Positions 1-64,000 are shown, counted from the stretch's first letter. The stretch: 64,000 nucleotides of DNA from Promethearchaeota archaeon (GCA_048938385.1 JBHLMG010000006.1:1-64000), one strand, 5' to 3'. The notes: a model not told the origin generated them from the letters alone. Translations and numbers: made by a program.

Positions 1-168
1 ATCCCCGCTGGAAATCTGTAGCCACACCTTTCTCCCAGGCGAGTGTGCTTCCCTTTGGGGCGGCGTCGAGGCGCCGGTGAGGCGCGGGGTCGAGGCGGCG
101 GTTGATGAGCTATTTTTCTAGATGTTAGAGAGAAGGAGCTATTAACAAGATGCAGTACTGCTTAGGCT

Positions 169-981
169 ATGAGGTACGGGATTAGCATCGCTAACTTCGG
201 CGTGAGTGTTCGACCACAAGATTATGCTAGGTTAGCGCGAGGAGCCGAAGCGGTGGGCTGGGATGGCTTCTTTCTCTGGGATCACATGAATTTTGGAAGA
301 GGGAATTCCAACCTTGATCCCTGGATTGTGCTGGCAGCCATAGCGTGCAACACGGAACATATCCGGATTGGTCCGCATATCACGCCGTTACCACGTCGGC
401 GTCCACAGAAGGTGGCGCGAGAAGCTGTCACACTAGATTATCTGTCCGATGGTCGCATGATTCTCGGAGTTGGGCTTGGAGAGCCTTCTAAGACAGAGTA
501 CGCAGTATTTGGAGAACCAACTGACCTCAAAGTCCGAGCAAAAACGCTCGATGAATCCTTAGAGATTATCACATGTCTTTGGTCGGGTAAGCCTTGTAAT
601 TATGAGGGAGTATACCGAAAGGCGATGGGAGTGAGGTTTGAACCACGACCGCTTCAGAAGCCGCGAATTCCCATCTGGGTGGGGGGGAGATGGCCACGAA
701 AGGGTGCGTTTAGGCGGGCAGCCCGGTTTGACGGGGTTACACCTATCGGTGCCGGAGACCCGGCACGATTTCAGGCGATGATGGAGTATGTGAATCAGCA
801 TCGTAGAAGTAAGGGGAAGTTTGATTGGGTCTGCTACAACCCATTTTTATCAAAGCCGAAACGGAACCAGGTCGCTGCCGAATACAAAGATATTGGGGCA
901 ACATGGTTTCTCGAGTCGTGGGGAGCACTTCCTTTGGACCGTCAACTAAAAAGACTGGCGAGAGGGCCTCCAGACATCTAA
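169..981 (+). CDS. LLM-class (luciferase-like) flavin/F420-dependent oxidoreductase
   Basis: Motifs AEAVGWDGFFLWDH, DPWIVLAAIA, TLDYLSDGRMILGVGLG, PRPLQKPRIPIWVGG are typical of the luciferase-like monooxygenase family. Confidence 0.9.
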   Translation: MRYGISIANFGVSVRPQDYARLARGAEAVGWDGFFLWDHMNFGRGNSNLDPWIVLAAIACNTEHIRIGPHITPLPRRRPQKVAREAVTLDYLSDGRMILGVGLGEPSKTEYAVFGEPTDLKVRAKTLDESLEIITCLWSGKPCNYEGVYRKAMGVRFEPRPLQKPRIPIWVGGRWPRKGAFRRAARFDGVTPIGAGDPARFQAMMEYVNQHRRSKGKFDWVCYNPFLSKPKRNQVAAEYKDIGATWFLESWGALPLDRQLKRLARGPPDI

Positions 982-1293
982 CGATACGCCATAAACCTAG
1001 GAGAAGAACCAAACATCGTATTGAGAAATGAGAATTTCACGATGGAGCCTTCTGTTGAAATCTTAGAAGAGTTTGGTGTTCGTGGCAGCCCGATTCCATT
1101 ATCGGGTGGTCAGGCGCAGGGACGAGGCAGCGACCTAGTGAGTTCATAGAGCAGTAGCTACTTCTGCTACCCTTTTTTTAGTGACCTAGTCTTTAGATGA
1201 TGCATGAAAAATAATGTGGAGGAGTATTACCTATCACTATGTTCTTTTAGACAATCCTGCAGGCTAAATAATTCACTTGCAGTTTTATAGAGT

Positions 1294-1716
1294 GTGAGAA
1301 TGGGTATGGGCGCAACGCGTTCAATCAAAGCCTTTAGCTTTGTACAGATTTTGTACAGCCTTGGCATGATGCTGTGGGCTACGCAGCGGTATTTACGGAG
1401 CATCGCACCCACATCGTTGTTCCACTATTCCATCGCGTTGTTGTGGGTGGTAATTCCCGTGGATGTGTTTTCCATCGGGCTCGCCTTGATGATGTATCGA
1501 GCACCGTCACGGATGATATGGAGGATCTGGCTGGTTCGGTGGTTTTTAGGCTTCTTCTTTGGGTGCCTGCTCCTAGGCATACCACGGTTCTATGTGGGTC
1601 CGGAACCGCCTCCATCCATGCCCCCTGAGCTTCTCTGGGGGGCCATTTTCGAGCCTCTCATGAGTGTGGCATCGCTAGCGTGGCTTTACATCGACAGGAA
1701 GGCGTATCTGAAATAA
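1294..1716 (+). CDS. Hypothetical membrane protein (about 4 TM)
   Basis: 140-aa ORF with four hydrophobic segments; no recognisable motif. Confidence 0.55.
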   Translation: MRMGMGATRSIKAFSFVQILYSLGMMLWATQRYLRSIAPTSLFHYSIALLWVVIPVDVFSIGLALMMYRAPSRMIWRIWLVRWFLGFFFGCLLLGIPRFYVGPEPPPSMPPELLWGAIFEPLMSVASLAWLYIDRKAYLK

Positions 1717-1741
1717 GGTCATCGTTTTGGATAATCAAGTG

Positions 1742-2008
1742 CTACTGAATCCAGATGGTATTTTCTGGAAGCCTACTGAGCTGCAAGCGTTTCTGGAGTC
1801 CCAAGGTTTGAAAACATTTGGATTGTAAGCCTGTGAGGGAATTTCAACGCATCTGAGGAAAGAGACGAATCAGTTAGCGAAGGATGAAAAATCCTGGTCC
1901 AAGTGGATAGAACTAGTTCTACGCTACTCTGGGGAGCCGTCAATCATTGGAGCAAGCGAGCACTTCCTGTGGATTGGCGAAAATCAACAAATCACAGACC
2001 TCGAGTAA
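1742..2008 (+). pseudogene. C-terminal remnant of a class I SAM-dependent methyltransferase with internal TAA
   Basis: Manual translation: FWKPTELQAFLESQGLKTFGL*ACEGISTHLRKETNQLAKDEKSWSKWIELVLRYSGEPSIIGASEHFLWIGE. This resembles a methyltransferase C-terminus (..CEG..EPSI.G.SEH.L.IG). Stop at 1826-1828; N-terminus absent. Confidence 0.55.
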
Positions 2009-2068
2009 AAACAAGTAGAGAAAAGTCAGATGTTGTATTGTGGAATAATGTTGGATTTTACTGGGAAT

Positions 2069-2887
2069 CTAAAGGCGGACGCTACACCCTTTTGATTTGA
2101 GTGAGGTAACCCAGCCTTCATGGATGTGTAATAATTTTAGTTTTGAATTGTTTTCAAGGCGGAGAACTTTCAGTGAGGTAAGTCTAGTTAGACTAAGGGG
2201 GAGGGTCGTGAGCTGGTTTGTGTGGAGCGAAAGGAGTTCAAGGTTGACGAGACGGCCTAAAGTATCAGGTAACGAGTTGAGCTGATTGTCGTGAAAGACT
2301 AATCGTTTGAGCTGGATTAATTCACCAATGGTATCAGGAATCGAAGTTAGTTGATTGTTCGAGGCGATGAGATCCCATAAGTTATTGAGTTGACCAATGG
2401 TGCCTGGAAGGGATTCTAACTGCACATTGAGTAGCCCAAGTCGTTCTAGCGAGCGAAGTTGCCCTATACTTTTAGGAAGTTCAGGGAAACAGTTGCGAGA
2501 AAGGTCTAGGCGTTGGAGTTGCCCTAGCTCACCGATACTTGTAGGGAGGGTAGAGATGCGGTTGTTGAAGACATCGAGATTTTTAAGATTTTCAAGTGCC
2601 CCGATAGTGGTGGGGAGCGTAGTGAGTTGATTGTCACGAACATAGAATCTCTCCAGGTGTGTCAGGGCTTGTATTGAGTCAGGGAGTGTATCAAGCCCTC
2701 GCTTGTGAAGGCTGAGTCCAATAACATGGTGGTGTGAATGTACAAAGCCTGCTTTGTAGAAGCCAATTCCGCCTGGTGGAATAGGTTCACCTGTCATTTC
2801 CTCAATCTCTTGGAGCACAGCAGCTTCTTTTTCAATCAGTTGGATTCCCAGATAAGCACAGATTTCCCCTTTCTCCACATAACTCAA
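2069..2887 (-). CDS. Leucine-rich repeat protein
   Basis: About 8 tandem 23-aa LRRs (LxxLxLxxNxLxxLPxxIGxL). Confidence 0.93.
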   Translation of the reverse strand: MSYVEKGEICAYLGIQLIEKEAAVLQEIEEMTGEPIPPGGIGFYKAGFVHSHHHVIGLSLHKRGLDTLPDSIQALTHLERFYVRDNQLTTLPTTIGALENLKNLDVFNNRISTLPTSIGELGQLQRLDLSRNCFPELPKSIGQLRSLERLGLLNVQLESLPGTIGQLNNLWDLIASNNQLTSIPDTIGELIQLKRLVFHDNQLNSLPDTLGRLVNLELLSLHTNQLTTLPLSLTRLTSLKVLRLENNSKLKLLHIHEGWVTSLKSKGCSVRL

Positions 2888-2898
2888 CTCGTATGGTC

Positions 2899-3540
2899 TT
2901 AATCAGAGCCGTTATCTTTCGCCTTGCTCACTGCTCGAATTCGGGGAAAGAATCGTCCAGTTTGGCGTTGGTAGACACGATATTGGTCGCCAAACTGGTT
3001 GAGTAACATTTGCTCTTCTTGTTTAGAGTTAGGATAAAACATGATAATGAGCAAGAATCCAAAGATTGTGACAAAGAGGTTGCTTGCGACTAGGACCATA
3101 CTGAGCGTGAAAAGAATGAAGACTGTGTACATGGGATGGCGAATCCGGGAGTAGGGTCCAGTAGTGATGAGCTGATGTTCTTTTTTGATCGCTAACTCGG
3201 GGGCATAGAAGCGTCCAAGCGTTCGGTGGATCCATACGAGGAAAGGAACGGTACTGAACCCAAGAATAACACCAACCCACCTAACTAGCGAGGGGAAGGG
3301 TAAAGGAAACCAGAGAATCCAAAGTGGCATAAGGGTATACACAATCACCGAACCAAGCATGCCCAAGATACTTATAGAAATAAGGATTTGCACCCACCCG
3401 AATTTTTCCCTACTCTCCGTTGGAAGTTTATCTTCAGGGCGTTTTGGTCGTGCGGTTTTTCGTCGATAAAAAATACGTACAAAGGCAAACACAATCCACA
3501 TCGCCACTATGAGGACACGAAATAGTAGCTCCTCTAACAT
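2899..3540 (-). CDS. Isoprenylcysteine carboxylmethyltransferase (ICMT/Ste14) family membrane protein
   Basis: HQLITTGPYSRIRHPMY and EEQMLLNQFGDQYRVYQRQTGRFFP motifs; several TM helices. Confidence 0.9.
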   Translation of the reverse strand: MLEELLFRVLIVAMWIVFAFVRIFYRRKTARPKRPEDKLPTESREKFGWVQILISISILGMLGSVIVYTLMPLWILWFPLPFPSLVRWVGVILGFSTVPFLVWIHRTLGRFYAPELAIKKEHQLITTGPYSRIRHPMYTVFILFTLSMVLVASNLFVTIFGFLLIIMFYPNSKQEEQMLLNQFGDQYRVYQRQTGRFFPRIRAVSKAKDNGSD

Positions 3541-3646
3541 TAAGCGTCACCTTCACTCAAATGAAGCTTTAAGAACAATTTCCTCTAACATTACAATAAA
3601 TTCTTTTGGAGAAGGCAACAAAGACCGAATGGATCGATGATAAGCA

Positions 3647-4114
3647 ATGTTAGCAAATATTGGAAGATATCAAGTCTGGGCAGGAAATGTGATACGCCAA
3701 CCCATTGACCAATTAACTGAAAAAGAATTTTCACATGACTTCGATCATCAGAGTGTGAAATCTGTAACACAGCATATCGTCCTAGCCTTAGAAACCTGCT
3801 TCTTCATCGCAGACAAAAGTCACGATGAGAGCGTCTTTGAACGAGCATTGAAAGCCTCGAAGGATCAACTTCTTTCGCGGTGGAGTACCCTTGATAAACG
3901 GCTACAGCAAGTCCTGAGTAAGGTTCCAAAAGGTCGAATTACTGTTCCTCACATTTCTGAGAAACCCTTCGATACTTCTACTGCTGACTTTTACCTTCAG
4001 TATGTAATGCACACGACTCACCATCGAGGACAACTGGCTACAATTCTTCGCAAGCTAGGTCAAGATGTTCCAGGTACTGATTATTTGATGTTCCTTGCTA
4101 GTCGACGAGACTAA
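3647..4114 (+). CDS. DinB/YfiT family protein
   Basis: His triad: QH near the N-terminus and HTTHHRGQL near the C-terminus. Confidence 0.85.
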   Translation: MLANIGRYQVWAGNVIRQPIDQLTEKEFSHDFDHQSVKSVTQHIVLALETCFFIADKSHDESVFERALKASKDQLLSRWSTLDKRLQQVLSKVPKGRITVPHISEKPFDTSTADFYLQYVMHTTHHRGQLATILRKLGQDVPGTDYLMFLASRRD

Positions 4115-4157
4115 TCTTATTCCCTTCGTAAATTTACTACTAATGGTAGGTGTTACT

Positions 4158-4961
4158 TTACTTCTGATTTGAGAGCTTTTTACTTACGAGAAGAAACCGA
4201 TGTTCACGAATGTCTATGAAGCCTTCCTCTTGGATTCGCACATGCAACTTGAAAAGGGCTTGATGATATTTCTCAACAGAGAAATCGGAAACAACCCAAG
4301 GAATAGCTTTGAGATAATACACGATTGCACCAATGTCATAGAAGCGTAACGAGGGGAACGCCTCCATGGTTTTTATAATCGCAAACTGTGCGTTTTGGAG
4401 TTCTTCTGCTGCGTAGTCAGCATTCCAGGGAGTTATGTCATCTTTGGCTTTGGTTCCAAGTAGCCGATTGATTTTGATGTCGTTTTGTTCACCTACTTGT
4501 TGAGTGATGAAGAATCCGCTAGGTTTGAGGAGGCGAAAAACCTCATTAACATTATATGATTCATGACGGTTAACGATCAGATCAAATTCTTCATCGTGAA
4601 ATGGAAGCTTAGTGTCGTTTTCAAATGCGAAGACATCGATTCCGAGCGGCTTGAGTTTGGTTCGGGCTTTAGGGATGTTTGGTGGATAGCTTTCGGTGGC
4701 ACAGGTATGTGGGGGAAAGGGGTGAAGAAACGAGAGGAATTCGCCACCTCCGGTTCCCATATCGAGGAGAGCCTTTGCTCTTCGAATATATGGGATTATT
4801 GTGCTGGCGTAGCTCCAAGGGAGTGGTTCTGATTGCCACCGTCCGGTTTGAGAAAGATAGGAGAAATCCCATCCAGAGAAAGGGGGAATTGCTTCTTTCA
4901 AAAAGAGTTGAAAGAGATTGGCTTCTAGGTATGGCATAAGATCAGTGCTCCTTATCGCCAT
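4158..4961 (-). CDS. Class I SAM-dependent methyltransferase
   Basis: LLDMGTGGGE motif I, LPFHDEEFDLIVNRH, RLLKPSGFFITQQVG. Confidence 0.9.
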   Translation of the reverse strand: MAIRSTDLMPYLEANLFQLFLKEAIPPFSGWDFSYLSQTGRWQSEPLPWSYASTIIPYIRRAKALLDMGTGGGEFLSFLHPFPPHTCATESYPPNIPKARTKLKPLGIDVFAFENDTKLPFHDEEFDLIVNRHESYNVNEVFRLLKPSGFFITQQVGEQNDIKINRLLGTKAKDDITPWNADYAAEELQNAQFAIIKTMEAFPSLRFYDIGAIVYYLKAIPWVVSDFSVEKYHQALFKLHVRIQEEGFIDIREHRFLLVSKKLSNQK

Positions 4962-5000
4962 GGTTTGTTCGTTCCATATGAGGCTCTTGCTCTTGTCTCC

Positions 5001-5960
5001 TCAATGTTGATAAAGGCGTTGGCTGTTCTGCCAATACAAATTGGTAAGAACATGATTCGGGAGATTCAACCCATGGATGAAGGTGCCACCTGTAGCCGCG
5101 GTATCACGATCAGGAAAAGGTAGTGGGACATGTTCTTCATCAGTCTCCCAAAGAATACGTTGCGCTATGAAACGACCCTTATATGGGGAGAAAGGGGAGT
5201 CGGTTTTTTGAATTTGTGAAGCATTCAAGGTGGCATCGGTCCCGAACAGAACGCGCTTTGAGTATCGAACAAGGAATTTTCGGGTGGTATCTGGGTCTTT
5301 GCTTAGTTCTCGCGCCATCCAACGAGAAGAAGCGGTATCGACAACGATATTCTCGTATTTATCAAACCATTCCGCAAGGTGATCGAGCCTGTGGACCTCA
5401 GGCTGCGCAGCAAAGTGGGCAAGCTGAAATTGGAGGTCAGGATGATTCTGAATCAGAACTTCTAGCTCGTGGAGGTGTTCTTCCTTGGTACCGTATTTCT
5501 TCGAATCTGAATACGCAGTAGCATAGTAGGTGTCAGGGTCAGCAACATGGAGAAGCAAAGGAAATCCATTATCTGCTAGTGCGTTGAATACGGGATCAAG
5601 TCGCTGGTCTGTAAGATGAAACGGTCCGGTAAGGTTTTTCAAATAGTTACGCCAACCAGGAGCAGCCCACATTTTAGCGAGCGAAAATCCATTAGAGCGC
5701 ATCCGTTCAATATCTGCAAGAACCTGGTCGATCTCTAAACTAATGATTTGCTGAGTTGAAAGATACTTCGCAAATATGAATTTACCAGGAAATTGATCCT
5801 CGACGAAATCACGAATCTCTGATGAATGCGCGATGATCAGTTGTGACTCTATCCCTAACTGAGTCTGTTCGTTGACGATGTCATTGAAGTGCGTAGTATT
5901 CCATACATGTGTGTGCGCATCAAAAATAGGCCCTTTGTATTTCCAGTGATAATCATACAA
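5001..5960 (-). CDS. Amidohydrolase family protein (Amidohydro_2-like)
   Basis: DAHTH metal motif, LLHVADP, LAHF, RVLFGTD. Confidence 0.85.
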   Translation of the reverse strand: MYDYHWKYKGPIFDAHTHVWNTTHFNDIVNEQTQLGIESQLIIAHSSEIRDFVEDQFPGKFIFAKYLSTQQIISLEIDQVLADIERMRSNGFSLAKMWAAPGWRNYLKNLTGPFHLTDQRLDPVFNALADNGFPLLLHVADPDTYYATAYSDSKKYGTKEEHLHELEVLIQNHPDLQFQLAHFAAQPEVHRLDHLAEWFDKYENIVVDTASSRWMARELSKDPDTTRKFLVRYSKRVLFGTDATLNASQIQKTDSPFSPYKGRFIAQRILWETDEEHVPLPFPDRDTAATGGTFIHGLNLPNHVLTNLYWQNSQRLYQH

Positions 5961-6186
5961 TGATTAGTACATCCTTCAAGGTATCGAGCAGATTGCTTCA
6001 GTCGGGGAACTGCAGTTATAACAATTACCCTAGTTGGGAATATTTACCCATCCGAGTTTTTCGATAAAAGTTATGTTACTCTACAAAAAAGTGAATTGCG
6101 TGTATGTAAAAGACCAGAGGTAAACTAGATCCTTTACAGAGTAAGCCGTTTCTATTTGATATACCAAGGTGTTCGCACTAGGGGAG

Positions 6187-6218
6187 GTTCGGTTCCATTT
6201 CGTTAATGGAACCTGAAC
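6187..6218. terminator. Stable hairpin downstream of 6254..7066(-); possible terminator or processing element
   Basis: GTTC-GGTTCCATT / 5-nt loop / AATGGAACC-T-GAAC, a 13-bp stem with one bulge. Confidence 0.35.
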
Positions 6219-6253
6219 TCGTGAAGGCAGAAGTCTCGTTGAAAGATCGCTGA

Positions 6254-7066
6254 TTATTTGGGACCACAGTAGTAGTCAACGAAGCCAGTCTTCTTTATGA
6301 AGGGAATGAGGATGAGAGCCAGGATCCCGATAACAACCACACTGATCGCAGTATAAGAGATGATAGGGATGAGGAAGTGTTTCACTGCAATGCCAATGGA
6401 GGCCCAAACCACGACTAGACCAAAGCCAAATTCCCGACGCAGGTAAGTCATCAGAAGGGTTAAGACGAGAGCGATAACGAGCATGACAGCGGTGCCAATC
6501 CACTGCGTGGGATCTGGGATTCCGGGAATGAGTATATTGAGAGCCGAGGCAATTCCTGCGATGGATGCGACTGATAACCAGGCTAGATAGACGCTGACAT
6601 GGAGGTGAACAGCCAGTCTTTGACTTCGGGATACAGCGGTTTTCCCGATTCCTAATCGAACATATGTGAGGAGGAGGAGCAGAAAGACGAGGAGCAAAAG
6701 GATTGTTGCGCCGTAAAGAAATGGTGGATTGATAGGATTAGCAGAATAGTGGAATACGAAGATCCATGCTATGTTGGCAAGGCCGGCGAGGAAGTAGAAG
6801 ATGTTGATCTGAGCTAGATAAGGGGCGGTGCGTTGACTGGAGCGTACTTGGTAAATCATGAAGATTATCGCTTGTATGTAAATGATGAACCAGATAGCGA
6901 ACACATAGCCTGCGGGGGTAAAGAAGTTCGGATACGAATCTGAGACTGCACCTGTGGTGATGCCGTTGATGGGGAGGATATTTGCTAGAGCATTTACTAG
7001 AATGACAGCGATGACTGTAATCACATTCAGAATTTGAAGGACTAAAGGATTGAGTTTCATCGACAT
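6254..7066 (-). CDS. Multi-pass membrane protein, TspO/tryptophan-rich sensory protein-like
   Basis: NALANILPING..TGAVSDSYPNFFTPAGYVFAIW, SVYLAWLSVASI; about 8 TM. Confidence 0.7.
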   Translation of the reverse strand: MSMKLNPLVLQILNVITVIAVILVNALANILPINGITTGAVSDSYPNFFTPAGYVFAIWFIIYIQAIIFMIYQVRSSQRTAPYLAQINIFYFLAGLANIAWIFVFHYSANPINPPFLYGATILLLLVFLLLLLTYVRLGIGKTAVSRSQRLAVHLHVSVYLAWLSVASIAGIASALNILIPGIPDPTQWIGTAVMLVIALVLTLLMTYLRREFGFGLVVVWASIGIAVKHFLIPIISYTAISVVVIGILALILIPFIKKTGFVDYYCGPK

Positions 7067-7210
7067 GCTCTATGGGTCCGTTCTTGTTTCTTAAATGCCT
7101 TCTCGTTTATTGACTATGCCCTCTTTTTGCTTGAAGGGAAATGCCCATACGATTAGCCTTATACCCAACTCACCGAAATTTTAGAAAAAACTTCAGTGGT
7201 GTAAAAATCA

Positions 7211-8569
7211 GTGAAGGGTAAATCGCCATTATTCTTTCTCTTAGGGCTTTTATGCATCCTGCTATTCTGCAGCCAGCCAGTTGCATACCGAGGAGCTGCT
7301 CAGCTTGCGGTGGGCTCAGATATCCTCTGGCATAAAACCTTTGGCGGTATTAACGCGGATTCCGGTTACGATATCGTCGAGTGTCAAGAAGGGGGATATG
7401 CCATTGTAGGAGGAACGATGAGTTGGGGTGAAGGAGAAACTGATGCAATCATTATTCGCACTGATGCAGATGGGAATGAGCTGTGGAACCAAACATACGG
7501 TAGTGAGGGTAGTGATGGTGCCTTAGCTATCATCGAATGCTCGAACGGCGGGTTTGCCTTTACAGGATATACACGGAATGGTACACTTGGGCGTCACAAC
7601 CTATGGTTTGTGCGAACAGACGCAGATGGCAATGTACTCTGGGAACGCATATACGGCGGCGTTGACAACGATCAGGGGTTTGCACTCATCGAAGTAAGCA
7701 ACGGCGGATTTGCCGTAGCAGGAATAACACGAAGCTTTGGGTCTGTCGATCCCCTTACGCAAATTCGCACCTTTGACATCTGGCTCCTACGAACCGATCC
7801 ACAGGGGATTATGCTTTGGAATCGCACTTACGGAGGTACAGCGGATGACATTAGTCATTCTTTGCTTGAAGTACCAGAGGGCGGATTTGCTATTTCAGGC
7901 GAGTTCAACAGTAGCTACCAATCCATTGGGGGAGGACCGTTAATTGAGTACCATCCTGACGCCTTCATTATTCGAACCAACGCTAACGGTGAAACTCTAT
8001 GGAGTCAAACTTATGGAGGCGATGCAAACGATTTCTCCCGGTCTCTCATACTCTTAGAAGACGGGAGTTTTGCCTTAGCTGGTTTCGCGAATAGCCAAGC
8101 AGATGAACCTTACGATGGCATTTTTATTCGGACTAACAGCAGCGGGTATGGGATATACCAAACCACTCATGGGAGTCTAAAGGATGATTTCTTTCAGACA
8201 ACTATTGCTTGCGGCAGCTCAGGTTTTGCCTTAGCAGGTTATACTTACCTAACTGATTCAGCGGACCTTTGGCTAATCAGAACAGATGCCCTGGGAAATC
8301 CTCAGTGGGTTCGCATGTTTGGGGGTCCTGATGATGACCTGATTCGAGCAGGAATCCGATGTCAAGAGGGATTTGTGCTCACCGGGTATACTTTCAGTTT
8401 TGGAGCAGGAAGCCGCGATATTTGGCTTGTAAAAATTAGTGATTTGCCCCCCTCTGTGAATTTAGTGGTAGTAGGTTGTTCGCTTGTGATAGTTGTCACT
8501 GTGGTGGCTATTAGCGCTTTTATCGGCACCCATATAGTAAGGCGTCGTCGACAAGAATCGTCAACCTAA
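7211..8569 (+). CDS. Secreted, C-terminally anchored beta-propeller-like repeat protein
   Basis: N-terminal signal peptide; about 7 repeats of W..T[YF]GG...D.......GGFA..G.T....D.W..RTD..G; C-terminal TM followed by RRRR. Confidence 0.8.
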   Translation: MKGKSPLFFLLGLLCILLFCSQPVAYRGAAQLAVGSDILWHKTFGGINADSGYDIVECQEGGYAIVGGTMSWGEGETDAIIIRTDADGNELWNQTYGSEGSDGALAIIECSNGGFAFTGYTRNGTLGRHNLWFVRTDADGNVLWERIYGGVDNDQGFALIEVSNGGFAVAGITRSFGSVDPLTQIRTFDIWLLRTDPQGIMLWNRTYGGTADDISHSLLEVPEGGFAISGEFNSSYQSIGGGPLIEYHPDAFIIRTNANGETLWSQTYGGDANDFSRSLILLEDGSFALAGFANSQADEPYDGIFIRTNSSGYGIYQTTHGSLKDDFFQTTIACGSSGFALAGYTYLTDSADLWLIRTDALGNPQWVRMFGGPDDDLIRAGIRCQEGFVLTGYTFSFGAGSRDIWLVKISDLPPSVNLVVVGCSLVIVVTVVAISAFIGTHIVRRRRQESST

Positions 8570-8648
8570 TTGAAATAGGTCCCCTCTTTGAATCGCTTAC
8601 AAATAGCGTTTTCTTGTTAGGGAAGTCGCGACTATGTTAAAATGCTAG

Positions 8649-10001
8649 CTACCAGTTCCCCATTTCATCCATGATAACGGCTATTCGTTTTATGGCTTTT
8701 GTGAAGTTCGCGATGGTGATGCTCTCGTTGGGGGAATGCGCTCGTGAATTATGGTCGCCTACACCAATTGAAACCATGGGAACATGGTCCTTGAATAAAT
8801 GTAGGGGACCGGAGCCCGGACATGTGGGATGGATTCGTAAAGGATGATTGAACACAACCTGGTTGGCTTTTTCAACGATTTTTACAAAGGGATGATCAAT
8901 GGGGGTTTTAGCAGCGGGATAGCCTTCATACCAGGCAATTTGCACTTCCTCAAATCCGTTCATATCAAGATGGCGTCGGAGCTTTTGAATGATTTCGCTA
9001 GGTTGTTGGTTTTCAACCAACCTGAAGTCGATCTTCGCAGAAGCTTTTGCTGGAAGGACTGTCATAGAGCCTTCTCCTTGGTAGCCACTGGTTAAGCCAT
9101 CGATACTAAGGCTTGGTAGGTAATAATAGGCTTCTCGAAGGGCTTCACCTTCGTAGTTATTAACAAACGCTTTGATGCCGTAGAAATTTTGTCGAGCCTC
9201 TTCTTCAAAATCAATCTGACCAATGAATTCGCGTTCGCTGTTGCTCATGGGGATTACATTATCATAGAACCCTTCAATTTGGATTCGTTCATTGGCATCT
9301 TTGAGGGTACTCAATGCCCAGATGAGTTGAAAAGGAGCGGAGGGTAGGATTGCAGCATTACTCGAATGGGCATTGTGTGATAATTGCTCAATCTCTAATT
9401 GAACATAGAGTATGCCTTTCAGTCCTAGCCAAGCTTCTTGGATTCCATCAAATCCTGCACTCCCAAACTCCCAAATACCTCCATCAGCTTTGAGAAACGG
9501 TGTGTTGTTTTTAGTATAATCTACAAGGTTGGGGCTACTGATTTCTTCTTCACCCTCCACAACGAATTTCACATTAACAGGTACCTCAACTCCAGCATCA
9601 CGAAACGCTCGGATGGCCCAGACTCGTGAGACTAAATCACCCTTGTTATCAGCAGCTCCACGGGCATAGAGCCTCCCTTCACGGATTGTGGGTTCAAAGG
9701 GTGGCGAGTCCCATAAGTCAAAGGGTTCCGCAGGTTGTACATCGTAGTGGTCATAAAAGAGGAGTGTACGGTTTGCACCAACATCGAGATGCCCGGTGAC
9801 TACAGGTGAGCCTGATGTGGGGTGTAGTTCTGTGACGAATCCTGCGTAATCAAGCATTTTTTGAACCAAGTTCGCAGTCTCTTCGATGCCTTGCCTTTTT
9901 GCAGCAACAGTTGGAACTCGGCACAGCGTCTTGACATCGTCTATGGCCCTATCAAGGGATTGATCGATTTTTTCTAACACAAGGTCCAGCATAATCCTCA
10001 A
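8649..10001 (-). CDS. M20/M25/M40 family metallopeptidase/deacylase
   Basis: HYDVQP, LYARGAADNKG, VEGEEEISS, AHSPNE motifs. Confidence 0.92.
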   Translation of the reverse strand: MRIMLDLVLEKIDQSLDRAIDDVKTLCRVPTVAAKRQGIEETANLVQKMLDYAGFVTELHPTSGSPVVTGHLDVGANRTLLFYDHYDVQPAEPFDLWDSPPFEPTIREGRLYARGAADNKGDLVSRVWAIRAFRDAGVEVPVNVKFVVEGEEEISSPNLVDYTKNNTPFLKADGGIWEFGSAGFDGIQEAWLGLKGILYVQLEIEQLSHNAHSSNAAILPSAPFQLIWALSTLKDANERIQIEGFYDNVIPMSNSEREFIGQIDFEEEARQNFYGIKAFVNNYEGEALREAYYYLPSLSIDGLTSGYQGEGSMTVLPAKASAKIDFRLVENQQPSEIIQKLRRHLDMNGFEEVQIAWYEGYPAAKTPIDHPFVKIVEKANQVVFNHPLRIHPTCPGSGPLHLFKDHVPMVSIGVGDHNSRAHSPNESITIANFTKAIKRIAVIMDEMGNW

Positions 10002-10155
10002 CTCGTAAAGGACAGGGTCTTGTCTAATAAATAAGAAGTATTCCTGCTATTTGAGCCATCATTTTTCGTTGCGCAGCCATCAGACTTTTTTACTTGGGGG
10101 TTAACTCGACAGGTCCTAAATGCTTTGAAGACCTTCACTCCATCGGAGGAATTCA

Positions 10156-11466
10156 ATGATGAAGAAAATCGGCATCCGTCGAGAGAATAAATCCTTTGAA
10201 CTCCGTACACCCATTGTGCCCACAGATGTTCAGACCCTTATGAAGGACCATGGGCTCGAATTTGTGGTTGAACCATCCCCACCTCGAGCATTTTCAGAAG
10301 CGCTTTACCGAGAAGTTGGTGCGTCGGTCGGCGATCTTCGTGGAAAAGATGTGCCCATAATTTTTGGTATAAAAGAAGTCCCAAAGGAAGTCTTCGAACC
10401 CGGTAAGGTCTATCTCTTCTTTGCCCATGTGATCAAAGGGCAGTCGTACAATATGACCATGCTTCAACGGATGTTGGATGTGGGTGTAACTCTGATTGAT
10501 TATGAACGCGTTGTTGAAGTTGATTCAGGTCGGAGGCTCGTGTTCTTTGGTAATTGGGCAGGATATGCCGGAATGGCAGAGACGTTGCGCGCATTAGGAA
10601 AGCGGCTCACGATTCAAGGCGTTACACCAAATCCCTTTGCAAGGCTACGACCAACTTACGAATATGAGGGGATGGATGCTTTACAAAAGGCAATCAAAGA
10701 AGTTGGTGATCGAATCAAAATCGAAGGCTTTGCACCTGAATTGGCACCAATGTGTGTTGGGTTTATTGGGTATGGTAACACCTCTCGTGGAGCTCAAGCC
10801 ATTTTTGATCTCCTTCCCCATAAGACCGTAGAACCTGCTGAAGTGTCACAGCTCCAGCCAGATACTCACTTATTATACAAAGTCGTTTTTCGCGAAGAAC
10901 ACACAGTTCGACCAAAGGACCCTTCCCAACCTTTTATCCTTCAACACTACTATGAACATGGAAAAATCTTGTACGAATCTAGTTTCGTCCAATACCTTCC
11001 CCACCTTACGGTGTTGATGAATTGCATTTATTGGACCGAGAAATATCCAAAAATGATAACGAAAGCCGAACTCCGGCAACACTGGAACGCTACTCAAGGC
11101 AAGCCGAAATTAATAATCGTAGGCGACATTAGCTGTGATATTCAAGGAGCAATCGAGTTTACCGTTGATTGCACCAAACCCGATAATCCAACTTTCGTCT
11201 ACGATCCTATCCAAGAAAAAGCCGAATTAGGCATCGATGGGCAAGGAATTGTCGTCATGGCAGTAGACAACCTACCCACCGAGTTACCCCGTGAAGCATC
11301 GACATCCTTCAGTGAAACTCTACGACGGTTTATTCCAGCAATAGCAAAGGCAGATTATTCGGTACCTTTTGAGGAGTTGGCGTTGCCCCCAGAGGTAAAG
11401 AAAGCCGTTATCGTCTATCAAGGTAAACTAACGCCAGAATATGAGTACCTGCAAAAGTATTTGTAA
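10156..11466 (+). CDS. Lysine-2-oxoglutarate reductase (LKR)-like protein, AlaDh/PNT fold
   Basis: IGIRRENK..ELRTP, FFAHVIKGQ.YNM, LIDYE, DISCDIQGAIEF, MAVDNLPTELPREAS match the LKR domain of AASS. Confidence 0.85.
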   Translation: MMKKIGIRRENKSFELRTPIVPTDVQTLMKDHGLEFVVEPSPPRAFSEALYREVGASVGDLRGKDVPIIFGIKEVPKEVFEPGKVYLFFAHVIKGQSYNMTMLQRMLDVGVTLIDYERVVEVDSGRRLVFFGNWAGYAGMAETLRALGKRLTIQGVTPNPFARLRPTYEYEGMDALQKAIKEVGDRIKIEGFAPELAPMCVGFIGYGNTSRGAQAIFDLLPHKTVEPAEVSQLQPDTHLLYKVVFREEHTVRPKDPSQPFILQHYYEHGKILYESSFVQYLPHLTVLMNCIYWTEKYPKMITKAELRQHWNATQGKPKLIIVGDISCDIQGAIEFTVDCTKPDNPTFVYDPIQEKAELGIDGQGIVVMAVDNLPTELPREASTSFSETLRRFIPAIAKADYSVPFEELALPPEVKKAVIVYQGKLTPEYEYLQKYL

Positions 11467-11504
11467 TCAAAGAACAGGAGACGAAATATGGAGGCGAACT
11501 CGGG

Positions 11505-12827
11505 ATGAAAAATGTACTAGTTCTTGGCGCAGGAATGGTAGCGCGCCCATATGTAGAATACATGCTTGATCATGATTATCATGTTACCGTTGCCAGCCGA
11601 ACAGTGAGCAAGGCGATGCAACTCATAGGTGATCACCCTAATAGCGAAGCGCGTTCGTTTGATATTGCGCGGCAAACCAAGGAATTGAAAGATCTAATAA
11701 AGCCGGTTGAACTCGTCATATCACTCCTTCCCTACACCTTTCATGTTCAGGTCGCTCGTGAATGCCTGCGACAGAAAGTGAACCTGGTTACCACTTCGTA
11801 TGTCTCCGATGAGATGCGCACGCTGGATGGACAAGCCAAGCGTGCAGGAATCATTCTTTTGAACGAATGTGGGGTGGACCCAGGACAGGACCACATGTCT
11901 GCCATGAAAATTATTCACAGAGCCCAAGCAGAAGGAGCGAAGGTCACATCCTTCACAAGCTTCACAGGAGGACTACCAGCCCCAGAAGCCAACAACAACC
12001 CTATGGGCTACAAACTTTCCTGGAGTCCACGAGGGGTTCTGTTGGCTGGCCGCAACTCGGCTCAGTTTCTTAAAGATGGTAAAACCATCATAATTCCTAG
12101 CGAAGAACTCTTCGCAAGTTGTCATATTGAAAATGTACCCGAACTCGGTGATTTTGAAGGCTATCCTAACCGAGATTCACTTCAATACATTGACCTCTAT
12201 GGCTTGCGGGGTATCCAAACCATGTTGCGTGGCACTCTGCGATATCCCGGCTGGTGTAAGACCATGTATAATATTGGTCGCCTGGGATTACTCAGTATTG
12301 ATGAACAGCCTCTCCACAACCAGTCCTACGCTGATTTTATTTGGAAGCACCTCAATCTCCCCTCTGGTGGCAGTGTTAAGGAGCAAGTCGCTGCTCATCT
12401 TAAACTCCCAACTGATGATGCCGTGATTGATCGGCTGGAGTGGCTTGGCCTCTTCGAGGATGACCGGATCCCCCTAACCCGTGGTGCCCCTATTGATGTG
12501 CTAGTGACCCTTTTTGAGGAAAAGCTTCGATACGCAGAAGGTGAACGCGATATGATCGTCATGCAGCACCAGTTCACCATCCACCACACCGATAACACCG
12601 AAGAGCTTGTGCGCTCCACTCTCATCGATTATGGCATACCAGATGGCGATTCGTCTATGAGTCGTACCGTCGCCCTTCCAGCCGCCATTGCTTCACATCT
12701 CATCTTAGAAGGAGAAATTCAGCTCAAGGGCGTTCAAATTCCTCTTGTTCCAGAATTGTACGAGCCTATTCTGAAAGAACTCGAATCCTTGGACATCTGT
12801 TTTAAAGAAGAAAGCTCAACAGTCTAA
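11505..12827 (+). CDS. Saccharopine dehydrogenase (Lys9/SDH-type, glutamate-forming)
   Basis: VLVLGAGMV, ISLLPY, NECGVDPGQDHM, GGLPAPEANNNPMGYKLSWSP, GYPNRDS, RGTLRYPG. Confidence 0.92.
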   Translation: MKNVLVLGAGMVARPYVEYMLDHDYHVTVASRTVSKAMQLIGDHPNSEARSFDIARQTKELKDLIKPVELVISLLPYTFHVQVARECLRQKVNLVTTSYVSDEMRTLDGQAKRAGIILLNECGVDPGQDHMSAMKIIHRAQAEGAKVTSFTSFTGGLPAPEANNNPMGYKLSWSPRGVLLAGRNSAQFLKDGKTIIIPSEELFASCHIENVPELGDFEGYPNRDSLQYIDLYGLRGIQTMLRGTLRYPGWCKTMYNIGRLGLLSIDEQPLHNQSYADFIWKHLNLPSGGSVKEQVAAHLKLPTDDAVIDRLEWLGLFEDDRIPLTRGAPIDVLVTLFEEKLRYAEGERDMIVMQHQFTIHHTDNTEELVRSTLIDYGIPDGDSSMSRTVALPAAIASHLILEGEIQLKGVQIPLVPELYEPILKELESLDICFKEESSTV

Positions 12828-12906
12828 AGAGAGCTCTAGTGGAAAGAACCTTTTAGTAGCTAGCAGATACCTTCGCTAGATAATCGGAGGCGTTAGGTGT
12901 CGAGAC

Positions 12907-13824
12907 ATGCAACGCAAAACCTTCATTATCCTTGGCATCATAGCCTTGGTGATTACCTTAGATGTGATTTGGGCGATTCTAAATTATATGATACCATACT
13001 TTCTTGGAATTCCACTCGACCTCGTTTACTGGATCCCAGGAGGAATTATCACAGATTGGATTATCATCTTTTACCTAATCCCAGTCCTAGCAATAGGCTT
13101 CTATATCATGATGGGCTTCTTCGCTCCGCGCAGGATTGTCCTACCCCTGAACCGAATTCTTAACCCAGGACCAGAAGTGTATTATTATGGTTTGAGTACG
13201 AAGGAACCTCGCCAATTGACCTCCATAGCACGCCGGGCGGTCTTTGCGCTAATAATCACCCTTGGGCTTTCATTAACTATAGCAAATTACTTTGGTCCTT
13301 TCATTATTATATACGAACCTTCACTCCCTCTCACAGCAAATGTTTGGAACGCCGCTGCAGTAATTACGCCGATTGTCTTTCTTGTTTTGGGATTAATACT
13401 ATCCCCATCGTGGTTAATTGACGATGCCAACATCATTTTCCACAGTCAGCCTCCCAGCGGTGCCCAGGAACTGATGAGTGCCAGTCGAGTCTTATTGTAT
13501 CTACTCGCAGGTTATGCTAGTATCTCAGTGATCATCGATTATGCGGGTTTGGTCGCAAATATCGGACTCATCTATCTTTCAGCCGGATTTCTTGCCCCGC
13601 CCTGGGTGCCTTCTTGGTTCTTCGTGTTGATTACTCTCATAAATCCTATCATCTTCATCTACATCCCCCTTCTAGCACTGCTTGGTTATCAACAATATCT
13701 ACCAACCCTTCAGAAGCATTTGAAAGCTCACATGGATGCGCGTGGAACTCAACAAATTTCAGAAATGGTGGTTGTTGATGTTGATATCTCTGACTACCTA
13801 GGAACTGAAGAGAAGCCCCAATAA
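12907..13824 (+). CDS. Hypothetical multi-pass membrane protein
   Basis: 305 aa with about 6 hydrophobic segments. Confidence 0.7.
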   Translation: MQRKTFIILGIIALVITLDVIWAILNYMIPYFLGIPLDLVYWIPGGIITDWIIIFYLIPVLAIGFYIMMGFFAPRRIVLPLNRILNPGPEVYYYGLSTKEPRQLTSIARRAVFALIITLGLSLTIANYFGPFIIIYEPSLPLTANVWNAAAVITPIVFLVLGLILSPSWLIDDANIIFHSQPPSGAQELMSASRVLLYLLAGYASISVIIDYAGLVANIGLIYLSAGFLAPPWVPSWFFVLITLINPIIFIYIPLLALLGYQQYLPTLQKHLKAHMDARGTQQISEMVVVDVDISDYLGTEEKPQ

Positions 13825-13878
13825 CTTCTTGAATCAAAAGATAGCAAATCCTGAATCAAATAGTGAAAGTCAAGACCC

Positions 13879-14526
13879 GTGAATCTCACCCCTCCGGTAA
13901 AGCCATATGTAACTTTTCCACTCCAAGGAGTTATGGACTCCGTTCGCTTTTCCCAACAAATGGATTTCATCGCTGAAGCTGATAAGCTCAAACAAGTACT
14001 CCGCCAATCCTGGCTTGTAGATGGAAGCCGGCAAGAAACCGATGCTGAACACTCATGGCACATTGCCCTAATCGCCCTCTTATTCAAGGAATATTCCAAC
14101 TTAGAAGATCTGGACCTGTTCAAAGTAATTAAGATGCTTCTAATACACGATATTGTTGAAATCGATGCAGGTGACACATTCATCTATGATGAAGAGCAGA
14201 ACGCAGACAAAACTGAACGAGAACTGAAAGCAGCCCACCGCCTTTTTGGATTATTACCGCAAGACCAACGACACGAATACCTCCAGTTATGGGAAGAGTT
14301 TGAAACCCAGGCTAGTCCAGAAGCACAATTTGCTAGAGCCGTGGATTCTATGCAGCCATTAATTCTTGCATACCTTAATGGTGGATGCTCCTGGAAAACC
14401 CATGGAATTCGACGACATCAGGTCGTCAACTCGAAACAACACATGGAAGAGGGATCTGCGATCTTGTGGGAGCAGACTCAAAGACTTCTGCGAAAAGCCG
14501 TAAAGAAAGGATTTCTTCAAGACTAG
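13879..14526 (+). CDS. HD-domain phosphohydrolase (YfbR/HDDC2-like); real start may be MDSVRF at about 13933
   Basis: ETDAEHSWH, IHDIVEIDAGDT, LWEEFE..SPEA.FA..VD. Confidence 0.9.
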   Translation: MNLTPPVKPYVTFPLQGVMDSVRFSQQMDFIAEADKLKQVLRQSWLVDGSRQETDAEHSWHIALIALLFKEYSNLEDLDLFKVIKMLLIHDIVEIDAGDTFIYDEEQNADKTERELKAAHRLFGLLPQDQRHEYLQLWEEFETQASPEAQFARAVDSMQPLILAYLNGGCSWKTHGIRRHQVVNSKQHMEEGSAILWEQTQRLLRKAVKKGFLQD

Positions 14527-14607
14527 TTTACACTCCTAAATGAATGAAATAACTTTGAAACTGTCACTTCCGTAACATTCAAACAAGGAAAGAGTAACCC
14601 AACACCT

Positions 14608-15561
14608 ATGAAGCTTGGAGACATTTACCGATTTATCGTTAACATGGGAATTAAAGCCGATCCCCGTGGTACAGAAAAGGTAAAGAAAGTCCTTGAAGCA
14701 TCGAAGAAGAAACTCGATAAGCTAGAGGGCAGAAAGAAAGAACTCGCTGACCAGGATATCACTTGGAACCCTTATCCTGATTGTCGCTTGTTACATGGGG
14801 ATTCCGACCACGAGGTGAAGACTATCCTCGCTGGAATTGACATTACACCAGGCGAAATTGTCCTTGCTGACCGGTTAATTGAAAAGGGAAAATCGATTGA
14901 CCTTGTGCTGGCGCATCACCCTCATGGTATTGGTATCGCACATCTCGACTTTCTCATGCGCCTCCAACCGGAACATTGGGCAAAGATAGGAGTCCCGATT
15001 GCCCAAGCGGAGTCTGCTATGGCGAAACGAGTCAAGGAAGTCCATTGGGCTATCAAACCGCGAAATCACACCCAAACCATGGATGCCGCACGCCTACTCG
15101 ATTTACCTTTTATGTGTGCTCATACACCTGCTGATTCTCTTGGCTATCAGTACCTTACCGACTTCCTTCAAGAGAAAAACCCCCTCACCCTCGGAGACCT
15201 TGTGGATGCTCTTCTCGAAATTCCAGAATACCAACAAGCCGAAAAAGTGGGAGCAGGACCTGAAATCCTCATAGGCAATACTGAAGGGAGCGTGGGTGAA
15301 AAGTTCGTCTTCTTCACCGGCGGAACAAGCCCTGGACCCGAATCTATTCCTAAGCTCGCCCGGGCTGGTGTGAGTACCATAGTGACAATGCACTGGACAG
15401 ACGCCCTCAAAGAAGCCACAGAGAAGGAAGGCATCTATGTGGTCATTGCAGGTCATGATAGCTCAGATTCAATTGGTATGAATCTAATTCTTGATGAGTT
15501 GGAGAAGAAGGGCATCAAATCATATGCCTGTTCAGGGCTGTTCCGGCATAAGCGCAGCTAA
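14608..15561 (+). CDS. Nif3-like dinuclear metal-centre protein
   Basis: GIKADPRG, NPYPD, LAHHPHG, HTPAD, AGHDSSDSIG. Confidence 0.85.
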   Translation: MKLGDIYRFIVNMGIKADPRGTEKVKKVLEASKKKLDKLEGRKKELADQDITWNPYPDCRLLHGDSDHEVKTILAGIDITPGEIVLADRLIEKGKSIDLVLAHHPHGIGIAHLDFLMRLQPEHWAKIGVPIAQAESAMAKRVKEVHWAIKPRNHTQTMDAARLLDLPFMCAHTPADSLGYQYLTDFLQEKNPLTLGDLVDALLEIPEYQQAEKVGAGPEILIGNTEGSVGEKFVFFTGGTSPGPESIPKLARAGVSTIVTMHWTDALKEATEKEGIYVVIAGHDSSDSIGMNLILDELEKKGIKSYACSGLFRHKRS

Positions 15562-15637
15562 TCGAAGAGCAACCATATCTCGATTTCGAAAAAAGGAAAA
15601 AGCCCGGGCAAGACCGGGCAATACCAACTTGATCGAG

Positions 15638-16876
15638 CTACTTCTCTTTGTCGATGGTTTCGAGTTCCTGACCCTTCGTTTCGTAAGGCTTGCTAAGTAG
15701 TGATAACAGCGGGACAATCATGATGACCCCTGCGACAATCCAGAATCCATCCATCAAGGGAAAGAGTTGAAGGAGAAGCACGCTTAGAAGGGGAGCTACC
15801 ACATAGGCGAGTCGGGATCCCATTACGGCGATTCCAACACCTGTAGCGCGCACTTTAGTGGGGAAGATTTCTGTCACATAGATGTAAATCCATGCCAGCA
15901 CCATAGCCATGAAGAAGTAGATACCCCAGAAGAAGGCAGGTAAAGTCGTAAGACCAAGACCAACGAAGGAAACGATGGCACCGATTGATCCCACTACTAG
16001 AGTAATGCGGCGACCCACCTTTTCCAGTAACACACCAGAGATAATAGCACTGATGGGAAGCATAAGACCAGCAACTGTGAGAATTGTTCGCCATTGTGCA
16101 CCCATTAGTAAAATGTTCTCGTAGTAATGGCCACCCCAAGTTGTTCCGAGCTTAAAGGACAAAGACCAAGTAAGGTATACAAAGGTAGCAACGATAACAT
16201 AGACCAAGTCTCGTCGATTGAACTGTTTCAACGCTTGGATAAAGCCCATCCGTTTCTCTCCGCTTCCTTGTACCGCGGTCCAGCGTCCTGTTTCCTTCAT
16301 AATGAGGAGTAGCAGAATGAGAACGAGCATGATGAAGAACATTATGCCGTAGCTCCACCTCCAGCCAAGAGCATCAATGATGATAGGACCAAGGATGGAG
16401 GAGAGAGGAATGACGCTGACAAGGAAAGCGATACTGCCATAATAGGCACGACGTTTAGCAGGGGATTCCTCAGCTATGGGTACTTCCCAGAGATTGGAGG
16501 TAGTTCCCATTATTGCGATAGAATACAGCAGTAAAAACATGTAAAAACTGATTGGGTTAGCGAGCGAGAGCGGGGGTACTAGGATAATTAAGCCAGCAGG
16601 CACACCCATGACCAGTAAAAGTAGGAGAATGCCTTTTCGTCGTCCGAACGAGTCCGAGAACCAACCAATAAGAAACACAAGAAAGACAAGAACACCGAAG
16701 ATGCCCTGCCACAACCCAAAGATCCAATCGTTTACACCAGGAGTTAGGCCTAGTTCGAGGATAATTCTTGGCACTGCAGGAGTCTCAATGAGTGAAAGCC
16801 AGACATCGAGCTGGCCCACGAGACCCATGAAGAGCACGAGGAAGATCATATATTTTGTCGACCGTTGTTCTGACAT
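15638..16876 (-). CDS. MFS transporter
   Basis: Motif A GWFSDSFGRRKG, EESPAKRR, EIFPTKVRATGVG; about 12 TM. Confidence 0.9.
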   Translation of the reverse strand: MSEQRSTKYMIFLVLFMGLVGQLDVWLSLIETPAVPRIILELGLTPGVNDWIFGLWQGIFGVLVFLVFLIGWFSDSFGRRKGILLLLLVMGVPAGLIILVPPLSLANPISFYMFLLLYSIAIMGTTSNLWEVPIAEESPAKRRAYYGSIAFLVSVIPLSSILGPIIIDALGWRWSYGIMFFIMLVLILLLLIMKETGRWTAVQGSGEKRMGFIQALKQFNRRDLVYVIVATFVYLTWSLSFKLGTTWGGHYYENILLMGAQWRTILTVAGLMLPISAIISGVLLEKVGRRITLVVGSIGAIVSFVGLGLTTLPAFFWGIYFFMAMVLAWIYIYVTEIFPTKVRATGVGIAVMGSRLAYVVAPLLSVLLLQLFPLMDGFWIVAGVIMIVPLLSLLSKPYETKGQELETIDKEK

Positions 16877-17075
16877 TACAGGTCCCTCGTAACCCCCTTG
16901 TTTGCGTAGTTTTGCTATAAAAGACCGTATGTACCTCGAATAATAGCTTGAATTTATTAAACAAGATTCTTTAAACCGCTCACTACCACCTTCAGCTTAA
17001 CTTCTTAAAGGCGTTTTTTCTTTTTTCCCATGCGCTTAACAAATTGATTCTGTTACAGCCTAATCACGAAAGGGA

Positions 17076-17510
17076 GTGTATAGGGTGCACCAGAATTCGA
17101 GGCACAATTTGTCAATTTCACCTTCAAGGCCTAACAATTCGTCAAATGAAGCAGTCGTCCAAAAGCGTGGAGCAGGCACATATGCAGCCTTTCTTTTTGT
17201 TTTCCTTGGAGCATTAGCTTCAACGGTGGTGTTCGGGTTGAGTTTATGGTTTCAGCTGACCGTCCGATTTCCCACTTTGATTGGTACTCCCCTTGAACAC
17301 CAAATTACTCAATACCTCCTCATGGACACCCTCACCCTCCTTGGAGCCATCCTGCTCTTCTCCAGTAGCCTTTTAATTTACCTTCAGAGCAGTTGGCCTA
17401 TTGATGTCATACTTGCCATTATTGGAGCCATCATTACTGTTGCGATCATTAGCGTGGTTCTTGGCATCATAGGAGGAATCCTAGCCCTATTCAACCGCCC
17501 TAAGCGGTAA
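17076..17510 (+). CDS. Hypothetical small membrane protein
   Basis: 3-4 hydrophobic segments; start uncertain. Confidence 0.55.
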   Translation: MYRVHQNSRHNLSISPSRPNNSSNEAVVQKRGAGTYAAFLFVFLGALASTVVFGLSLWFQLTVRFPTLIGTPLEHQITQYLLMDTLTLLGAILLFSSSLLIYLQSSWPIDVILAIIGAIITVAIISVVLGIIGGILALFNRPKR

Positions 17511-17531
17511 TCTTTAACTCAGTGAATTTAA

Positions 17532-18428
17532 CTAACATTTGCTTGGATTGCGAAAGGGTCGGTGTTTTTCGTAAAGAACCAGCTGACTTGAGAATGTACG
17601 CTGTTTTAATCCTGGGATTTCCTGAGCTGCCTGAAACTGCCTTGAATGAAAACACAAGAATTCCTGAGCAAGTTCTCTCTTTGCCGTTTCAAGTTGATGG
17701 GAGAGTGCAGAATAGAAGGATTTTGAATCTGATGCGTAGATGGTTGAGATCCATACTAGCGTATCGCGAATAGAACCAAGATAGCCAAAAGATAAGGATG
17801 CCCTTGTACAGTTCTCACCTCCTTTCCAGAAGCGAAATCGCTCACCCATTGACTTGAATAGTTCCTTTGTAAAATCGAAGGCGTGCCAATTGTAGGTAAT
17901 GATACCTTCCGGAACGAGGACGGAATGAGCTTCTAGGAATGCATAGGCTTCCTGTGGAGTGCATGAAACGATGGGAACAGATACATCTTTCCAACGAATA
18001 CCACGAAACTTGCCTTTCCAAAAAATCTTCATCTGAAGAATCGGGCGCATGCCAATACGCATCGTTATGCGTCGAGTTGCTTCGTTTTCCACGGTAGTAG
18101 CAAGCCGAAGCCGTTTGACGCCTAGGGCTTCGGCTTCCGAGATGAGGCGTTGCGTCATGGTCCAAGCAAACCCTCGTTTTCGATATCGCCAATGGACCCG
18201 CATGTGCTCCATCCACGCCGTCTTCCCATTATCAATGAGGTTCAGATTTGCAAAGGCTACAATCCGATTCTTAAACTCCATGACAAAAAGATACGAAGCA
18301 GGGTTTTCAATGAGATCGTCCAACTCATAGGGAAGCTGATCATAACCGCCCCATGTGTGCTTCGAGATCTCTATGAGGGAAGCTCTATCTGATGGTAGAA
18401 AAGCGCGTATGTGCACCAAGTCGGTCAT
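17532..18428 (-). CDS. GNAT family N-acetyltransferase
   Basis: WMEHMRVHWRYRKRGFA acetyl-CoA motif, LRLAT..ENEA. Confidence 0.85.
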   Translation of the reverse strand: MTDLVHIRAFLPSDRASLIEISKHTWGGYDQLPYELDDLIENPASYLFVMEFKNRIVAFANLNLIDNGKTAWMEHMRVHWRYRKRGFAWTMTQRLISEAEALGVKRLRLATTVENEATRRITMRIGMRPILQMKIFWKGKFRGIRWKDVSVPIVSCTPQEAYAFLEAHSVLVPEGIITYNWHAFDFTKELFKSMGERFRFWKGGENCTRASLSFGYLGSIRDTLVWISTIYASDSKSFYSALSHQLETAKRELAQEFLCFHSRQFQAAQEIPGLKQRTFSSQLVLYEKHRPFRNPSKC

Positions 18429-18457
18429 GATTTCACCAAAAAATGTGTGATTACCGG

Positions 18458-18973
18458 TTATACCACCAGGGAGAAAGAGGTGATGGCAGGATTAAAGAAC
18501 ACTTCATTTTCCGCTCTAAAATAACCTTCTTTCGAAGTAGCAAGTAGCATGTACAAAAACTGTTTGTCAGCATAGAAGACGCATTTACCCACCATAGATT
18601 GCTGGGGAAGCTTGAAATCGAATACGACTTGAAACCCTTTTAACTGGCCTTGAGGAAGAATAATATTCTCCTTGGATATGAAGGAAAAATTCGAAGCATT
18701 AGGAAGAACATGTTTCATTGAGCCTACAAGGCTTTTGACCAGTTCCACTTGAATGCCTAAATCATGAACATCTGCAATCGCTTCATGTGGTTGAGATGCC
18801 ATGACTGCGAAAGTAGCCATGGTTAACTTGTTCACAAACATGATGAACCCTGGTTGTTTGACTCTAATGGTCCAGTTTCTTATCTTAGGGTAGAAGAAGG
18901 AAAACCCAAACTTAGAATCAGCATAATACTCCCTAACTGTGCCATTGTAATTCGACATCGCTATACCCACCAA
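18458..18973 (-). CDS. Hypothetical protein, possible PsbP/Mog1-like fold
   Basis: Y.D.KFGFSFFYP..W near the N-terminus and F...ITSF at the C-terminus resemble PsbP-like proteins. Confidence 0.5.
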   Translation of the reverse strand: MVGIAMSNYNGTVREYYADSKFGFSFFYPKIRNWTIRVKQPGFIMFVNKLTMATFAVMASQPHEAIADVHDLGIQVELVKSLVGSMKHVLPNASNFSFISKENIILPQGQLKGFQVVFDFKLPQQSMVGKCVFYADKQFLYMLLATSKEGYFRAENEVFFNPAITSFSLVV

Positions 18974-19213
18974 AATTTATCCTCTATCCTACATCTCTGG
19001 CAGTAATGCATGATAATGGTTATATCTCCACTAAACACTTTATTTTTCCCAGTTTTAAGCGATTTGAGACGAAAATAATCAGGAACTATCTTTTTATCCA
19101 ACTGTAATCTAGTGCCCAATCGAGGTGGTGTATTGTGGGTTGGGATTTCTCTGAAATGCAAATGACGAGCTCCCAATTCATAGCAATTACACTTTCAGGT
19201 GGAGAACTGAACT

Positions 19214-20023
19214 TTGATCGATCGGCGTGTTGCGGATTTTTTCCAATATTGGCGTGAGCAATATCAATGGCCCTTAGTTCGTTCACGAGTTAACACTGAG
19301 AACAAGATTCAGGAATTTTTAAAAAATGCTCAATCCGCTGTTTTTTCAGGGAAGATAGAACGCCTGAGAAGCAGCCTGATGCAAATCCACCGTTGGAAGA
19401 CACGCAACCAGGCCGGAATCACTGACCATTATGCCAAACAACTTGAAAAAGAGCCGAAACGCGTACGAGAACTCCAAAAACTGCTTCCTATTACTGTTGA
19501 AACATCCAGCATAGACCTGAAAAAAATCTTAGATTTAATGCGATTTCCCGATTGTAACTTACCTGTTTGTACAGCACAACTAAGCTTTCTATCAGGTCGT
19601 GTGTTTCCGATTCTAGACCGGTTTCTAGCCCAATTCTTTAGTCGAAAACTCCACCCCATGATTCTCCGATGGGCTGAATACGATATTCCCAATATTTTAG
19701 AGATAATCGGAAAAATTGACTTTATCCTTGAAGACGACGGTCGTGGTATAGGAGCCCCTAGGCTAGCAGTATATACGCAACCCGCCTACCGAAAGAATCG
19801 GAACCTCTATGTGGAGCAGCTTATTCCACGACTCCAAAACCTCGCAGAAAAATTTCAAGAATCTGATATGACTTATCAAGGTATTGATCGACACCAGCAC
19901 CCGTTTACCAGCGTTGACCTGCAGATGGCTATTTTCATATTTGGTAAAAGAAACACGCGATTATTCAGACAATTCTACAAAGCACCACCAATTCCCAGCC
20001 TTATAATTTTAACAAAAGAGTGA
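19214..20023 (+). CDS. Hypothetical protein, possible HhH-glycosylase-like fold
   Basis: IHRWKT ... CNLPVCTAQLSFLSGRVFPILDRF ... VDLQMAIF resembles the WK..G.P.ASA.L....P..D..D.AL pattern. Confidence 0.55.
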   Translation: MIDRRVADFFQYWREQYQWPLVRSRVNTENKIQEFLKNAQSAVFSGKIERLRSSLMQIHRWKTRNQAGITDHYAKQLEKEPKRVRELQKLLPITVETSSIDLKKILDLMRFPDCNLPVCTAQLSFLSGRVFPILDRFLAQFFSRKLHPMILRWAEYDIPNILEIIGKIDFILEDDGRGIGAPRLAVYTQPAYRKNRNLYVEQLIPRLQNLAEKFQESDMTYQGIDRHQHPFTSVDLQMAIFIFGKRNTRLFRQFYKAPPIPSLIILTKE

Positions 20024-20625
20024 AGGATATCAACAAAATGAAGGTAATTGAAAGTTATCAAAAGTTAGCAAAAATCTCCCGTTCAACTGCAATCACCCGA
20101 CGCTATTTTGCCACCAACGCCTTTGATGGCACCTTAACTGTTATGGGGTTGATCCTTGGTAGTTACTTCACGATAATCCTTAATCCAAGCACTGTTCTGA
20201 GGGCAGGAATCGGTGCTTGTATTGCCATGATGTTTTCAGGATTTGCAGGAACTTACTTTGCAGAGCGTCTTATTCAACACGAACAATTACAGGAATTGGA
20301 AAAAGCAATGCTTCGAAAAATGGATAAAACACTCCCTAGCAGAGCTTCTCATTTCGTTATCGTATTAGCAGCAATTGTTGATGGGGCAGCGCCATTCATA
20401 ACCGGCTTGATTTGCCTAATTCCAATTGTTACCACAATGTTCGGCCTAATTACATGGAATCTAGCCATATTGATATCAACAATTAGTGGGTTAATCATAC
20501 TCTTTCTCTTGGGATTTTATATTGGTAGAGTGGCAAAGACGAATCCTTGGGTTCACGGTTTTCAAACCTTTGCTACAGGAATCGGTACCGCAATAGCAAT
20601 CATCCTCATACAACTAGTCATATAA
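20020..20625 (+). CDS. VIT1/CCC1 family metal transporter (archaeal type)
   Basis: RRYFATNAFDG, SGFAGTYFAER, ELEKAML, TM helices. Confidence 0.85.
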   Translation: MKDINKMKVIESYQKLAKISRSTAITRRYFATNAFDGTLTVMGLILGSYFTIILNPSTVLRAGIGACIAMMFSGFAGTYFAERLIQHEQLQELEKAMLRKMDKTLPSRASHFVIVLAAIVDGAAPFITGLICLIPIVTTMFGLITWNLAILISTISGLIILFLLGFYIGRVAKTNPWVHGFQTFATGIGTAIAIILIQLVI

Positions 20626-20704
20626 GAGAGGCAAGGAGCAATATTGAATTAAAAAAGCAGGATCAATGTCTAACAAGGGATTTTTAATGGTGGGATGATA
20701 GCCT

Positions 20705-21199
20705 TTGAAAGTAGGAGAAACGCTGGCACGAAGTAAAAACCGATTATCGAGGTACGGAATAAATTATCGTCATCAATTGGGCGATTACTATGATCTTTTT
20801 TTGTCTGAAGATGAAATTAAGCGTCTTCAAATTAACTCGCTCTTAGTGTTAACAGATAATCGCCCCCGCTCCTTGATCGCTATTGCCTATGCTCTTCGAT
20901 TTGCAAAAGCACTTAATGTAGACCTTTTAGGAATTACACGAGGTATACACCAAGACTTGCTTAAGGGCGAAACAAAGGATAATGACATCAATCTCGTTCT
21001 CTTGAAAACATTGAGCAAGGAACCCACAATAGAGTATGTTCTGGAGGTTATCCAAAAACACAAAGTCGGGTTAGTTATTGTACATAATTTGTATGCGCTC
21101 AAAGATGATCTATTGGATAGTTCACCTATCCCAGTCTTAGTTGTCAAAGCTGATCAATTTTTCAAAACTTCATTTTCTAGGGAAGAACGTGGAGGATAA
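20705..21199 (+). CDS. Universal stress protein (USP)-like protein
   Basis: LLVLTD...S..AIAYALRFAK ... GLVIV ... LLDSSPIPVLVVK USP pattern. Confidence 0.6.
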   Translation: MKVGETLARSKNRLSRYGINYRHQLGDYYDLFLSEDEIKRLQINSLLVLTDNRPRSLIAIAYALRFAKALNVDLLGITRGIHQDLLKGETKDNDINLVLLKTLSKEPTIEYVLEVIQKHKVGLVIVHNLYALKDDLLDSSPIPVLVVKADQFFKTSFSREERGG

Positions 21200-21238
21200 A
21201 ACGCCAACAGAAGTTACTGTCGTCAAATGGTGATTTAA

Positions 21239-22678
21239 TTGTCTGAGATGCCACGCCGCTTGAGCAGAGCCCAACTAAGAAGACTTTATGCACCGTTTCA
21301 ACGCTTCTTCCGCTTAGAAGCTTCGAGTAGCATCCTCCTGATTATCAGTATTACTGGAGCTTTAATTTGGGCTAATTCACTTTGGGGTTTCAGTTATTTT
21401 GCTTTGTGGGAAACGCCCCTGACGATTGCCATTGGATCATTCGTCATCTCTGAGCCGCTTCGCTGGTGGATTAATGAAGGGCTTATGGCGTTGTTTTTCT
21501 TTGTCGTTGGACTCGAGATAAAGCGAGCCGTTATTGTTGGTGAATTATCGCGCGTGCAGGATGCGCTGTTTCCAATTTTTGCAGCCTTGGGAGGTATGAT
21601 TGTACCTGCGATTTTTTTTACATTGATTAATTTTGGTTCAACGGGAGCTATTGGTTGGCCAGTTCCTATGGCAACCGATATAGCACTAGCCTTAGGTGTT
21701 CTAGCCCTTTTGGGGAGTAAAATACCATTATCATTGAAACTTTTTCTAAGCACCCTAGCTATTGCTGATGACATTGGATCTGTCATCATTATCGCTGGCT
21801 TCTATTCAGCGATTAGCCCTCTTTTCCCAGTGATTGTAGGAGCCTTACTCATTGTTGGCCTTGTATTGATAAATCGAATGGGGATTCAATCTACTATCCT
21901 TTATGCGACTTTAGCGTTGGGAGTTTGGTTATCATTCTTACTTTCTGGAATACATACCACCTTAGCTGGAATTTTAGTGGCTACAACAATTCCAGTCAAG
22001 GCACGGGTAAATACTGAAGATTTTTGCAGTAAGAGCCATGTCCTACTCAAGGATTTTGAGGATGCAAAGAAACCTGGCGAGAGCGTCCTTACTAATAAAA
22101 CGCAACGATCTGCTGTTTTGGGCCTCGAAGCCATTTGTAAAGATGTTCAGACACCCCTTCAAAGAATGGAGTACCTTTTACAGCCTTGGGTTGGATATGC
22201 CATCGTTCCCATCTTCGCTTTGGCAAACGCAGGCGTGTTATTAGCTTTTGATATCACTGTGATAGCTTCTGGAACTGTGGCATTAGGCGTCATAATAGGA
22301 TTAGTATTAGGAAAACAACTAGGCATAGTGGTATTTTCCTGGGCCAGCGTTCGAATGGGATTGGCGAATAAACCTAAGGATTTATCATGGCGTCAGATTC
22401 ATGCGGTGAGTTGTTTGGGCGGTATCGGATTTACTATGTCGCTTTTTATGGCGGATCTAACCTTCAGTGGGCATCCATTATTAGATATCTCAAAAATTGC
22501 TATTCTCCTTGCATCCTTAATTGCAGGTCTTCTGGGATTCTTCTTGTTGGGAGGAATGAAGATGACTTCAACGCTAGTACGCCAGAAATTCCTCCAGCTC
22601 AAAGTACGGTTGGGAAGCTCTAATGCACCAACCGAGTCACCAACTAAGACTGACACCGCGTCTATACAAGAAAAATGA
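21239..22678 (+). CDS. nhaA: Na+/H+ antiporter NhaA
   Basis: WINEGLMALFFFVVGLEIKR, GWPVPMATDIA, LAIADDIG, FALANAGV, GIGFTMSLF. Confidence 0.93.
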   Translation: MSEMPRRLSRAQLRRLYAPFQRFFRLEASSSILLIISITGALIWANSLWGFSYFALWETPLTIAIGSFVISEPLRWWINEGLMALFFFVVGLEIKRAVIVGELSRVQDALFPIFAALGGMIVPAIFFTLINFGSTGAIGWPVPMATDIALALGVLALLGSKIPLSLKLFLSTLAIADDIGSVIIIAGFYSAISPLFPVIVGALLIVGLVLINRMGIQSTILYATLALGVWLSFLLSGIHTTLAGILVATTIPVKARVNTEDFCSKSHVLLKDFEDAKKPGESVLTNKTQRSAVLGLEAICKDVQTPLQRMEYLLQPWVGYAIVPIFALANAGVLLAFDITVIASGTVALGVIIGLVLGKQLGIVVFSWASVRMGLANKPKDLSWRQIHAVSCLGGIGFTMSLFMADLTFSGHPLLDISKIAILLASLIAGLLGFFLLGGMKMTSTLVRQKFLQLKVRLGSSNAPTESPTKTDTASIQEK

Positions 22679-22770
22679 AAATTATTCTGAATCATTTCTG
22701 AGTTTGAAACCCTGACCGAAGTAATCCACCTATCTTGTTCTTCTCTGCACCGCAGAATTTTAATACCTAT

Positions 22771-23217
22771 TCACTGGGAGGACGGTTCACTGCGTGAGAT
22801 CCTTTGAATTGCTTCAGCTATCAGAAGAACCAGTGTGGTTACGACACTTGTTAGAAACCAGATAATGATACCCATTTCAAGCCGTAACTGGGCTAACTGG
22901 GCTGATACATCTATGGGAGAATAGATCGTCGAACTGAACACCCACCAACCACCCAGTCCACCTAACATGACTTGGTATATGTAGATGTTATTGGCTTCAT
23001 CGTGAAGCCCGACAACGGATAGAGGAAAACTTGTCTGAGCCCATAAAGTGTAGGTGTAGTCTCCCCATTGAAACTGGTCTATAAGCCAAAATGCGCTGAA
23101 ATATGCGGTTACTGCAGCTATGCCCAAGACCATGAGAAACACTGTAAATCGGAAGAGTGGTTTCTTGGACCGAAGTTTCAGCCAGATCAACAAACAAATC
23201 GTGAGTGTGATAAGCAT
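22771..23217 (-). CDS. Hypothetical membrane protein
   Basis: 148 aa with about 3 hydrophobic segments. Confidence 0.55.
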   Translation of the reverse strand: MLITLTICLLIWLKLRSKKPLFRFTVFLMVLGIAAVTAYFSAFWLIDQFQWGDYTYTLWAQTSFPLSVVGLHDEANNIYIYQVMLGGLGGWWVFSSTIYSPIDVSAQLAQLRLEMGIIIWFLTSVVTTLVLLIAEAIQRISRSEPSSQ

Positions 23218-23473
23218 CTACTTGTCTCCCTCTACTGGGTGAGTACTGGTATTCCCATTCAATCTCTAACACAAAGAGCTGTTATAACAGCAGTTTACGC
23301 ACAATCTCTCTCGTCATACATATTATATAATGCTCACAAATAAGACTAATTTTGATTTAACATTATGCAGATGTTTCTTGGTTTTCTAAGGGAAATGAAT
23401 AAAATCCTAGTTGGTTTGAGAAGTTTAATCCAGTACAATGAATGATGTATCTCGCATGTGGAGTTGGTGAAAA

Positions 23474-24511
23474 ATGACGCGGCTATTCCGGCGACGAACG
23501 AAGACTGTGGGGTTACCACCAGGCACACCAGTGTATGTTGGAGAAACTCGACCAAAGAAGACGCGAATTCGAATTATTAACTTCGATGAACAGGGTGTCG
23601 AAGAGCGCGTGATTGAAGAGGTGAACGAGTGTAGTGATTATACTGCAACACCAACGGTGTCATGGATTAAAGTTGAAGGTCTTGCCACGATTGACAAATT
23701 AACTGAGTTATGCCAGAACTACTCGTTACATCCCCTAGTTGTCGAAGATATTCTTAATACGACTATGCGTCCAAAAATTGAAGACTTTGGAGAATATGTG
23801 TTCATTCTGTTCAAAATTCTGAATTATTCAGTAGAAACAGGGGTCACTGTAAGTCAGGCTAGTATCATCCTTACAGCTGAGTTCGTGATATCATTTCAAG
23901 AGGGTGATGGAGATGTGTTTGCTCCGGTAATGAAACGAATTCGTGCCGGGAAAGGGATGATACGGGAAATGCAATCTGATTATCTCGTCTATTCATTATT
24001 AGATGTTGTTGTGGATCACTATTTCCAAGTCATCGAAAAAATTGAGAAGCATATCGAACAACTTGAAGACGAATTGATCGAGAACCCCACAAAAGAAAGC
24101 CTTCACATGATTCATTTACTCAAAGAGCGCGTCATCGCGTTACGTACAGCTATACGACCAATGCGAGAGGTAGCCATAAAACTCGAACGCGGAACCGTTT
24201 CGCTGATCGAAGAACCTGTGCGCGTGTATTTCCACGATATTAATGAGAACATCGTTCAAATCAGTGAATCGATCGAAACATTCCGAGATAAAGTTCCAGT
24301 GATGTTTGAAATCTACTATGCGAGTGTGAGTCACCGGACCAACGAAGTCATTAAGGTCCTGACTATCATCGCCACCATCTTTCTCCCCCTGTCACTCCTG
24401 GTATCCATCTTCGGAATCACCATCCCCATTTCTCCATTAATCGCCATCCCCATCACGATAGTGATATTGGTTGTAATGCTCCTCTACCTCAGACATAAAG
24501 ACTGGCTTTAA
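23474..24511 (+). CDS. corA: CorA-family divalent cation transporter, non-canonical (GMN replaced by GIT)
   Basis: GLPPGTPVYVG, LHPLVVEDILNT..RPKIED, DYLVYSLLD.VVDHY, NEVIKVLTIIATIFLP, terminal KDWL. Confidence 0.9.
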   Translation: MTRLFRRRTKTVGLPPGTPVYVGETRPKKTRIRIINFDEQGVEERVIEEVNECSDYTATPTVSWIKVEGLATIDKLTELCQNYSLHPLVVEDILNTTMRPKIEDFGEYVFILFKILNYSVETGVTVSQASIILTAEFVISFQEGDGDVFAPVMKRIRAGKGMIREMQSDYLVYSLLDVVVDHYFQVIEKIEKHIEQLEDELIENPTKESLHMIHLLKERVIALRTAIRPMREVAIKLERGTVSLIEEPVRVYFHDINENIVQISESIETFRDKVPVMFEIYYASVSHRTNEVIKVLTIIATIFLPLSLLVSIFGITIPISPLIAIPITIVILVVMLLYLRHKDWL

Positions 24512-24625
24512 AACACGATGAGCCAAACAATCAACACAAAGCACCCGAGGTACCAAGGCTATGTATTGTGTCCCGCCAAGTTGATTAAGCCAAAGGCAGG
24601 AGCGAGTAAAACAAGCTAGAAATGA

Positions 24626-25609
24626 CTAGCCCATCTTCGTGAGTTTTTGGATGAATGCCCAGTCCTTATCGACAAGCTGTTGAAAGTCCTCGATCCAATC
24701 GGCACGGCGTGTTGGACGGAACAAGTGACGGAACCGACCTTGGGGCTCTAACCATTCCTCAATCGGTTTCTTCTTCGCAGGATCCTTTACAAATCGCATA
24801 CTCGGCGCAGACATGGAGTAGGTTCTAGTTTTTCCTTCATACTCCCAGAGCGGATGGAAACAAGTTTCTACTGCAAGCTTCGCCATCTTCATTCCCAATT
24901 CTTCAGGATACCGCCAGTTTCGATGACACGGGGTCAATACATGAATCACGGCGGGACCTTGAGCTTGCATTCCCTTTCGAACCTTCATCATGAAATCGTG
25001 CCAATGGTACACAGAAGCCGTAGCACAATATTCAGGATCGTGCGCCGCATACACTAACGCAATTGGTTTCTTCCAATGTGGCTTCCCAGGTACAGCCTTC
25101 CCCACTTGACTCGTCGTAGTCCATGCATACTTAGGGGTGGCACCTGAACGCTGTATGCCTGTATTCTGGTAGGCTTGGTTGTCATAGATGATGTAGAGGA
25201 AGTTATGTCGACGTTCAATAGCACCGCTGGCAGCTTGGACTCCGATGTCAAATCCACTGCCATCTCCACTAAACACTAACATATCGGGGATATCCTCTTC
25301 GAGACCTTGGCGTTTGCGAGCTTTATAGGCAGCTTCGATGCCACTGGCATTGGCAGGAGCGTTTTCAAAGAGAGAGTGCATCCAAGGAACACGCCAGGCA
25401 GTGTAAGGGTAAATAGTAGATGCAACTTCAAGGCAGCCAGTGGCTTGGCTAACGATGGTGTTACGGGGGCGGGGGAGAGCATGCATGGTCATTCGAGCCA
25501 TGGAACCGGCAGGACAGCCTGCACAGAGGCGTTGGCCACTGGTGAAAAGTTCTTCTTGAGTAGCAACATCTTTGAGTCGAGGTCGCCACTCAGGGGTTTC
25601 TTGGGTCAT
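24626..25609 (-). CDS. porB: Pyruvate/2-ketoisovalerate:ferredoxin oxidoreductase beta subunit (TPP-binding)
   Basis: RLCAGCP, TGCLEV, GDGSGFDIG..YDNQAYQNTGIQRS, TPC. Confidence 0.92.
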   Translation of the reverse strand: MTQETPEWRPRLKDVATQEELFTSGQRLCAGCPAGSMARMTMHALPRPRNTIVSQATGCLEVASTIYPYTAWRVPWMHSLFENAPANASGIEAAYKARKRQGLEEDIPDMLVFSGDGSGFDIGVQAASGAIERRHNFLYIIYDNQAYQNTGIQRSGATPKYAWTTTSQVGKAVPGKPHWKKPIALVYAAHDPEYCATASVYHWHDFMMKVRKGMQAQGPAVIHVLTPCHRNWRYPEELGMKMAKLAVETCFHPLWEYEGKTRTYSMSAPSMRFVKDPAKKKPIEEWLEPQGRFRHLFRPTRRADWIEDFQQLVDKDWAFIQKLTKMG

Positions 25610-25627
25610 GGTTTTTCGCCTTTTAGG

Positions 25628-26863
25628 TTATTTCCTCACGGTGATGTATTTGATAGGGCGGCTTGGAGTTTTGCCCGTCTCCTTGATTTTGAGGAGTTCT
25701 TTGTAGATAGCGTGAAAGTGGTCAGGAGTGATATCCCGCCCTCCGAGTCCGCCATAATAGCCAAGGATATCTGGACGGGTGTCTTGATCATAGAGGGCAC
25801 TACGAATTTCGTTGAAGAGGGGGCCACCGAGGCTGCCCGTAGTGTGGGTGCGTTCGAAGATGCCGACAACAGGAACATTCGCTAGGAGTTGAGCGATTTT
25901 CTTATCGGGGAATGGGCGGAATGTACGCAGTTTGAGTAGCCCTACTTTTTTGCCTTGCGCTCGTAATTGTCGGGTAACAAAGCGGGCGGTGCCTGCAGAG
26001 CTACCGCTGGTGACGATGACGGCATCAGCGTCGTTGACTTTAAAGGATTGGAGATAGCCATCACCGTATTTACGCCCAGTGAGTTGAGCCCATTCATTGT
26101 TGATTTGGGTGATGACGGGGCGGGCTTTTTCCATAGCTTCGCTGTGTTGAAGCTTAGTTTCCATATAATAGTCAAAGAGTTGTAAGGGCCCGATGGTAAT
26201 GGGGGTTTTAGGATCAAGTTTGAGGGGGACCTTTTTTCCATCGATGGTCAGCATCATGGGTTGACGGCGTCCAACGAACTTGTGGGCATCATCTTCATCG
26301 AGGACATAAACATTTTCTAGCGTGTGGGTGAGGACAAAGCCATCGAGCATGGTCATGACAGGGAGTTGAACATCAGGGTGTTCGCCGATTCGGAAGGCTT
26401 GGAGGGTCGAATCGTAAGCTTCCTGGGAGTTCTCGCAATAAATCATGATCCACCCAGTGTCGCGTTGAGCCAAAGAGACGGTTTGATCACCGTGGATGTT
26501 GATTGGACCACTAGGTGAGCGATCAGCGACGGCCATGACAACGGGTTGGCGGATCGATGAAGTGAGAAAGATGACTTCATGCATGAGTTCAATACCGTTT
26601 GCAGCACTAGCAGTGAAGGTTCGAGCTCCTGCCGCTGCAGCCCCCAAGCATGCGCTAAGGGCGCTGTGTTCAGATTCAACTCGAACGAATTCAGTTTCAA
26701 CTTCGCCATCAGCAACAAATTCTGCGAACTTTTCGACGATAATTGTTTGTGGGGTAATTGGATAGGCAGCGCAGACATCGACGAGCGCGTGTTTTGCAGC
26801 ATAAGCGACGGCTTCGTCTCCGTTGATTCCCATCAAGATTTGTTTTGCAGGCATGTAGTTCAT
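25628..26863 (-). CDS. porA: Pyruvate/2-ketoisovalerate:ferredoxin oxidoreductase alpha subunit
   Basis: AAYPITPQT, VESEHSA, LRTFRPFP, YGGLGGRD. Confidence 0.92.
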   Translation of the reverse strand: MNYMPAKQILMGINGDEAVAYAAKHALVDVCAAYPITPQTIIVEKFAEFVADGEVETEFVRVESEHSALSACLGAAAAGARTFTASAANGIELMHEVIFLTSSIRQPVVMAVADRSPSGPINIHGDQTVSLAQRDTGWIMIYCENSQEAYDSTLQAFRIGEHPDVQLPVMTMLDGFVLTHTLENVYVLDEDDAHKFVGRRQPMMLTIDGKKVPLKLDPKTPITIGPLQLFDYYMETKLQHSEAMEKARPVITQINNEWAQLTGRKYGDGYLQSFKVNDADAVIVTSGSSAGTARFVTRQLRAQGKKVGLLKLRTFRPFPDKKIAQLLANVPVVGIFERTHTTGSLGGPLFNEIRSALYDQDTRPDILGYYGGLGGRDITPDHFHAIYKELLKIKETGKTPSRPIKYITVRK

Positions 26864-27132
26864 TCATCCTCCATTTCGATACATTTTACGGGGCATTCTT
26901 CAGCACATATGCCGCAACCTTTGCAGAAATTTAGATTGAAGTGAATGTCTTTACCATCCCAACTGATAGCGGTATCAGGGCAAAAGATCCAACAAGTGAG
27001 ACAGCGAGTACATTTTTCTTCGTCGCGAACTGGCCGTTTGTTGCGCCAGTCCCCGGTTTTGTAATCTGTTGCAGGTTTCCAAGCGACACCTGCAGCAGGA
27101 ATATCTTTGGAACCTGGGAGTTTCTTAGACAT
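26860..27132 (-). CDS. porD: POR/VOR delta subunit (2x[4Fe-4S] ferredoxin); start moved to MSKKLPG at 27132
   Basis: KTGDWR, CTRCLTCWIFCP, CKGCGICAEECP; ATG overlaps the end of the gamma gene. Confidence 0.9.
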   Translation of the reverse strand: MSKKLPGSKDIPAAGVAWKPATDYKTGDWRNKRPVRDEEKCTRCLTCWIFCPDTAISWDGKDIHFNLNFCKGCGICAEECPVKCIEMEDE

Positions 27133-27694
27133 GTTTTTGCACCTCATCAAAAGCGCGCTGGATGACGGTGACATTTCGGTCACCAATCCGATCTCCAAAC
27201 TGTTTCATCACTTCACCGAAGAGACTGTCGAGTTTAACAAGATTTGTTGCTCGAATCAATGCTCCGAGCATGGCTGTGTTAGCGATTGGGCGTCCAATGA
27301 TTTCTTTAGCAATGTCGGTGGCGGATAATGTCCACACTTCACCCTGAAAACCAAGAGTTTTAGCCACGGTGCCCCCATCGTCTCGAGTATTCACAATAAG
27401 CTTGGTTTTTTTATTTGTGCCAGCGATGATGGTTTCGGGTACTTGGGTTATGAGCGTGGGGTCAATGACAACGACATAGCTAGGCTCGTAGACCTTGCTG
27501 TGCAATTCAATTTCTCGATCGCTGATGCGAGCGAAGGCCTCAACAGGGGCACCACTACGTTCAGGACCAAAGAAAGGGAAGGATTGGGCATGTTTACCTT
27601 CGTTTATCGCCGCGCGTGCAAGAAGAATCGAGGCGGTCCACGCGCCTTGCCCACCACGACCATGGAAGCGTAAATCAGTAATGGAGTCGGTCAT
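27125..27694 (-). CDS. porC: POR/VOR gamma subunit
   Basis: RFHGRGGQG, FPFFGPERSGAP, NTAMLGA. Confidence 0.92.
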   Translation of the reverse strand: MTDSITDLRFHGRGGQGAWTASILLARAAINEGKHAQSFPFFGPERSGAPVEAFARISDREIELHSKVYEPSYVVVIDPTLITQVPETIIAGTNKKTKLIVNTRDDGGTVAKTLGFQGEVWTLSATDIAKEIIGRPIANTAMLGALIRATNLVKLDSLFGEVMKQFGDRIGDRNVTVIQRAFDEVQKHV

Positions 27695-27969
27695 AGATAA
27701 ACCACCTGAATAGGCATTTTATGCGGATTCGGATTCGATGGGGAGCTTCAAGTCTTTTATGCTTATTGCTCTTTAAGCAAAATTGTATTTTCGGATTTTG
27801 AGAGGATTTTCATCATACGAGGAAGGGACAGCTAGAGGACTGCTGGGTTTTTGCCACCGAAAGGTTTAGAAGCGCCTAAGCTGTTGTAGAAGCTGTCTGA
27901 TAGGATAAAACGCCTACCAAGAAGCTGCTAACAGCATTCCACGCCGTCCTAGTGCTTAGGTGACCAGTA

Positions 27970-28854
27970 GTGTACATGAAATATCAGGACCGTTTTGAAC
28001 AATTGGAGGAGTTGGGAAACCCTACAATGGGTCGATTCATGCTCTCAAAGGTCCTGACTCAGATGGTAACCACATGTAAAAACTGCCAACGCGACCGCAT
28101 GAGGTGCACAATTCAACCACTATGTCCAGATCGTGTGTTTCTAAACATCCTCATTGCCCTGGGTGCACGAGTTTCCGATCTTCCCCCCTTCTGTTATCAA
28201 GTTCATCTTCGCACCCTACAGTCTTATCTTCAATCTGGCGCGAAACGAGAACACCCTCAAGAACCCCGGTACCCATTGCGACACTTTCGCCGATACATTC
28301 AACTTAAGAAAGATGACCTAGAAGCGAATTTTGATGCGTTTCAGAAATACTTAGAAACGGCCACGAAACAGAAGGTTCACGGCTATGCCATTGACAACAC
28401 TTGGTATTTTGGAGTGGGCACCGGAATTTTCATTGTTAATGTGCGACATGGCCTAGTAAGCCTTAACCCAGATGGTGATATCATTCGCCCTAAAGCTATA
28501 GAACCCCTTCTAACCTTCCTAACCGAAATGCACCAACTTAAAGGCGATCTCCTCAAAGATATGCAGGATACTTGGTACTTTCAGATTTTCATTCCCAAGA
28601 TGTCTAAAGAAGAATTTAATGACAAGATTCAACCCAAATTGAAAGAACTCGAACAGTACTGGGCTTTCGTCCGAGCCACCGAACTAGATAAGGAGACCCA
28701 GATACTAGTAAGTCTCGATCCTGCCCCTGGTAAAGCGATTCGGCTTCAAGGATTACGTGAAACCGTTCAAGTGCTTGCAGATATTTCGAAGACATCAGGT
28801 GTAGATCGCAAGCCAGCATCGACTAAGGTTGAAAAGCCTACTGTAACCACATAA
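27970..28854 (+). CDS. Hypothetical protein with N-terminal Cys cluster (possible Zn or Fe-S site)
   Basis: CKNC-x6-C-x5-C and a later PFCY; divergent from the por operon. Confidence 0.7.
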   Translation: MYMKYQDRFEQLEELGNPTMGRFMLSKVLTQMVTTCKNCQRDRMRCTIQPLCPDRVFLNILIALGARVSDLPPFCYQVHLRTLQSYLQSGAKREHPQEPRYPLRHFRRYIQLKKDDLEANFDAFQKYLETATKQKVHGYAIDNTWYFGVGTGIFIVNVRHGLVSLNPDGDIIRPKAIEPLLTFLTEMHQLKGDLLKDMQDTWYFQIFIPKMSKEEFNDKIQPKLKELEQYWAFVRATELDKETQILVSLDPAPGKAIRLQGLRETVQVLADISKTSGVDRKPASTKVEKPTVTT

Positions 28855-28857
28855 GGT

Positions 28858-29529
28858 TTAGTAGTCCATGTCGGGTTTTTCAGGTTCTTCTTCGCCTTCG
28901 AACCGGCTCCCTAAACGTTTACCAAATTTGTCAATACCCCGTTTTGCCGATTTCTGAATTGACTTGGCCAAATCGTAGGTAAAGGATAGAACAAAGAACA
29001 GAACGAGCCCAACGGCTAAGTTTTGAAATAGGGGTTGAAGGACGGGAATGGCGAACTGACCAGGTTGGAAAATGGGAGTGATAAGAATGTACACAACGAG
29101 GGTGAAGAAGATGTAAATAATATCCAGAGGGATTCGGCGTGGGTGTTCACGGTCGGTTGAGCGCATACCAGGAAGCCTGCTCATGATATAATCAACCAAG
29201 GCATCGGCAGATTTGGCTAGTTGTAATAGGGATTCAATCCCAAACAAAAGGATCACTAGCAATAATCCTATCCGGATGAGGGAATAACCCGTCAAGATAA
29301 TGACGCCGGAAGGAACCACAAGAGTCTGCAGAACTAGCAAAGGATAACCATCTAGATTAACAAAGAGTGGAATAGCGAAGATGTAAAACAAACCTAAGCC
29401 AACGACAATAAGTCCATTAATAATGAATTTGGGAAAGGATGTTGCCAGTTGTTTTGCGACTGCGCGCTTCTCTTCCTTCTTCTTTTCTTCTTCAAGCTCG
29501 GCTCCTTCTTCTTCGGACATGGATTTCAA
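28858..29529 (-). CDS. Hypothetical membrane protein (about 4 TM)
   Basis: Charged termini and four hydrophobic segments. Confidence 0.7.
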   Translation of the reverse strand: MKSMSEEEGAELEEEKKKEEKRAVAKQLATSFPKFIINGLIVVGLGLFYIFAIPLFVNLDGYPLLVLQTLVVPSGVIILTGYSLIRIGLLLVILLFGIESLLQLAKSADALVDYIMSRLPGMRSTDREHPRRIPLDIIYIFFTLVVYILITPIFQPGQFAIPVLQPLFQNLAVGLVLFFVLSFTYDLAKSIQKSAKRGIDKFGKRLGSRFEGEEEPEKPDMDY

Positions 29530-29611
29530 CCTCTTGGTTCAGTGTGGGTTAACAATAAATCTTCAAAGCTAAAAGCCTAGCTCCTCGCAAAAAATGTGGA
29601 AGCACCAACCA

Positions 29612-30292
29612 TTATTTCTTTTCTTCGACCTTTCCAGTCTTGAGATCGATTTGGAGCTTTCGGGATCCCTTTTGTCTTGGAATATTTACGAGGAGTTGGT
29701 CTTCGTTTTGTTCCACTTCTACCCAACGAATCCATTTTCCCGTTTTATCATCAAACTGATGCGTTTCGGCATCCTTCACCTTAGTAAGGAAATCTTTCAA
29801 TTCTTGCAGAGTTAGGAATGTATATTCTCCCTTATCGCTGACTGCCTTGTAGGGTCGAAGAGCGTGAGTATCAGCGACTGCTTCTCCTCCGCGAGCAGGA
29901 TAATCGAGATCGTGAAGTGTTACTACACGATTGCGCTCAGGAAACTCAAGACTACAGGTAAGCCGGAGCCGCCCAGCATCACCAAAACCCGCTTTACCTG
30001 CAAGATTTCGGCAGATCTGAAGAATGTTCGAAGCTTCGACCTTGCCATAACGAAGCCACAGATTAGCGGAATTATTGATTCCTATTCCCTGCTCGCCCCA
30101 GACAACGACAACACGCCCGCGTGGTTGGCTAAAGCCCTCGCTGAGAATAGCGTTCACAGTCTTATCAAAATCCACATCATCATTCTCTTCTGAGACACGG
30201 ACATGGATTGTTGCAGAAATAACTTGACCACCAGCGCTTTTCGCTCCACGAATCATTTCCCAAGCTTTTTCTTGCTCAATGATCTGCTTCAC
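29612..30292 (-). CDS. Hypothetical soluble protein
   Basis: 226-aa ORF with protein-like composition; no motif recognised. Confidence 0.65.
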   Translation of the reverse strand: MKQIIEQEKAWEMIRGAKSAGGQVISATIHVRVSEENDDVDFDKTVNAILSEGFSQPRGRVVVVWGEQGIGINNSANLWLRYGKVEASNILQICRNLAGKAGFGDAGRLRLTCSLEFPERNRVVTLHDLDYPARGGEAVADTHALRPYKAVSDKGEYTFLTLQELKDFLTKVKDAETHQFDDKTGKWIRWVEVEQNEDQLLVNIPRQKGSRKLQIDLKTGKVEEKK

Positions 30293-30430
30293 AGTAACTA
30301 TCCCCGTCTGGGCTTACATAAAGGACATCCGCTTAAACTTTCCGTTCGAGAAACAAAACAATTAAGGGATTGAAAGGATGATTGGGAAAATCATAATACC
30401 AATTTTTACCATTAAAAACCATGAGATTAG

Positions 30431-30997
30431 GTGAGGACCGTTATGTCTTCTCGAGTCGGACGCATTCGAAGTTTAGTACGTCTTGTGTCCCGGTTACGCC
30501 GTTCAGGAAGAGTCGCCTTGTTAATTGACGGCCCCAATGTCTTGCGCCGAGAGTTCGAAGTTCGATTAGACGATTTAAAACGCTTAGTAGGTGAGCTAGG
30601 CAAAATTGGTGTAGCCAAGGTATACCTCGATGATCGGGCAAGCAGTAAGCTACTGGAAGCCATTTCCAATAGCGGTTTTACCCCGGTAGTCACCACCTCA
30701 GATGTTCATGTCCATATGGCGGTTGACTCCTTGGATCTAGTTCTTGGAGATGCTACAAAACTCCTCGTTATTTTTAGCCGTCACGCACGAACTGCCCCAA
30801 TCCTTCGTCGTGCTCGAGAACATGGGGTTGAAACGCTTGCCATCGGTTTTGAGCCTGGCTTTAGTGTTGCGGTACAAAATGCAGCGGACAATATTCTTCG
30901 TTTGGACAATGCGATAGATGAACAAATGAGAGAAATCAGAGGAAAAAAGAAGAAAGAGAAAAAAGACGAAGAATATGATGTCGAGGACGAATGGTAA
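30431..30997 (+). CDS. NYN-domain protein (TIGR00288/DUF88-like PIN-fold ribonuclease)
   Basis: ALLIDGPNVLR, AKVYL, GFEPGFSVAVQNAAD; several usual acidic residues look replaced (DVHVH, SRHART). Confidence 0.85.
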   Translation: MRTVMSSRVGRIRSLVRLVSRLRRSGRVALLIDGPNVLRREFEVRLDDLKRLVGELGKIGVAKVYLDDRASSKLLEAISNSGFTPVVTTSDVHVHMAVDSLDLVLGDATKLLVIFSRHARTAPILRRAREHGVETLAIGFEPGFSVAVQNAADNILRLDNAIDEQMREIRGKKKKEKKDEEYDVEDEW

Positions 30998-31066
30998 ACT
31001 CGGGCTTATTAGCTACTTACTATGCAATTCGCTAATACAGCAGATAAGGCTGACCCGTACTAGTGC

Positions 31067-31777
31067 TTAGACTAATACATTGCGAATTTCATCCTTTGTT
31101 AAGGCTGAAAATTCGCGTTTGTCCGTATCGACGATGGAGATTTCCATCGCTTCTTCGTCTAACTTTTCTTCCACTACATGTCGCAATGTATCAATGCATA
31201 GCTTCACAGCAGCAGGCATGAGCTTGATTGTTGGTTTGTAATTCTTCGCTAAATATTCTCGAGCTGCTTCCGAGTTATAGCCGATAGCAGTCGCTCGCCA
31301 ACTCCAATAAGACCCTGACGGATCAGTTGTGAAAATCTGCGGGCCTTGGGAATCTGCACCCCCAATTAACAAGGATACCCCAAAGGGACGGATACCCCCC
31401 ACCTGAGTGTAGTTTTGTTTGAGGTCACAGACCTTTTTGGTGAGGACTTCAACATCAATAGGTTCGCCATAGGTTATTTGGCTGATTTGACTTTGAACCC
31501 GTGCAAAGTCGACTAGGACACGGGCATCAGCGTGGAGCCCAGCTATCGCACAGCCAATATGCTTGTCGATAGTGTAGATTTTCTGAATCTGATCTAAGTC
31601 CATTAGAGGTGATGTAGCTTCTTTGTGGACGCCAATAACCGCACCGTTAGCGGCTTTGATCCCAATAGCTGTTTTTCCTCGGCGAACAGCTTCGAGGGCG
31701 TATTCTACTTGGTACAATCGCCCTTCTGGTGAGAAGATAGTTATTGCACGATCGTATGCGAGGCTGCGTTCCATCAT
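31067..31777 (-). CDS. psmA: Proteasome subunit alpha; start moved to MMERSLAYDR at 31777
   Basis: Signature YDRAITIFSPEGRLYQVEYA, GLHADAR, TQVGGIRPFGVSLL, TDPSG. Confidence 0.95.
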   Translation of the reverse strand: MMERSLAYDRAITIFSPEGRLYQVEYALEAVRRGKTAIGIKAANGAVIGVHKEATSPLMDLDQIQKIYTIDKHIGCAIAGLHADARVLVDFARVQSQISQITYGEPIDVEVLTKKVCDLKQNYTQVGGIRPFGVSLLIGGADSQGPQIFTTDPSGSYWSWRATAIGYNSEAAREYLAKNYKPTIKLMPAAVKLCIDTLRHVVEEKLDEEAMEISIVDTDKREFSALTKDEIRNVLV

Positions 31778-32264
31778 ATCGGTTCGACCTCTCGTAGAGG
31801 CACGTTGACTGCTTGGAATTATAAAAGTTTGCCTCAATCGTCAATACAGCTAAAACAGAACCAATTTTTGACGAAGAAAAAGATTTGGAACTGGGATGAA
31901 GCGCCGCATACCTCAAGTCCTTCACCCCAAGTTCACAAAGGTTACCTTCAATCGCTTCTTAGGAAAGGGCGAAGAAGGATTTTGAAGAGTTTGATTCCTA
32001 GAAGGAGGATACCTCTGTCGCGTTGAACCCGCATGGAAGGTCCCTCTGAAAGCCTGCAGACACAACGGTTGCTTTTATTTATTATCGAGGATGTTTTCTA
32101 ATATTTTTAATAATTGAGGAGCTCGCAATTACGGTTTTTCACCGAATTTTGCCCTTATGGTCCAAAAAAATAGGAAAGATAGATTTGATTTTGAAGGAAC
32201 TGATGAAACGCAAGGCTTTTACTGGGTAGGAGCATCCGTGCCCAATATTGGGTGTGTGACAGGT

Positions 32265-33584
32265 ATGGCACGTAAACGTGTGATCATTATGGGTGCAGCA
32301 GGACGCGATTTCCATAACTTCAATGTCTTCTTTCGCGACAACGAAGATTATGAAGTTGTTGCGTTCACTGCTACACAGATACCCGGCATCGAAGAACGGA
32401 AGTATCCTGCCGTTTTGGCAGGGAAACTTTACCCAAAAGGAATACCAATCTTCCCAGAAGAGCTTCTCCCCAAATTAATACGAGAGCATGAAGTAGAACA
32501 AGTCGTGTTTGCGTATAGCGACATTGCCCACATTGATGTAATGCATTTAGCTTCCTGGGTGCATTCTGTAGGAGCAGATTTCCGACTAATGGGACCAGCA
32601 ACGACAATGATCAAAAGTAAGAAACCGGTCATCGCCATCTGTGCGGTTCGTACTGGTTCTGGGAAGAGCCAAACAAGTCGTCGAGTTGTTCAAATCCTCC
32701 GCGCTAAAGGTTTGAAGGTAGTAGTCGTTCGCCATCCAATGCCTTATGGAGACCTTGCTGAGCAGGTGGTGCAACGCTTTGAAACCCTAGAAGACCTAAA
32801 GCGGCATAAAACTACGATTGAGGAAATGGAGGAATATGAACCTCATATCGACCGAGGTGCTGTTGTCTACGCAGGTGTTGATTATGGAAAAATTCTAGAA
32901 GAAGCCGAGAAGGAAGCTGATGTTATCGTTTTCGATGGCGGAAATAATGACTTTCCATTCTATGTACCAGACATACACATTGTCATTGCAGATCCCCATC
33001 GACCAGGTCACGAAGTCATGTACCATCCCGGTGAAACGAACGCCCGTTTGGCAGATGTAGTTATCATTAATAAAATCGATACTGCGGAACCAGAGAACAT
33101 TGAGCAGGTACGCCAGACCATTCGCGTGGTGAATCCACGAGCCATCATCATCGATGCAGCATCTCCGCTCTTTGTAGAGAACCCTGAAGCAATTCAAGGT
33201 AAACGCGTTCTAGTCGTCGAAGATGGTCCGACCTTAACTCATGGAGAAATGGATTTTGGAGCAGGATGGGTTGCAGCAGAGAAATATGGAGCCGCAGAAA
33301 TTGTGGATCCCAGACCCTATGCGGTTGGATCGATTAAAGAAACCTTCGAAAAATATACGCATTTAAGTGAAATACTTCCCGCAATGGGGTATGGTGATAA
33401 ACAAGTCAAAGAATTAGAGCAAACAATTGCCGCAGTGGAAGCTGATGTAGTCGTGATTGGTACACCGATTGACCTCAAACGCGTTGTTAAGATTGACAAG
33501 CCCTCGGTTCGTGTGCGCTATGAACTTCAAGAAATTGGCAGACCCACTTTAGAAGATGTCCTTAAAGACTTCCCCACAAAATAA
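32265..33584 (+). CDS. COG2403 P-loop protein (cDPG-synthetase-like; arginine synthetase ArcE-like); start moved to MARKRV at 32265
   Basis: IMGAAGRDFHNFN, P-loop AVRTGSGKSQT, RHPMPYGDL, DGGNND, VEDGPTLTHG, LPAMGY. Confidence 0.85.
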   Translation: MARKRVIIMGAAGRDFHNFNVFFRDNEDYEVVAFTATQIPGIEERKYPAVLAGKLYPKGIPIFPEELLPKLIREHEVEQVVFAYSDIAHIDVMHLASWVHSVGADFRLMGPATTMIKSKKPVIAICAVRTGSGKSQTSRRVVQILRAKGLKVVVVRHPMPYGDLAEQVVQRFETLEDLKRHKTTIEEMEEYEPHIDRGAVVYAGVDYGKILEEAEKEADVIVFDGGNNDFPFYVPDIHIVIADPHRPGHEVMYHPGETNARLADVVIINKIDTAEPENIEQVRQTIRVVNPRAIIIDAASPLFVENPEAIQGKRVLVVEDGPTLTHGEMDFGAGWVAAEKYGAAEIVDPRPYAVGSIKETFEKYTHLSEILPAMGYGDKQVKELEQTIAAVEADVVVIGTPIDLKRVVKIDKPSVRVRYELQEIGRPTLEDVLKDFPTK

Positions 33585-33601
33585 CCAGAAAGTTACCATC
33601 T

Positions 33602-34540
33602 CTAACCTAGAGTTATGCGTAATCCCCGTAGAGTGAGCCAAGGGCTTCCTGCCTTCTTCCCTCGCTGTGGAGGAAGGAGGGTGAGGGGCCAATGTTTCCT
33701 GATATATTGGGGTTTCCAAGTTACTTCGTTAAGGCAACGAGAACCAATCATTGCAAGGGTTTTGGTGAGCACGGGGTGGTTCTTGATTCCGCTAAGAACT
33801 AAAGACTCTGCTGCTTCGAAGATACTACTTTGATAAGATCGGAAGTATCCGAACTTCATCCAATTGGGATTGGGTTCAGGGTAGCGTCGTGGAAAATTTG
33901 CAGTGGAAAGATCATGAGCTAACAGGTAGTCTTGGACATTTTTAACAGCAGTTTTGTATTGTTTACCACGCCATTGACTAGGAAATTCGTTGAGCCAACG
34001 GAGGGTACGCACCATGACATAAGCGCAGGGTTTGCCATCCGTGCGGACATGGCAATCTCCTTCACGATTCAAATTTGCTTCGAGATATTCCTCACAGGCT
34101 AGTTTTACCCGAGGATCTTCTGCAAAACCGAGGGCAAGAACTGCACGAAGAAACACGGTATTCCCACATTTGTTGATTTTCCCGCTTGATGCTATGAAAG
34201 CCCCATCTTGGCGTTTATAGGTTGAAAACGCGTGATTGACAGCATTGACTAATTCTGGAATTTTCGTCCCGTTGAGCCCGAGATTTCCAAAAAACCCCAT
34301 GACTTCTTGGAAGGCGAGAAATGTGCGTTTACGATGCTTCTCAATCCAAGGTCCTAAGGCATACTCGAGGTGGGGTAAAAGCCTCCTTTGCTGGCGTAGA
34401 AAGCCCGAATCAGTAATGGGTAACTTCTGAATATCACGGAGATAGAGGAGTTGTGCAAAGTCATGGATGATTGGTTCCTCATATTCTGTTACATATTCGA
34501 CTGCAAGTTCGGGATTGAAACTTGGAATAGCAGGAGACAT
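33602..34540 (-). CDS. Hypothetical protein, (alpha/alpha)-barrel prenyltransferase/squalene-oxidase-repeat-like; start probably MSPAIP at 34540
   Basis: RQDGAF, LGFAEDPRVK, FGYFRSYQSSIFE, SPWLTLRGLR pattern. Confidence 0.6.
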   Translation of the reverse strand: MSPAIPSFNPELAVEYVTEYEEPIIHDFAQLLYLRDIQKLPITDSGFLRQQRRLLPHLEYALGPWIEKHRKRTFLAFQEVMGFFGNLGLNGTKIPELVNAVNHAFSTYKRQDGAFIASSGKINKCGNTVFLRAVLALGFAEDPRVKLACEEYLEANLNREGDCHVRTDGKPCAYVMVRTLRWLNEFPSQWRGKQYKTAVKNVQDYLLAHDLSTANFPRRYPEPNPNWMKFGYFRSYQSSIFEAAESLVLSGIKNHPVLTKTLAMIGSRCLNEVTWKPQYIRKHWPLTLLPPQRGKKAGSPWLTLRGLRITLG

Positions 34541-34661
34541 AACGAACACTTGAGTAGTGGATAGTAGGATGTATCGGTTTTGGAGCTTTAAAACTGAAAG
34601 CACTATGCCTTGACTTGTGAATTCACTGCGTTTATGAAGCCAAAACCTAACATTCCTACTT

Positions 34662-35207
34662 ATGACTAACCAGCAATCCTATGCAACTCTTGGGGGCGGT
34701 TGTTTTTGGTGCACTGAAGCCGTTTTCCTGAGACTTAAGGGGGTTTCGAAGGTTGAATCAGGCTACTCTGGAGGAACGAGTGAAAACCCCACTTACAAAG
34801 AGGTATCAACAGGAAGAACAGGTCATGTAGAAGTAATCCAGATTACCTTCGATTCTGATGTTATCACCTTTCGCGAACTCCTCGAAGTATTCTTTGCCAC
34901 TCATGACCCTACAACATTAAATCGCCAGGGAAATGATGTAGGTACTCAATATCGATCTGTGATTTTCTACCATAACCAGCACCAAAAGGATGTCGCAGAA
35001 CAATACATCCAAGAATTAGAGAAATCGAAAGTCTTTGGCAAACCAATTGTCACGACAATAGAACCGTTTACAGCCTTTTACGAAGCTGAAGAGTATCACC
35101 AAAACTTCTTTGCGAGGAATCCTAATCAACTGTATTCCCGAGCAGTAATTCCACCAAAATTATTGAAGCTTAAAAAAGATTTCACAGATAAGCTGAAGAC
35201 AAACTGA
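34662..35207 (+). CDS. msrA: Peptide-methionine (S)-S-oxide reductase
   Basis: [41 protein letters not shown]. Confidence 0.96.
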
Positions 35208-35231
35208 TTCGAATTTGTGAAGGATGCTAGC

Positions 35232-37106
35232 TCACATTCGCTCCAATGGGGTGATACCCAATAATTGCAGAGCGTTTGAGAGAACTTGGCGTGAGAGCTG
35301 TACAAGGAGTAAGCGTGCTGCTTTTAGATCTGGCGTTTCTGCTTTGAGGACTGGGCAGTTGTTGTAGAAGGAATTGAAGGCTACACAGAGGGTATATGCG
35401 TATTCTGCGAGATGGAACAGTTCAATTCGTGTGCCCCAAACTTCGCGTTTAGTGCCTTGAACGATTTCGAGAAGAACTTCGGGAAATCGGCCAAGGAGCT
35501 TTACGAGTTCAGTTTCAAAGGGGCTAGTTAGTTCGCTGAGTAAAGCAGCAGTTGGTGCAGTTTCTTTGCGGAGGATGGAGCAAGCGCGCGCGTAGGTGTA
35601 CATAAGATAGGGAGCAGCATTGCCATCAAAGTTGAGCATGTCCTCCCAGGTGAAAACAATTTGTTTTTCAACAGCTACCTTGAGCAAAGAGTATCTGACT
35701 GCAGCGGATCCGATAGCTTTAGCAACCTGCCGGAGGAACCGCGAATCAGCATCAGGATTTCGTTTCTTAACTTCCTTAACAGCTCGACGCGTAGCTTGAC
35801 GAATGACATCATCAGTGCTGAGCCCAATCCAAGTTCCCTTTCTTCCGGAGAACCGTGCATCGGGGAGAGTTACGAATTCATATGCTAGATGATAGTAATT
35901 CTCTGAAGCCTTTTCATAACCCAAGGTCTTCAATATCAGATACACAGTGCGTTGCGCCTGACTTTGAGGCATCCCAATAACATTGTATATAATATCAGCC
36001 GGACGATAGTGACCTGTTTCTCCGCGGGGTGCTGTTGTCCAAAGGATGCCTTCTTTAACTTTAGAGCTTTTGAAAGGAGTGTATTTGAATGGATCTTCGA
36101 TGATACCGAATTTCCAAAAGTGGAACGCAATGTCTTTTCCAGTGTAGGTGGCAACCCCATCGGACCGAACTAACACTTTTTCAGTATCTTTCAAACGCTG
36201 AAATTCTTCGTACAAACTAAGGTCCACTATCACGCAACCAGCTTTCTCACCTTTTGTTGGTTGAGATGTTGTAGGAGCCTCCAGAATCTTCTCTAAAGCC
36301 TCTGCAAACAGCCCTGAATGAGCGATATCACTCTCCCAAACTAAGAGATCATGATGCACATTCAATTTCTCATGAGTTTTGTGATGGGCTCGAAGCACTC
36401 GTTCAGACATTTTCCGGACTTCTGAGGCCACCTTGTTGTTTCCCTGTTCCATGAGTTTCAAATACTTACGAACCTGGTCTTCGTCATATTTTCCTTGGGC
36501 ATCCACATAAAGGCGTCCGACGATGTGATCATACTTCCCTTTGTATTTTGAAGCATCTAAGTGTTTTAGCGCCCAATAGGCTACGGCAATTTGAAGCCCT
36601 AAATCATTGATGTAATCCATACGTGTGACATCATAACCTACAGTTCTCATTAACCGTGCAACTGTATCACCGAGAACTGCATTTCGAGCGTGGCCAACAT
36701 GAAGTGGATTATTTGGATTCACTGCTGGATATTCGACCACTACATGCTTTCCTGCAAACATGTTAGAGCTGCCATACGAATCACCAGCGGTAAGAATTGC
36801 ATCGATAACAAGACGGCGATAGGGGATGATGTTGATATAGAAGTTTACATAGGGGCCCTGTGCAACGACTTGTTCTATCAAGGGAAACCGGATTGGGTCG
36901 AATTTTACTAAACCTTTTGCAATTTCAACAGGGGTCTTCTTGAGTTCTTGTGCAAGATGGAAGGCGGCAGTGCAAGCGAGGTCCCCATGGTGAGGATCAG
37001 CTGGGATTTCAAGAAATTGGCTTAGGTCCTGTCCACTGGCTAGCTGAAGCGCTTCTATTACTTGTCGCCGAAACTGCTCCCAAGGATTTGTCACGGTCAC
37101 CGTCAT
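35232..37106 (-). CDS. argS: Arginine--tRNA ligase; start moved to MTVTVTNPW at 37106
   Basis: HIGH-like LHVGHARN, INDLGLQ, VRSDGVATY, FSGRKG (KMSKS equivalent), YLMYTYARACSI, C-terminal GITPLERM. Confidence 0.95.
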   Translation of the reverse strand: MTVTVTNPWEQFRRQVIEALQLASGQDLSQFLEIPADPHHGDLACTAAFHLAQELKKTPVEIAKGLVKFDPIRFPLIEQVVAQGPYVNFYINIIPYRRLVIDAILTAGDSYGSSNMFAGKHVVVEYPAVNPNNPLHVGHARNAVLGDTVARLMRTVGYDVTRMDYINDLGLQIAVAYWALKHLDASKYKGKYDHIVGRLYVDAQGKYDEDQVRKYLKLMEQGNNKVASEVRKMSERVLRAHHKTHEKLNVHHDLLVWESDIAHSGLFAEALEKILEAPTTSQPTKGEKAGCVIVDLSLYEEFQRLKDTEKVLVRSDGVATYTGKDIAFHFWKFGIIEDPFKYTPFKSSKVKEGILWTTAPRGETGHYRPADIIYNVIGMPQSQAQRTVYLILKTLGYEKASENYYHLAYEFVTLPDARFSGRKGTWIGLSTDDVIRQATRRAVKEVKKRNPDADSRFLRQVAKAIGSAAVRYSLLKVAVEKQIVFTWEDMLNFDGNAAPYLMYTYARACSILRKETAPTAALLSELTSPFETELVKLLGRFPEVLLEIVQGTKREVWGTRIELFHLAEYAYTLCVAFNSFYNNCPVLKAETPDLKAARLLLVQLSRQVLSNALQLLGITPLERM

Positions 37107-37264
37107 CCAATTCTTGTCCTGAATACGCAAGGGACGCCTTTTTTCTCTTTCGTCTCCCCTGCAAATAAGGTTGGGTATAACCCAGAGGAGAAACTGAGGG
37201 GGGAGTTTAAGTACAGAAATGATTAAACGGCAGGAGGTTCTACATCCGGTGCCTTCCCTTCCCT

Positions 37265-37340
37265 GCGCACGTGGCCAAGCGGATACGGCGACAGGCTTCG
37301 GACCTGTAGATCCGGGGTTCAAATCCCTGCGTGCGCACCA
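37265..37340 (+). tRNA. tRNA-Arg(TCG), intron-less, CCA encoded
   Basis: Cloverleaf: acceptor GCGCACG/CGTGCGC, D-arm with GGA, anticodon stem ACAGG/CCTGT with loop CTTCGGA, T-arm CGGGG-TTCAAAT-CCCTG, terminal ACCA. Confidence 0.95.
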
Positions 37341-37540
37341 TTTACTCTTATAATGAATGGGTTGAGCTTGTTTTCTCTGGTGATGCCTGATGCCAGAATT
37401 ATCTAGGAAGTGAAGAGGTATTGAACTTAACTAGATTATTCTTAACCTTGTCTGACCCTTTGGTAACTGGAGTAGTACCTATCTTTGTCTCGATGTATCC
37501 AGACTAAGAGGACGGATTTAACCCAGTGGAGATGAGAGGA

Positions 37541-38650
37541 TCACTTGACCGCCTTAAAGCGTGGTTTCAGTTTCTTGAGGACATCTGGTAGAGTTGTGTA
37601 TTCCATCGAGGAGGGCGGAAGACGATGCGGTTCAAAGGGACCATGGCGTCGGAGGTAATCTGCAACATACATGCATTGATCCCGTGTTAGGTCCCAGGCT
37701 GGGTCATCGAAGACATCCACGGGTTCGGTGAGTTTGCCATTTTTCATACTGAAGGCAAGACCAGTAACGCGTGGAGGTCCATCAAACCGTGTACATTGTG
37801 AGTAATGGAGAGGGACTGGCATTAGAGGACCGTTGTGGCTGCCCCGCATCCATCCCGTGACTAGGTGACCAAGAGCGAAGCCTTCTAAGACTTCGCCTGT
37901 AGCAGGAAAACCGCTCTGGGCACGGATAATTGCGCCAGGGTCGTCTTTTCCAATGTAGCGTCCTGCAACTGCATAGAGTTTTTCTGTGGAGATTACTGCG
38001 CCGATACCGCGTTTTTCATCCTTAGAATACACGCGTTTGACGACGTAGTCCTCGGTTGCGCCAATTAAAGCGAGTAAGTCATAGGTCTCTGATGGAGTTT
38101 CTAGCCTGACCATTTTGTTGTTTTTGATGTCGTAAACTTCGAAGATGAAGCCGTCATGCATCTTAGGATCAATGATTAACCCTGCAGTGTTAAAGGGGTC
38201 GCCGAAGACCCGAAAGATTGGGTAATTGAAAGCGCCGGGTGCCGTTTTATCCGCTGTAAAGACGACGAAGGGTTCAGCAGGGCGTTCGTCGAATTCCATT
38301 TCAGCAACGCCTGGACCCATGCCTCGGACATTACCACTGAAGGCTTCCTTCAGGATATCTTGTCCAGCCCCATAGAGACCACGCTCTTTCGCATTCTGCG
38401 TCCCTTTCATAAGGGCTTCAAAGGCAACTTTGTGGATTTCCTCGTTGTCTACACCACGATCATGCGTCATGAGAATTTCGCTGTCATCCCCAGCATTCCA
38501 TATCTTATAATCGATTATTAGTCCGGATTGATGGGCTTCGTCAATCGTCTGACAGATGACATCGGTTGTCACATCGCATGTGCGGATGTGACCCCCAATA
38601 CTACCTATATCCGCTTTGATTAGAGTAACAGTGATTTTCACAGGTGCCAC
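37541..38650 (-). CDS. fbp: Bifunctional fructose-1,6-bisphosphate aldolase/phosphatase (class V FBPase)
   Basis: IKADIGS, GLYGAGQD, GNVRGMGPG, YIGKDDP (Schiff-base Lys), GWMRGSH, RFDGPPR, RRHGPFEPHRLP. Confidence 0.95.
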   Translation of the reverse strand: MAPVKITVTLIKADIGSIGGHIRTCDVTTDVICQTIDEAHQSGLIIDYKIWNAGDDSEILMTHDRGVDNEEIHKVAFEALMKGTQNAKERGLYGAGQDILKEAFSGNVRGMGPGVAEMEFDERPAEPFVVFTADKTAPGAFNYPIFRVFGDPFNTAGLIIDPKMHDGFIFEVYDIKNNKMVRLETPSETYDLLALIGATEDYVVKRVYSKDEKRGIGAVISTEKLYAVAGRYIGKDDPGAIIRAQSGFPATGEVLEGFALGHLVTGWMRGSHNGPLMPVPLHYSQCTRFDGPPRVTGLAFSMKNGKLTEPVDVFDDPAWDLTRDQCMYVADYLRRHGPFEPHRLPPSSMEYTTLPDVLKKLKPRFKAVK

Positions 38651-38763
38651 CTGTTAATACTACTGTGTTGGCAGTGTTGTTGGCTAACATACTAAGAATG
38701 TTACGCTGCTACTGCCGCTAGTGGCAGATTACTTTATCATTATTAAATAATTTGTTATTCCCC

Positions 38764-39294
38764 TTAATCCTTCGAAGACTGCTGGAGTTGATGAAGGTAT
38801 CGCCGACTTAGTTCGACATAAACTTTCCAGTTGGTATCGAGTTCTTTGAGATCTGCGGGAGTGAGTTGGCGAACGACTTTTCCTGGCACGCCAATAACGA
38901 GGCTTTCAGGAGGGATTTTCTTGCCAGGAGTGATTACGCAACCAGCTCCGATAATGCAATGAGACCCGATATGAACATCATTGAGGATGATCGCCCCAAT
39001 ACCAACCAGCACATTGTCTTCGATGATACATCCATGGGCAACAGAGTTGTGTCCCAGGGTAACACGACTACCAATGATGGTAGGGAACCGGATGTCACAG
39101 TGTACGGTGCAATTATCTTGAATACTTGAGTCGGAACCGATGGTAATGGTGTTGTAATCAGCTCGGATAGTGGCATGTTCCCAAACACTACTCCTTGCGC
39201 CGATGCTGGCTTGTCCGATTACAGACGCCCGAGGAGAGATATAGGCGTCATCAGCGATGTTTGGTTTTTTGCCTTGATAGGGGATAACTGGCAT
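38764..39294 (-). CDS. Gamma carbonic anhydrase family protein (YrdA/CaiE/PaaY-like)
   Basis: Hexapeptide repeats; IRAD, QDNCTVH, GHNSVAHGC metal histidines. Confidence 0.92.
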   Translation of the reverse strand: MPVIPYQGKKPNIADDAYISPRASVIGQASIGARSSVWEHATIRADYNTITIGSDSSIQDNCTVHCDIRFPTIIGSRVTLGHNSVAHGCIIEDNVLVGIGAIILNDVHIGSHCIIGAGCVITPGKKIPPESLVIGVPGKVVRQLTPADLKELDTNWKVYVELSRRYLHQLQQSSKD

Positions 39295-39350
39295 GGTCTT
39301 TCACTTCATCTGAATTGTGGCAGTGGGTTCCAGGTTCCCATAACTGTTAC

Positions 39351-40145
39351 TCATTCGCGTGATTGAACAGCAAAAATTGCCGCACCCAAGGCCCCTGTGA
39401 ACTGGGGGTCAGGAGGAAGCCAAAGGTCAGTTTTGAGTTCCTGACTAAGATGATAGCGAAACCCGGGATTTAAGGCCACACCACCAGTGACTGCCACAGG
39501 AGGCGTGACAGCGACTCGTTGAGAAAGCGTTGCGATTTTCACGGCCATGGCTTTATGGACGCCTGCAGCAATATCCGCTGGATTGTCTCCTGCACCAATT
39601 CGTCCAACCACTTCACTCTCTGCAAAGACTGTACAAGTACTACTGATCGTCGCAGGGGATTTAGCCTTGAGCGCAAGGGCACCGAGTTCGGTAATTGGAA
39701 GTTCGAGCACCTTTGCCATAACTTCAAGGAAGCGTCCGGTTCCAGCACTGCATTTGTCATTGAGTTCAAAATCTGTTGGACGTCCATCAGCGCCGATTCG
39801 AATAACCTTAGAATCTTGACCTCCAACATCAATAAGTGTCCGTATCTTATTGTTTAAGCTGTGGACACCGACACTATGACAGGTGATTTCAGTGATCGAT
39901 TTGGTAGCATTGAAGGCTTGTCGACGCCCATAGCCAGTACTGATGATTGGAATTCGAGAGAGGTCTTGGCTTGACTGGGATGCAAGTTCTTGGTAACACT
40001 GTCGGACTGCGTTTTTTGCAGAGGCGCCAGTAGAAACGAGGAACTTCCCTAACACCTGCCCCGATGAGTTGATGAGGATGGCTTTTGTGGTCGTGGATCC
40101 GACATCAATACCAATTCCAAGTGGTGGTTGATTAGGCACAGGCAT
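39351..40145 (-). CDS. ATP-dependent activator of 2-hydroxyacyl-CoA dehydratase (HgdC/BadFG family)
   Basis: GIDVGSTTTK, TGYGR, DVGGQDSK, NDKCSAGTGRFLE, STCTVFAESE. Confidence 0.92.
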   Translation of the reverse strand: MPVPNQPPLGIGIDVGSTTTKAILINSSGQVLGKFLVSTGASAKNAVRQCYQELASQSSQDLSRIPIISTGYGRRQAFNATKSITEITCHSVGVHSLNNKIRTLIDVGGQDSKVIRIGADGRPTDFELNDKCSAGTGRFLEVMAKVLELPITELGALALKAKSPATISSTCTVFAESEVVGRIGAGDNPADIAAGVHKAMAVKIATLSQRVAVTPPVAVTGGVALNPGFRYHLSQELKTDLWLPPDPQFTGALGAAIFAVQSRE

Positions 40146-40152
40146 TCAATTC

Positions 40153-41412
40153 CTAAACAATCATTTCCAAGAGAGCTTCAACTCGGTTTTCAGCTTGAGC
40201 TTCATTATATTGTTGACTGTCAACCATATCACCTTCGATGATTACACCCGGCACTCCTGTTCTTTGGGTTAATTCTTCCTTTGTTATCATCTGTCCCAAC
40301 GAATAGCGTTTACAAGACCTGACAGAGAAGAGGACAAAGCCATCAAGGTCATAGTCTCTAATCAGGGTTGTCATTTTATCAATTTTAGCAGTTAGTCCTC
40401 TATTGAGATATACCGAGGAGTAGATCTTTGCAATACTCCCAATGAGTGGTCCTTTGGGGATGGGGGCTGACCAGGCATGGGTGTAGGAATCAGCGGGAAA
40501 GACTACACCCTTTTTGGCGAGGGTGTTAAAGAAGTTATATATGGTAAACCAGGGAGGGATGTTGTCCCAAAGCAGACGGACGCGTTCTTCGGTAATAGCT
40601 CCGATTCCTTTTTTGACGCGGTCTGCAACTTCGGCTTCAAAGGCTTGATAGAAGTTGATTGCTTGGGGGGTTCCACGCAGCGCAACGATTGGAGCCATGG
40701 AGAGGAATCGATCTGCGCAATTTAGCGGGGAGGGTTTATTTTTACAGGCTTCTAATGCTTTCGTCCAAAGGCTAACAGCTGTATTGGACATTTCAGCGGT
40801 TTCTTCGAGTTTTTTCTCCTCAAAGGGTTGATTATAAGTTTGGTTGAGGAAGGTGATAAGACCTTCAAGTTTGGTTTTAACATATTCAAGGTGATAATCG
40901 GATTGTTCTCCCTCAAGGGGTGGAGTATCGACTAGATATACAGGAGCTCCAGTCATCTGGGAGACAGCTTCGTACCAGCGTAGGACAGTTCCACAGATAT
41001 TGTTACAGGCTAGTAGAGATTGAGGAATTGGTAAACCCATCAAAGGACTTTGCTCTGGTCGTTGAACTGACCCTATGCTCGATCGAGCATAAGAGCAGAG
41101 TTCTTGAGAGAAGCCCAGTTCTTCCGCGAAGCCGCAGAGGATGGGCCCACATTTCTCAGAGCCTACAATTGCACCGTATTGCTCAGGATAAGCCGCGACA
41201 ATGTTCATGGCGACCGGGATTTCAACAGGAAAGCCTGATGTTACCCAAGCAAGCCGCCCCTCTTGAGACGCGGTTTTTGTACTCAAGATATGAAGCGTCA
41301 TCGTTTCGCGAAGTAGTTTGCTACTGTCCAGTTTCCGGTAGGCTTTTTCTTCTTTTTTCAAAGGTTCTAGATTAGTGTCTTGACTCATGGTCACATCTCC
41401 ATCCTTTACCAA
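40153..41412 (-). CDS. 2-hydroxyacyl-CoA dehydratase / benzoyl-CoA reductase-like subunit (HgdA/BcrB family)
   Basis: ELCSYAR, CNNICGT..WYE, RSCKRYS, EGDMVD. Confidence 0.88.
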   Translation of the reverse strand: MVKDGDVTMSQDTNLEPLKKEEKAYRKLDSSKLLRETMTLHILSTKTASQEGRLAWVTSGFPVEIPVAMNIVAAYPEQYGAIVGSEKCGPILCGFAEELGFSQELCSYARSSIGSVQRPEQSPLMGLPIPQSLLACNNICGTVLRWYEAVSQMTGAPVYLVDTPPLEGEQSDYHLEYVKTKLEGLITFLNQTYNQPFEEKKLEETAEMSNTAVSLWTKALEACKNKPSPLNCADRFLSMAPIVALRGTPQAINFYQAFEAEVADRVKKGIGAITEERVRLLWDNIPPWFTIYNFFNTLAKKGVVFPADSYTHAWSAPIPKGPLIGSIAKIYSSVYLNRGLTAKIDKMTTLIRDYDLDGFVLFSVRSCKRYSLGQMITKEELTQRTGVPGVIIEGDMVDSQQYNEAQAENRVEALLEMIV

Positions 41413-42629
41413 TGATTTGTTAATGTTTCGAGAAAGCTTTGTAAGCGTCCCTCTAGCCGAGCTTTATCGGAGAACTCAGGGTCCAAAGGGAGACGGATAG
41501 CAGGAATTTTTGTCTTCTCAGCGAGTTTTAGGAGTTCGGGAATTTCGAATTGATCCGGATCACAGAAGGATTGTTCACAAATTATGAGCCCATCTATTCT
41601 AAAGAGTGATAAGGCGTTTTGAGCAAACTGGAGCCGAGTTGAGAGGCCTTCCTGCGTGGGTTCGCTCGGAGCAGAAAGAATGCTTTCGGCTAGTTCTTGA
41701 TAGGGATCACCTGATAGATTAGGTGTCTTAGCAAAGAGTGTACGAAAGGTGAAGGACAGCAAGTCAAACACGATTTCCGCACTTTCAATGTCAGCCCCAA
41801 TTCTCGCGTTTTCAAAGAGTAGAGCTAGCCCTTCAGGATCAACCATCCCTCCCACCACCATAATTCGGGGCCCCATCCGTTCAGGGTGAAGTGTAAGCTC
41901 TGTAAATTGTTTTGTGAGGAGACCGTAGCGGAGGGCTTCGGTAGTTGGGAGGAGTTGTTTGGCTCGTAGGGCTGTTTGAACTTCCGTGGCAGCCTGTTCG
42001 ATGTGGTGGAGAGAGTGAGGACTAGGAGCTGTAAGGAATTGCCGAATAAGACGGGCATAGTCGAGGTAAGGAAAGGCATCCGGTAGGAGTAATCGTGCTG
42101 CAGAAATAAATTGTCCTGCGGCTCGAAATTCAGCAATGAGGGCTACCGCCTCTCGGTATTTATCTAATGAGAATTTCTTTCCAAGCAATGCTTGGAGATG
42201 GTAGCTGAGATTTTGAAGTTCTTGGGCAAGGAAGGTGGCAGCTGTTTGGTCTCGAGCTACTGGATAGGTTATTCTCAACACCATATCTTCAGGAAATCGA
42301 GCTCTCCAGATATCTCCAAGATTTTGTAAGGAATCACAGGTTCCGCCTGGAAACGCAATAGCAGCAAGATGTGGAAAGCGTTCCTTCGCTCGTTGGCTAA
42401 AAAGGTTACGAGAATAAGCACAACAAAAGGTTTGCAGGCTCGCTTCATAGGCACCGGTGACTTCGGGATCTGCCCATAAAAGGATTGGAATCAGTTCGTG
42501 GGCGAAGAATAACTCAAGGGGGGCATGCGGGTAAATATATCCTACAAGTGATCGGTTGTTGTTAACTAGGGAATGAAGGAGTTGAAGCCGGCTTGAAACG
42601 AGTTGATCGAAGCTAAGCGTAGTGCTCAT
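41406..42629 (-). CDS. 2-hydroxyacyl-CoA dehydratase / benzoyl-CoA reductase-like subunit (HgdB/BcrC family)
   Basis: PLEL..A, LQTFCCAYSR, TCDSLQNL, FCDPDQFE, RLQSFLE. Confidence 0.82.
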   Translation of the reverse strand: MSTTLSFDQLVSSRLQLLHSLVNNNRSLVGYIYPHAPLELFFAHELIPILLWADPEVTGAYEASLQTFCCAYSRNLFSQRAKERFPHLAAIAFPGGTCDSLQNLGDIWRARFPEDMVLRITYPVARDQTAATFLAQELQNLSYHLQALLGKKFSLDKYREAVALIAEFRAAGQFISAARLLLPDAFPYLDYARLIRQFLTAPSPHSLHHIEQAATEVQTALRAKQLLPTTEALRYGLLTKQFTELTLHPERMGPRIMVVGGMVDPEGLALLFENARIGADIESAEIVFDLLSFTFRTLFAKTPNLSGDPYQELAESILSAPSEPTQEGLSTRLQFAQNALSLFRIDGLIICEQSFCDPDQFEIPELLKLAEKTKIPAIRLPLDPEFSDKARLEGRLQSFLETLTNHW

Positions 42630-42705
42630 GAGAACGCACCAAAACTTTGATTAATCTGCAGGCTTGTGCCTTAAGTCTTCGTACTCGCCTATGAATGAAG
42701 ACCCA

Positions 42706-45693
42706 CTAAAGGTTGCGGAGAATACGATTTACTTCAACCTTTCCCGCTCGTCGGGCGGGAAGATACGCACCGGTAACCAATCCGAGGACAACAAGCCCGA
42801 GGACTGCGGCAAGAAGGCTTATGGGGTATATCGTAATTGAAGGAAGTATGTAAGGTTGCGGAAAGAGCTGTAGGATAGTTGGTAGAAGTATCTGCGAGAA
42901 GACAGAGCCCATTATTAAACTGAAGAGGAAAGCCGCCATGATAAGACCGACGAACTCACCTAATACAATGGCAGTCACTTGACTACGAGTACCTCCGAGT
43001 GCTCGCATGATGGCATATTCAATTTTCCGTTCTTGGACAATAGTGTTAACAAAAACCGTAAGTGCGACAACGCTTATTGCTAGTGATGCTAGGAACCCCA
43101 CGGAGAGAAGGCTAACGATTCCTTGATAGAAGATATATCCATCAGCGTATTCAGTCTTCAAGTCAAAGGTTATTGGCGACCAGACCCGCTGTGCAAAATC
43201 AACAGATTGGACTGCAGTGAGTGCATTTAAGACCGAGGTACCCTCACGCGGTTTTGCTAAGAATAGTTGTGTTCGATCATATTGATAGGGGGAAGGCTCT
43301 CTGGCAGGTAGTTCGACTAACATGAGATGTTCGTGGCAGAAAGCGAAGGGTTGACCTTTTTGAAAACCAAATCCTGGTCTTGCACTAACGGAAGCAGCTG
43401 GATCAGAAGGATTGCTGTAACCAAATCCTGGCGCCGTTCGACAAAGACCTACAATATTTAGAGTTTTGAATTCGTGCTTTTGTAATAGTTGATCCCAAGC
43501 CCGTATTCTGACCGTGTCCCCTACAGTTTTTCCTAAGAGTTCAGCAAGATGAGCGGGAAAGATAGTGCCATTTACATCGTTCGCTAAGCGGTTTAGTACA
43601 ACTTGCCAGTTATCTCCAATCATACTACTACTATCCCAGTTACCTGCAATGGCATAAGCAGCGGGATCAATACCAAGTAAACGAAATTCATAATCCGTAT
43701 TATAAACATCTGCTCGAAGCTCAATGAATCCTGTAGCCGTTTCAATTTGGGGCAGAGTAATAATATCATCAATTCGGGAAACAGGGACGGCTCCACTGTA
43801 GATTCGGATATCGCCCCCGATGTAATATTCTATTTGGCGGTTCACATGACCTTGGTAAGTTTGAGCTTGGACCGCTGAGAAGATAGTTACTGAAAAGGTT
43901 AAGAGCAGAATGATAAGGAGTGGAACAATCCGTGTCCGTCGAACACGAACGCTCGTTGCGAACAGGTGGCTTTTTTGCCCAAAGACTGGATGAAATATTT
44001 TTGAAAATCCAGCTATTCCGGGCTTGATGATTCGTGCTATTGCATCCGAGAGAAGCACCCAAAACCCGATAGCAAGGATGAAGGCGAATAATGCGATATC
44101 TGTGGAGAGGGGAAGAGAAACTAATACGGTAAGAAGTGGCCAGAATATCAAGACGACGACGATTATGTATAAAACCTCAATCCAAGGAGATACCTTCCAT
44201 CGACTGCCGTTCCCTCTGATAGCTGCATAAAGTTCGGTTTGGAGAAATGAGCGGGTAACGAATAGCGTATATATACCAGCTGGGAGGATTGCTGCTAATC
44301 CCGCTATTACCCAAGCTAAGGGCTCAAGTTTAGCTAAACTCAGGTAGTGCAAAAAGATAGTCGTATCGAAAATGAGAAACGAGGACGCAGAAGGAAGTAG
44401 ACAGCCAATCAAGAGCCCAAGAAACCCCCCTAGAACGAGTCCTGAAATCGATAAGACTACGAATTCAAACAGGAGAGTTGCATAAAGCTGTCGGTAGCTA
44501 GCACCGCGAGAACGCAGAATCGCTATTTCAGGCCGTCGCCCTGAGATGAATAGCGTGGTGGTAAAGGTCGTTGAAAGAAAAGAGAGGATTACCATGGGTA
44601 ATACTAGCACTCCCATGGTTCGCCGTTCATGATAAGAATTGATGTAATCGGTCAAACGCATAAGAGTATCACGACCGCCCAAAAAGATATCAAAGGCCTC
44701 TTCTACCCGGGTAAATACGCGGTCAAGTAAGAGGACTGTTTGGTCGATTCCCACAGCGTAGAAGGGTATGGGATCGACTTTTACGAGTAATCTTGGGTAC
44801 ATTACCCATTGGCTAATGAGAATCAAGTCATTAGGCTGTAATTCAGAAGCTGACATAATCATGCTGTCAGTCCAGCCAAAGATGACCTCCTGGCCACCAA
44901 CAGGTCCCCAGTTTACACGGCTTTGAGAAGGAAAGGCTTCAATGAGGGGATCCAGAGTAAGGATCACCTCGTAAATTCCTGCGACTCGTAATCCGTTAAG
45001 ATATGTTGGATTAATCTCACCAATTTGATCAGCGTAATGATAATTGCGGGCAATAGCAACATCAATGATGCTGCCAACTCCAACTTGTAATCCCATGACG
45101 GCTTCGAGATCCTCCACAACTCGTCGACTCAGAAGGATATTTCCAGGCGCTAAACGAAATACACCTTCAAGAATTGTAAAGCTTCGTTCAATACGAGCTA
45201 GAAACTCATTATCCGTGAGAAATGTTTGACAATCTTTTATCCCGCGCCCATAAGGCCAAGGCAGATAGTAATCATTAGGTCGTAGGTCCCCTATTTCAAA
45301 GAGCGCAATTGAACTATGCACGATGAAGGTTTCCTTTGTCGTATCCAATCGGTTAACATAATCCCGTACTGGATAAATTGCATTGGGATCATCGTTAGGG
45401 AAATGGGGGTTTTGGATGCAATAGTAGTGAAATGGTGTGTTGGAGAAATAGTCGTCAATAGCGACACGGCCACCAGTGTCGGTCCACACAAAAATTGAGG
45501 TAACTAAGGTTGCACCAATCATGATTCCAATCAGGAGGCTGATGGATCTGCGTTTGTTCCGACGAATGGCATGAAAAACATAGCCAGCCACATAGAGCGC
45601 ACGACTAACTACTCCTTTTTCCGCAGCACTCTGTGAAGTGGGGACGGGGGGTTCTTCGAATTCATCAAAATTCTCCGTCGGTTCTGAAGCCAA
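42706..45693 (-). CDS. Large FtsX/MacB-type ABC permease (two FtsX domains)
   Basis: RRPEIAILRSRGAS and ERKIEYAIMRALGGT motifs, large extracellular loops, ends PARRA...RNL. Confidence 0.9.
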   Translation of the reverse strand: MASEPTENFDEFEEPPVPTSQSAAEKGVVSRALYVAGYVFHAIRRNKRRSISLLIGIMIGATLVTSIFVWTDTGGRVAIDDYFSNTPFHYYCIQNPHFPNDDPNAIYPVRDYVNRLDTTKETFIVHSSIALFEIGDLRPNDYYLPWPYGRGIKDCQTFLTDNEFLARIERSFTILEGVFRLAPGNILLSRRVVEDLEAVMGLQVGVGSIIDVAIARNYHYADQIGEINPTYLNGLRVAGIYEVILTLDPLIEAFPSQSRVNWGPVGGQEVIFGWTDSMIMSASELQPNDLILISQWVMYPRLLVKVDPIPFYAVGIDQTVLLLDRVFTRVEEAFDIFLGGRDTLMRLTDYINSYHERRTMGVLVLPMVILSFLSTTFTTTLFISGRRPEIAILRSRGASYRQLYATLLFEFVVLSISGLVLGGFLGLLIGCLLPSASSFLIFDTTIFLHYLSLAKLEPLAWVIAGLAAILPAGIYTLFVTRSFLQTELYAAIRGNGSRWKVSPWIEVLYIIVVVLIFWPLLTVLVSLPLSTDIALFAFILAIGFWVLLSDAIARIIKPGIAGFSKIFHPVFGQKSHLFATSVRVRRTRIVPLLIILLLTFSVTIFSAVQAQTYQGHVNRQIEYYIGGDIRIYSGAVPVSRIDDIITLPQIETATGFIELRADVYNTDYEFRLLGIDPAAYAIAGNWDSSSMIGDNWQVVLNRLANDVNGTIFPAHLAELLGKTVGDTVRIRAWDQLLQKHEFKTLNIVGLCRTAPGFGYSNPSDPAASVSARPGFGFQKGQPFAFCHEHLMLVELPAREPSPYQYDRTQLFLAKPREGTSVLNALTAVQSVDFAQRVWSPITFDLKTEYADGYIFYQGIVSLLSVGFLASLAISVVALTVFVNTIVQERKIEYAIMRALGGTRSQVTAIVLGEFVGLIMAAFLFSLIMGSVFSQILLPTILQLFPQPYILPSITIYPISLLAAVLGLVVLGLVTGAYLPARRAGKVEVNRILRNL

Positions 45694-45821
45694 TTTCTAC
45701 GCCTTGCCGTCGATTTTAATTATTGAGCCGCTAGCTGATTGGTTGCGTAACTCATTTTTGAAGCGGATGGAACGGGGTAATGACCGCGTGAGAGAATTGT
45801 GAGCCCAAAAAACTTTTGGAA

Positions 45822-45840
45822 GGGACAATAATATTATCCC
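45822..45840. promoter_or_regulatory. Imperfect palindrome, candidate operator between divergent ABC genes
   Basis: GGGACAATA-A-TATTATCCC, with 8 of 9 arm positions complementary. Confidence 0.35.
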
Positions 45841-45872
45841 ACACAAGCTTTTGACCTCAATGAAAAGGCATA

Positions 45873-46856
45873 TTGCCTACTAGATATGAGCAGGAACAGA
45901 AACGGGGGTTTGCCTTGACAACAGCTATCAGCATCTCAGAGTTGTCCAAGTTCTTTGGAAAAACCAAAGCCGTCAATGGAATATCTTTAGATGTTATGCG
46001 TGGTGAGGTATTTGGTTTCCTTGGACCAAACGCTGCAGGAAAATCCACAACAGTAAAAGTTGCGGCCACTTTACTCAGTCCGACTAAGGGCACCATCGAG
46101 GTTGACGGTCACGATGTCCGAACCGAGTCGGTGGATGTCAGAGCAAATATTGGTTTACTTCCGGAGGACGGAGCAACAACTCATTATGACCGCCTATCTG
46201 CATATCAGAATCTTGAGTATTTTGGACGTCTTTATGATGTACCGGAAGAAAAACTACAGGACCGAATTCCACAGCTTTTAGAATTCCTTGAACTCTCAGA
46301 CCGAACAAATGACTCGCCCGCTACTTTCTCAACTGGCCTCAAACAGAAATTGTCCTTAGCGCGCTCTATGATTCATGACCCAAGTGTCGTCTTCTTGGAC
46401 GAACCTACTTCGAATCTAGATCCTATTATGTCGCACAAGATCCGGGAGTTCATTGACCAACAAGCAGGCTTGAGAAAACAAACATTCTTTCTTTGTACGC
46501 ATCTTCTCTCAGAGGTCGAAAAGCTTTGCGACCGGGTTGGCTTTATTTCAAAGGGCATTTTGGTTGAAGTTGGACGGCCAACGGAATTACGTCGTAAGTT
46601 TTGGAAGGTTCGAACCTACGAACTTCACCTCAGCGAGGTAGACCCCTCAAAAGCTCAAGCAATTATTCAGTCCACAGGATTAACTGCAGATATACGAACA
46701 GAGGAGAAAGTAGTGATTTTCGATATAGAAAAAGCAGAGCAGAGGAACCCCCAAATCTTGAAGGCCTTGATTGAATCGAAGATTAAGGTAGTCGAATTAC
46801 GCGAGCGTGTTCCAGACCTAGAAGCTGTCTATTATAAGGTAATTGGAGGAGCGTAG
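45873..46856 (+). CDS. ABC-2 type exporter ATP-binding protein (start possibly TTG at 45915)
   Basis: Walker A GPNAAGKST, signature FSTGLKQK, Walker B VFLDEPT, H-loop CTH. Confidence 0.92.
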   Translation: MPTRYEQEQKRGFALTTAISISELSKFFGKTKAVNGISLDVMRGEVFGFLGPNAAGKSTTVKVAATLLSPTKGTIEVDGHDVRTESVDVRANIGLLPEDGATTHYDRLSAYQNLEYFGRLYDVPEEKLQDRIPQLLEFLELSDRTNDSPATFSTGLKQKLSLARSMIHDPSVVFLDEPTSNLDPIMSHKIREFIDQQAGLRKQTFFLCTHLLSEVEKLCDRVGFISKGILVEVGRPTELRRKFWKVRTYELHLSEVDPSKAQAIIQSTGLTADIRTEEKVVIFDIEKAEQRNPQILKALIESKIKVVELRERVPDLEAVYYKVIGGA

Positions 46857-47598
46857 TATGTGGAAAAAGCCTTGGTTAATTGCACGAACTGAAATTCCCA
46901 TGGTGTTCAAAAGCCGATATGTGCGTATGATTCCTGTCATCTTGGTATTGATGTCTGTTGGTTTTGGTGGTGTGATGACCTTCCTTGTCTTGAGTTGGGG
47001 AATGACGGATCCAGTGGTTTTCAGCTTAATAATGGCAAGTGGAATGGGAATGGTCATCGTTATGTTACCAGTAATGTTGCCCGTGATGATAGCGGCGGAC
47101 TCCATTGTGGGCGAAAAGGAACGACATACCTTGGTGCCCCTGTTGAGTACACCTTTAACTGATGGAGAATTGCTTCGTGGCAAGATACTCACAGCCCTGA
47201 TTCCCGGTCTGCTAGTCGCCTATGGTAACCTAGTTTTAGCAGTTGCCATTGTTAACGGAATTGTCTTCTTTATGGCTCCACACCTGTTATGGGTGTGGCC
47301 GACATTCCTTCCCCTAGTCCAAGCGATAGTGATGCCTTTTCTCTTTTCGTTCCTTGCAGTAGCAATCATGGTCATTCTTTCTGGTCGAGCCAACACCGTT
47401 TATGATGCTTACCAAACTGGCGGGGTTCTCATTCTTCCTGCCATGATTTTCGGCTACTCGTCGTTTCTAGAGGGAACTGGGTTTGATTGGACAATCTTCG
47501 TCATTGGTTCAATCATAATGCTCATTTTAAACCTGATATTGTATCGTGTCGCCATTCGTCTGTTCAGTCGAGATGAACTAATTACCCGAACCGGGTAG
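46843..47598 (+). CDS. ABC-2 type permease
   Basis: AADSIVGEKERHTLVPLLSTP...LLRGK motif; about 6 TM. Confidence 0.9.
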   Translation: MEERSMWKKPWLIARTEIPMVFKSRYVRMIPVILVLMSVGFGGVMTFLVLSWGMTDPVVFSLIMASGMGMVIVMLPVMLPVMIAADSIVGEKERHTLVPLLSTPLTDGELLRGKILTALIPGLLVAYGNLVLAVAIVNGIVFFMAPHLLWVWPTFLPLVQAIVMPFLFSFLAVAIMVILSGRANTVYDAYQTGGVLILPAMIFGYSSFLEGTGFDWTIFVIGSIIMLILNLILYRVAIRLFSRDELITRTG

Positions 47599-47638
47599 CA
47601 GAAAATAGAATCTATCGAATTACGGAGGATTTCACAAA

Positions 47639-47941
47639 ATGACCAAAATCTATCGAATAATTGCACGGGTTCATGAACTGCGTCAACAACCTGGTAAGAG
47701 TCCTTGTCGGCTTTACAAAGTTGGTGAAGAGTTTGATCTCTCCAAGCTGGATGAAAGGGCCAAGATCTGTCGCTGGGCGTTTAATTCCCTCTTCCCCTTT
47801 CTCACAGTCTTAGAGTTTGGAGGAGCCTTACCTTGGGAGCCTGATCCTGACCGCGCATATGTAGCCTGTCCAGATCCCCATAACATCGTGGTATTTGAAC
47901 TCCGTCGAGTTGGTGAACTAGAAGACCGCGCGCCCACCTAA
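47639..47941 (+). CDS. TIGR04076-like small Cys-containing protein
   Basis: PCRLYKVGEEF..ICRWAFNSLFP...GG...VACPDP...VVFEL pattern. Confidence 0.75.
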   Translation: MTKIYRIIARVHELRQQPGKSPCRLYKVGEEFDLSKLDERAKICRWAFNSLFPFLTVLEFGGALPWEPDPDRAYVACPDPHNIVVFELRRVGELEDRAPT

Positions 47942-48039
47942 CTTATCAAATGTTTACTGATCAGGGGTGTTTCAGGCGCTTTTCCACTAGGCTGTACAAG
48001 TAGCCAGAAGTAATTTCGACCAGAGAATTTGGATCGGAG

Positions 48040-49053
48040 CTAGAGGGCTGTTCCACAATTCGGACAGGTAACGCGATTAGAAGCCACTAATTTACCGCAG
48101 ATTCTACAGGTAACAAGGCGGACTTGTACTGCCACTGCATCTTCGATGGCGGATGGAGTGAGGAGTATTCGTCCTTCATTGACCTCGATTTGGAATCGTC
48201 GGGGATGTCCAAGTTCGCGTAAAATGTTTTCAGGGAGAGGAAGGCGATCTTGGTTATCTAATTCGAGGACCCGAGTGCGTTCAAGCGATTTGAGGTGGAC
48301 ACCTGCGTCATGAGTACCACTGATAATTCCATCTCGGAGTTCAAGGGTACGCCGGGCTTTGGAGGCTATGAGTTGGCTATGGGTAACGATGAGGAAAGCG
48401 GTTCCAAAGTCTTTATTGAGGTCCTTGAATAGGTCAAGGATTTCCTCCGCATTAATTAGGTCTAAATCACCGGTGGGTTCGTCTGCGAGTACCAACGCAG
48501 GATTGTTCATGAGCGCCGAGGCAATTGCTACGCGTTGGCGTTCGCCACCGGATAGCTTTCCAGGAATGTGATCCATTCGGTTTCCTAGGCCTACTGCCTT
48601 TAGAAGTTCTTCGGATCGATCTCGTCGCCAAGCTTTTGAAAACCCAGCAATACGTGCACTAAGCTCCACATTTTGTCTGGCTGTCATATGATGCAGGAGG
48701 TTATCGACTTGAAAGACGAACCCGATAAACCCTCGTCGTGCAGCAGTAATTGTTAGATCATCGAGTTTCGAGATGTCCTGTTTGATATTAGACCAATAGA
48801 CTTGACCAGCACTAGGGCGAAGGGTGCCACCAAGAATGTTTACTAGGGTGGTTTTTCCACTTCCCGAGGGACCGACTATTGCGACGATTTCGCCTTGGAA
48901 GATTTGAAAGGAAACACCCCGAAGAGCAACAGTTTCAATTTCCCCAGTTTGGTATATCTTGTAACAATCGTTTGCCATTAAGACTAGGTCTTCAGGTACT
49001 TCGGCGAATTCTTCTTCTTTGACCAAACCTGTGATAAGTTCTTGTGATGTCAT
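48040..49053 (-). CDS. LolD/MacB-type ABC ATPase with C-terminal AbrB-like and Zn-ribbon domains; start moved to MTSQEL at 49053
   Basis: GPSGSGKT, LSGGERQR, LADEPTG; C-terminal LDNQDRLPLP..EGRILLTP and CRICG..CPNCG. Confidence 0.88.
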   Translation of the reverse strand: MTSQELITGLVKEEEFAEVPEDLVLMANDCYKIYQTGEIETVALRGVSFQIFQGEIVAIVGPSGSGKTTLVNILGGTLRPSAGQVYWSNIKQDISKLDDLTITAARRGFIGFVFQVDNLLHHMTARQNVELSARIAGFSKAWRRDRSEELLKAVGLGNRMDHIPGKLSGGERQRVAIASALMNNPALVLADEPTGDLDLINAEEILDLFKDLNKDFGTAFLIVTHSQLIASKARRTLELRDGIISGTHDAGVHLKSLERTRVLELDNQDRLPLPENILRELGHPRRFQIEVNEGRILLTPSAIEDAVAVQVRLVTCRICGKLVASNRVTCPNCGTAL

Positions 49054-49067
49054 TTTTTTTCTCCTTT

Positions 49068-51980
49068 TTAGAGGTTGCGGAGGACCCGCCCAACATTCGT
49101 GCGTCCTGCACGACGTGCAGGGATGTAAGTTCCAATGCTCATTCCGACTAAGACAATAGCGAGTACGAAGATGAGTAACAAGAATGGGATGCCCAACTGA
49201 AAGGGTACAACGAAGGGAAAGGGAAAGAGGCTTAACAGGACATTCATCAACAGCCAAGAGAAGATGAAACCAAGAAACATGGCAACGAGGAAGGAGACCA
49301 GGATGAGCCCAATGAATTCTCCGACAACAATGCTGATAATCTGGCGTCGAGTGCTGCCCACCGCTCGCATAATAGCATATTCTGTCTGTCGTTCTGTTAC
49401 GATCACGCCTACAAAGAGTGTGAGCGCAATTATACTAATGACCAGGCAGGCCAAGAAGCCAATTGAAAGAATGCTTATCACTCCACGGTTGAAGAGGTAT
49501 CCATCGGGATAGGCCTCTTCAAGCGAAAAGGTTGAAGGCGAATGAACCTTTGTGGGGAATCCCAGAGCTAGAACATTAGTTTGAACTTCTTCTATAGTTG
49601 CATGGTCATTAATACTGGCAAGAATCAATTGCATGTTAGTCATATTCAGACCAGTTAAATAACTCAAGTTGACGAGGGCATATGGTTGTGATTCTTGGAA
49701 CTGAAAGCCATTAGTGGTATCTATTGGTCGGGAGGGATCCTCTGGATCAAAATACCCTAGCCCAGGTGTACTAAAGCCTAAACCCACAATTCTGAAGGGG
49801 AATTCTTCGGCGATTCCACCACCTTGTTCATAGACAATCACAGGGAGGCCTTCACCGACACCTCTACCCAATCGTTCAGCAAGTGTGTGTGGAAAGATAA
49901 TCCCTGTGGGATCGTTTTGCAAGTTTTGAAGTACTGTGTAAGGATCGGCTCCTATTATGCTACTGGGATCCCATTTCCCTATTTCAATAAGAGCATCAAC
50001 ATCGATTCCATAAATTGCAAAGGAGATGGTTCCAATTAATCCCCAGGTCCGAATTAGTGGAGTAGCTTTTTCGATGCCGGGAATTGCGAGGACTTCAGCG
50101 ATACGGTTGCTGGGAACAATGTCGCTTTGGATTCGAAGGTCTGCTCCAATGAAGTATTCGATTTGACGATTAGCATTTATTTGTACAGTTTGAGCTTCAA
50201 CCACGGCGAAGATGGTAACTGAGAAAGTGAGAGTGAGAATCAGGAGGAGAGGTACGATACGCTCTCGTCGTGTTCGCATGCTTTTCTCAAAGATAAACGC
50301 TCTTTCTCCAAAGATCGGTCGAAAGCCCCGTGTAATTCCTGCTACACCACGGCGAACGATTCGGGATCCTGAGTCACTAAGTAGCGTCCAAATAACCACG
50401 GCATAGATGAACTGTAGGATGGCAACCATTGGAGTTGCGGGAATCCAGATAATTGCTACATAGAAGAATCCAAGTAATGCGAGACAGCCAATGAAATAGA
50501 GAATAGTGACGACGAGGTCTGATTCTCCTGGTGGATTGATACCTACCATTGCTCGATAGATTTCTGTCCGTAGGAAAGATCGGACATATATCATTGTAAA
50601 GACCAAGGGGGGAACTAAGCAAGAGATTGTTGCTATTATCCATGTGAGGGGTTCGAGTCTTACAACAGAGAAAAAGCGGTTGAATATTGTTAAATCAAAT
50701 TGAAGAAAGCCTATAGAGGCGGGAATGAGGGAACCCACAAAGAGGCTAATCACCATACCTAAACATAAAGCTACAATTCCAATGGTTATAAACTCAAGAA
50801 TGAAGGCCGCATAAAGCTGATAAAAACTAGCACCCCTTGCACGAAGAATAGCTACTTCAGCCCGGCGCCCACTGAGGAATATATTAGTTGCAAAAGTTGT
50901 GAGAAAGATGGAAAGGATGATTACTGGGGCGACGAGTACAGCCATGGTTTGACGCGAGCGATATGCCGCGATATATTCTTCAAGGAATAGAAGTTGGCGT
51001 TCACCAAACACGGATATGGCGTTCTGAAATTCAACTTCTGCTTGTTCTTTAAGGGCTCTAATGATTTGAGGAACGCGGTCTAACCCGTAGGTTAGGAGTT
51101 CTGCGGAATCTAGTCGAACTAAAAGTCGAGGGTAGACTGTATTGACCGTCAAGGTGTCGCGTGTGCCATCATCTATTTGGTTGTAATGGAAAATGATGCC
51201 ATCATTCCAACCAAAAACCTGCTCTAGCCCTGACCCCACATAGTTTGTTCGACCCATTCCATCAAAGGCACTGTATAACACCGTATCTTCAGGTGGGAGA
51301 GAATAAATCCCAATGACCTGGACTTGTGTGATATTGAATCGGTTTATATCACCGATATCGGATGGTTCACTTGTTTCTACATTGATTGAGGCAACTGCAA
51401 TATCGATTATGCTACCAATGGTTATGGTTTGATTGAGAACTGCTTCAGCATCTGCGACTGCTCGAGCGCTAATTAGACAAGTTCCAGGAGTTACTGCATA
51501 GGTACCAGTTATGTTTAATTTTGAGTGAAAAATTTCTAGGAAGCTATCTTGGACGAAGAATGTTTGGAGGTCCTTGATTCCGTTCGCATAAGGATATGGA
51601 TAATAGAGCGTGCTTTCACTTAATTCAGTTCCGTTAAGAATTCCAACTGAATGGTATACTACATGTGAGTCTTTGTATATTGATTGAGATCTGAACCAAT
51701 CTTGGACATCAAAAACTAATCGGGGCTGTCCAGAAACACGCTGGAAGACATTATATTGATAGATATTGCCTTCGAAATAGTCATCAATGGCAACTCGTGT
51801 TCCAGTGTCTGTCCAGACGAATACAGAGGATACGAGGGCAATCCCAATAACCATACCTAATAAAAGACTTAATGAACGGGCTTTGTGTTTGCGGATACTA
51901 TTCCCCACATAACTGGCAATATACCAGCGACTGCCGGTTAAATTCGATGCAGAAACGGGCGAGCCAGAGTTTCTGCTCAT
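49068..51980 (-). CDS. Large FtsX/MacB-type ABC permease, paralog of 42706..45693
   Basis: RRAEVAILRARGAS, ERQTEYAIMRAVGS; shares FVWTDTG.RVAIDDYF and GIKD.QTF with the paralog. Confidence 0.9.
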   Translation of the reverse strand: MSRNSGSPVSASNLTGSRWYIASYVGNSIRKHKARSLSLLLGMVIGIALVSSVFVWTDTGTRVAIDDYFEGNIYQYNVFQRVSGQPRLVFDVQDWFRSQSIYKDSHVVYHSVGILNGTELSESTLYYPYPYANGIKDLQTFFVQDSFLEIFHSKLNITGTYAVTPGTCLISARAVADAEAVLNQTITIGSIIDIAVASINVETSEPSDIGDINRFNITQVQVIGIYSLPPEDTVLYSAFDGMGRTNYVGSGLEQVFGWNDGIIFHYNQIDDGTRDTLTVNTVYPRLLVRLDSAELLTYGLDRVPQIIRALKEQAEVEFQNAISVFGERQLLFLEEYIAAYRSRQTMAVLVAPVIILSIFLTTFATNIFLSGRRAEVAILRARGASFYQLYAAFILEFITIGIVALCLGMVISLFVGSLIPASIGFLQFDLTIFNRFFSVVRLEPLTWIIATISCLVPPLVFTMIYVRSFLRTEIYRAMVGINPPGESDLVVTILYFIGCLALLGFFYVAIIWIPATPMVAILQFIYAVVIWTLLSDSGSRIVRRGVAGITRGFRPIFGERAFIFEKSMRTRRERIVPLLLILTLTFSVTIFAVVEAQTVQINANRQIEYFIGADLRIQSDIVPSNRIAEVLAIPGIEKATPLIRTWGLIGTISFAIYGIDVDALIEIGKWDPSSIIGADPYTVLQNLQNDPTGIIFPHTLAERLGRGVGEGLPVIVYEQGGGIAEEFPFRIVGLGFSTPGLGYFDPEDPSRPIDTTNGFQFQESQPYALVNLSYLTGLNMTNMQLILASINDHATIEEVQTNVLALGFPTKVHSPSTFSLEEAYPDGYLFNRGVISILSIGFLACLVISIIALTLFVGVIVTERQTEYAIMRAVGSTRRQIISIVVGEFIGLILVSFLVAMFLGFIFSWLLMNVLLSLFPFPFVVPFQLGIPFLLLIFVLAIVLVGMSIGTYIPARRAGRTNVGRVLRNL

Positions 51981-52717
51981 GATTGCTCCTCCTCTTGGCC
52001 AAGATCAGTCCCGTAAACTGAAGTGTCGGTATGAAGTTTTCCATATTGGAGGACAAGAATGCGGTCTGCAGCACTAGCAACTTCAGGATCATGAGTAGCA
52101 ACTACAAGCGCCTTGTTATGATTGTGAGCGAGTTCTTGGAATAACCGAATAATTTCCACTCCAGTCGTCGTATCTAAGTTACCAGTGGGTTCATCTGCAA
52201 GGAGAATAACAGGCTCATTGGCTAATGCGCGTGCAAGAGCGACCCGTTGCATCTGTCCCCCAGACATTTCGTTGGGATATTGTTCTGCTGAGTCTCGCAT
52301 CCCAACCATGTCAAGAAGATCGAGGGCATGTTGAATACGCTCCTCCTTCGAGATATTGGCAAAAATCATCGGTACTTCAACATTTTCTCGAGCGTTCATA
52401 ATATCTAGAAGATAAAATCCTTGAAACACGATGCCGATTTTATCTCGACGAAGAAGCGAAAGCTCAGTGTCGCTAAGCCCATTTAGGGATGTATTGTCGA
52501 TTGATATTTCGCCTTCTGAAGGCTTATCAAGCAAGGCAAGGAGATTGATGAGAGTAGTTTTCCCACTCCCACTAGCTCCCACAATCGCTACAAACTCACC
52601 TTGCCTAACTGTGAAATCAAGCCCTTTTAGCACCTCGACTCTTAGTTCGCCCTCCTCATAGGTTTTGAATACATTTTTGCAATCAATAACAATGCGGTTG
52701 GAAGACAATCTCTGCAC
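51977..52717 (-). CDS. LolD/MacB-type ABC ATP-binding protein
   Basis: GASGSGKT, MSGGQMQR, LLADEPTGNLD, ATHD. Confidence 0.93.
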   Translation of the reverse strand: MQRLSSNRIVIDCKNVFKTYEEGELRVEVLKGLDFTVRQGEFVAIVGASGSGKTTLINLLALLDKPSEGEISIDNTSLNGLSDTELSLLRRDKIGIVFQGFYLLDIMNARENVEVPMIFANISKEERIQHALDLLDMVGMRDSAEQYPNEMSGGQMQRVALARALANEPVILLADEPTGNLDTTTGVEIIRLFQELAHNHNKALVVATHDPEVASAADRILVLQYGKLHTDTSVYGTDLGQEEEQS

Positions 52718-52915
52718 CTTGGTCTACATGATCGGCGGAACCTGTGGATAGCTGAAGCTGCATCTTTAATCTCAGCTTTAAGTGGCTGGCATGTACAAAA
52801 TTCTACTTTAGAAGTTATCGGTTCTGGCAGCAATTATTTTTGTAAGCGGTAACCATGTCCTCAGATTTTAAAATGAAAGGGTCATGTTATGTGCAAGGAT
52901 GCAAGCATGGTACAA

Positions 52916-53856
52916 CTAAAGTTTTGGGAGCACTTTTTTGCCAAGAATTTGCATCTGCTCAACTTCTTTGTTGTGCGGGAACATGAAAATCACATCAGAG
53001 ACGCCAAGATTTTGGAATTGCCGAAGCCGTCTAAGCATCTGAGCCGTTGTCCCCCAAAGCGCTTGATCAACTCGAGCACGATATTCTTCAGGTGCGATTT
53101 TCCGTTCTTTTGCACCTTCGATTATTGCAGTCTCCCTTTCTTGTTTTGATTTAAAGTGATTGGTCCACAAGCCCACTGAGATTCGGACATCATTCACATC
53201 CCGTCCATATTTTGTACAAAGGTCTGATAGGCGTTGTAATCTGGGCTGTAATGTCTCAGGTGTACTCATCCAAGCAATGTTGATTCCATTTCCATATTGT
53301 GCCGTTACGCGCAGCATCAGTTCTTTGCCCTGTTGTGCCCCAATCCAAATAGGCATGGACGCTGCAATGGTTTGGGATAGGAAATAACATCATTAACTTG
53401 GTAGTATTTTCCTTGGTAGGTGAATCGCTCGTTGGCCCAAATGCCCCGAATTATTTGCACCGCATCTGCTAACTGGTTAATCCGTGTTTTAGCATCGGGA
53501 AACGGATAACCGTAGGCATTGTATTCAATTTCTTTCCATCCAGCACCAATCCCAAATTCCAAACGCCCTTTTGATAACACATCTAAGGTTGCAGCCATTT
53601 TTGCAGTTAATGCAGGATTTCGATAACTCTGACAAAATACCATACTACCGACACGAATAGTAGGATTCTGTTGAGTTAATGCCACCATTAGCAACCAAGG
53701 ATCTAAAAGAACCCGATCTGTGGCGTTCTTATCCAGCATAAAATGATCGCTAAACCAAAGAGTTGAATACCCATATTTTAAAGCCATGTCAGCGATGTAG
53801 GTGATGTCTTCAAAATTATAACCAAATTGAGGTTCTATTTGAACACCAAAATTCAT
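52916..53856 (-). pseudogene. LLM-class F420-dependent oxidoreductase split by a 1-nt frameshift (pseudogene or assembly error)
   Basis: 53317..53856 runs to PKPLQRP and 52916..53356 continues MPIWIG. Minus-strand DNA reads CGT CC ATG CCT ATT TGG, one base short of R-P-M-P-I-W. Confidence 0.85.
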
Positions 53857-53970
53857 TCTTACTCACCATCCTCGTGGAGCGTCCAACTAGTCTCTCATTG
53901 GGGGGAGCTTAAATAACATTAACTCGCTAACCCAGCGAGTAGAGATAAAGGACATGGAGTTACAAAAATC

Positions 53971-55017
53971 ATGCCCGTCAAACTAGCGGAGATCGTTTCA
54001 GAGGTTAAAGATTATTGGGGATTACGTCGAAAACAGCCAATCGGCAACCTAGTCAAGGTGTTACGAAGAGAGGGATTCAAGTGCCCCCATGTTTTATCTT
54101 CAATTGGTGAGGATTCCGCAGCAATTGATCTGGGCGGGGACAATCTCATTCTCTTGTCAACAGACGCTGTCATTCCCGAGCTAGCGCAAGCTAAACCCTA
54201 TATCGCTGGTTACGCAGCTATTTTGGTCAATGTCAACGACATTTATGCTGCTGGTGGTCGTCCGATTGTAGCTATGGTCAATATTGCCTTTACAGACCTT
54301 GAAGTGGGAGTTCAGATGATGGAGGGAATTTGCGAAGCGGGCCAGAAGTTTCGTGTTGAGGTAGTGCGGGGACATACCACACCAAACGCACCAATGAATA
54401 GCGTGAGCGCCTCGATTTGCGGGACGGTACCCCGTGATAATTATGTCAGCGCAGGCGGTGCTCGAGAAGGAGATCACCTAGTTCTTGCCATTGATCTGCA
54501 GGGCCGTGTATCACCCAACTATGAGTATGGATGGGATACCACAGCCCTCAAACAATCTGCAGAGATACTGACACGGTATGAAGCCATGCGCGTTCTATCA
54601 GACAAGAATCTTCTGAACGCGTCTAAGGATTTGAGTAATGGTGGTATCATTGGAACGATTCTCCTAATGCTAGAGTATGCTCAAAAGGGTGCAGAGATTG
54701 ATCTCGAAGCAATCCCGATTCCTAAAGGGTTGGATCTCCGCACATGGTTGAAGATGTACATTTCTACAGGATTCGTCATAGCTACGTCACAGGAGCGAGT
54801 CAACCAAGTGATTTCGATTTTTGCTGAACATAAGCTCCATGCTGCAAAAATCGGAAATGTGAATGACAGTCAGAAACTAGTTTTAACTTTTGACAAGGAT
54901 TCGATGACCATCTTTGATTTTCGTAAAGAAACCATTGTTGCACCCCCTCCTCCACCTCAGCTCAATCGAGTCTCCGCACTTGAGGAAGATCAACCCACGA
55001 GGAAAAAGAGAGCCTAG
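53971..55017 (+). CDS. AIR synthase-related protein (PurM/ThiL/SelD superfamily; methanogenesis-marker-2-like)
   Basis: GEDSAAI, VNVNDIYAAGGRP, GHT, KDLSNGGIIGT, GFV. Confidence 0.85.
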   Translation: MPVKLAEIVSEVKDYWGLRRKQPIGNLVKVLRREGFKCPHVLSSIGEDSAAIDLGGDNLILLSTDAVIPELAQAKPYIAGYAAILVNVNDIYAAGGRPIVAMVNIAFTDLEVGVQMMEGICEAGQKFRVEVVRGHTTPNAPMNSVSASICGTVPRDNYVSAGGAREGDHLVLAIDLQGRVSPNYEYGWDTTALKQSAEILTRYEAMRVLSDKNLLNASKDLSNGGIIGTILLMLEYAQKGAEIDLEAIPIPKGLDLRTWLKMYISTGFVIATSQERVNQVISIFAEHKLHAAKIGNVNDSQKLVLTFDKDSMTIFDFRKETIVAPPPPPQLNRVSALEEDQPTRKKRA

Positions 55018-55064
55018 CCATAAATAGGAGTATGTGGTAAACATTTGTATGAACACACCTTCTG

Positions 55065-55667
55065 GTGATTAAGATGGCAAATGAGGAAAAAGACTGGAAT
55101 GCTGAAGCTTCGAAAGTAACCAAGACCGTTCAAGATTTTGTAGAAGAGCTCGCAACGGCTGTTATGGAAGAGAGGCAACTTAGAGAGACTGCAGAAGCGC
55201 GGATAGAGGAACTCATGAAGGAGTTAGAGAGCAATAAATCCAAAGCCGAGCGGTTGCAGCGGACCGTCAATGAATTGAAAGTCTCTGCTGACGAGGGATC
55301 TAAACTCCAGACCGAAAATGAAGCCCTCCAATCTGAACTTAATGCCATCAAGACTCAGCTCGAGAAGATGTCGACTACTTACAAAGAATTAATTGCTGAA
55401 CAAGAAGCTACTATCCCTGTACAAGAGCTTCTGGCGTTATACATTGCTTTGCTCGAAGAAGTGTTCTTTGCTCAACCTCATGCCAAGACGCTCTTTCTGT
55501 TGCATGGCCGAAAGAAGCAAATGACCCGTGATGAAATTATTAAGACCGCAGGTCACGAAGCCACGGCAATTCGTAAAGCCTTAGGAGATTTATCCCGAGC
55601 TAACCTCATCGATTATGATGTTGAAAAGGGAAACGCTCAATTGAAGAAGCGCCTCTATCCAACCTAG
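55065..55667 (+). CDS. Coiled-coil protein with C-terminal winged helix-turn-helix
   Basis: Heptad-rich residues about 10-115; C-terminal KTLFLLH..MTRDEIIKTAG..AIRKALGDLSRANLIDYD wHTH pattern. Confidence 0.75.
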   Translation: MIKMANEEKDWNAEASKVTKTVQDFVEELATAVMEERQLRETAEARIEELMKELESNKSKAERLQRTVNELKVSADEGSKLQTENEALQSELNAIKTQLEKMSTTYKELIAEQEATIPVQELLALYIALLEEVFFAQPHAKTLFLLHGRKKQMTRDEIIKTAGHEATAIRKALGDLSRANLIDYDVEKGNAQLKKRLYPT

Positions 55668-56674
55668 ACTTTCAAATCGGTTAGCAATTGATTGAAGCGT
55701 GGAAGAGAATGAAGATTAGCGGTTAACGAGCACAAATACCGGCTGAGCTCAGCATTAATTATTCGTTCCAAATCAGAAAGGGTTTTACTGTCAGCTGCAC
55801 GGTCAACTAGTTCACTAGCGCTACGATAGATTACTCCGACTACACGTTTTTCAATAGTAGGCGGTCCCCAATCAAAGGATCGCAGAATCCGTTTAGCCTC
55901 GTTAAGACTCAATTTCACGGAATTCGCTCTGATGGCGTTAGCAAGTTGTTCGTAAAATTCCCCTGAAATGGTGACGATTTTAGTGCTTTCACGACTAGTC
56001 AGTTCTGTCCCCATTGTTCCTCTTCGGAGGAGTTCTTGCATCAGTCCAGCACAAGGCGCCTCAGCGAGGAAGCGACGGATTAAATCAAAGAATACCTGAC
56101 TGGCAATCTGAGTGACCTTTGCGATGACTTCACTGGGTTCACTGTACCGGAAGAGTTCACGACACGCTTCAAACCAGTAGTTTGGAAGAAGGATGTGGCT
56201 TCGACTAGAATATTTATCCAGCAGTTGCTGGATAGGAGGCAGGAGCTTATTGGGATCGTTGATGGAAAGGCGTCGCTGAAATGGTTTGCCGGTTAGTTCA
56301 GCAAGGTCTTGAGTCGCCTCGATCACTAATCGCTGTGCCGCAGCGATGGGTTCTCTAACATCAGTTGTTGATACTTTGGCTTTTCGCGAGGTTGCGAGCG
56401 AATCCAAGGCAGTTTCAATTCGACCAAGGTGAGTGAGAATAACTTTGATGGTATCATCCACGAAGGATGAGCCTGAGGTTGTGTTATCGTTTCTGGTATT
56501 TCCCAGTGCTTGTTTCACTGAATCATGAACAGCGCGAACACCGTTAGCGAGTTGATTAATTTGTCTAGGGCTTAAGTCACCTTCAGCCTCTAAGGTTATC
56601 AGGGCGTGAATGAGCGTGGAGTTTACTGTGGTAAGAATGAGAATGCGTTCCAGTAATTCTTCAGCTGTTATCAT
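55664..56674 (-). CDS. Hypothetical alpha-helical protein; third gene of the tubulin-like operon
   Basis: 336 aa of amphipathic helices; starts 26 bp after the tubulin-like gene with a GGAG-rich upstream sequence. Confidence 0.75.
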   Translation of the reverse strand: MITAEELLERILILTTVNSTLIHALITLEAEGDLSPRQINQLANGVRAVHDSVKQALGNTRNDNTTSGSSFVDDTIKVILTHLGRIETALDSLATSRKAKVSTTDVREPIAAAQRLVIEATQDLAELTGKPFQRRLSINDPNKLLPPIQQLLDKYSSRSHILLPNYWFEACRELFRYSEPSEVIAKVTQIASQVFFDLIRRFLAEAPCAGLMQELLRRGTMGTELTSRESTKIVTISGEFYEQLANAIRANSVKLSLNEAKRILRSFDWGPPTIEKRVVGVIYRSASELVDRAADSKTLSDLERIINAELSRYLCSLTANLHSLPRFNQLLTDLKV

Positions 56675-56700
56675 CCTATCTCCGCTCCACGCATTTGGAG

Positions 56701-58050
56701 CTACTTAAGTTCGAGATTGAAAAGCTCAGCTACATCACGAATAGCAGCCCGTAAGACTTCTTCAGTGACACCTTTTGATTTCTTGAACCACCCGCGACGA
56801 AGAGGCGAGGGGCCTGCGTGTAAATCGACAAGTTCAGTAGCAGAGTTAATTAGGTCTTCAATTTCAGGGAGTTGGGGTAGACCAAGGAGTAATAGCAAAT
56901 CAGAGGGGTGTGATTCATCCTCGAAGGAGACAAAGCAGGGAGTGATCGCGGCACCCTTTGCAGTGTATTTTCTTAGGGCTTCTTTGATATGCGGGTCGTA
57001 TTCTGCTCGGGCAAATTCACGATTTCCAGAGAAGTTATAATAGGTAGAAGAGGCGTTTGGTTCGTTTCCGATTTCAGCGAAGCTACAGTGCTCAACGGCG
57101 TATTTGACCATTGTTTTAAGCTGGGTAGGGATGTTTCCAGCTGAGGGAATAATACTGACATCGGTGTATAGACAGGGAACGACGATAGGGTCAAGTTTAC
57201 GAGCATAGTCGGCGATGTCGGTGGTGGGAAATACTTCCTTGCCTGGTTCATTGACACCTGGACTGAGCATGTGTTCGACAAACCGCAGAGCAAGAGGATT
57301 AACGAGTTCAACGAAAGCCGATTCTTGTGCTCTAGAAACCTCATTGGCCCCATCAACGGTGGAGGGAACCATTCCTTCGATATCTGTGACTTTCGCCACA
57401 TCGATCGAGAGTTGTCGTTGGAGGAAGTCAGCAACTTCGCCCTCACGCCATGCGAGGATTCGGCGCAACATAGCCCGGTTGCTCAAAAGGCAGACCAGAT
57501 CTGCACCGCGGTCTTCAAGTTGGCCACGGAGAAGCTTGGATAAGGACCACATAGTGTTGAGAGCTTCAGAGGTTTGGTCTTTGAAAGGCAACACGGTAAA
57601 AACATAGACGAAGATTCGGCGACCTTCTTCTTCTTGGAACCGTTCTTTGAGAATCTCAATAAGGGCAGGTGAACCACCACATCCTGTTCCACCACCTGAT
57701 GAGGTGAAGATGACAAATCCAGAGACGCCTTCAAAACCAAGTTGAGTAAGTTGGCCCATTATGACATCTTTAAAGTCGTGAACATAGTTGTACCCGTCAG
57801 TGAAGTTGCCTCCACAGCCAATGTCTGAGGCACCATAAAGTAGGGTATTTTCTTTGGGAATGTCATATTTTTGACGGAGTTTCTGGATGTCCGAACGGTC
57901 GGTATTCATACAGAGGTATCCTCGGATGCGTGGGGGTAACATGCGTTCCCGTGCCTGTTTTAAGTAAGCGCCCACAAGATTACTTCCGCATTCCCCAATG
58001 CCGATTGCGAAGACTTCCGCGACTCGTGGTGCTTCATCGGATGTTTCCAT
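56701..58050 (-). CDS. Divergent tubulin/FtsZ-superfamily GTPase
   Basis: T1 GIGECGSNL, T2 NTD, T3 GCGGNFTDG, T4 SSGGGTGCG, T5 VLPF, T6 SNRAM, T7-like TTDIADY. Confidence 0.92.
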   Translation of the reverse strand: METSDEAPRVAEVFAIGIGECGSNLVGAYLKQARERMLPPRIRGYLCMNTDRSDIQKLRQKYDIPKENTLLYGASDIGCGGNFTDGYNYVHDFKDVIMGQLTQLGFEGVSGFVIFTSSGGGTGCGGSPALIEILKERFQEEEGRRIFVYVFTVLPFKDQTSEALNTMWSLSKLLRGQLEDRGADLVCLLSNRAMLRRILAWREGEVADFLQRQLSIDVAKVTDIEGMVPSTVDGANEVSRAQESAFVELVNPLALRFVEHMLSPGVNEPGKEVFPTTDIADYARKLDPIVVPCLYTDVSIIPSAGNIPTQLKTMVKYAVEHCSFAEIGNEPNASSTYYNFSGNREFARAEYDPHIKEALRKYTAKGAAITPCFVSFEDESHPSDLLLLLGLPQLPEIEDLINSATELVDLHAGPSPLRRGWFKKSKGVTEEVLRAAIRDVAELFNLELK

Positions 58051-58079
58051 GGTTTCTCATTCCTTTTTTTCATTGGCTC

Positions 58080-60809
58080 CTATTTTTTCTTAGTCGTTTT
58101 TTTGGCTGTTTGCTGGGTTGTTTGTTCTCCTTTCTTATCAGCCATTACAGCGGCTAATTCACGAGCAGCCCATGAAAGATAGCTGGCAGTATCCTCACTG
58201 GTATAGGTTTCACGAATGCGTTTCTCAATTTCATTAAGTTGTCGATTTCGTTCAGCTTTTGGTGCTGCGGGGTTGTAATCTGCAAGGAAAATTCGTAAAG
58301 CTTTATGCCATTCATCTAGCTGCTTGATCCGATCCAGCCATTGATCCTCAAGGCTCCGAATGGTGGTGAAGATGTCTATCGCTTCTGGAAGGGAGTCTAT
58401 GCTTTCTAGTTTCTCACGCATGTTCTGCAGAGTCTCTAGGGGGAATATCATTTGGCTGAATTCACGGGGTCGAGCATCATAGACCCGTTTAATAGTCGAG
58501 TAATATTCGGTGGTGTTTTCTAGTAATTGTTCAAATGCTGAGGCCGTCTTTGCCTCCATGTTGCGAAGAATGTCCAAAACGCTGTTTTGTGCTTCAATTA
58601 AAGCCATGCTTATTTCCAAGACTTCTGTGACTTGTTCTGCAGCTAACGCATCTTGAACTCGGGCTAGAAGTGTCTTTAGTTTAACAACAATTTCTGCTTG
58701 ACCATGTCGTTCGAGGAGATCGGTAACAGAGTTGAGGTTGCCCCAAACCTCGTTGGCTTTCATTCGGATATCCTTGAGTAACTTCGGTTCGGTAAGTAAC
58801 TCCCGTAATTCATCAAACCGGTCAGGGAGCTCTTCGATATTTGCAGGGAGTTTCTCTTGGAGCTTGACTGATTTTTTCACATAACTATCAGTTTTGATAC
58901 CCAGGGTGGTAGAGACATTGGTCAGTTCAGAATATGCCTTGATTTGTTCATTGAGAGTTTGGTTGAAGTATCCAACAATCCGTTTTTCGAAGAGCTCGAC
59001 AATATGATGCGCCTTACGGATGGCTTCCTCGTATGTTTCGCTTGCAGGGACAACGCCTGTTAGCTCCTGAATAGCGGCTTGCACTTCTGAGGGGATAGTT
59101 AAGTTCATGCCTAATAATTTGGAGACAGCAAGGCGGAGTTTCAAATCTAACCGGTATTTGAGGTTCTCAATGGCATCTTGGGCTTTATAGAGGGCATCAC
59201 CTTGGGCTTCTCGCGCAACCGCTTCGATTTCTTCAAAACTCGTACTGTTTCGGATTTGACCAATTGCACTTTCCAAGAACTCTTCCATGGTTTTGAAGGA
59301 TTCCCGATAAGTGGGTTTAATGACTTGAATCTCAGCTAATAGGGCATTAAGTTCGCGTTCCCAAGCTTTTCGGAAGAGATCAATGCGGTTTTCAGCGTGT
59401 TTTTGAAGTCGTGCATAAGCTTCGACGAGTTCAGGAAAGGCGATATCAGTACTTCGAACGGGGGCAGGTGCGGCGCCCATGGTTGTTTTATCTAATATTG
59501 TGGTAGCTGTTTCTGAGATGCGGGTAAGGAGAGCTTCCTGCTCGCGAATTTCAGCTAATAACTTACCGTGTTCATCAATAATCTGAGCAGCCACTTCAGA
59601 ATATATTTTCACAAGGCTATTGAGGTCGGCTTTTTGGAGTTTTTTAGAGCTTCGTGCTACAAAGCCATCAAGTTCGTCAGTGTTTGGAAGAACCTTGCGT
59701 TTTACTGCTCGTGTTAACTCATCGATAATTCGCATAGTTTCACTACGAATTGCAGTTTCCACATTGGTGTTGTAGGCTTGTAAGCGTTCATAACTTGCAA
59801 TGAGGGTTGCTAAATCAGCATCTTTAGGAACTTCTGGTGGAGGTGGCGGCAAAAAACTGGCTTCTTTCGAGATATTGGCGGTTGCTAGGGTACGGTTGAG
59901 CGTGTGAGCGAATTCGAGTAATTGGCGTCGTACCTCACTTGAGGCTTTTAGGATTTGACCGTCATATTGCTGGACTAAGCCAAGTAACGTCGTTAGGTTG
60001 GCTTCGTCTTCCAGTTGTTTAAAGATAGCATCTAACGAGGTGGAAATTGCCATTGGTACATTCAGATTGAGGCCGCGTGCTGTTTCTAAAAGGGCAAGTG
60101 AGGATTCGATACTGCTTTGGAGTTTTGCTCGAAGCGTGTCGACAACTTCGCCTCGTCGACTGGTCAGATATTCATGTTCCTTACGGAGTGTTTTACGAAT
60201 TTCGAAAAGGTCCGGAATTGTATTAAAATCTACAACATCGCGTTCAGCACTAATTGACACATCACTAGTGTCAATACCCACGAAGCGATCATATGTTTTG
60301 ATTAACGCTTTATTACGCTCAAGCATGTCATTGGCTTGCTTAAGGAGCGCTTCACGAAGTTGTTTAGAAATTCCTTCGAGGTTTGATACAAACCGGGATA
60401 TTACCGGTAAAACTACAGTAAATCCGCCTTGGGTTGAAGGGAAGGATAGCCGGTTTAAATCGCGACCTAGCTTGAGGTCAAAGGTCATGATAGTTCCCTT
60501 CAAGTCTTCAAGTTCTGTCATGTAAGTGCGCAATAGTTCGATGTGAAGACGCAAGGCTCGTTGTAAATTATCTTGAATTTTAGGGATCCCAACTTCAATT
60601 TGTTTGGCTAGTCGTCGCTTCTTCAGGCCTAACGAAAAACTGGTTTTAGCGTCCCGATCAAACCCTTCTAGTGCTAAAAGTTCCCGTCCTACATCTTCCA
60701 TAGCCGTTTCTGCTTCCGAAGGCAAAACGCCCATGATAGTTCGACATTTTACGCTAATATCTTTGAGTGTTGAATAGGATTTACGCAGCTCTGCTATCGA
60801 TGTAGTCAC
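58080..60809 (-). CDS. Large alpha-helical repeat / coiled-coil protein; first gene of the tubulin-like operon
   Basis: 909 aa, nearly all helical; no TM segment or Walker motif seen; recurring 61-80 aa module; basic C-terminal tail. Confidence 0.85.
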   Translation of the reverse strand: MTTSIAELRKSYSTLKDISVKCRTIMGVLPSEAETAMEDVGRELLALEGFDRDAKTSFSLGLKKRRLAKQIEVGIPKIQDNLQRALRLHIELLRTYMTELEDLKGTIMTFDLKLGRDLNRLSFPSTQGGFTVVLPVISRFVSNLEGISKQLREALLKQANDMLERNKALIKTYDRFVGIDTSDVSISAERDVVDFNTIPDLFEIRKTLRKEHEYLTSRRGEVVDTLRAKLQSSIESSLALLETARGLNLNVPMAISTSLDAIFKQLEDEANLTTLLGLVQQYDGQILKASSEVRRQLLEFAHTLNRTLATANISKEASFLPPPPPEVPKDADLATLIASYERLQAYNTNVETAIRSETMRIIDELTRAVKRKVLPNTDELDGFVARSSKKLQKADLNSLVKIYSEVAAQIIDEHGKLLAEIREQEALLTRISETATTILDKTTMGAAPAPVRSTDIAFPELVEAYARLQKHAENRIDLFRKAWERELNALLAEIQVIKPTYRESFKTMEEFLESAIGQIRNSTSFEEIEAVAREAQGDALYKAQDAIENLKYRLDLKLRLAVSKLLGMNLTIPSEVQAAIQELTGVVPASETYEEAIRKAHHIVELFEKRIVGYFNQTLNEQIKAYSELTNVSTTLGIKTDSYVKKSVKLQEKLPANIEELPDRFDELRELLTEPKLLKDIRMKANEVWGNLNSVTDLLERHGQAEIVVKLKTLLARVQDALAAEQVTEVLEISMALIEAQNSVLDILRNMEAKTASAFEQLLENTTEYYSTIKRVYDARPREFSQMIFPLETLQNMREKLESIDSLPEAIDIFTTIRSLEDQWLDRIKQLDEWHKALRIFLADYNPAAPKAERNRQLNEIEKRIRETYTSEDTASYLSWAARELAAVMADKKGEQTTQQTAKKTTKKK

Positions 60810-60978
60810 TTTTCAGCCCCCAGGGTAAGTGGCTTACACTCACTTCTTTAACCATTGGGAAGTGTATTCTTAACTCTTTTGAGCGGACACAGATTTCTAT
60901 TACAAGAACTAAATTAAAGTCAAAGCCCCTATTTCTCAACCTTCACCAATAATACCAAATAAAGATGGGACAACGGTT

Positions 60979-61929
60979 ATGTCTAAGCCAGATCAGAGGC
61001 AGAAGAGTTATGAGAAATTACTTCGGGCAGGATACATCGCTGCTGAAGCCCTGAGGTATACCTGTAACCTGGTAAACGCAGGTGAATTGCTATACACCAT
61101 TGCTGAAAAAGGCGAGGAGTATATCCGCAAACTTGGTGGTCAACCTGCATTTCCCATTAACCTCTCAATTGATCATCATGCAGCTCACTATACTCCTCCA
61201 CTTACCGACCCAACCGTTGTTCCTAAAAAGGCTTTAGTCAAAGTGGATTTAGGAGCTCATGTGGATGGGCACATTGCTGATAACGCCCGTACGGTCTTAG
61301 TAGGAGATGATGACGCCCTTCACAGATTAATTACAGCCGCTGAAACCGGTGTACAGGCTGCAATCCAGACCATTCGAGCAGGAATTCGAGTCTGGACAGT
61401 TTCGAAATCAATCTCTAACGCTATCCGGAAGCTTCATGCCAGTCCAATTGAAAACCTGACAGGCCATAGCATTGAACCCTTTAATCTTCATGCGGGAGTT
61501 TCCGTTCCAGCGATTACCCGTTCTCATGAACGATACACCTCACCCCGATTACAAGAGCATATGGTAATAGCCATTGAGCCCTTTACTACCTATAGCCGAA
61601 ACCCCATTGTTGATAACCTCGAAGCCGGACATATTTTTGGCTTTACTCAAACCCGGAACCCTCAGAGTTCTAAACTCCGGTCTTTATTCAGTCAAATGAA
61701 AGTAAAATTTGGTCAACTCCCCTTTGCTTCGCGATGGATGCGCGAGTTGGTCGAACCTAAAAAAATTCCATCCATTTTAAATCGCTTACAAAACGAGGGG
61801 TGTATTCATAATTATCCAATTTTAGGTCTACGAGATAAGAAGCCTATTGCCCAGGCGGAGCACACTGTAATTGTGCAACCAACTGGGTGCATTGTTACCA
61901 CTTTGCAAACCCAAATGGGAGGAAGTTGA
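60979..61929 (+). CDS. map: Type II methionine aminopeptidase
   Basis: AFPINLS..AAHYTP, KVDLGAHVDGHIAD, NLTGH, LHAG, AIEPF, AQAEHT. Confidence 0.93.
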   Translation: MSKPDQRQKSYEKLLRAGYIAAEALRYTCNLVNAGELLYTIAEKGEEYIRKLGGQPAFPINLSIDHHAAHYTPPLTDPTVVPKKALVKVDLGAHVDGHIADNARTVLVGDDDALHRLITAAETGVQAAIQTIRAGIRVWTVSKSISNAIRKLHASPIENLTGHSIEPFNLHAGVSVPAITRSHERYTSPRLQEHMVIAIEPFTTYSRNPIVDNLEAGHIFGFTQTRNPQSSKLRSLFSQMKVKFGQLPFASRWMRELVEPKKIPSILNRLQNEGCIHNYPILGLRDKKPIAQAEHTVIVQPTGCIVTTLQTQMGGS

Positions 61930-63249
61930 ATGGATCATCAAGAGCTACTACGCCAACTCATAGCATTCCCCACTGTTAATAATCCCGCTGAGAATTTACG
62001 CCCAACCCGCGAGTGCCCTGAGTTCTTAGAGAACCAATTACGAGAAGCGGGAGTAGATGCAAAAATATTGGAACAGCAAGGATACTTCTCAGTTTTAGGA
62101 ACTATAGGTACTGGACGCCCTGTGACGCTTCTGCTGGCACATTTCGATGTGGTACCAATTGGCCCAGGATGGGATACAGATCCCTTTGAATTGACCATCA
62201 GAGGAAACAAGGCATATGGACGAGGAACCGCTGATGACAAAGGAAATGTCACTGCCTTGCTGCTCGCAGCGGAGGAGATTTGCACCCTCGAATTGCCGGG
62301 AACTGTTATTGTTGCGATGACTGGTGATGAAGAAATTGGAGGGAATAATGGCGCACCAGTTGTTCGTTCAACCTTAGAGCTAAAGGGTTTATTCCCAGAT
62401 TATCTGATCACTGCTGATGGCGTTGGTATGCAAATCGTGACACGTCGTCGAAACACATGTGGTGTTACAATATCAGTTCCAGAAAATCCTGTAAAGCTTC
62501 ATGGAAGCTCTGAAACGCATCGCTTTCTCACTGAATTCGTCGGCCGACAATCACGCCATTCTGCCTATTTTCTCCCCGGAGTGGATCGCCATGCCTTGCT
62601 AGCTGCATCCAACTTCCTTCTCCAACACCCTCAAGTGCAAGTCGGGCACATTACTGGAAGCTTTCTCAAAAGTAATGTTGTTCCCGATTGGTTTGAACTA
62701 GAAGCGATTACCCCTTCGCTGAATAAGTCTAACTTCGCTTGTGACAGTAATCTCACTCGTCTTTTACAGACTCTCTTACCCCTATCCCGAGTGCAGTTCC
62801 CAGTAAAGCGCAGTGATTACGGAGTAACCTTTTGTCCCAATCTGTTACAAAAAAAGGGAAACCGATGGGAAGTCTACCTGGATGGTCGCGCCATGACTAC
62901 TGATTCAGAACCCGTAGAGGCTGCAATGCATGCCATCTTGGCTGAGAAACTCCAACAAATTGACTATCAGCTAGTCGTTCATATGGGGAAGGCCTACATG
63001 AACACACCCACCGAATCAAAGCTGGTGAAAACGGCTCAACGAATCGCAGAAAAATTTAGTTTCAACACTCAACCCATTGAGCTAGGAGGCGCCAGTGATA
63101 CTCGCCACTTCTCAGACCGCCCTATTGAAGCCATCGATTTTGGTCCAATCGGCTTTGGTGTCCATGGATCTAACGAGTATGTATTACTCGATTCGCTTCC
63201 CCGGACTGCCTCCTTCTATTCTAAACTAATCCAAGAATTACACGGCTAA
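61930..63249 (+). CDS. M20 family peptidase/deacylase (ArgE/DapE-like)
   Basis: AHFDVVP, YGRGTADDKG, GDEEIGG, GGASD, HGSNE. Confidence 0.9.
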   Translation: MDHQELLRQLIAFPTVNNPAENLRPTRECPEFLENQLREAGVDAKILEQQGYFSVLGTIGTGRPVTLLLAHFDVVPIGPGWDTDPFELTIRGNKAYGRGTADDKGNVTALLLAAEEICTLELPGTVIVAMTGDEEIGGNNGAPVVRSTLELKGLFPDYLITADGVGMQIVTRRRNTCGVTISVPENPVKLHGSSETHRFLTEFVGRQSRHSAYFLPGVDRHALLAASNFLLQHPQVQVGHITGSFLKSNVVPDWFELEAITPSLNKSNFACDSNLTRLLQTLLPLSRVQFPVKRSDYGVTFCPNLLQKKGNRWEVYLDGRAMTTDSEPVEAAMHAILAEKLQQIDYQLVVHMGKAYMNTPTESKLVKTAQRIAEKFSFNTQPIELGGASDTRHFSDRPIEAIDFGPIGFGVHGSNEYVLLDSLPRTASFYSKLIQELHG

Positions 63250-63257
63250 TTGGGCAT

Positions 63258-64000
63258 TTAGGCTGCACGAGCAGGTCCAGGCACTTGAGGAACAGGAGCT
63301 GCAGGGCTTTTCACGAGCGTTTCGTTCACTTTTAGGTAACCCATCGATGTAATGATCCGAATGATGGCGATGGTGAACATCATCCAAATTACTGCTATGC
63401 CATAGGGGAGGATCAGTCTGAGAAAATCTAAGATGACTCCTGAAACCATGGCTGCAAGAAAACTACTTGCTCCTGTGCAGAAGTTGAAGAGAGCAACAAC
63501 ACTTCCTCGATGTTTTAGTGGCGAAGAATCAAGTAACCAAGCGGTACTACTTACGATAAATAACCCTGTAAGACCCCCACCGAAGATGTTGCTGGGGATA
63601 AGGAACCAGATGTTCCCTGTAATAGCACCCAAGGAATGAAAAACAGGAGCAAGGAAAATCAAGGAACGACTTACAAAAAGCACGGGTTTGCGCCCATAAT
63701 GGTCGGTGAGCCAACCACCAGAAAGCTGGGCAACCCCAGAGCTAATGTTGAAGATAGCGGTAAACACGCCAATAAAAAACAGGTTCACACCAAGTATACC
63801 TCTTACAATAATTGGAAACAAGGGCCAGGCTCCACCCATTGATGCAAAAAATAGGGTGTTGATGACGAGGAAAGGGATGAACTGAGGCGTACTCTTCACT
63901 GCCTTTCGGATCTGAAAAACACGACGTTTAGAAGGTTTAACGGTTTCTGTGAGCACTAACACAACTATCAACGACACTGTTAATGAAACCGCGGCAACAT
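63258..64000 (-). CDS. MFS transporter; 5' part lies outside the window
   Basis: GWLTDHYGRKP motif A repeat and TM helices; frame stays open to the window end. Confidence 0.85.
   Translation of the reverse strand, partial: VAAVSLTVSLIVVLVLTETVKPSKRRVFQIRKAVKSTPQFIPFLVINTLFFASMGGAWPLFPIIVRGILGVNLFFIGVFTAIFNISSGVAQLSGGWLTDHYGRKPVLFVSRSLIFLAPVFHSLGAITGNIWFLIPSNIFGGGLTGLFIVSSTAWLLDSSPLKHRGSVVALFNFCTGASSFLAAMVSGVILDFLRLILPYGIAVIWMMFTIAIIRIITSMGYLKVNETLVKSPAAPVPQVPGPARAA

Follow-up and report, generated by a model that had tools for sequence, protein, structure and literature searches.

The window analysed here is a stretch of 64,000 nucleotides, with positions counted from its first letter, from a Hermodarchaeota-like MAG. 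The first-pass annotation had suggested an Asgard source, in agreement with the closest relatives, which are MAGs mostly labelled Hermodarchaeota. The window contains three co-oriented genes on the minus strand, coding for proteins of 909, 449 and 336 aa, and the ORF listing confirmed that they are separated by gaps of only 29 and 26 bp. The locus is organised as follows:

60979–61929: flanking gene for an M24 peptidase (methionine-aminopeptidase family), divergent from gene 1
60810–60978, minus strand: AT-rich upstream intergenic region of 169 bp, between gene 1 and the divergent gene for the M24 peptidase
58080–60809, minus strand: gene 1 (P0001), ORF for a 909-aa all-helical protein of no known family
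58051–58079, minus strand: 29-bp spacer; an AGGA/GAG Shine-Dalgarno-like motif precedes the ATG of the GTPase (sequence read)
56701–58050, minus strand: gene 2 (P0002), 449-aa GTPase of the tubulin/FtsZ superfamily, Asg.Tub member (PF00091)
56675–56700, minus strand: 26-bp spacer; GGAG-type Shine-Dalgarno-like motifs precede gene 3 (sequence read)
55664–56674, minus strand: gene 3 (P0003), ORF for a 336-aa all-helical protein of no known family, predicted partner of the GTPase
55065–55667, plus strand: convergent gene (P0004), ORF for a 200-aa coiled-coil and probable wHTH protein (weak matches)
53971–55017: flanking gene for an AIR-synthase-related protein

For the 909-aa gene, the N-termini of homologues back a GTG start. 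Both spacers contain GGAG-like motifs and are too short to harbour a promoter; the operon promoter presumably lies in the intergenic region upstream of gene 1. The convergent ORF and the 3′ end of the 336-aa gene have 4 bp in common, the overlap being as initially described. The genes flanking the three-gene unit are indeed unrelated housekeeping genes (AIR-synthase-related protein, M24 and M20 peptidases). The module is chromosomal, and a family search of its surroundings found no match to phage or defence families. The window also lacks a second tubulin gene and a division cluster, as had been stated: the sole other PF00091 match in the genome, an FtsZ-like gene, and the SepF gene are located on other contigs (C23 and C5, respectively). 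The short gaps with their Shine-Dalgarno-like motifs favour an operon, and we consider it reasonably likely that the three genes form one polycistronic unit and that their products, an Asg.Tub-type GTPase and two dedicated partners, work together.

The neighbours of the GTPase gene are conserved beside its orthologues. Among testable loci, 65 of 69 have the large gene immediately upstream, and 77 of 79 have the small gene immediately downstream. Some 80 loci show the large–GTPase–small order with hardly an exception, in genomes labelled Hermod, Thor, Borr/Sif, Heimdall/Hod and "Asgardarchaeia", and these three families are the only ones common to all five lineage groups. Gene order is identical in Heimdall, Thor and "Asgardarchaeia" contigs. 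P0001 matches the upstream gene of the Heimdall and "Asgardarchaeia" loci with E values of 1e-30 and 9e-44, respectively, and P0003 matches the downstream gene with E values of 1e-17 and 6e-19. Homologues of all three genes thus remain in one order and closely spaced in deeply separated Asgard lineages, and everything around them changes. The GTPase evolves slowly (49–65% identity between lineages) and both partners evolve fast (19–29%). Each gene of the triad is apparently held at one copy. In one genus the GTPase and large genes are duplicated as a pair, which suggests that these two proteins form the functional core.

The assignment of the 449-aa protein to the tubulin/FtsZ GTPases was borne out by its match to the Pfam Tubulin family (PF00091; 67.3 bits for a cut-off of 33, residues 12–195). 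Three of its loops could be localized:

57979–58002, minus strand: T1 loop GIGECGSN, residues 17–24, aligning with T1 of CetZ and FtsZ
57676–57696, minus strand: T4 signature GGGTGCG, residues 119–125, invariant in the GTPase family alignment (A1)
57208–57228, minus strand: T7 loop PTTDIAD, residues 275–281 (alignment A1)

In the T1 loop, G17, G19, E20, C21, G22 and N24 are invariant in alignment A1. The T4 signature aligns with GGGTGSG/GGGTGTG of CetZ and FtsZ. P275, D278 and D281 do not vary in it either, and the two aspartates align with the D-x-x-D/E found in the T7 loops of CetZ and FtsZ. In tubulin-superfamily filaments, the T7 acidic pair of one subunit complements the active site of the next, activating GTP hydrolysis. 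As judged from these alignments, this GTPase has kept its nucleotide-binding loops and the acidic pair of T7. Full-length relatives of P0002 (49–94% identical) were found only in Asgard MAGs, and strong full-length matches formed only three clusters in 1.84 billion representatives.

The small protein P0003 has no Pfam or PDB match and no fold relative. Structure prediction nevertheless delimits a compact domain and a putative contact region on the GTPase:

55667–56287, minus strand: confidently folded C-terminal helical domain of P0003, residues 130–336 (pLDDT > 90)
57739–57897, minus strand: span of the GTPase with predicted contacts to the small protein, residues 52–104 (complex prediction)

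An interaction within the module had been proposed, and for the GTPase and small protein it is now backed by controlled complex prediction, with ipSAE values of 0.65, 0.69 and 0.67 (0.67 overall) against 0.00 for the best control. Of 80 solved complexes, 58 attain this ipSAE mark, as do 2 of 110 mismatched pairs; the counts are approximate here, custom alignments having been used. Contacts agree at 100% across runs, with a partner pLDDT of at least 78. On the GTPase side, the predicted interface comprises residues 52, 55–56, 59, 66–76, 93, 95–96, 99–100 and 102–104; from motif order and alignment with CetZ1, the span 52–104 would correspond to H2, S3 and H3. On the P0003 side, it comprises residues 206–207, 269–287 and 332–336, all within the C-terminal domain, and coincides with the most conserved residues of the protein (conservation 0.74 versus 0.56 elsewhere; permutation p = 1e-4, and p = 0.002 within the C-terminal domain alone). 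Conservation of the GTPase side is no higher than that of the rest of the GTPase (p = 0.71). The models support direct binding of the small protein by the GTPase. In the predicted complex, the folded C-terminal domain of P0003 would dock on the H2/S3/H3 side face, adjoining the T3 loop, and would leave the longitudinal faces of the GTPase (nucleotide pocket and T7) free.

The same geometry could be read differently. The triad might encode a stable, non-filamentous heterocomplex, where the GTPase never polymerises and, bound to two helical effectors, serves as a nucleotide-dependent switch or as a structural subunit. The predicted binding face does adjoin the T3 gamma-phosphate sensor, the C-terminal half of the GTPase is unlike that of any polymer-forming relative, and the apparent single copy of each gene would suit such an assembly. 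However, the T7 acidic pair, of use in filaments, is invariant, and the whole surface of the GTPase is highly conserved, as expected of a polymer with many interfaces. We therefore regard a heterocomplex of this type as unlikely, and retain as preferred reading a polymerising GTPase with two dedicated partners.

The locus had been presented as undescribed. This fails for the GTPase family, which is the Asg.Tub of Santana-Molina et al. 2023 (PMC9871819) and thus already had a name in 2023. The group was defined from four sequences and called CetZ-like; its C-terminal region was found to match no other FtsZ/tubulin family, its neighbours were described merely as unknown genes, most of them with coiled-coil regions, and the genomic contexts of CetZ and CetZ-like groups were reported to be unrelated (Santana-Molina, del Saz-Navarro & Devos 2023, Front Microbiol, PMC9871819). 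OLS26264.1 (P0109 in our analysis), a founding member present in the Asg.Tub-C alignment of that study, matches P0002 with an E value of 9.5e-142 and 50% identity over 98% of its length. P0002 and Asg.Tub share the C-terminal motifs LSPGV, PTTD.AD and HWF.RSKG; they belong to the same family, and the C-terminal half of P0002 is likewise unlike other families. Four results go beyond PMC9871819: the invariant three-gene arrangement, the homology of both partners between lineages, the distribution by family and the predicted complex of the GTPase with the small protein.

The GTPase had been expected to fall outside the characterised FtsZ and CetZ clades, and both its position in a tree and its domain content agree with this. 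In a quick maximum-likelihood tree of 57 rows, sampled from the nearest database relatives, the Asg.Tub clade (SH-aLRT 99) stands apart from the CetZ_C-positive clade (SH-aLRT 90) and from the FtsZ clade. CetZ_C (PF21011) gave no match in P0002 at E ≤ 1, for 76–183 bits in true CetZ outgroups, and Pfam searches found neither FtsZ_C (PF12327) nor TubZ-like_C (PF22453). Comparison of the C-terminal half with the CetZ and FtsZ profiles by hhalign gave probabilities of 3% and 0.1%, respectively. An FtsZ identity was rejected on these grounds (no PF12327, 0.1% for the C-terminal half) and because NCBIfam TIGR00065 scores 25.6 bits for a cut-off of 295.2. A eukaryote-type tubulin (alpha/beta/gamma, AtubAB, OdinTubulin, BtubAB) was rejected since P0002 has no match to Tubulin_C (PF03953). 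Tubulins align only to residues ~51–208, at 30 bits or less, gamma-tubulin being a weak match of the N-terminal domain.

Among solved structures, CetZ proteins (PDB 4b46, 3zid, 4b45) come closest to the N-terminal GTPase domain (profile E value 1.4e-11, 47 bits); like P0002, they are archaeal and separate from the division FtsZ. P0002 could be a CetZ-type cell-shape protein of the ordinary kind, with neighbours that are there by chance or have only a loose tie to its function. CetZ1, CetZ and CetZ2 being the best solved relatives, the automatic annotation of one orthologue as "Tubulin-like protein CetZ" and the CetZ-like label of the 2023 study all point that way. We consider this very unlikely, because the protein lacks CetZ_C, its family lies outside the CetZ_C-positive clade, and the neighbours are kept in nearly every locus over deep divergence as other context changes.

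Sequence and fold searches with the large protein P0001 retrieved no Pfam, NCBIfam or PDB match and no fold relative. AlphaFold2 produced a model of 30 helices (mean pLDDT 85, pTM 0.38) containing recurring long-short-long helix units of ~106–116 aa, so that P0001 is confidently predicted to be a rod of helical bundles. The helical repeat announced for this protein thus stands in the predicted structure, but not in the sequence, where the repeat signal is at most 26%. P0001 has no transmembrane segment (maximum 19-residue hydropathy 1.24), and the rod would have no membrane anchor of its own. Its most conserved part is close to the C-terminus:

58170–58505, minus strand: residues 769–880 of P0001, candidate binding site (alignment A2)

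In this region W824, W834, H835, K836, Y877, L878 and W880 occupy invariant or near-invariant columns of alignment A2, and such a pattern may mark a site of binding.

Two cytoskeletal rods appeared in the fold comparisons. The top row of the Atlas search was an EzrA cluster (TM 0.26/0.40, the 0.40 by EzrA's length, with 318 residues aligned), and EzrA (4uxv) was in the VIA list (Z 7.3, rmsd 29.7 Å). PRC1 (4l3i, 4l6y) was among the top Foldseek rows, 4l3i having an E value of 0.15 and a probability of 0.33. These model-based resemblances are weak, below any significance level, with TM < 0.5. EzrA is a bacterial Z-ring regulator made of spectrin-like helical repeats. With FtsZ it pairs a long rod of antiparallel helical bundles and a tubulin-superfamily GTPase, as P0001 would with P0002. 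Unlike EzrA, P0001 lacks PF06160 (28 family members searched at E ≤ 0.05, none matching) and an N-terminal membrane anchor, is nearly twice as large, and is encoded with its GTPase in one probable operon; the two are alike in architecture only. PRC1/MAP65/Ase1 proteins, which cross-link microtubules in eukaryotes, have a helical rod and a spectrin-fold domain. They, too, are elongated helical-bundle proteins that go with a tubulin-family polymer, but the match is not significant, Pfam searches found no MAP65_ASE1 signal in the P0001 family, and we take the likeness as a lead only. The GRIP domains of gamma-tubulin complex proteins (GCP/Spc97-98), GCP_N and GCP_C, gave no Pfam match in the P0001 family either, and no GCP chain was among the fold matches listed.

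The fourth gene had been described as a coiled-coil and wHTH gene abutting the module. Matches of both kinds were seen in P0004, to an SMC/Rad50-type coiled coil (residues 14–115) and to a TFIIE_alpha/TrmB/Lrs14-type HTH (residues 130–190), but all are weak and sub-threshold. The comparison of loci located a convergent P0004 homologue, ~1033 bp downstream from the GTPase, nowhere but in the window and 13 of its close relatives, for the most part labelled Hermodarchaeota; no P0004-like wHTH gene was found beside the module in Thor, Borr/Sif or Heimdall/Hod loci. Seen only in the closest relatives, P0004 is not part of the core module. Although this convergent, probable-wHTH gene abuts the module in the window's lineage, a TubZRC-like DNA-segregation machine, in which DNA would be moved by the GTPase filament and bound by the coiled-coil/wHTH protein as adaptor, is highly improbable given this narrow distribution, the lack of any iteron, centromere-like repeats or repeat arrays found, a GTPase without TubZ-like_C and a chromosomal setting amid housekeeping genes. 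TubZRC, BtubABC and AtubAB are also compact operons of tubulin-superfamily gene(s) and dedicated partners, but the triad has a single tubulin-family gene, no centromere repeats, and partners unrelated to TubR/TubY, BtubC or a second tubulin.

In the mechanism that we propose, the GTPase, judging from its motifs, would form GTP-dependent protofilaments. The small protein would decorate the side of the protofilament as an adaptor or lateral regulator, and the ~900-aa rod may space, cross-link or organise the polymer, by analogy with EzrA and FtsZ or PRC1 and microtubules. The genes of the FtsZ/SepF division machinery are on other contigs, and the system would be distinct from that machinery. The filament, scaffold and adaptor roles put forward in the first-pass annotation may thus be conceivable, as may a part in cell shape, division or DNA segregation. 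The module was not found in many of the Asgard families surveyed (0 of 68, 0 of 29 and 0 of 11 genomes), and is therefore not a general Asgard housekeeping system. We found no paper in the literature describing the large–GTPase–small arrangement, and the triad looks like an unstudied cytoskeletal system present in several Asgard lineages.

The triad lies on the minus strand of contig C31, which belongs to a 2.48 Mb MAG that is roughly 90% complete, and a fourth gene converges on it:

58080-60809, minus strand: large gene, P0001, ORF of 909 aa
56701-58050, minus strand: GTPase gene, P0002, ORF of 449 aa
55664-56674, minus strand: small gene, P0003, ORF of 336 aa
55065-55667, plus strand (convergent): putative coiled-coil/wHTH gene, P0004, ORF of 200 aa, overlapping the end of the P0003 gene by 4 bp

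The ORF listing agrees with the first-pass annotation, which had read the three minus-strand genes as co-oriented with gaps of 29 and 26 bp. Both spacers contain GGAG-type Shine-Dalgarno-like motifs and are too short to harbour a promoter. A scan with a bacterial promoter/terminator model, not applicable to archaea, gave signals at or below shuffle expectation. The public runs listed as carrying the window DNA are sediment and mangrove metagenome DNA, and none of those listed is RNA. The flanking genes encode an AIR-synthase-related protein, an M24 peptidase and an M20 peptidase. These are unrelated housekeeping genes, in agreement with the first-pass annotation. The only other PF00091 gene of the genome is on contig C23 and SepF on contig C5, so that neither sepF nor a second tubulin gene is nearby; the triad and the FtsZ/SepF division genes have separate locations in the genome. 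The large gene starts with GTG, and its homologues begin at an equivalent position. A database protein identical to its product has 884 aa and begins at an internal ATG (M26; region 60735-60809). Alignment of the homologues starts at the GTG at 60809, so the public annotation has probably lost the first 25 residues. Elsewhere in the window, two overlapping minus-strand ORFs of 146 and 179 aa (52916-53856) may represent a frameshifted or split gene; the upstream one matches a luciferase-like monooxygenase profile in its N-terminal half only (21-169 of 314).

P0002 scored above threshold against Pfam Tubulin (67 bits) and reached 25.6 bits against NCBIfam ftsZ, for a cut-off of 295. When 1.84 billion representatives were searched exhaustively with phmmer, strong full-length matches came from three clusters only, the remaining relatives scoring at most 51 bits over the N-terminal domain only. 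Full-length relatives, 49-94% identical, all come from Asgard MAGs, and the nearest (92-94%) mostly carry the Hermodarchaeota label. The first-pass annotation had presented the GTPase as part of a candidate undescribed module, but its family was named in 2023. Santana-Molina et al. (PMC9871819) described a CetZ-like group, "Asg.Tub", with an unstable position between CetZ and tubulins, a C-terminal HMM that matched nothing, and neighbours characterised no further than as unknown genes that mostly contain coiled-coil regions. Their C-terminal alignment comprises four sequences, among them OLS26264.1 (our P0109). Since this protein is 50% identical to P0002, the window GTPase is a member of Asg.Tub. 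We did not find the term beyond PMC9871819 in the searchable literature, nor any mention of the family or its partners in recent literature on the Asgard cytoskeleton and structural surveys. Published knowledge is thus limited to the group name; to our knowledge, the invariant three-gene module, the two partner families and the predicted GTPase-adaptor interface are undescribed in the searchable literature.

The T1 (GIGECGSN) and T4 (GGGTGCG) loops and the D278/D281 pair are invariant in the family, and in alignments the latter falls on the T7 D-x-x-D/E motif of CetZ and FtsZ. The residues required for polymerisation-coupled hydrolysis are therefore present, and P0002 may have this activity. 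Two cysteines, C21 (T1 GECG) and C124 (T4 GGGTGCG), are also invariant across the family, and a T3-loop cysteine, C79, occurs only in the lineage of the window (family consensus GVGG); cysteine at such positions is unusual in FtsZ and CetZ.

We then considered synteny on contigs of MAGs labelled Heimdall, Thor or "Asgardarchaeia" and at 80 species-representative loci. Of 69 testable loci, 65 had the large gene directly upstream of the GTPase gene on the same strand; artefacts of ORF calling account for three of the remaining four, and in the last the gap is 513 bp. The small gene was directly downstream at 77/79 loci. Pairwise BLASTP supported homology across loci for both the large (E 1e-30 and 9e-44) and the small proteins (E 1e-17 and 6e-19), and in an all-against-all clustering of neighbourhood ORFs the triad families alone were common to all five lineage groups. 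Conserved synteny, which the first-pass annotation had proposed to test for all four genes, thus extends to the triad and not to P0004. Apart from the window itself, a convergent P0004 homologue adjoins the module in 13 close relatives, most of which carry the Hermodarchaeota label. The GTPase was detected in 114 of 301 genomes of the phylum with a strongly family-specific distribution: 66/76, 19/21, 14/18, 5/5 and 4/4 genomes in carrier families, and 0/68, 0/29 and 0/11 in others. The module is a well conserved, lineage-restricted tubulin-like system, whose carriers are labelled Heimdall, Hodarchaeota, Thor, Hermod and Borr/Sif. One MAG is labelled 'Candidatus Odinarchaeota archaeon H3S.115' (locus L009); its module GTPase is 93% identical to the Hermod-type GTPase, and the MAG is probably mislabelled. 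On an 'Asgardarchaeia' contig the large gene is closely preceded by an Arf/Ras/Roc-type small GTPase gene (283-bp gap, same strand), and on a Heimdall contig another such gene is 3.4 kb upstream (L006:4532-5113 and L003:102-1037); such genes are numerous in Asgard genomes, and these neighbours may be due to chance.

In one genus, whose genomes are larger (3-6 Mb), a second, diverged Asg.Tub copy is present (~620 versus ~750 bits). This copy has its own large-protein paralogue of ~1140 aa directly upstream (E 4e-90 and 8e-83), and no small-protein homologue was found downstream (L088:6420-11180, L089:2560-7331), suggesting that the core of the system is the pair of GTPase and large protein. An ORF of 311 aa precedes the large gene of the duplicated pair and proved unrelated to the small protein. 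A distant sister of the GTPase family, P0192 (33% identity; L087:7001-9149, Logan contig), is encoded downstream of SMC and ScpA genes, without a large-protein neighbour. A 262-aa ORF overlapping the end of its gene is weakly similar to the small protein (hhalign 15%), exactly over small-protein residues 263-294, a stretch within which the GTPase-binding segment is predicted to lie.

An interaction between partners, as implied by the first reading of the locus, was predicted in silico for the GTPase and the small protein. With each protein supplied as an alignment, three predictions gave ipSAE values of 0.65, 0.69 and 0.67, as compared to 0.00 in all three controls. Among solved complexes, 58 of 80 reach the ipSAE calibration mark, as against 2 of 110 mismatched pairs; these counts apply only roughly, as custom alignments were supplied. 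Contacts agreed at 100% across runs, with partner pLDDT of at least 78. These models support binding between the two proteins. The predicted interface of the small protein (residues 206-207, 269-287 and 332-336) is more conserved than the rest (0.74 vs 0.56, p = 1e-4; within the C-domain, p = 0.002); no enrichment was seen on the side of the GTPase, which is uniformly conserved. Predicted GTPase contacts (residues 52-59, 66-76 and 93-104) would fall on H2, S3 and H3, an assignment based on the order of motifs and on alignment with CetZ1. In the tubulin fold, this side is involved in lateral contacts and lies next to the T3 gamma-phosphate sensor. Docking of the small protein would leave the longitudinal GTPase faces free.

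Neither partner gave a meaningful match in Pfam, NCBIfam or PDB profile searches, and no transmembrane segments were found in either. In the P0003 model (mean pLDDT 78), the helical domain at the C-terminus (residues 130-336) exceeds 90, and the helices of the N-terminal part are less certain. Structure searches with P0003 returned no usable match (Atlas feature search), a best E of 0.26 (Foldseek), TM of at most 0.30 (Atlas fold search), and generic three-helix-bundle matches to residues 1-104 alone (VIA-wide, Z about 10). P0001 is modelled as wholly helical (mean pLDDT 85, pTM 0.38), with recurrent long-short-long helix units, each about 106-116 residues in length; internal sequence repeats reached an hhalign probability of at most 26%. 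Its best matches, axonemal and dynein chains in Foldseek (E 0.03) and a designed five-helix bundle in VIA-wide (Z 11.8), were not significant. An EzrA cluster ranked first in the Atlas fold search, without significance (TM 0.40 by EzrA length), and EzrA (4uxv) and PRC1 appeared in PDB fold lists at noise level. The likeness of the P0001 model to EzrA and PRC1 would be an architectural resemblance, not evidence of homology. We found no support for a gamma-tubulin complex (GCP) identity. The P0001 C-terminus (58080-58130) is a Lys/Thr-rich tail, …KKGEQTTQQTAKKTTKKK, absent from the family consensus and hence probably lineage-specific.

What could this module do? We infer a cytoskeletal function. 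Our boldest reading, put forward tentatively and with rather less than even confidence, is that the triad is a third, independent Asgard tubulin-superfamily cytoskeleton beside FtsZ1/2 and the AtubAB mini-microtubules. Its Asg.Tub GTPase would form polymers under the control of dedicated MAP-like partners: an adaptor that binds the side, and a spectrin-repeat-like rod of ~900 aa that would be an analogue of EzrA or PRC1. That the proteins instead form a non-filamentous GTPase-switch complex seems unlikely. An ordinary CetZ is disfavoured. The closest solved structures are indeed CetZ1, CetZ and CetZ2, followed by gamma-tubulin, yet they cover the N-terminal domain only and score no more than 47 bits, even when a family profile is used for the search, and P0002 lacks the CetZ_C domain. 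Profile-profile comparison of the C-terminal half of the family gave 3% for CetZ and 0.1% for FtsZ, with matches to just two unnamed, uncharacterised clades. In a quick maximum-likelihood tree the family forms one clade (SH-aLRT 99), outside both the CetZ_C-positive clade and the clade with this genome's own FtsZ, as the initial proposal requires. DNA segregation by a TubZRC-like system, with P0004 as the wHTH component, is also disfavoured, as this gene is restricted to close relatives and no repeat arrays were found. A defence or phage origin found no support: the triad proteins had no PADLOC or PHROGs matches, and those of P0004 were coiled-coil noise.

In cell division, cell shape and DNA movement, polymers of the tubulin superfamily have a central part, as do their regulators. 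With a conserved triad, a predicted binding surface and a list of carrier lineages to hand, the system is directly testable. If the triad is a third cytoskeleton, its occurrence in Heimdall-/Hodarchaeota, Thor, Hermod and Borr/Sif MAGs would show that the archaeal relatives of eukaryotes already had elaborate tubulin-family polymers regulated by partners. Should regulated filaments form, they would represent a new class of polymer-plus-partner system in the pre-eukaryotic cytoskeleton.
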